DNA from: Dubosiella newyorkensis
Lineage (GTDB): Bacteria > Bacillota_I > Bacilli_A > Erysipelotrichales > Erysipelotrichaceae
Length of the DNA stretch: 19,879 bases
Assembly (NCBI RefSeq): GCF_001945605.1
Contig: NZ_MPKA01000088.1
Span: 1-19,879, forward strand
Direction: 5' to 3'
The notes under the pieces were generated by a model. The model had not been told where the DNA came from. It saw only the letters and a program-made list of their open reading frames with translations, and ran no database searches. Shown here one piece after another: positions 1 to 19,879 of this stretch. Numbering within the stretch: the first letter of the stretch is position 1; each line of letters opens with the position of its first letter. The position numbers and the translations under genes were made by a program.

Positions 1-251
1 GGATACGAACATCTTTCTTCCAAATATTCCTCAATCACTTGTATTTTGAATTCTTTTGAATAGAATTGATTTCTTGGTTTCTCCAGAAAAGCTTCAGCAT
101 CCGACTTTTGAAATTGTTTTACCCATTTCAATACAGTGTTTGGATTAAGATTTAAATCTTTTCCAATCGTGACGGATCCTTCTCCTTTATTTAAATAGCG
201 GTCAACAACAGATAATTTAAAATCTATAGTGTATTTTGATTTTCTTCCCAT
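1..251 (-). CDS. IS3/IS150-type transposase OrfA (helix-turn-helix), N-terminal 83 aa, truncated by window edge
   Basis: Hand translation of the reverse complement from ATG (251..249) gives MGRKSKYTIDFKLSVVDRYLNKGEGSVTIGKDLNLNPNTVLKWVKQFQKSDAEAFLEKPRNQFYSKEFKIQVIEEYLEERCSY, open to position 1. The sequence style is typical of IS3-family OrfA. It is absent from the ORF track because it is partial. Confidence 0.75.
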   Translation of the reverse strand, partial: MGRKSKYTIDFKLSVVDRYLNKGEGSVTIGKDLNLNPNTVLKWVKQFQKSDAEAFLEKPRNQFYSKEFKIQVIEEYLEERCSY

Positions 252-320
252 ATAAAAAGCCCCCTAATAGGACCTCCAAATTTAGTTGTTTGGCGTGTCT
301 ACTATTAGGGGAGCTTATCA
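1..320 (-). mobile_element. IS3-family insertion sequence, left end only (element continues past window start)
   Basis: An orfA-type HTH ORF reads leftward out of the window, with 69 nt untranslated upstream of its ATG. Minus-strand sequence starting at 320 reads TGATAAGCTCCCCTAATAGTAGACACGCC. This resembles the TGA..CCC..AATAGT.GACAC pattern I recall for IS3-family terminal inverted repeats (from memory, not aligned). The boundary at 320 is inferred. Confidence 0.55.
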
Positions 321-343
321 GTAAGTTCCTTCTGCTTTTGTTT

Positions 344-1795
344 TTACTGGATCGCTTTGTGCAGCTTTAAGGCGTCTTTGTCTAAAAGATAGATCGAGAT
401 CTTTCCGGGCGGACAGGTGATCTTGATGTTTCCTTGGGCGTCGAATTTGACTTGGTTCGTTGGATCGAGCGCGTCTTCTAGTGTTAGATTGGCGTAATTT
501 GGTTCGCAAAATGATTTTTCTTTCCAGTCCGCGATCGTATAGAGGACGATCACAGGATGAGGTCCATACGCCATCCAGCACGCTTTTTGCGGATCGTCGT
601 CCATGAGGTTGACGATATTGTCGGAAAGAAGATTGGCGCGGATCCAGACCATTTCTCTTAAAAAAGGAACGGGAGCCTTGTTGTCGTGGGGGATGCCATA
701 ATAATCGCCATAAAAGACACATGGGCATTGGCAATCGTAGAGCAGGATGGTGGCGTACGCTTGGGGCTTGAACCAATCGAGGATCCAGCTCTCTAGGGCT
801 TGGCCAACTTGGGTGTCGTGGTTGTCGACAAACTGCATCGAATGGTAGGGATCCAATCGGCTGAGTGTTTCATGAAAGATCTTGCGGATATCGTAGGTTC
901 CATTGGACATGGAGACTTGCTGGAGATGGTAGTGGAGGGGCACGTCCATCAAGCGCATGCAAAAATTACAGTCTTTTAGATATTGCTGGAGTTCATAGAC
1001 GTTGCTTGTCCAGTATTCGCCAATCGTAAAATTGGGGTGGTTTCCATATCGGTGCATTTCGGCGAGCCAGCAAGGAAAAAAGGAGGAGTCGATGTTTTTG
1101 ATCGCGTCAAGACGAAACCCATCGACTTGGCTTTGTTGGGTGTACCATTTTCCCCACGCATACAGTTCCTGGATCACTTCTTGATTGTGGAAGTCGACAT
1201 CGCACCCCATTAAATAGTCGTAGTTTCCTTCTTCTTGGCTGACGTGTTCGTTCCAGTGCTTGCCTTGAAAGAGAAGGATGGCGTTCGTATTGGTCTTGGC
1301 GTCGTAGTCGGTTCCGGTAAAGTGGGTGTGATTCCAGCAAAATGTGGAGTACGTGCCTTTGCGTTCGGGATATGTGAAGCCGGTCCATGTTTCGACTTCG
1401 TGTTCGGGTTCGATGACTTTGTTCCGATTCCAGCCATCGACCGTTTGGGCGATCGCGCTTTCGAGCGTGTCGCCGCCCATTTTATGGTTGAATACGATAT
1501 CGGCTAGCACAAAGATCCCTTTGTTTTGTAAAGACTGGATAGCTTTGAGGTATTGGCGTTTGGTGCCATATTTTGTGCTTTGACTGCCTTTTTGCTTGAA
1601 TTCGCCAAGATCGTACAGGTCGTAAGGGCCATAGCCGACGTCGTTGATGCCGGCGGCTCCTTTGTAGGCAGGAGGCATCCAAAGCATGTTGAAGCCTGTT
1701 TTCGCCAAGGAAGAAGATTCGGAAATGATTTTTCTATAGAGGGATCGATCGGATGGATAGTACCATTCGAAGTATTGGATCATTGTGTATTTCAT
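344..1795 (-). CDS. Alpha-amylase, GH13, no signal peptide (cytoplasmic type)
   Basis: 483-aa ORF. The N-terminus is MIQYFEWY. GH13 conserved regions are present: DIVFNH, DGFRLDAIKN, IGEYW and FVDNHD. There is no N-terminal hydrophobic signal sequence. Confidence 0.9.
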   Translation of the reverse strand: MKYTMIQYFEWYYPSDRSLYRKIISESSSLAKTGFNMLWMPPAYKGAAGINDVGYGPYDLYDLGEFKQKGSQSTKYGTKRQYLKAIQSLQNKGIFVLADIVFNHKMGGDTLESAIAQTVDGWNRNKVIEPEHEVETWTGFTYPERKGTYSTFCWNHTHFTGTDYDAKTNTNAILLFQGKHWNEHVSQEEGNYDYLMGCDVDFHNQEVIQELYAWGKWYTQQSQVDGFRLDAIKNIDSSFFPCWLAEMHRYGNHPNFTIGEYWTSNVYELQQYLKDCNFCMRLMDVPLHYHLQQVSMSNGTYDIRKIFHETLSRLDPYHSMQFVDNHDTQVGQALESWILDWFKPQAYATILLYDCQCPCVFYGDYYGIPHDNKAPVPFLREMVWIRANLLSDNIVNLMDDDPQKACWMAYGPHPVIVLYTIADWKEKSFCEPNYANLTLEDALDPTNQVKFDAQGNIKITCPPGKISIYLLDKDALKLHKAIQ

Positions 1796-1801
1796 AGTTT
1801 C

Positions 1802-1829
1802 ATTATAGAAAGAATGGAGTTTTGAGCAA
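1802..1829 (-). promoter_or_regulatory. Candidate promoter of the amylase gene (TTGCTC-16 nt-TATAAT), -10 only 6 nt from the ATG
   Basis: Minus strand reads TTGCTC (1829-1824), a 16-nt spacer, TATAAT (1807-1802), GAAACT, then ATG (1795). No Shine-Dalgarno is present. Confidence 0.4.
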
Positions 1830-1853
1830 TTTAAAAGCTTTTGGGCATATAAA

Positions 1854-1881
1854 TTGTATGACGTTTAGAACGTGGTATAGT
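1854..1881 (+). promoter_or_regulatory. Candidate sigma-A promoter with extended -10 (TTGTAT-16 nt-TGgTATAGT)
   Basis: TTGTAT at 1854-1859, TGG at 1873-1875, TATAGT at 1876-1881. It points toward a region with no ORF that ends in an intrinsic terminator. Confidence 0.4.
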
Positions 1882-1887
1882 AACACT

Positions 1888-2068
1888 GTAAGGCAAAGAG
1901 CGATTCTCATCTCTTCCCCTTGGCACATTTCTTTGTAATCTTTTAATAAAGAATAGTAGCTGTGTAGAACTTGATGTTCTATTCAACATTTGGGAAGATG
2001 TAAGTCTCTTCTAGGAGAAACATCGACTCTGCCTTTATTCTCGCTCTTCTTCGGAAGAGCCTTTTTTA
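1888..2068 (+). ncRNA. Candidate stand-alone structured small RNA (~180 nt), identity unknown (6S-like rod is one possibility)
   Basis: It is bounded by the promoter above and the terminator at 2043-2068. No ORF with an SD is present. The 5' segment AAGGCAAAGAGCGATTCTCATCTCTTCCCC is largely complementary to the 3' segment GGGAAGATG...GGAGAAACATCGACTCTGCCTT. Two internal hairpins are visible (TTCTTTGT/ATAAAGAA and TAGAAC/GTTCTA). The ends are approximate. Confidence 0.35.
2043..2068 (+). terminator. Rho-independent terminator (plus-strand orientation)
   Basis: GCTCTTC-TTCG-GAAGAGC stem-loop followed by CTTTTTTAT. On the minus strand the stem is followed by GAGAATAAAGG, with no U-tract. Confidence 0.7.
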
Positions 2069-2090
2069 TACCAAAAACGCAAAAAAAAGA

Positions 2091-2204
2091 ATTAGCAACG
2101 TCCTATTCTCGCAGGCGCAAGGCCAACTACCTTCGGCGATGAAGTGCTTGACTTCTGTGTTCGGGACGGGAACAGGTATTTCCACTTCTCTATCGTCACT
2201 AAAT
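2091..2204 (-). rRNA. rrf: 5S ribosomal RNA (isolated copy, no adjacent 23S)
   Basis: The reverse complement reads TTAGTGACGATAGAGAAGTGGAAATACCTGTTCCCGTCCCGAACACAGAAGTCAAGCACTTCATCGCCGAAGGTAGTTGGCCTTGCGCCTGCGAGAATAGGACGTTGCTAAT. It is colinear with Bacillus-type 5S (CCGAACAC.GAAGT.AAGC, GCCGA.GGTAGT, GAGA.TAGGAC). Helix I ends are complementary. The ends are accurate to +/- 2 nt. Confidence 0.9.
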
Positions 2205-2570
2205 CTTTTTACTTGATTATGATATCGGATCTTCCACTAAAAAGCAAGCCTTAATTTCAAATTTTTTGAATCGCGCCATCGATCGGAACGATCTATGGAA
2301 AGCGAGCTGATGAATATGTAAAAAATGGACGAAGAAAACGCCCATTTCAAAGTTCAAAGTGAAGAAATCATTCGCTTTTACTCTTTTCCAGAATTTGTGC
2401 CGTTTGTTTCAACTTCTTTGGTCCAGCAATCATCGAATTGTTGATGCAAAAGACAATATTTTGGGAGGATGATCCCGAATCCAATAGCGAAAATGCAGGT
2501 TAATATTTTTATTTTTTTTCTCACATGAATCGCCTTTCTATTTTTTGATTGATTATAGTATTATATTTTT

Positions 2571-3851
2571 ATGGAAAATATGATTTTGAAGTTTAACTTT
2601 GATAATTTTTACGGTTTATATACGAAGCAGCTCCGTAAATTCTATGAGATCAAGCAAATCGAGATGGCCAATGCTCTTCATGTTTCTAGAAGCGCTTTAA
2701 GCAAAATGGAGTCGAATTCTCAGGAAATGGACGCTGCTCTTTTTGATTCGGTTTTAAGTTTTATTAAAACGATTGATTCGAATTTTGTGTTCTTGAAAGA
2801 TCCGTCAATCTTAAAAGAATATGATAAATGGGTCCGTGATTGCGCTTATCATTTCGTTCATTTAACGGCGGAAAATATTCTTGGTCCTCTAAAAGAATTT
2901 GTAGAACGTACGAATCCGCATAGCTTTGCGTTTTTTCATCATCAACTTCTTGCCGTTTATGTTGCAAAATTTGAAAATCGAAAATGCGAGGAGGAAGTGA
3001 CTCAGTTATATGAGGGCAATTTTTTTGAAGATCCTTTTTATCAAGCTGTATTAAATGATTTTATGGGAATGCGACCTTCTCTTTCTGATGGAAGATCTTT
3101 AGATGAAGCCATTCAATATTTGCGGTCCGCTCAGAATTATTGTTCAATGGCCTTTGATCCAGGTTTATCTGGATTGATCCTCTATCATCAAATTTATCGC
3201 TTCGTGAATGGGAGCCGGACTATAGAGGCTTATGAAATCATTGAAAGGTGCGAAAATGCTTTACAAAGAGCAGGAGCTTACCGCCGAATGCTTTATGTGG
3301 CGCTCAACAAAGGAATCCTGTTTATTCAAATGCATCTTTATCCAAAAGCAATCGCGACTTTTGAAGAACTTCTTCGTTCCAGTCAGCAAATTAATGAACC
3401 TGATTTTATCCAAACGATCTATGATAATTTAGCTTGGTGCTGTTTTCTTCAGGATCAAGATGAGAAAGCGCTTCGATATGCTCGGCTCGCACGGAAAGCG
3501 GGAAGCCGATTCCCAGATATTTATATCGTTTTAGCGTTTAGCTCTTATCGCCTGAAAAGGCAGAGCGATTGTCTTGGATTTATTTCTATGTATTTAAAAA
3601 AGACACAAGGTAGTCCCCGAGAAAAATTTATTGCTTCCTTTCTTCAATTGCTTCGATTTCATTTAACTGGGAATAGTCGTTTTGATAAAAAACAACATCA
3701 GATCGAGCAGCAACTTCAAAATTTTAAAAGTGTTCAATTGGAAATTCCATTTTATACGCTTCTTATTCAACACTATTCAGAACAAGGTCGATCGGATTGT
3801 GTTATCGCTTATCAGGCAAAACTGATTCATTATTTGAAATTTGATTTTTGA
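2571..3851 (+). CDS. Transcriptional regulator, N-terminal XRE-type HTH plus C-terminal TPR-like helical repeats (RNPP/NprR/PlcR-like architecture)
   Basis: 426-aa ORF. The HTH is IKQIEMANALHVSRSALSKMESN. A long all-helical C-terminal region contains TPR-like segments such as IYDNLAWCCFLQDQDEKALRYARLARKAG. No SD is seen upstream of ATG 2571, and ATG 2580 is an alternative start. Confidence 0.75.
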   Translation: MENMILKFNFDNFYGLYTKQLRKFYEIKQIEMANALHVSRSALSKMESNSQEMDAALFDSVLSFIKTIDSNFVFLKDPSILKEYDKWVRDCAYHFVHLTAENILGPLKEFVERTNPHSFAFFHHQLLAVYVAKFENRKCEEEVTQLYEGNFFEDPFYQAVLNDFMGMRPSLSDGRSLDEAIQYLRSAQNYCSMAFDPGLSGLILYHQIYRFVNGSRTIEAYEIIERCENALQRAGAYRRMLYVALNKGILFIQMHLYPKAIATFEELLRSSQQINEPDFIQTIYDNLAWCCFLQDQDEKALRYARLARKAGSRFPDIYIVLAFSSYRLKRQSDCLGFISMYLKKTQGSPREKFIASFLQLLRFHLTGNSRFDKKQHQIEQQLQNFKSVQLEIPFYTLLIQHYSEQGRSDCVIAYQAKLIHYLKFDF

Positions 3852-5481
3852 TCGGGTGAAGGGAATTCTTTCTTTTTTGTAAATATTCTAAGGAGGATAG
3901 AACGTTTACTCCTTGTTTTGTGAATTCGATAACTTCGTCGAAAAGCATGATATTTTCATCGAAAAGTTTATGTGAAATTGAAATGATCGATCCTTTATAA
4001 TTTTTCAAAATATCATATTCGATCTGTTTGGCGTTTTCTTCATCCAATGCTGAAAATGCTTCGTCCAAAAATAGCCAGTCTTTTATATTGTATAAACCTC
4101 TAGCAAGGGATATCCGCTGTAATTCGCCTCCGCTAATTTCCAAACTGTCTTCTTGAACAGATTCGTGAAGACGAGATTTTAAACTATTTAAATGGACTTG
4201 ATCGAGTACTCGATTCAGCTTGTTGGAATCGGCTGTCTGCCACAATGTAATGTTTTCTTCCAATGTCCCTGGAAGCAGGTCTGGAGATTGGCGCAAATAT
4301 GTCAATTGCTTCGCTATCGAAGAATGCTCGAGAGCGTTCGTAGGGATATTATTGGCATAAATATGGGGATGAGGGATCGTTCCGCTCAATAATCCAAGCA
4401 ATGTACTTTTTCCACAGCCGCTTTCTCCAACAACCAAATATTTTTTTCCTTTTTGAAGCTGTAAGGTAAAGTGATCAAATATCGTCTTTTCTTTTCGTTT
4501 GAATACAAGATCTTTTAGTAAAAAAGATTGAATTGGTTCGTTTAAAAGTTTCTTTTGATGTTTTCTTTTTTGAACTTCTTTCAAGTATCCGTCGACAACG
4601 ACGCTTGAGGATTGAACGTTATTATACATTTCCATATACCAGCCAATCGGATTGATGACCATATTGCTTGCTTGAATAATGGTCATAAAAACGCTCAAAG
4701 AAATGAGGTTCTGATTGATCATGTAAAATCCGATCAAAGATTCTCCAAAGAAAATAATATTAACGCCTAAATCATTGATAGCCAATACCCATTGCTTTAA
4801 CCATTCACTATGAATCGTTACTTTGCTTAGTAATTTATTTTGGTTTTGTAGACGAGAAGAATATTTTGTGTCTAAGTCATAATCTTTGATTGTCAAAAAA
4901 TTGGTGCAAAAACCTTTTAATACGCCAATCCACTGCTTTTGATGACTCAACACTTCTTTTTGATTGGATTCTAGTCGTGTCTTGAATGTCCGATTAAATA
5001 AGGATAAAGATAAAGCGCATATATAAATGAACAAAAGGAGGATCCAGCTATTCGTTCCGATATATAAACTCCCGATCAAAAATAGAAATCCATACCGATA
5101 AATATTTAATTTCGAGGTCACATACTGATCGATAATTGTATTGATTTCATTCGTTTGTTTATTGATCCGGGCGCTAGTATCCGTTTTTTGAAATTCATCA
5201 GGTGATAAAGCGAGCCAGGATTCATACAAATCTTGGCTTAGTCTTTCCCGTAACGAATATTTAAAGTAAACCATGAGTCCTTTCATGATCGTTTCAACGA
5301 AAAACATGAGAATCACAAAGGCAACGATCCATTTGACCATTTGGCTTAATGTGTTTTTGTTTTCTAATGTGTTGAAAAAACGACCAAAAAGAATCGACTT
5401 GAAAAGATCGAGCATGGAAAAAGCGAGGATCGAAGCGATAGTCAAATAATAAAGAGCTTTATTTTTTATAAGTTTATGCAT
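3802..5481 (-). CDS. ABC exporter, fused transmembrane domain + ATPase (half-transporter), no N-terminal C39 peptidase domain
   Basis: 559 aa. The hydrophobic N-terminal half begins directly with a TM segment. Walker A is GESGCGKST, the signature is ISGGELQRISLAR, Walker B is WLFLDEAFSALD, and the H-loop is SISHK. The start ATG (5481) overlaps the upstream gene's stop by 8 nt. Confidence 0.85.
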   Translation of the reverse strand: MHKLIKNKALYYLTIASILAFSMLDLFKSILFGRFFNTLENKNTLSQMVKWIVAFVILMFFVETIMKGLMVYFKYSLRERLSQDLYESWLALSPDEFQKTDTSARINKQTNEINTIIDQYVTSKLNIYRYGFLFLIGSLYIGTNSWILLLFIYICALSLSLFNRTFKTRLESNQKEVLSHQKQWIGVLKGFCTNFLTIKDYDLDTKYSSRLQNQNKLLSKVTIHSEWLKQWVLAINDLGVNIIFFGESLIGFYMINQNLISLSVFMTIIQASNMVINPIGWYMEMYNNVQSSSVVVDGYLKEVQKRKHQKKLLNEPIQSFLLKDLVFKRKEKTIFDHFTLQLQKGKKYLVVGESGCGKSTLLGLLSGTIPHPHIYANNIPTNALEHSSIAKQLTYLRQSPDLLPGTLEENITLWQTADSNKLNRVLDQVHLNSLKSRLHESVQEDSLEISGGELQRISLARGLYNIKDWLFLDEAFSALDEENAKQIEYDILKNYKGSIISISHKLFDENIMLFDEVIEFTKQGVNVLSSLEYLQKRKNSLHPIKNQISNNESVLPDKR

Positions 5482-6724
5482 ATCGATATCCGCCAGCTAC
5501 ACATTTTACAAGGTTTTCATATTGTCCGGATACGATGAGTTCGCCCAATTTATCAAATATTCTCAACGCATTTTCTTTTTTATATTCACAATCGGAAAAA
5601 TTGATTTCGTTGTTGATGGCAAGACATTTATGACATTGCCAATTTAAAAAACAATTTCTGCATTTATAGTTATCTTTTGCTAAATAGGCGGATAAGTTGT
5701 TCACTTTATTTGTAAATTGTTCCTCATTAAAGTTAGAAATATCTCCCAATAAGTAAGCATCTCCTTTTTTTATAAACTGCTGACAAGGATATATTTTTCC
5801 ATCAGAGTCGATGGTTATTAGTTGAGTCCCTGCAGCACAAAAAAAATCTTTTCTTTTGCCAATCATAAAATCTCTTAAAAAGCCTTCAGTCCACCGGAAT
5901 TCACCTAATTTATTATTAAGAATTTGCTGAATTTCATTTTCAATATTTCTGGATTCTTCATGCGGTTGATTTTCAATTAAATCAGCTACTAAAATATACG
6001 TATTCGGATATATTTCTTTAAGTATATCTTTCACTTCATTTTTGGAGAGTGTTGACTTTCCGTCATATGTTGCTTCAATAGAAGATATATATGATTGGAT
6101 TGGCAAAGTTTTTTCTAATATTTTTTCAAATGTGCCATTTCCGTTTACGTCAATTCTATTTCGATCATTATCCTTTTTGTTTCCATCAATTGAAAGTGTT
6201 AACTCAATTTCAAATTTTTTTAATAGCTTTATAAATTCAGCGTTTATCAACGTTCCATTTGTTTGACAAAGAAACTTAACGTTAGGATTAATTTCTCTTG
6301 CTTTTTCGCATATCATTTTTATTCCTGATATATTTAATAAGGGTTCTCCTCCAAAAAAACAAATGTATTCCAATTCTTTGTGATTGTGAATAAACTTAAT
6401 TATTTGTTTAATGGTTTGTTCACTCATAATTTTTTTTGGCTTATTATATGTTCCTGCATTGGCATAGCAATATTTACATTTTAGGTTGCACATATTGGCC
6501 ATATTAATCTTTATGATTTTGACTGAAATATTTTTTGTTTTGGCATAAGTTGAATTATTAGTTAATAAATCATAAAATTTTGAATCTTGCTCTTTTTTGT
6601 GTCCTGAATATAGATTTAAAAAATCGTTTAAATATTCTTTGTTTAATTGAAAGGTTTTTAAAGTGTTTGTATCAAATAAAATCTGGGCTTCTGTTAAAAC
6701 TAAGTTTTTATAAACTTTTGCCAT
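5474..6724 (-). CDS. Radical SAM enzyme with C-terminal SPASM domain (peptide-modifying maturase)
   Basis: 416 aa. C79-x3-C83-x2-C86 (CNLKCKYC) and GGEPLL are present. The C-terminus carries CAAGTQLITIDSDGKIYPC (CX12GX4C), CRNCFLNWQCHKC (CX2CX5CX2C) and a later SDCEY, giving a 7-Cys SPASM pattern. The SD GGAGG lies 9 nt upstream of the ATG. Confidence 0.85.
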   Translation of the reverse strand: MAKVYKNLVLTEAQILFDTNTLKTFQLNKEYLNDFLNLYSGHKKEQDSKFYDLLTNNSTYAKTKNISVKIIKINMANMCNLKCKYCYANAGTYNKPKKIMSEQTIKQIIKFIHNHKELEYICFFGGEPLLNISGIKMICEKAREINPNVKFLCQTNGTLINAEFIKLLKKFEIELTLSIDGNKKDNDRNRIDVNGNGTFEKILEKTLPIQSYISSIEATYDGKSTLSKNEVKDILKEIYPNTYILVADLIENQPHEESRNIENEIQQILNNKLGEFRWTEGFLRDFMIGKRKDFFCAAGTQLITIDSDGKIYPCQQFIKKGDAYLLGDISNFNEEQFTNKVNNLSAYLAKDNYKCRNCFLNWQCHKCLAINNEINFSDCEYKKENALRIFDKLGELIVSGQYENLVKCVAGGYRYA

Positions 6725-6748
6725 AATTTTTATCCTCCTGATTTGTAT

Positions 6749-6786
6749 GTAATCAAAAGTGTCGAAAATTCGACACTTTTGATTAC
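6749..6786 (-). promoter_or_regulatory. Intercistronic perfect hairpin between precursor gene and radical SAM gene
   Basis: GTAATCAAAAGTGTCG (6749-6764) / AAAATT / CGACACTTTTGATTAC (6771-6786) forms 16 perfect bp. On the mRNA the 5' arm starts in the last codon and stop codon of the precursor ORF. No U-tract follows (AUACAAAUCAGGAGG). Confidence 0.7.
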
Positions 6787-6866
6787 ATGTTAATGTCTCC
6801 GCAACCTATACCACCACCACAACGGCAAGGGGCTTGTAAAATTTTAACTAGCTTTAATTCAAACAT
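6783..6866 (-). CDS. Candidate RiPP precursor peptide, 27 aa: MFELKLVKILQAPCRCGGGIGCGDINM
   Basis: Hand translation of the reverse complement. ATG (6866-6864) is preceded by AAAGGAGA plus an 8-nt spacer. An in-frame TAA lies upstream with no alternative start. The stop is TAA (6785-6783). The gene sits first in the operon, directly upstream of the rSAM/SPASM gene. It is too short for the ORF track. Confidence 0.7.
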   Translation of the reverse strand: MFELKLVKILQAPCRCGGGIGCGDINM

Positions 6867-6891
6867 TATTTTTTCTCCTTTCTGCTTAGAT

Positions 6892-6905
6892 ACTTTTGCA
6901 AAAGT
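6892..6905. promoter_or_regulatory. Perfect 14-bp palindrome ACTTTTGCAAAAGT in the predicted 5' UTR of the precursor operon
   Basis: Read directly from the sequence. It lies between the predicted -10 (6926-6931) and the SD (about 6875-6881). It could be an operator or a small RNA hairpin. Confidence 0.3.
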
Positions 6906-6925
6906 TCTTTATTTAAAGCAATTTT

Positions 6926-6954
6926 ATATTAGAAAATAAATAAAATTCTAACAA
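6926..6954 (-). promoter_or_regulatory. Candidate sigma-A promoter of the precursor-rSAM-ABC operon (TTGTTA-17 nt-TAATAT)
   Basis: Minus strand reads TTGTTA (6954-6949), a 17-nt spacer, then TAATAT (6931-6926). It is about 60 nt upstream of the precursor ATG. Confidence 0.55.
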
Positions 6955-6960
6955 TGGTTT

Positions 6961-6972
6961 ATGTTCGAACAT
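6961..6972. promoter_or_regulatory. Perfect 12-bp palindrome ATGTTCGAACAT, 6 nt upstream of the -35; candidate activator (HTH regulator) box
   Basis: Read directly from the sequence. The position is analogous to PlcR/Rgg-type boxes just upstream of or overlapping the -35. No second copy was noticed in the window. Confidence 0.35.
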
Positions 6973-7088
6973 TATAGGATTAATTATGAGAATGAAATAA
7001 ACAATTTTATGTTTCTTACACGATTGTTCGCTCAATTGACTTGACGTATATGATACGATAGTTGCGATTTAGGATGGGAGGTGTTCTT

Positions 7089-8006
7089 TTGAACAACAAT
7101 AAAGTCTACTCTGGACTCGTATACCTTCCTAAAAGAAGGGCGAGCGAAAAAATCATAGATGGCTGTCTCGTGTTAGAGGGCGGGGCGTTTCGAGGCTTGT
7201 ACACGGCTGGTGTTCTGGACGCGTTGATGGAGGCGGGATTGAACTTTCAGACGACGATCGGAACTTCGGCTGGAGCGATGAATGGAATGAATTATGTTTC
7301 TGGGCAAATTGGACGATCCGCCCGATTGAATCTTGAATATCGGCACGATCCAAGATATGTGGGATCCAAAGCTTTGTTGCAGGAAGGCGGTGTTGTTGGA
7401 TTCAATTTCGCTTTCACGGATTTTAATGAAGAAGACCCGTTTGATGAAGAGCGGTTCATAGATCCTTCTAGACGGTTTGTGGCGGTGGCGACCAATATTG
7501 AAACAGGACAAGCGGAATTTTTAGAAAAAGGAGAGGTCGAAGATATTTATAAGGCGGTCCAAGCTTCGGCTTCGATGCCTGTTTTTTCAAGAGCGGTCCA
7601 AATTGGAGAGCACTCGTATCTGGATGGGGGCTGCGCCAATAAGATCCCGTTTCAGTGGGCGATCGATCAAGGCTTTGAGCATGTTGTCGTGATCAAGACG
7701 AATCCCGACTTTTTTAGAAAGCCGCCAATGAGCGATAAAGAAAAGAAGGCGTTTCATACGGTGTTCTATAATCATCCTGAATTTTGCGAATCGTATGCGC
7801 GAAGCAACGAAGCCTACAATGAGCAATGCGATGAGATCGCTAGGCTGCATCGTCGCAAACGCTTGTTTTCGATCGCGCCAAGCGAGCATATCGAAGTCTC
7901 TCGTTTGGAAAAAGATATCGAAAAGCTTGGAAAGCTCTATTATTTAGGCTATCACGATGGACGAAAAGCCATTCCTGCTCTCAAAGAGTATTTAGGAATC
8001 GAATAA
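7089..8006 (+). CDS. Patatin-like phospholipase family protein
   Basis: Oxyanion motif GGAFRG, nucleophile GTSAGA (GxSxG) and the catalytic Asp in YLDGG are present. The start is placed at TTG 7089 because GGAGG (7077-7081) lies 7 nt upstream. ATG 7074 and TTG 7062 (the track start) are alternatives without an SD. Confidence 0.8.
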   Translation: MNNNKVYSGLVYLPKRRASEKIIDGCLVLEGGAFRGLYTAGVLDALMEAGLNFQTTIGTSAGAMNGMNYVSGQIGRSARLNLEYRHDPRYVGSKALLQEGGVVGFNFAFTDFNEEDPFDEERFIDPSRRFVAVATNIETGQAEFLEKGEVEDIYKAVQASASMPVFSRAVQIGEHSYLDGGCANKIPFQWAIDQGFEHVVVIKTNPDFFRKPPMSDKEKKAFHTVFYNHPEFCESYARSNEAYNEQCDEIARLHRRKRLFSIAPSEHIEVSRLEKDIEKLGKLYYLGYHDGRKAIPALKEYLGIE

Positions 8007-8008
8007 AA

Positions 8009-8033
8009 AGACACCTGCGTGGTGTCTTTTTTT
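8009..8033 (+). terminator. Rho-independent terminator after patatin-like gene
   Basis: AGACACC-TGCGT-GGTGTCT followed by TTTTTTT. An A-run precedes it, so it may work in both directions. Confidence 0.75.
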
Positions 8034-8078
8034 GTTGGACTCGACAAAACTAGACATTTTTTTGTCTAGTCACTCGAC

Positions 8079-8106
8079 AAAAAACACGAAGACTTGTTCC
8101 TCGTGT
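8079..8106 (-). terminator. Rho-independent terminator after nitroreductase gene
   Basis: Minus strand reads ACACGAGG-AACAAGT-CTTCGTGT (one A/C mismatch) followed by TTTTTTG. It starts 3 nt after the stop codon. Confidence 0.6.
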
Positions 8107-8108
8107 TT

Positions 8109-8777
8109 TTAATAGATCCATTTAAAATTGTCTTTGCCCGCTCCAAGTTCAAAAAAGTAGCGGACGATTCCTTGATCGGCTAAAGAAAAGGCGGCTTCTT
8201 TGGTATGGATGGAAACTTCATCGCCTTTGCCTTGTAAAAAGAAGTTTTGCTTGTTCAAAGCCGTTGGAGCAAGAAGTGCCGCGTCGACACCTTTCCGGAA
8301 CCAATCGGGCTCTTTTCCTTCATAGAGGCTGACTTCTCTGCTGTTTTTGGAAGGATGCGGCTTACCAGAGGTTTCGCCATACCCAAAGACGAGGATCCCG
8401 ATCACATGGTCGGCTTGCGCTTGCGTTTTGACTTTTTTGTGGTTCCATGTTCCACCGATCCACCAGGTGTTCAAGCCTAATGTCTGGGCGTAAAGCATAA
8501 GGTCGGCGCTGGCTTCGCCAATATTCTCATCGGCTCGAATGCGATCATCCGAAGCCAAGATCATATAATTGGTCGCGTTTTTGGCGATCACATAGCGAAG
8601 AGGCAAGAACAAGCCATCCTTTTGGTCGCATTTGAGACTGATTTTTGTGTTGTATGTTTGATTCACTTGTTCGATCCGTTTTGAAAGCTTGTCTAAGATT
8701 GGCTGGGGAATCGCTTTCTTTTTATATTGACGAACGGTATGGCGCGTATAGATCGCTTCCTTCATTGATAAACTCAT
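8109..8777 (-). CDS. Nitroreductase family protein
   Basis: 222-aa ORF. The N-terminus EAIYTRHTVRQYKKKAIPQPILDKL is typical of the NADH/FMN nitroreductase fold family. The SD GAGGTG lies upstream. Confidence 0.75.
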   Translation of the reverse strand: MSLSMKEAIYTRHTVRQYKKKAIPQPILDKLSKRIEQVNQTYNTKISLKCDQKDGLFLPLRYVIAKNATNYMILASDDRIRADENIGEASADLMLYAQTLGLNTWWIGGTWNHKKVKTQAQADHVIGILVFGYGETSGKPHPSKNSREVSLYEGKEPDWFRKGVDAALLAPTALNKQNFFLQGKGDEVSIHTKEAAFSLADQGIVRYFFELGAGKDNFKWIY

Positions 8778-8825
8778 TGTGTTTTCACCTCAAACTTAGT
8801 GTAACACAAAAAAGAAACGATAGAA

Positions 8826-9278
8826 TCAATAGAATGAACCTCTATATCGAGAAGCGCCAAAACCTAAGATCATGATGAAGATCGGGTTCAAAAAGATCAA
8901 ACCAAGCGCGAACAAAAAGTCATATCCAAAAGAGAGCGCCAAATTATACCACATGTAGGCGAGCACGAGCATCGAAAGGATCGAAAGGATCCAGCTGAAA
9001 GCACCCAACCAAAACAGAAGCGCAAAACCGGACAGCCAAGAACAAAGCCCGCCCATCAAGCCCAAAACGGCCCACACTAAAAAGTAGCTTGGCTTACCTG
9101 CGATCTGAAAACAAATATAGAGATTATAGATCGGAATGATCGCTTTCCATCCTTGCTCTCCCGCCTTTTCAAACGTTTGATACAATCCAAGAACGAGCAG
9201 GACATACCAGATAAAGCTAAATACGCCATAAAAGTTGTTCCATGGCAAAGAAGTAAAGATATTTAAGAATATAGACAT
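8826..9278 (-). CDS. Small polytopic membrane protein (DUF5684-like)
   Basis: The motif GEQGWKAIIPIYNLYICFQIAGKP sits within a multi-TM protein. The start is moved to the second ATG (9278) because GGAGGAG lies 5-6 nt upstream. The track ORF starts at 9305. Confidence 0.6.
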   Translation of the reverse strand: MSIFLNIFTSLPWNNFYGVFSFIWYVLLVLGLYQTFEKAGEQGWKAIIPIYNLYICFQIAGKPSYFLVWAVLGLMGGLCSWLSGFALLFWLGAFSWILSILSMLVLAYMWYNLALSFGYDFLFALGLIFLNPIFIMILGFGASRYRGSFY

Positions 9279-9440
9279 TGAATCTCCTCCATTTCGTATA
9301 TCCATAGTATACTATCCCGTTAGAGGATCGAGTGCGAATAGTGCAACATAAAAAATGTAAAATGACACAAATGTAAGCCCACTGTAAGCTCGCTTCCTCC
9401 TCTTTTTTTAGATAATAAAGAAAAAAGGAGAAGCATGTTT

Positions 9441-9782
9441 ATGAAACGAATCATAGATTTAATAGGTTTATTTTTATTGCTGTTGGTGCTAAGCGGATGC
9501 GCGCCAAGCCAAGCGTGGTATACAAAAGTAGACGCCTCGCAAGCCAAGCTCAACGAAGACCATGGCGTCTTCGATTTTTCAGGAAACGGAAATCTTAAGT
9601 ACAGCTATACGCTTTTATGCATCAATGAAAAAGGCGAAGAAAAAGAAATCACATTTGGATCCGACACCTATCTTAAAGATGGAACGCTATTGGCCCTTGA
9701 AGTAAAGCCATTTCGAGGCGTTCTTTCCTGGGAAGAAATTCCCATCACCGACGTGCCCTATTCAATTCGAAAAAAACTATAG
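9441..9782 (+). CDS. YxeA/DUF1093-like lipoprotein
   Basis: The signal peptide has a lipobox (LLLLVLSGC). The body resembles YxeA-family proteins (YSYTL...NEKGEEKEITF...LKDGTLLALEVK...SWEEI). ATG 9441 is preferred over 9435 on SD spacing (AAGGAGA). Confidence 0.65.
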   Translation: MKRIIDLIGLFLLLLVLSGCAPSQAWYTKVDASQAKLNEDHGVFDFSGNGNLKYSYTLLCINEKGEEKEITFGSDTYLKDGTLLALEVKPFRGVLSWEEIPITDVPYSIRKKL

Positions 9783-9842
9783 AAACTATAATTCCTTTGT
9801 GTTAGAATAGGACGGACAAAAGGGAAGATTCTCTTTTTTTAG

Positions 9843-10751
<909 letters not shown>

Positions 10752-10767
10752 AGAGGAATATATATAT

Positions 10768-12036
10768 ATGAAATGCATAAAAAATGGAACCATCCTCATT
10801 GATGGAGAACTTCAAAAAGTCGATCTGCTCTTCGATGAAACGATCCAAAAGATCGGAACGGATCTTGACACTTCCAATTGTGAAGAAGTGATCGACGCTA
10901 CGAATCTGACCGTATTGCCAGGCCTTGTCGATGTCCATGTCCACTTGCGCGAACCAGGACATAGCGAAAAAGAAACGATCAAGACCGGAACGAGAGCTGC
11001 AGCCGCTGGAGGATTCACGACGATCTTTGCGATGCCCAACGTCCTGCCATTTCCAAGCAGCGAAGAAGTCATGAAAGACTACCTCGATCTGATCCAAAAA
11101 GAAGCGATCGTGCACGTCTATCCATTTGCGACCATCACCAAAAATGAAGCTGGACAAGAAATTGTCGATTACGCTTCCCTTAAAAAACTAGGAATCGAAT
11201 GGTTTTCCGACGACGGGGTTGGCGTAGCCAGCAAAGAAATCATGAAAGAAGCGATGCTTTCTGCCAAAGAAAACGATGTCCTCTTCTCATGCCATACCGA
11301 AGACATGAACTATCGGGCTCCTAACGCCTCCGTGCACGCCTCCAAGATCAACGAAGAAAAAGGCTGGATCGGCATTCCTTCCGCTTGCGAAAGCGAACAG
11401 CTCATCCGCGACCTCGAACTCGTTCAAGACATTGGAAACCGCTATCACGCCTGCCACATCTCGGCCAAAGAAAGCGTCAAAGCCCTTCAAAAAGCTAAAG
11501 ACCAAGGCTTGGACGTCTCCGGTGAAGTAACAGCCCATCATCTCCTCTTAGAAGACAAAGATGTGCAGGGGCCCAACTGGAAAATGAATCCGCCCCTTAG
11601 AAGCCATGAAGATCGAATGGCCCTCATCCAAAGCTTGGAAAGCGGAGTTCTCGATCTGATCGCCAACGACCACGCGCCTCATACAGCCGAAGAAAAAGCA
11701 AGAAGCATGGAAAAAGCGCCATTCGGGATCGTATCCTTAGAAACAAGCTTCCCGCTTCTTTATACGGAATTTGTATGGAAACAAAAACGATGGACATTAG
11801 CTCAACTTGTCAACTGGATGTCCACCACCCCTGCCTATCGATTCGGCTTATTCGATCGAGGTGAAATCAAAGAAGGCAAAAAAGCCGACTTGATCCTTGT
11901 AGATCTCGAACACGAAACAAAGATCGACGCCTCAAAATTCGAATCGATGGGAAAAAACACACCCTTTGACCAACAAAAGGTGCACGCCCAAATAGTAGAA
12001 ACGTATGTCGATGGACAACGAGTTTGGAAAGGATAA
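10768..12036 (+). CDS. pyrC: Dihydroorotase
   Basis: 422 aa with the VDVHVHLREPG metal-binding motif. Operon context supports the call. Confidence 0.9.
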   Translation: MKCIKNGTILIDGELQKVDLLFDETIQKIGTDLDTSNCEEVIDATNLTVLPGLVDVHVHLREPGHSEKETIKTGTRAAAAGGFTTIFAMPNVLPFPSSEEVMKDYLDLIQKEAIVHVYPFATITKNEAGQEIVDYASLKKLGIEWFSDDGVGVASKEIMKEAMLSAKENDVLFSCHTEDMNYRAPNASVHASKINEEKGWIGIPSACESEQLIRDLELVQDIGNRYHACHISAKESVKALQKAKDQGLDVSGEVTAHHLLLEDKDVQGPNWKMNPPLRSHEDRMALIQSLESGVLDLIANDHAPHTAEEKARSMEKAPFGIVSLETSFPLLYTEFVWKQKRWTLAQLVNWMSTTPAYRFGLFDRGEIKEGKKADLILVDLEHETKIDASKFESMGKNTPFDQQKVHAQIVETYVDGQRVWKG

Positions 12037-12040
12037 AAAA

Positions 12041-13123
12041 ATGAAAGAAAGACTGCTGATCTTAGAAGATGGAAGTGTGTATAAAGGAAAAGCGTTTGGA
12101 AGCGACAACTTTCAAATCGGAGAACTTGTCTTCAATACCTCGATGACAGGCTATCAAGAAATCTTGACCGACAATTCATATTGCGGACAAATCGTCATGA
12201 TGACCTATCCGCTCATTGGAAACTATGGAATCAACCGCGACGATTACGAAAGCATCGTGCCAGCCGTCTTCGGCTTTGTCGTAAAAGACTATTGCGACGC
12301 TCCAAGCAATTGGCGCGCTCAAGAAACGCTCAACGACTTTTTGGTCCGCGAAAACATCCCCGGCATCTATGGGATCGATACTCGCGCCATCACCCGCAAA
12401 TTGCGTGATCAAGGCGTCATGAAAGCCACGATGGCCGATCCAGACGCCAACATCGAAGAAATCGTCAAACAACTCAAAGAAACAGACTATTTGCACGACC
12501 AAGTCAAACGAGTTGCCTCCGACAAGATCTTCCCGATCCCGAATCGAGGAAAAAAAGTCGTCCTCATGGACTTTGGCGCAAAACTTGGCATCGTGCGCGA
12601 ACTCTCGAAACGCGGCTGCGATCTGATCGTCGTTCCTTGGAACACGCCAGCCGAAAAGATCCTCTCATACCATGCCGATGGCGTCATGCTCACCAATGGA
12701 CCAGGCAACCCAGAAGATCTTCCAGAAACGATCGAAACGATCCGCCAGCTCATTCCGCATACTGTCGTCTTTGGCATCTGCCTAGGCCATCAGCTCATCT
12801 CTCTGGCCTGCGGAGCCAAGACATACAAGCTTAAATTCGGCCACCGCGGCGGAAACCATCCAGTAATCGATCTAGCGACAGGAAAAGTCCAGATCACCTC
12901 GCAAAACCATGGCTACGCCGTCGACATCGATTCGCTCGAAAACACACCACTCGAACTAAGCCACCAAGCGCTCAACGATAAAAGCTGCGAAGGTGTGCGC
13001 CATACCCAATACCCTTGCTTTTCTGTCCAGTTCCACCCAGAAGCGAGCGCCGGACCAGAAGACGCAAGAGACTTATTCGATGAATTTATCAATATGATGG
13101 ACAAGGAGGGACACCATGCCTAA
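12041..13123 (+). CDS. carA: Carbamoyl-phosphate synthase small (glutaminase) subunit
   Basis: The start is moved to ATG 12041 ([16 protein letters not shown]), just after the pyrC stop and with GGAAAGGA upstream. The GATase active site is GICLGHQL. Its end overlaps the carB start by 8 nt. Confidence 0.9.
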
Positions 13124-16100
13124 AAGAGAAGACATCCATAAGATCCTTGTGATCGGCTCCGGTCCGATCGTCATTGGACAAGCTGCCGAATTCGACTATG
13201 CCGGCAGCCAAGCGTGCCAGTCGCTACGCGAAGAAGGCTACGAAGTCATTTTGATCAACTCGAACCCAGCGACGATCATGACCGATACGACGATCGCCGA
13301 CCGCGTCTATATCGAACCGATCACGCTCGACTTCGCAAAACGAGTCATCTATAAAGAACGCCCCGACGCGATCTTAGGCTCGTTAGGCGGACAAACAGGA
13401 CTCAACTTAGTCGTCGACCTGCATGAAGACGGGATCTTAGACGAGTTTGGCGTTGAAATTTTAGGAACCGACCTGCAAGCGATCAACCGCGCCGAAGACC
13501 GCGAACTCTTTCGAGCCCTCATGCAAGAAATCGAAGAACCGGTGCCTGAAAGTACGATCGTCCATACGGTCGAAGAAGCCGTTCAATTTTGCCAAAAACT
13601 CGGATATCCAGTCGTCGTGCGCCCAGCCTACACACTAGGAGGAACGGGTGGCGGATTTGCCGACAATGAAAAAGAATTGCGTGAAATTTGCGAAGCGGGC
13701 CTCAAAATCTCGCCCGTCCATCAATGCTTGATCGAGCAAAGCATCGCCGGCTATAAAGAAATCGAATACGAAGTGATGCGCGACGCCAACAACAACGCCA
13801 TCGTCGTCTGCAACATGGAAAATGTCGATCCTGTCGGCATCCATACGGGCGATAGCATCGTCGTGGCTCCTGTGCAAACGCTCACCGACCACGAAAATCA
13901 AATGCTTCGTTCCGCCTCGCTCAAGATCATCCGCGCCCTTAAGATCTGCGGGGGATGCAACGTGCAGCTCGCTCTCGATCCAAAGAGCTTCAAATACTAT
14001 GTGATCGAAGTCAATCCACGCGTATCCCGCTCTTCAGCCCTCGCCTCCAAAGCGACAGGCTATCCGATCGCCAAAATTTCCGCGAAACTCGCGGTTGGAT
14101 TGACGCTCGATGAGATCCTCAACCCGATCACGAAAACGAGCTACGCGTGCTTCGAGCCCGCCATCGATTATGTCGTCAGCAAATTCGCCCGCTTCCCATT
14201 CGACAAGTTCCCGAACGCCGACCGCCATTTAGGCACGCAAATGAAGGCGACAGGCGAAGTGATGTCGATTGGAAGAACGATGGAAGAATCTCTTTTGAAG
14301 GCGGTACGATCCTTAGAAATGAAAGTCGACCACCTAGAAAAGAAAGAAATGCTCGACTTATCCGATGAAGAGCTTTTAGAAGAAATCAAAAAGTCCGACG
14401 ACACCCGCATTTTCGCGATCGCCCAGTGGTTGCGCAATGGAAACAGCGCCGAAACGATCCATGAAATCACAAAAATGGATCCATTTTTCTTGGCCCATAT
14501 CCAACGTATCATCGATCTTGAACAACAACTCAAAGAAAATCAAAACGACATCGCTCTGCTCAAAGAAGCCAAGACCTATGGCTTTTCCGATAGCTATATC
14601 GCGCGCATCTGGAATACGACCCCAAAAGCGATCTACGATCTACGTAAACAAAACCACATTATTCCTGTCTATAAAATGGTCGATACATGCGCAGGTGAAT
14701 TCAAGAGCGCCACGCCATATTTCTATTCGACGTACGAAGAAGAAAACGAATCGATCCCATCGGATAAGAAGAAGATCGTCGTTCTTGGCTCGGGACCGAT
14801 CCGAATTGGACAAGGTGTCGAATTCGACTACGCGACCGTCCATTGTGTAGAGACGCTAAGAAACGAAGGCTATGAAGCGATTATCATCAACAACAACCCA
14901 GAAACAGTCTCGACCGACTTTTCGATCTCCGATAAACTTTATTTCGAGCCATTGACGACCGAAGATGTGATGCACGTCATCGAATTGGAAAAACCGCTTG
15001 GCGTGATCGTGCAATTTGGCGGACAGACCGCCATCAACTTGGCCGATTCGCTCGTCGAACATGGAGTAAAGATTTTAGGAACTTCTTTGGAAGATATCGA
15101 CCGCGCCGAAGACCGCCACGAATTCGAAGAAATGCTGCATAAACTCGATATTCCGCAGCCAAAAGGCGAAACCGCGACCACCGTGGAAGAAGCGCTCGTG
15201 ATCGCCAACAAGATCGGCTATCCAGTCCTTGTACGTCCTAGCTACGTGCTTGGAGGCAGGGCGATGGAAATCGTGCATAACGATGACGACTTAAAAGTAT
15301 ACATGGCCACAGCCGTCCAAGAAATCTCGCATGACGCGCCTATCCTTGTCGACAAATATATTGTCGGAAAAGAGCTCGAAATCGACGCGATCGCGGATGG
15401 AGAAAACGTCTATATTCCTGGGGTCATGGAACATATCGAACGGGCTGGCGTCCATTCTGGCGACTCGATCTCCGTCTATCCGACCCAGACGATCTCGCAA
15501 AAAGCCAAAGATACGATCATAGACTATGGAGAACGGATCGGAAGAGGCTTCCATTTTATCGGACTGTATAATATTCAATTTATTGTCGATAAGGACGATA
15601 AAGTCTATGTGCTTGAAGTCAATCCGCGCTCTTCAAGAACGGTGCCATTCCTTTCCAAGATCACTGGCGTGCCAATGGCGAGTATCGCGACCAAGGCGAT
15701 CATGGGCGAAACGCTGATCGATCAAGGCATCACGCCAGGCTATTTGCCAGACGATCCAAATCGGGTCTTTGTCAAAGCGCCAGTCTTCTCGTTCGCCAAA
15801 TTGCGTGGAGTCGATACGGTGCTCGGCCCAGAAATGAAATCGACAGGCGAGGCGCTTGGCTCGGATATTTCGCTTGAAAAAGCGCTCTACAAAGCGCTTG
15901 TGGCAAGCGGCATCCAAGTTCCGACGCATGGCAATGTGCTGCTTACGATCGCGGACGAAGACAAAGAAGACGCGCTCTCTTTAGCGAAGCGTTTTGCGAG
16001 CATTGGCTATGGCTTGTACGCCACGAAAGGAACGGCTCAATTTTTGCGCGATCATGGCTTGTTCGTCCATGAAGTCGACAAGATCGAAGAGGGCTCCGAC

Positions 16101-16322
16101 AATAGCGTGGTCGACATCATTCGTGAGGGCAAAGTCAACTTCGTGATCAATACGATGTCGCAAAAAAATAAAAACTCAAGAGCCGATGGCTTTTTGATCC
16201 GCCGTGTTTCGGCTGAAAACAGCATTTCATGCATGACTTCGCTCGATACGGCCGCGATTCTTTTGAAAGTGCTCGAGTCGTTGAGCTTCTCGATGGTCTC
16301 GATGAATGAAATGGGAAAATAA
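13116..16322 (+). CDS. carB: Carbamoyl-phosphate synthase large subunit
   Basis: 1068 aa with duplicated ATP-grasp halves ([21 protein letters not shown] and [18 protein letters not shown]). Confidence 0.95.
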
Positions 16323-16323
16323 A

Positions 16324-18663
<2,340 letters not shown>

Positions 18664-19329
18664 ATGGAAGCGTATAAAAAAGAATTTATCGAATTCATGT
18701 TGGATTCGGATGTATTAAAATTTGGCGATTTTACTCTCAAATCGGGTCGTAAATCTCCGTTCTTCATGAACGCGGGCGGCTATGTGACAGGCGCTCAGCT
18801 CAAGAAGCTTGGAGAATATTATGCCAAAGCGATCGTCAACACGTATGGAACGGATTTTGATGTACTTTTCGGCCCTGCTTATAAAGGGATCCCTTTGGCT
18901 GTCGTGACGGCGATCGCGATGCATGATCTGTATGGAAAAGAAGTCCGCTATTGCTCGGATCGAAAAGAAGAGAAAGATCATGGCGCGGATAAAGGCAGCT
19001 TTCTTGGTTCGAAGCTTCAAGATGGCGATCGGGTGATCATGATCGAAGATGTGACGACGTCTGGAAAATCGATGGAAGAAACGGTGCCGAAGGTAAGAGG
19101 CGCGGCGAATTTAGATATTGTTGGTTTGATGGTCTCTTTGAACCGCAACGAAAAAGGAAAGGGCGATAAGACAGCCTTGCAGGAAGTGTCTGAATTGTAT
19201 GGTTTTCCGTGCGCGGCGATCGTCTCGATGAAAGAAGTCATTGAATATTTAGAAGAGGCCGGCAAGCTCGATGAGGCGATGAAAGCTAAGCTAAACGCGT
19301 ATTATGAACAATACGGAGCGAAGGCATAA
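18664..19329 (+). CDS. pyrE: Orotate phosphoribosyltransferase
   Basis: 221 aa with the PRPP-binding loop VIMIEDVTTSGKS. Its ATG directly abuts the pyrF stop. Confidence 0.9.
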   Translation: MEAYKKEFIEFMLDSDVLKFGDFTLKSGRKSPFFMNAGGYVTGAQLKKLGEYYAKAIVNTYGTDFDVLFGPAYKGIPLAVVTAIAMHDLYGKEVRYCSDRKEEKDHGADKGSFLGSKLQDGDRVIMIEDVTTSGKSMEETVPKVRGAANLDIVGLMVSLNRNEKGKGDKTALQEVSELYGFPCAAIVSMKEVIEYLEEAGKLDEAMKAKLNAYYEQYGAKA

Positions 19330-19526
19330 TGGATAAAAATCGTTTTGAGATGGTGTATTCGCAAGGCGTCGTCAATTCAATCGAGATCTGGAAAGATAAA
19401 GAGACAGGTGCAATGTATATGTTCCGGGTGATTGGCGGAGTTGGCTGCGGATTATGTCCTCTGATCGGTCCGGATGGAAAACCGCTTGTCGATCCTGTCA
19501 AGAAAGAAGACGATTTCTTCTTTTGA
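19329..19526 (+). CDS. Small conserved hypothetical protein (DUF6440-like)
   Basis: 65 aa. The pattern WKDKETGAMYMF...GG.G.GL.PLIGPDGKP resembles the DUF6440 family as I recall it. Its ATG overlaps the pyrE stop (TAATG). Confidence 0.5.
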   Translation: MDKNRFEMVYSQGVVNSIEIWKDKETGAMYMFRVIGGVGCGLCPLIGPDGKPLVDPVKKEDDFFF

Positions 19527-19540
19527 TCAATAAATTAAAA

Positions 19541-19576
19541 AGCACTTGGATCTAAGAGGGTCTGAGTGCTTTTTCT
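19541..19576 (+). terminator. Rho-independent terminator of the pyr operon
   Basis: AGCACTTGGATCT-AAGA-GGGTCTGAGTGCT forms a long stem with G-U pairs and is followed by TTTTCT. Confidence 0.75.
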
Positions 19577-19593
19577 GTAAGATCTATTAACCA

Positions 19594-19622
19594 TTGACAA
19601 TTGTTGATGAAAGAGGTAATAT
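19594..19622 (+). promoter_or_regulatory. Consensus-like promoter P1 (TTGACA-17 nt-TAATAT), probable rRNA operon promoter
   Basis: TTGACA at 19594-19599 and TAATAT at 19617-19622. It is the first of a tandem pair ahead of an ORF-free, boxA-containing leader. Confidence 0.55.
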
Positions 19623-19686
19623 AAGTAAGCTTTTGTGAATCGAAAAACTGTCATTTAAAAAATATTAAAAATATTTAAAAAAATAG

Positions 19687-19715
19687 TTGACAGATGATTG
19701 AAAGCGATGTATTAT
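19687..19715 (+). promoter_or_regulatory. Consensus-like promoter P2 (TTGACA-17 nt-TATTAT) with A/T-rich UP-like element, probable rRNA operon promoter
   Basis: TTGACA at 19687-19692 and TATTAT at 19710-19715. It is preceded by AAAAAATATTAAAAATATTTAAAAAAATAG. Confidence 0.6.
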
Positions 19716-19756
19716 AAGGGAGCGATGAAGGAAACGGAGTTGCCGATACGATATCG

Positions 19757-19768
19757 ATCTTTGAAAAC
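19757..19768 (+). promoter_or_regulatory. boxA-like antitermination element (ATCTTTGAAAAC) in putative rRNA leader
   Basis: It matches the TTCTTTGAAAAC core found in Bacillus-type rrn leaders (from memory). A second TGAAAAC lies at about 19842. Confidence 0.4.
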
Positions 19769-19879
19769 CGGAAAAAGAGAAAAAGACACAACAGAAAAGG
19801 TCTAAAGTAAAGTTGTGGAAAAAGATGACACTGAAAACAGAAGAACAGTTCATAAAAAGAAGAAATCTCGAAAACAAGC

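Follow-up and report, generated by a model that had tools for sequence, protein, structure and literature searches.

The question raised by this locus is whether a 27-codon open reading frame (ORF) upstream of a radical SAM gene is a true precursor peptide gene and, if so, what the operon makes and how it is controlled. The window (the whole stretch of 19,879 nucleotides of Dubosiella newyorkensis DNA that was analysed) contains a low-GC island (26–36%, against 43–52% in the flanks), in which no protease or immunity gene was found. It is probable, in our judgement and with regulation included, that the four genes of this island make, cross-link and export a 27-residue Cys/Gly peptide. The island, of about 5 kb, would have been gained horizontally.

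The precursor ORF (MFELKLVKILQAPCRCGGGIGCGDINM; 27 codons and a stop) was read from ATG to TAA on the minus strand at 6866–6783, and a strong Shine-Dalgarno sequence, AAGGAG, is located 8 nt 5' of the ATG (6880–6875, minus strand); both had been predicted. Scanning of all six frames of the window with the pattern C-x(0,1)-GG-x(1,3)-CG returned this ORF as the single match. Its leader comprises approximately residues 1–14 and its core contains C16, G18, G19, C22 and G23. Homologous loci were then compared, as the original prediction had suggested. A similar small ORF precedes the radical SAM homologue in 10/10 other loci examined, Breznakia pachnodae among them, giving 7 further distinct peptides of 25–27 aa 5' of enzymes at 39–79% identity. 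Alignment of the 8 distinct precursors showed M1, E3, C16, G18, G19, C22 and G23 to be invariant (leader motif M-x-E-[LI]; core motif C-(x)-G-G-x-x-C-G-[DNS]-x(2,3)). At the level of sequence, the precursor family was thereby shown to be kept wherever the enzyme family occurs in the loci examined. The expectation that the gene escapes annotation was borne out: an exact-peptide search of about 15 billion predicted proteins returned none of the 8 peptides, and neither Pfam nor NCBIfam has a family that matches any of them.

Conservation of the ORF was assessed between the two closest loci, the one in the window and L001. The precursor frame has 12 codon differences that leave the residue unchanged and 8 that alter it (3/19 and 1/21, respectively, for the alternative frames), and 18 of the 28 base differences fall at third positions, a pattern of the coding type. 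Because other loci encode a homologous peptide in the equivalent place and substitutions are biased towards synonymous changes, the 27-codon ORF is, on this comparative evidence, a real gene that evolves as coding sequence. A short ORF in an AT-rich spacer might also arise by chance, next to a SPASM enzyme with no part in RiPP synthesis, for instance a sulfatase maturase; against this, the 8 distinct homologous peptides hold an equal position although the spacer DNA is unalignable, and the substitutions show the synonymous bias. The other half of this alternative concerns the enzyme.

The gene that follows (6724–5474, minus strand) encodes a 416-aa protein, assigned as a radical SAM/SPASM peptide maturase from its Pfam matches, Cys motifs and fold. 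The predicted CX3CX2C motif (C79x3C83x2C86), GGEPLL (residues 125–130) and seven C-terminal Cys (296, 314, 355, 358, 364, 367 and 379) were all located and are invariant in 14 homologues. The N-terminal domain (residues ~1–60) is RRE-like, and the seven-Cys SPASM region spans residues 296–379. In Pfam searches Radical_SAM was significant and Fer4_12 was matched, with SPASM just under its gathering score (20.3 vs 21.5 bits). PapB was the best NCBIfam model (183 bits vs a cut-off of 340) and the top scorer in 14/14 members of the enzyme family; the five top models are PapB, the nif11-type maturase, the SCIFF maturase, a ScfB-related protein and QhpD. In this NCBIfam search the enzyme stayed below every curated cut-off of the named maturase families. 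The best solved structure by sequence was CteB (5wgg, E = 8e-29), which was also the best fold match of the AF2 model (pLDDT 85.5; 455–470 alignment columns, full length including the N-terminal domain). Like CteB, a thioether-forming maturase, the enzyme has a three-cluster Cys set and an RRE-like N-terminal domain. Its closest relatives are two thioether-forming maturases, PapB by sequence model and CteB by both sequence and predicted fold. The anaerobic sulfatase maturase anSME is among the structural matches, but its model scored 88 bits vs a cut-off of 349, well under the peptide maturases, and a sulfatase gene is absent nearby. Taken with the 8 homologous peptides and the substitution bias, this effectively refutes a chance ORF beside a sulfatase maturase, a reading to which we give almost no credence. 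The refutation tests set out in the original prediction thereby favour the RiPP reading. More distant relatives of the enzyme have precursors that differ but are again Cys-rich, PapB-type CxxxD peptides among them; the whole enzyme neighbourhood accordingly consists of Cys-peptide maturases.

In the proposed mechanism the leader, with its alternating hydrophobic pattern, would dock as a strand on the N-terminal domain of the enzyme. For each of the invariant Cys, C16 and C22, hydrogen would be taken from the residue 2 or 3 positions further downstream, and bonding of the Cys sulfur to the hydrogen-stripped carbon would give two small unnested thioether rings, either to the alpha carbon (sactionine) or to the beta carbon (ranthionine). 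In the precursor family the Cys+2 residue varies (D, N or S) and Cys+3 is unconserved, and the acceptor residue therefore cannot be assigned. A thioether product is suggested by analogy with the nearest relatives and by the two invariant Cys. The SPASM block of the enzyme reads CX2CX5CX2C instead of the usual CX2CX5CX3C, and this odd spacing, with scores under all curated family cut-offs, makes a different reaction possible. SPASM maturases of equal architecture do many reactions, and cyclophane, ether and epimerase families are among the weaker matches; the enzyme of the operon might form a carbon–carbon or carbon–oxygen cross-link, epimerise a residue or alter the backbone, the Cys serving to ligate an auxiliary cluster or to form a disulfide. 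Such chemistry is considered improbable, as the five top models and the CteB structure are all of enzymes with Cys-containing peptide substrates or Cys-thioether products, and the two Cys are the sole invariant core side chains; at no position does the 8-peptide alignment keep an aromatic residue, a Lys or a Thr for the other known chemistries.

Between the precursor and enzyme genes lies a perfect stem-loop (6747..6788, minus strand) with a 19-bp stem and a 4-nt loop; its arms, measured as inverted repeats, are 20 nt long and 100% complementary (6747–6766 and 6769–6788). A perfect hairpin had been predicted with 16 bp; the stem is longer, at 19–20 bp, and stronger than claimed (dG −26.9 kcal/mol, z = −8.4; 0/200 shuffles as good). 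It takes in the precursor stop codon and is not followed by a T-run. The stem core (11–12 bp) is kept in L001 and L003, and L004, L006, L008, L087, L090 and L091 have a stem-loop of unrelated sequence in the equivalent place; every locus carries one at this junction, in differing sequences. The hairpin is presumed to be an attenuator or a transcript stabiliser, and would keep the precursor transcript above the enzyme transcript.

The third gene of the operon (5481–3802, minus strand) encodes a 559-aa TMD-NBD ABC half-transporter (Pfam ABC_membrane 20–278, ABC_tran 336–476). Its ATG overlaps the stop codon of the enzyme gene (ATGCATAA), as had been proposed; the two genes share 8 nt, and from this arrangement the two genes are taken to be translationally coupled. 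The enzyme–transporter pair is kept in L001, L004, L006, L087, L089 and L090. The best NCBIfam model was the streptosactin exporter GggC (134 bits vs a cut-off of 750), and the protein would secrete the product. No C39 peptidase domain was found in the Pfam search of the transporter; because the exporter is of this kind, cleavage of the leader by an unlinked protease is proposed.

The sigma-A-like promoter of the original prediction was found as TTGTTA (6954–6949), 17 nt and TAATAT (6931–6926) on the minus strand (6926..6954). It matches 8/12 consensus positions and was missed by a consensus scan, in which shuffled sequences yielded more sites than the real one; the orthologous locus L003 (79% identity) nevertheless keeps the geometry at the matching place (TTGTTA-17-TAAAAT). 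The promoter is the weakest of the locus items checked. Directly 5' of the −35 hexamer is a perfect 12-bp palindrome, ATGTTCGAACAT (6961..6972), the single exact copy in the window. It lies within a block, AATGTTCGAACATAAA...TTGTTA, that is kept in the 79%-identity orthologous loci L001 and L003, farther upstream of which the DNA is unalignable. The palindrome is a candidate operator of the regulator, an assignment made from two sequences. A second perfect palindrome, ACTTTTGCAAAAGT (6892..6905), is part of inverted repeat I15 in the presumed 5' leader and lies inside the conserved block AAAGAACTTTTGCAA[A/G]AGTATCT.

A regulator of 426 aa (2571–3851, plus strand; Pfam HTH_3 and TPR_12) converges on the operon, with 50 bp shared between its gene and the 3' end of the ABC gene, an arrangement also found in L001. 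The HTH/TPR assignment of the original prediction held, with the correction that the regulator is not of the streptococcal Rgg type. The best PDB folds for the AF2 model (pLDDT 88.9) were phage phi3T Rap, RapF, NprR-NprX, RapH and RapI (E 4e-7 to 1e-4, TM 0.5–0.7). The predicted fold is that of an RRNPP receptor of the Rap/NprR kind. Divergent from it is a 48-aa ORF that had been overlooked previously (MRKKIKILTCIFAIGFGIILPKYCLLHQQFDDCWTKEVETNGTNSGKE; 2524–2378, minus strand; GTG start, SD GAAAGG 8 nt upstream). The N-terminus of its product is basic, and a hydrophobic stretch is present. The ORF is also kept in L001, next to the orthologous regulator, and in L094, a locus without a radical SAM gene, next to a paralogous regulator of 37% identity. 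It appears to be a candidate secreted propeptide or signal for the regulator, though it could instead encode a small membrane or immunity protein. Expression would be density-dependent, the regulator acting at the conserved palindrome 5' of the −35 hexamer with the secreted 48-aa peptide as its signal.

A second clade of loci is organised differently. In L004, L006, L008, L087 and L090 an HTH-TPR regulator of 365–382 aa is directly 5' of, and co-directional with, a 25–26-aa peptide gene, and a conserved, regulated-looking promoter (TTTC[CA]CAAA-N9-TTG...GATAAT) lies between the two. These regulators have no BLAST-detectable similarity to that of the window (hhalign probability 46%), and a scan of the 350 nt that precede the radical SAM genes showed no separate ORF for a signal peptide. 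Since the regulator family differs and no separate signal ORF was seen, the regulatory model of the window may be restricted to its own clade. The order in most homologous loci resembles the classical receptor-propeptide layout of nprR-nprX, plcR-papR and rap-phr. The exported cross-linked peptide might accordingly be the pheromone of the adjacent receptor, in an autoinduction loop, rather than an antimicrobial; the second-clade order and promoter, the lack of another conserved small ORF in the interval scanned and the island without an immunity gene all fit this. So do the streptococcal CGG, CGx and VSA operons, in which rgg is present and shp unidentifiable (PMC13361665). Such a loop is judged unlikely. 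In the window itself the regulator belongs to another family and converges on the operon instead of preceding it, and a conserved 48-aa signal-peptide ORF of its own lies beside it; the second-clade regulators, moreover, are HTH plus TPR as judged by sequence alone. The ligands of known RRNPP receptors are short linear unmodified peptides, which also speaks against it.

The preferred reading thus remains an exported, thioether-bridged peptide, the likeliest role of which, by analogy with the streptococcal examples, is narrow-spectrum inhibition or fratricide; this role is the least supported step. The locus had been put forward as the best candidate for an undescribed system. The precursor/enzyme family is indeed undescribed: the precursor is new relative to Pfam, NCBIfam and about 15 billion proteins, and the enzyme scores under every curated maturase cut-off, comparisons outside which the uncharacterised streptococcal 'CGG'/'CGx' subfamilies lie. 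The kind of system is already established, that of the quorum-regulated radical SAM thioether RiPPs, for which both small unnested thioether rings and quorum control of the operons have precedent (PMC9389541, PMC8172795, PMC13361665). From the streptococcal members the locus differs in its regulator, the fold of which is that of the Rap/NprR quorum-sensing receptors, unlike streptococcal Rgg.

The precursor gene is a 27-codon ORF on the minus strand (6866-6783; ATG start, TAA stop; translation MFELKLVKILQAPCRCGGGIGCGDINM), with AAGGAG, read from the sequence as a Shine-Dalgarno element, 8 nt before its ATG. Its position upstream of the radical SAM (rSAM) gene had been proposed in the original prediction, and was borne out both by homologous small ORFs 5' of rSAM homologues and by coding-type substitutions. 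In every locus fetched (11 loci) a small ORF precedes the rSAM gene by 40-120 nt, and eight distinct precursors were recovered from these loci, each encoded directly 5' of the rSAM gene: MFELKLVKILQAPCRCGGGIGCGDINM; MTELKLVKILQIPRGCFGGIGCGDMKI; MKELKFEFQSNVALSCGGHSCGSLIC; MTEITYNCVSDVMPLCGGFGCGDVKI; MKELSFDINLNVAVACGGMACGNVIC; MKEIAFDVKFDVSVACGGLLCGNMIC; MTEINYDVSVDVTVACGGIICGNRT; MTEILIEFSTECEIPCGGIGCGDLIC. The peptides are 25-27 aa long and were aligned over their full set; M1, E3, C16, G18, G19, C22 and G23 are invariant, and the core reads C-(x)-G-G-x-x-C-G-[DNS], with two invariant Cys residues. The precursor gene was compared with that of L001, an orthologous locus (79% identity): 28 of the 84 bases differ, third codon positions accounting for 18, and the differing codons comprise 12 synonymous and 8 non-synonymous changes (3/19 and 1/21 in the other two frames). 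This synonymous bias points to a translated precursor gene under purifying selection. The eight peptides had no Pfam or NCBIfam match, and an exact look-up of these and two longer-start variants in about 15 billion predicted proteins returned none of them. In a six-frame translation of the window the precursor motif occurs once.

The structural elements listed in the original prediction were all present on the sequence. The proposed sigma-A-like promoter corresponds to the pair TTGTTA-17-TAATAT (6954-6926, minus strand), the weakest of them: only 8 of its 12 positions match the consensus, and a consensus scan missed it and returned fewer sites than shuffled sequences did. A 12-bp perfect palindrome, ATGTTCGAACAT, lies upstream of this pair (6972-6961), and no second copy was found in the window, for instance before the regulator gene. 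A 14-bp perfect palindrome, ACTTTTGCAAAAGT (6905-6892), falls in what is presumed to be the 5' leader of the precursor mRNA, within a block conserved in L001 and the second orthologous locus, L003; it may serve as an operator or as an RNA structure. Two spacer blocks are kept between the window and L001/L003, AATGTTCGAACATAAA-N3-TTGTTA-17-TAA[T/A]AT and AAAGAACTTTTGCAA[A/G]AGTATCT; farther 5' the spacers no longer align. The hairpin proposed between the precursor and rSAM genes was also found, but its predicted 16 bp proved too short: the inverted repeat (6788-6747) has 20-nt perfectly complementary arms that take in the precursor stop codon, and folds into a 19-bp stem (dG -26.9 kcal/mol, z = -8.4). 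Stable stem-loops of unrelated sequence occupy the same place in every locus, several of them followed by T-runs, and the retention of structure without sequence argues for a function. The hairpin may cause partial termination or stabilise the transcript, and either effect would leave the precursor in excess over the enzyme. Such an excess is common in peptide natural-product operons.

The rSAM gene (6724-5474, minus strand; AGGAGG ahead of the ORF) encodes 416 aa. The protein is 100% identical to a deposited D. newyorkensis entry, and 'radical SAM/SPASM domain-containing protein' has so far been the sole annotation of the locus. The 120 best homologues include about twenty relatives at 38-79% identity, after which identity falls to 33% or less; the close relatives come in nearly all cases from metagenome assemblies, together with Breznakia pachnodae. 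That species also supplied the one close member in a profile search of genome contigs. A search of metagenome contigs with the rSAM alignment gave no close family member (best match, 32% identity), and a word-index search returned the query itself only.

The motifs named in the original prediction (CX3CX2C, GGEPLL and a seven-Cys SPASM pattern) were confirmed, all being invariant in 14 homologues: C79x3C83x2C86 and GGEPLL at 125-130 in the radical SAM core (Pfam PF04055, 75 bits against a cut-off of 29.5), and C296, C314, C355, C358, C364, C367 and C379 in the C-terminal part. The Pfam SPASM match lies just below the gathering score (20.3 against 21.5 bits), and the fold of the region matches those of CteB and anSME. 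Throughout the family the SPASM block is spaced CX2CX5CX2C, and not CX2CX5CX3C as is usual. For all 14 members the best NCBIfam model was the PapB ranthipeptide maturase (NF047865), on which the window protein scored highest, at 183 bits against a cut-off of 340; the nif11-type, SCIFF, ScfB-related, QhpD and CcpM maturase models came next. Assignment to the anaerobic sulfatase maturases was rejected, their model giving 88 bits, far under the PapB score. By sequence the closest solved structure is CteB (5WGG, E = 8e-29). The AlphaFold model of the enzyme (pLDDT 85.5) likewise found CteB as its best fold match (Foldseek E 2.5e-18; alignments of 455-470 columns, more than the query length), with anSME and ChlB next. 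In this model residues 1-60 make up four short strands and then helices (pLDDT >90), a predicted arrangement like that of the leader-binding domain in enzymes of this type.

Remoter rSAM relatives (25-31% identity), from other phyla and from an Erysipelotrichaceae MAG, which the searches of genome and metagenome contigs brought up, also have small Cys/Gly-rich peptides upstream, with similar M-x-E-[LI]-type leaders. Examples are ...CDGPIGGCGIGCSNY in the Erysipelotrichaceae MAG, ...CGVIVCGG... in Anaerococcus, ...CGSCGGLFCGG... in Cloacimonadota and ...CHCQSGSCGGGR... in Bdellovibrionales. Small peptide genes beside distant relatives were located at 1029-1133 (L017), 3551-3718 (L023), 3658-3771 (L011), 3644-3763 (L024), 3591-3752 (L030), 3319-3489 (L084) and 348-701 (L096). 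CxxxD (PapB-type) precursors were seen only beside more distant rSAMs, in loci L010, L014, L015 and L039. The Cys-rich precursors of the distant relatives, taken with the NCBIfam and CteB matches, place the enzyme by sequence among the Cys-peptide maturases, but in no curated family. From the precursors themselves it seems possible that 'CGG'-type peptides form a broad superfamily, most of it unannotated.

The exporter gene (5481-3802, minus strand) encodes a TMD-NBD half-transporter of 559 aa, and its ATG overlaps the rSAM stop as ATGCATAA. The overlap of the two genes is 8 nt long in the window, as it is in loci L001, L004, L006, L087, L089 and L090; in L091 the ABC gene has been lost and a transposase adjoins. 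The exporter has no N-terminal peptidase domain, and its best NCBIfam model was the streptosactin exporter GggC (NF050039; 134 bits against a cut-off of 750). The 426-aa HTH/TPR regulator expected to converge on the operon was present on the plus strand (2571-3851), overlapping the ABC gene tail to tail by 50 bp (3802-3851). With such an overlap, convergent transcription could couple the expression of regulator and exporter. In L001 the corresponding overlap is 47 bp.

At the sequence level the regulator carries HTH_3 and TPR_12 domains and a marginal match to a phage Rap protein (E = 0.07); no Rgg-family match was obtained in NCBIfam or Pfam. Rgg proteins are about 285 aa long. The AlphaFold model (13-sequence alignment; pLDDT 88.9) was searched against the PDB with Foldseek, and the top 19 matches were all Rap or NprR proteins, many with peptide bound (Rap of phi3T, phi105 and pLS20; RapF/H/I/J; NprR-NprX; E 4e-7 to 5e-4, TM up to 0.6-0.7). 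From these fold matches the regulator is predicted to be a peptide receptor of the RRNPP type, like NprR in pairing an HTH with a Rap-like TPR, and not an Rgg protein.

A further ORF, missed in the original prediction, lies divergent from the regulator gene and 46 bp from it (2524-2378, minus strand; 48 aa, GTG start, SD GAAAGG; MRKKIKILTCIFAIGFGIILPKYCLLHQQFDDCWTKEVETNGTNSGKE), and is deposited merely as 'hypothetical protein'. It is kept beside the orthologous regulator in L001 (MNKKIKLLLLGLLIGAGVIVPKYCEEHNCFDECWIKEVHPKGTNSGKE) and beside a paralogous D. newyorkensis regulator of 37% identity that has no rSAM neighbour (L094, 3764-3907; MKKKLWNLIAVLLIGGTIILPQYCPHHHKFDDCWTVNSSYGTNNGHK). The products have a basic N-terminus, a hydrophobic stretch of at least 13 residues (Kyte-Doolittle mean 2.7-2.9) and a conserved C-terminal half, PKYC...FD[DE]CW...GTN[SN]G, with two conserved Cys. 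A search of 1.84 billion representatives returned the ORF itself and its L001 orthologue; two large repeat proteins (P0135 and P0137) were rejected as repeat-boosted artefacts. The basic N-terminus and hydrophobic stretch, and co-inheritance with the receptor and not with the rSAM gene, make the ORF a candidate for a secreted RRNPP propeptide, although a small membrane protein with these same features could equally be encoded. If a propeptide is indeed made, it would be the putative ligand of the neighbouring receptor.

In the other clade of loci (L004, L006, L008, L087 and L090) a different HTH-TPR regulator of 365-382 aa is encoded directly upstream of the peptide gene and in the same direction. 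It has no BLAST similarity to the regulator of the window (hhalign probability 46%), and the spacers of this clade share a promoter motif of their own, TTTC[CA]CAAA-N9-TTG...GATAAT. The constancy of the peptide-rSAM-ABC module, set against the exchange of the regulator module, supports control of the former by the latter. A separate signal gene was not seen in the stretches examined (350 nt upstream of the rSAM genes). In most loci the receptor gene directly precedes the gene for a 25-26-aa Cys-Gly peptide, followed by rSAM and exporter, and this order raises a speculative and rather improbable reading for the regulator-adjacent clade, in which the cross-linked, ABC-exported peptide is itself the cognate pheromone of the RRNPP-type receptor. 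If true, no enzymatically macrocyclised signal would have been known before for receptors of this class. The reading would also offer an explanation for the streptococcal RaS-RiPP operons of the CGG, CGx and VSA groups, which have a regulator but no shp.

The regulator-ABC-rSAM-peptide block forms an island at about 2200-7060, with 26-36% GC against 43-52% in the flanks, and this low GC content suggests horizontal acquisition. At its left edge lies an orphan 5S rRNA gene (2203-2090, minus strand; Rfam RF00001, 83 bits, full-length), with no 16S or 23S gene adjoining and a GC-rich palindromic terminator-like hairpin after it (2043-2060); the 5S gene may mark the insertion site. The flanks hold an alpha-amylase gene, a patatin-like lipase gene and a complete pyrimidine operon of ordinary housekeeping genes (9855-19329, plus strand; pyrB, pyrC, carA, carB, pyrK, pyrD, pyrF and pyrE). 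Two minus-strand ORFs (8109-8777 and 8826-9305) had no NCBIfam match at E <= 1e-20. A defence system was considered and dropped, a PADLOC scan having given only generic domain similarity. In a relative, locus L092, the operon has decayed (3879-5717): an internal deletion has left of the rSAM only 55 aa, in which its N- and C-terminal ends are joined, the ABC gene is broken into pieces of 430 and 113 aa, no precursor ORF was recognised, and the regulator (68% identity) is intact. L001 is flanked by IS66 fragments. The operon is thus an accessory, mobile and sometimes decaying trait.

Gene content, a conserved precursor, the enzyme's class and the regulator's predicted fold together suggest the following sequence of events. 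The leader would dock on the N-terminal domain of the rSAM, and C16 and C22 would be closed into two thioether rings. The ABC exporter would secrete the product, an unlinked protease would remove the leader, and the regulator would place the operon under quorum control; the role of the product may be inhibitory or fratricidal. Within the core, the residues at Cys+1 and Cys+2 are fixed as G-G and G-[D/N/S] and those at Cys+3 vary, a pattern that fits short unnested rings; the acceptor residue and carbon are not readable from sequence. Small rings are known from streptosactin, in which they run from i to i+3 (Cys25-Ser28, Cys31-Gly34), and from QmpB, with one intervening residue (PMC8172795, PMC13361665, PMC9389541). 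A more modest novelty, if true, would be an undescribed link at i+2, from Cys to Gly or to Asp/Asn/Ser, in the smallest known rSAM RiPP precursor.

The locus shows how a whole peptide natural-product system can go unseen behind a gene of 27 codons, shorter than the usual minimum length set in gene callers. D. newyorkensis, a prominent commensal of the mouse gut, is under study as a probiotic. The theme of quorum-regulated radical-SAM peptides, known from streptococci with Rgg/SHP, would be extended to Erysipelotrichaceae with Rap/NprR-type receptors. The substrate is very small (a core of 11-13 residues with two Cys) and comes in eight natural variants, making it handy for studies of ring chemistry and enzyme specificity. 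No concept is overturned; the value lies in a defined new family and in a connection of RRNPP signalling with RiPP production that can be put to the test.

PapB (freyrasin, Paenibacillus polymyxa) and CteB (Clostridium thermocellum, PDB 5WGG/5WHY) share with the present enzyme a radical SAM core, a seven-Cys SPASM region and, as judged from its model, a putative RRE-like N-terminal domain. In both cases a Cys-containing precursor is encoded directly 5', with a leader that starts M-x-E/K-[LI], as in neighbouring families. The rSAM nevertheless stays under the PapB cut-off (183 against 340 bits), its precursor is without the six CX3D repeats of freyrasin, its SPASM spacing is CX2CX5CX2C, and position Cys+2 is taken by D, N or S, while PapB needs an acidic acceptor. 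The SCIFF family (TIGR03974) differs in score (132 bits against a cut-off of 425) and in precursor, which there has about 45 aa and six Cys, compared with 27 aa and two invariant Cys here.

The same minimal layout, a small precursor, an rSAM, a peptidase-less ABC exporter and a peptide-sensing HTH regulator, is found in the quorum-regulated RaS-RiPP operons of streptococci, especially those for streptosactin (GggA/GggB/GggC) and suisactin (QmpB), the 'type 2' sactipeptides, which have a narrow spectrum and act on the producer itself. By analogy with these, the Gly-rich core with its two Cys five or six residues apart would fit two small unnested rings (PMC8172795, PMC13361665, PMC9389541). The scores are far under the cut-offs (GggB, NF050038, 75 against 650 bits; GggC, 134 against 750), the precursor here is shorter, and the host belongs to the Erysipelotrichaceae and not to Streptococcus. 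The regulator is a Rap/NprR-like protein of 426 aa in place of Rgg, and no SHP-like gene is present; the 48-aa ORF, whose N-terminus resembles a signal peptide, stands there instead. Two uncharacterised RaS-RiPP subfamilies of streptococci (Bushin et al. 2018, as listed in PMC13361665), 'CGG' (S. orisratti) and 'CGx', take their names from a precursor motif and are reported to have a regulator without an identifiable shp. In the regulator-adjacent clade, too, the stretches examined held no separate signal gene. Any relation is probably distant, since no named Streptococcus protein was among the 120 best rSAM homologues, most of which are listed without an organism name. A literature search found no paper describing the precursor or enzyme family, and nothing relevant linking Dubosiella or Erysipelotrichaceae to rSAM RiPPs.

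The regulatory part resembles the RRNPP cassettes NprR-NprX, Rap-Phr and PlcR-PapR in its HTH plus TPR receptor, of predicted Rap/NprR fold, and in an adjoining small ORF with a basic N-terminus and a hydrophobic stretch that is kept with the receptor across paralogues. It differs in that sequence similarity to named receptors reaches only E of about 0.02-0.07, and in that the candidate propeptide ORF is divergent, not downstream, and has two conserved Cys. TprA/PhrA, which controls a lantibiotic cluster in S. pneumoniae, is a precedent for receptor control of a neighbouring peptide operon. By scores and precursor the locus thus falls outside the PapB, SCIFF and streptosactin families, with a regulator that by sequence and predicted fold is not of the Rgg/SHP type. 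By analogy it is expected to work like a sacti-/ranthipeptide or streptococcal RaS-RiPP operon, and it probably represents an undescribed precursor and enzyme family within an established kind of system.

Follow-up and report, generated by a model that had tools for sequence, protein, structure and literature searches.

Dubosiella newyorkensis harbours a small operon in which a 27-residue peptide, encoded at 6783..6866 on the minus strand, is very likely a genuine precursor for a radical SAM (rSAM)/SPASM peptide maturase. Coordinates refer to the window, that is, the whole stretch of 19,879 nucleotides (NZ_MPKA01000088.1:1-19879) that was analysed. The precursor gene is conserved and previously unannotated, and it belongs to a small, uncharacterised family present in gut Erysipelotrichaceae. 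Judged from the residues that are conserved and from the kinship of the enzyme, the peptide is quite probably the precursor of a new sacti-/ranthipeptide-like family whose products bear two small thioether rings. The operon is compact, with the order precursor, conserved hairpin, rSAM/SPASM enzyme and ABC exporter, and it shows the features by which an rSAM/SPASM RiPP operon is generically defined: a SAM motif, a SPASM region with seven Cys residues, and an adjoining, co-oriented and conserved short precursor. The features of the locus are as follows.

2378..2524, minus strand: ORF of 48 residues, its N-terminus resembling a signal peptide, read divergently from the regulator gene
2571..3851, plus strand: regulator of 426 residues, HTH_3 + TPR, with an RRNPP-like architecture (TPR_12 and weak HTH_3 matches)
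3802..5481, minus strand: ABC exporter of 559 residues, fused TMD-NBD (Pfam ABC_membrane and ABC_tran only)
5474..6724, minus strand: radical SAM/SPASM peptide maturase of 416 residues (Pfam Radical_SAM, Fer4_12 and SPASM)
6747..6788, minus strand: perfect 19-bp stem-loop, beginning in the last codon and the stop codon of the precursor
6783..6866, minus strand: precursor peptide gene, 27 residues plus stop, supported by translation, orthologous ORFs and codon pattern; the leader spans about residues 1 to 13/15, and the core, CGGGIGCGDINM, includes the invariant Cys16 and Cys22
6875..6879, minus strand: Shine-Dalgarno sequence AGGAG, 8 nt 5' of the ATG at 6866, read from the sequence
6892..6905, no strand: perfect 14-bp palindrome ACTTTTGCAAAAGT, which lies 26 nt before the ATG and is unique in the window
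6961..6972, no strand: perfect 12-bp palindrome ATGTTCGAACAT, overlapping a TATAAT (6976..6971) and unique in the window

Translation of the precursor ORF gives MFELKLVKILQAPCRCGGGIGCGDINM and then a stop codon, with neither Ser nor Thr but with Cys at positions 14, 16 and 22 and five Gly residues (17, 18, 19, 21 and 23), just as the original prediction had described it. That prediction divided the peptide into a leader and a core for the adjoining rSAM/SPASM enzyme and placed it in the size class of streptide-like RaS-RiPP precursors (25–33 residues), and both points are supported. Lanthipeptide chemistry was rejected, as lanthionines had been from the start, because the peptide contains no Ser or Thr, neither residue is conserved among its relatives, and no lanthipeptide synthetase is encoded in the cluster; the complete lack of Ser and Thr, however, is a property of the window peptide and does not extend to the whole family. 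No other ORF between 6650 and 7120 has support comparable to that for 6783..6866. An antisense ORF of 50 residues at 6787..6939 on the plus strand was rejected, since it mirrors the conserved precursor and no RBS was seen for it.

The comparison set consisted of the DNA around homologs of the enzyme, which was examined upstream of each rSAM gene. In all 11 distinct related loci, with enzymes that are 39–79% identical, a co-oriented ORF of 25–27 residues lies directly 5' of the enzyme gene, and an RBS of the AGGAG or GGAGG type occupies the same place in most of the orthologous loci. The peptides are given below with the identity of the neighbouring enzyme to that of the window, the loci being designated by L numbers.

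L001-L003, enzyme 79% identical: MTELKLVKILQIPRGCFGGIGCGDMKI
L006/L007, enzyme 43% identical: MTEITYNCVSDVMPLCGGFGCGDVKI
L004/L005, enzyme 43% identical: MKELKFEFQSNVALSCGGHSCGSLIC
L008 (Breznakia pachnodae), enzyme 45% identical: MKELSFDINLNVAVACGGMACGNVIC
L167, enzyme 42% identical: MTEINYDVSVDVTVACGGIICGNRT
L173, enzyme 40% identical: MTEITYDVSVDVAVACGGIVCGDRT
L168-L170, enzyme 41% identical: MKEIAFDVKFDVSVACGGLLCGNMIC
L171, enzyme 39% identical: MKEIVFDVKFDVSVACGGFVCGNMIC
L174, enzyme 39% identical: MTEILIEFSTECEIPCGGIGCGDLIC
L175, enzyme 41% identical: MKEMVFDVKFDVAVACGGLSCGNVIC
Finegoldia magna, enzyme 33-35% identical: two tandem precursor copies, MKTLDLRVVELRDFCLGFGCGVKPQ and MKRIDLGGAQLRTFCLGFVCGVKQ

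Aligned in the numbering of the window peptide, these sequences share M1, E3, C16, G18, G19, C22 and G23 as invariant residues, and with Finegoldia included the family skeleton consists of an M-x-E leader followed by C-x-G-x(2-3)-C-G-x(4-5)-stop. A regular expression for the core motif, applied in six frames to the window and 171 loci, finds no ORFs other than those immediately 5' of rSAM genes. At the codon level, the window and L003, its closest ortholog, agree in 7 codons and differ synonymously in 12 and non-synonymously in 8, and the corresponding figures for L168 and L175 are 11, 10 and 5; divergence so rich in synonymous changes indicates that the precursor frame is translated and under selection. 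The opposite view, that the ORF is not functional and represents a chance or decaying frame beside an orphan rSAM enzyme, could appeal to the databases, in which the family peptides have never been called as genes (none of nine looked up among about 15 billion proteins). However, ORFs of 30 residues or fewer can be expected to escape annotation, and the position, RBS, length and motif of the ORF are kept with enzymes down to 33% identity, so that, with the excess of synonymous changes, this view is very improbable. Since the peptides are uncalled, the rSAM genes look like orphans in the databases, and the motif M-x-E...C-x-G-x2-3-C-G-x4-5-stop, when it occurs immediately before the enzyme gene, makes such peptides annotatable. 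Eight family peptides compared with NCBIfam, at E values up to 10, matched no meaningful family; Rfam, applied to the whole window, left the precursor region empty and matched only a 5S rRNA elsewhere; and a search of the literature on rSAM peptides of Dubosiella or Erysipelotrichaceae found nothing relevant.

Syntenic loci were examined for loss of the ORF or of its Cys arrangement, as had been suggested with the original prediction, and the ORF is kept across related loci together with Cys16 and Cys22. The pattern of three Cys residues first put forward thus stands for these two, which are invariant, and falls for Cys14, which is replaced by Arg in the nearest ortholog and is missing elsewhere. 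The run of three Gly is likewise restricted to the window peptide, the nearest ortholog having FGG and the others GG or LG. Among the acceptor residues that had been named, Asn26, Ile and Met are not conserved and can be dropped; Asp24 survives in part, the 11 close peptides having Asp (five), Asn (five) or Ser (one, L004) at position 24, where Finegoldia has Val. The two Cys residues are 5 apart in most family members and 6 apart in the window peptide (Cys16/Cys22), and a C-terminal Cys closes 6 of the 11 peptides, the window peptide being without one. Conserved side chains in the core are limited to Cys and Gly, with no aromatic residue, Lys or Thr among them, which argues against cyclophane or Lys-Trp-type cross-links, and both chemistries were rejected for want of a conserved aromatic residue.

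The enzyme carries its SAM-cluster motif, CX3CX2C, at C79/C83/C86, and seven SPASM Cys residues in the arrangement C296-X12-G-X4-C314 ... C355-X2-C358-X5-C364-X2-C367 ... C379, the motif and all seven residues being invariant across 14 homologs. An exhaustive search of 1.84 billion cluster representatives returned 25,224 matches; 100 clusters among them reach E <= 1e-30, and scores above 300 bits occur in only two clusters at 50% identity. The small number of high-scoring clusters indicates that the enzyme family is small and lies within a continuum of SPASM peptide maturases. When a genome collection was scanned with the enzyme alignment, Breznakia pachnodae was the only close match, all others being at most 31% identical, and generic back-translated patterns run against a metagenome collection returned only distant rSAM enzymes.

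The nearest solved structure by sequence is CteB (5wgg, 104 bits), which is also the nearest fold to the AF2 model of the enzyme (mean pLDDT 84; Foldseek E = 3e-18, TMq 0.62). CteB, a SPASM maturase of the SCIFF system of Clostridia, forms thioethers and binds its peptide through an N-terminal domain, a combination that is predicted for the present enzyme as well. In the model, residues 1–55 form an N-terminal domain that is mostly beta (pLDDT > 90); at about 55 residues, it is shorter than that of CteB, and by its likeness to the leader-binding domains of RiPP maturases it may be the docking site of the leader. The precursors differ more clearly: those of SCIFF, seen in L087, L089 and L090 beside more distant enzymes, have about 45 residues and six Cys, whereas the window peptide has 27 residues and two conserved Cys.

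Comparison with the curated NCBIfam families places the enzyme among thioether-forming maturases without assigning it to any of them. Cut-offs are 340 bits for PapB (NF047865), 650 for GggB (NF050038), 750 for GggC (NF050039) and 425 for SCIFF (TIGR03974). The best match is the PapB ranthipeptide maturase at 183.1 bits, followed by the nif11-like peptide maturase (144 bits, cut-off 519), whose name states no chemistry, the SCIFF maturase (132.1 bits), QhpD (119 bits, cut-off 453), CcpM (114 bits, cut-off 500) and, much lower, GggB (75.1 bits). Relatives within the family behave alike, with PapB as the best match at 151–178 bits and GggB at 58–85 bits. Because the enzyme lies below the cut-off of every curated family, chemistry is not transferable by homology, although several of the closest curated relatives (PapB, SCIFF, QhpD and CcpM) are named as maturases of Cys thioethers or of Cys-rich peptides. 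Since the defining features of the GGG/streptosactin, PapB and SCIFF families were sought and not found, the present family is assigned to none of them.

The CxCGGG sequence had originally been likened to a streptococcal GGG subfamily, and the system that this calls to mind is that of streptosactin, a type-2 sactipeptide of Streptococcus thermophilus encoded with GggA, GggB and GggC. Like the present locus, it is a small, quorum-sensing-linked operon of precursor, rSAM/SPASM enzyme and transporter, and its Gly-rich core has two Cys donors 6 apart, which form un-nested C-alpha links, Cys25-Ser28 and Cys31-Gly34 (PMC8172795). Were the window peptide a member of this subfamily, a sactisynthase of the GggB type would join each Cys(i) to the C-alpha of residue i+3 under shp/rgg control. 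The 6-residue distance between Cys16 and Cys22, equal to that of Cys25 and Cys31 in GggA (PMC8172795), the GGG run itself and the exporter, whose best NCBIfam match is GggC, all speak for such membership, but it is refuted by the scores, the enzyme reaching 75 bits against 650 for GggB and the exporter 133.9 (134) against 750 for GggC. In addition, neither GGG nor CxC is conserved, the Cys spacing is 5 in most of the family, and the host belongs to Erysipelotrichaceae. No shp/rgg is present here, and the regulator, with HTH_3 + TPR and 426 residues, has no Rgg match. GggC also removes the leader (PMC8172795), a task for which the present transporter lacks a peptidase domain. A GggB-type product is therefore barely credible, and the original prediction, while right about the kind of peptide (an rSAM-modified Cys peptide), erred in the specific family that it suggested and in the weight that it gave to Cys14 and GGG. 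A 2026 review also lists uncharacterised streptococcal subfamilies named 'CGG' (S. orisratti) and 'CGx', in which a regulator is present with no identified shp (PMC13361665). The motif name fits the C-G-G of the present family, a likeness of name alone, and no named streptococcal protein occurs among the 120 best homologs of the enzyme. The definitions of the GGG and CGG subfamilies reportedly go back to Bushin et al. 2018.

The curated scores direct attention to PapB, which produces freyrasin, a ranthipeptide of Paenibacillus. A strict PapB-type product would have a single important link, from the sulfur of Cys22 to the C-beta of Asp24 (or of its Asn/Ser variants), with Cys16 either playing a structural role or supplying another link, to a beta or gamma carbon. 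Every member of the family tested has PapB as its best curated match (151–183 bits), and the two systems share the rSAM plus SPASM architecture and a Cys donor with Asp shortly downstream; at position 24, all but one of the 11 close relatives carry Asp or Asn. PapB is, moreover, tolerant of Cys-Xn-Asp with n = 0–6 (PMC9413430), and NxxcB is cited, in PMC9389541, as making a beta-thioether to Asn. The scores, on the other hand, all amount to about half of the cut-off of 340. PapB precursors contain repeated Cys-X3-Asp/Glu motifs (PMC9413430), with six C-X3-D repeats in the case of freyrasin, whereas the much shorter precursors described here (25–27 residues) have no such repeats and, in the window peptide, a single C-G-D, in which relatives replace Asp with Asn, Ser (L004) or Val (Finegoldia). 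Cys16 and Cys22 are equally invariant, and the sole invariant residue after Cys16 is Gly, which has no beta carbon. The scores themselves should also be read with the finding that the sactisynthases GggB and QmpB resemble ranthisynthases in sequence (PMC10288494), so that overall similarity cannot decide between sactionine and ranthionine. Taken together, a strict PapB-type ranthipeptide is unlikely, though by no means negligible.

Chemistry of another kind has to be weighed as well, namely some other radical modification (epimerisation, Cys oxidation or C-terminal chemistry), with the two Cys residues forming only a disulfide or binding a metal. No curated cut-off is reached, EpeE-type epimerases and anSME are among the fold neighbours, and rSAM/SPASM enzymes that are 30–36% identical act on very different substrates. 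As an example, no Cys-containing ORF lies upstream of the L176 enzyme (36% identical), where there is only a Cys-free ORF of 49 residues, which implies that the substrate class can change within this sequence neighbourhood. Against this stand the core invariants, which are Cys and Gly alone, the thioether chemistry of several of the nearest curated families, and the fact that a disulfide needs no dedicated rSAM enzyme conserved with the peptide at every locus; a modification of this other kind is distinctly unlikely.

Granted that the gene is real, the reading favoured on balance, from sequence conservation, is that Cys16 and Cys22 donate two thioether cross-links, because the core invariants are only Cys and Gly and Cys thioethers are what several of the nearest curated maturases make. 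The presence of an invariant Gly two residues after the first Cys, of a constrained residue two after the second, and of a tail of 4–5 residues points to small, un-nested rings. An invariant Gly acceptor, having no beta carbon, would necessarily be linked through C-alpha. At position 24 (D/N/S), the link could be to C-alpha, or to C-beta as with PapB or NxxcB, and the Val of Finegoldia indicates that the acceptor is not always a carboxylate or amide. A parallel may be drawn with QmpB, the enzyme of suisactin in the QMP subfamily, which forms two very small sactionine rings with one intervening residue (PMC13361665); the ring spacing matches C-x-G and C-G-x in the present peptides, by analogy only.

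The two-thioether reading suggests a working model of maturation. A leader of about 13–15 residues (M-x-E-[ILM]..., strand-like) would dock on the beta-rich N-terminal domain of the enzyme, and the SAM cluster, together with two auxiliary clusters, would serve in the abstraction of hydrogen from the acceptor carbons. The thiols of Cys16 and Cys22 would then be joined to residues a few positions downstream, preferably to the invariant Gly 2–3 residues after Cys16 and, for Cys22, to residue 24 or 25 (at C-alpha or C-beta), to give a product in which C-x-G...C-G-(D/N/S) holds two small thioether rings that are not nested. Export would fall to the translationally coupled ABC transporter, and any removal of the leader would depend on a protease from outside the cluster. 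The finished peptide may act as a narrow-spectrum antimicrobial or as a signal. The kind of system is well known and would hold no surprise for specialists; its attractions are its tidiness, its minimal size and its suitability for experiment, in a gut commensal that is studied biomedically. To the rSAM thioether peptides the family adds cleanly defined, very small precursors (25–27 residues) with two invariant Cys, and since these precursors are minimal they offer a compact system for asking what sets attack on the alpha versus the beta carbon.

Expression of the operon is likely adjusted by elements in the DNA around the precursor gene. The stem-loop at 6747..6788 has a fold of -26.9 kcal/mol (z = -9.7), matched by none of 200 shuffles, and its core at 6755..6780 (AAAAGTGTCGAATTTTCGACACTTTT) is 100% identical in L003 against an overall identity of about 80% between the two loci. 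A stem-loop, usually with a T-tract, recurs in the same gap between precursor and enzyme genes in most related loci, L172 being the clearest exception, and in the window an AGGAGG RBS lies between the hairpin and the rSAM gene. The hairpin is probably a leaky terminator or a stabiliser that sets the ratio of precursor to enzyme; arrangements that yield more precursor than enzyme are familiar in RiPP operons. Farther upstream, the palindrome ATGTTCGAACAT sits in a block, AATGTTCGAACATAAA, that is fully kept in L003 between diverged flanks, and is a candidate operator. The palindrome ACTTTTGCAAAAGT, matched by none of 200 shuffles and with one mismatch in L003, is a candidate second operator or element of the 5'-UTR. 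Promoter prediction called no sigma-70 consensus in front of the precursor ORF; this would fit a promoter dependent on an activator, without being evidence for one. Transcription may thus start from an upstream promoter, probably controlled by the regulator through the conserved palindromes, to produce a short and abundant precursor transcript, and the hairpin would allow only partial read-through into the enzyme and exporter genes.

Downstream of the enzyme, the start of the exporter gene overlaps the rSAM stop by 8 nt, and this order of rSAM and ABC genes recurs in L001-L008, L167-L173 and L175. According to Pfam, the exporter has no C39 peptidase domain, and no protease or immunity gene was found within the cluster. 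The regulator gene is convergent with the operon, its 3' end overlapping the ABC gene by 50 nt, and it is kept at the same place in L001-L003. A 48-residue ORF divergent from it, MRKKIKILTCIFAIGFGIILPKYC...GTNSGKE, is kept in L001 as MNKKIKLLLLGLLIGAGVIVPKYC...GTNSGKE and is elsewhere annotated just as hypothetical; it is a candidate pro-pheromone.

The genes that flank the cluster are housekeeping genes, encoding an alpha-amylase, a patatin-like lipase, a nitroreductase and the pyr/car operon. The GC content is 32.9% in the segment 2378..7061 and 28% in the rSAM gene, compared with 47.2% in the rest of the window, and this low GC gives the cluster the look of an acquired island. The enzyme matches a protein of Dubosiella newyorkensis with 100% identity, yet a search of representative genomes (one per species) with six exact octapeptides of the enzyme found no relative, which is consistent with a strain-variable element. 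Dubosiella newyorkensis is a commensal of the mouse gut, and if the island is strain-variable and horizontally acquired, its product could affect competition or signalling in the murine microbiota.

A further alternative, which is improbable, is that the product is an rSAM-cyclised pheromone of the adjacent HTH-TPR regulator of the RRNPP type, rather than an antimicrobial, or that it bears a new topology; the latter, an independent possibility, would be a thioether of new topology on an invariant Gly, in a core of about 11 residues that would be the smallest of any rSAM-RiPP so far. In the 40%-identity clade, the regulator is of the HTH_3(+TPR) kind and is non-homologous to that of Dubosiella, and since no homology between the two is detectable by BLASTP, no conserved regulator family is claimed. 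The precursor of that clade lies downstream of its regulator, directly so in most loci. Genes for RRNPP pro-peptides normally sit downstream of the regulator, as in plcR-papR, nprR-nprX and rap-phr.

The cluster as a whole, spanning window positions 2378–7061, has a GC content of 32.9% vs 47.2% in its flanks, and that of the gene encoding the radical SAM (rSAM) enzyme is 28%. When exact octapeptide patterns of this enzyme were searched against a collection of species-representative genomes, no match was obtained. In two related loci (L001 and L002), whose enzymes are 79% identical to that of the window, a fragment of an IS66 transposase adjoins the cluster. Taken together, the low GC content, the absence from the species-representative scan and the IS66 fragment suggest that positions 2378–7061 form an island that was gained horizontally and is strain-variable. 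The following features lie at or next to the regulator end of the cluster:

2090–2203, minus strand, 5S rRNA gene, complete, matching Rfam RF00001 at 83 bits
2378–2524, minus strand, 48-aa ORF with a signal-peptide-like N-terminus, divergent from the HTH-TPR regulator gene

The 5S rRNA gene stands alone, with an alpha-amylase gene on one side and the low-GC island on the other, and no 16S or 23S gene adjoins it in the window. The 48-aa ORF has a counterpart in a 79% locus (L001, 4487–4633), its C-terminal half being conserved (PKYC...FD[DE]CW.KEV...GTNSGKE), and outside the window its sole annotation is hypothetical; its product is a candidate for the role of secreted pro-pheromone to the HTH-TPR regulator. 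The regulator gene and the convergent ABC exporter gene overlap at their 3' ends by 50 nt (3802–3851), an arrangement also found in L001–L003, and no terminator was called between them in the window.

Loci around further rSAM homologues carry these features:

L017, 1029–1133, Cys/Gly-rich precursor MEIVFEDVTIEEIISEFDTCDGPIGGCGIGCSNY, Erysipelotrichaceae MAG
L088, 348–908, three tandem peptides, one metagenome contig
L176, 2327–2476, Cys-free 49-aa ORF ending ...KGEYDY, upstream of the rSAM gene
L167, 1–1015, M20-family peptidase gene near the cluster, metagenomic
L173, 1–1005, M20-family peptidase gene near the cluster, metagenomic
L172, 109–1557, M20-family peptidase gene near the cluster, Finegoldia magna

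At L017 and L088 the enzymes are 28–29% identical to that of the window, and the Cys/Gly-rich precursors are related to the close family yet distinct from it. Two of the three tandem peptides end in CGGLLCGF and CGGAVCGIWC, and, as a module, the element C-G-G-x-x-C-G may be common to more than the close family. The L176 enzyme (36% identical) has no Cys peptide upstream, and an aminotransferase gene comes next, where the ABC exporter would be; this locus may represent another substrate class inside the same enzyme neighbourhood. As for the M20-family peptidase genes, the Finegoldia magna case being independent of the two metagenomic ones, their proximity to the clusters could be coincidence, or the peptidase could be a candidate leader trimmer.
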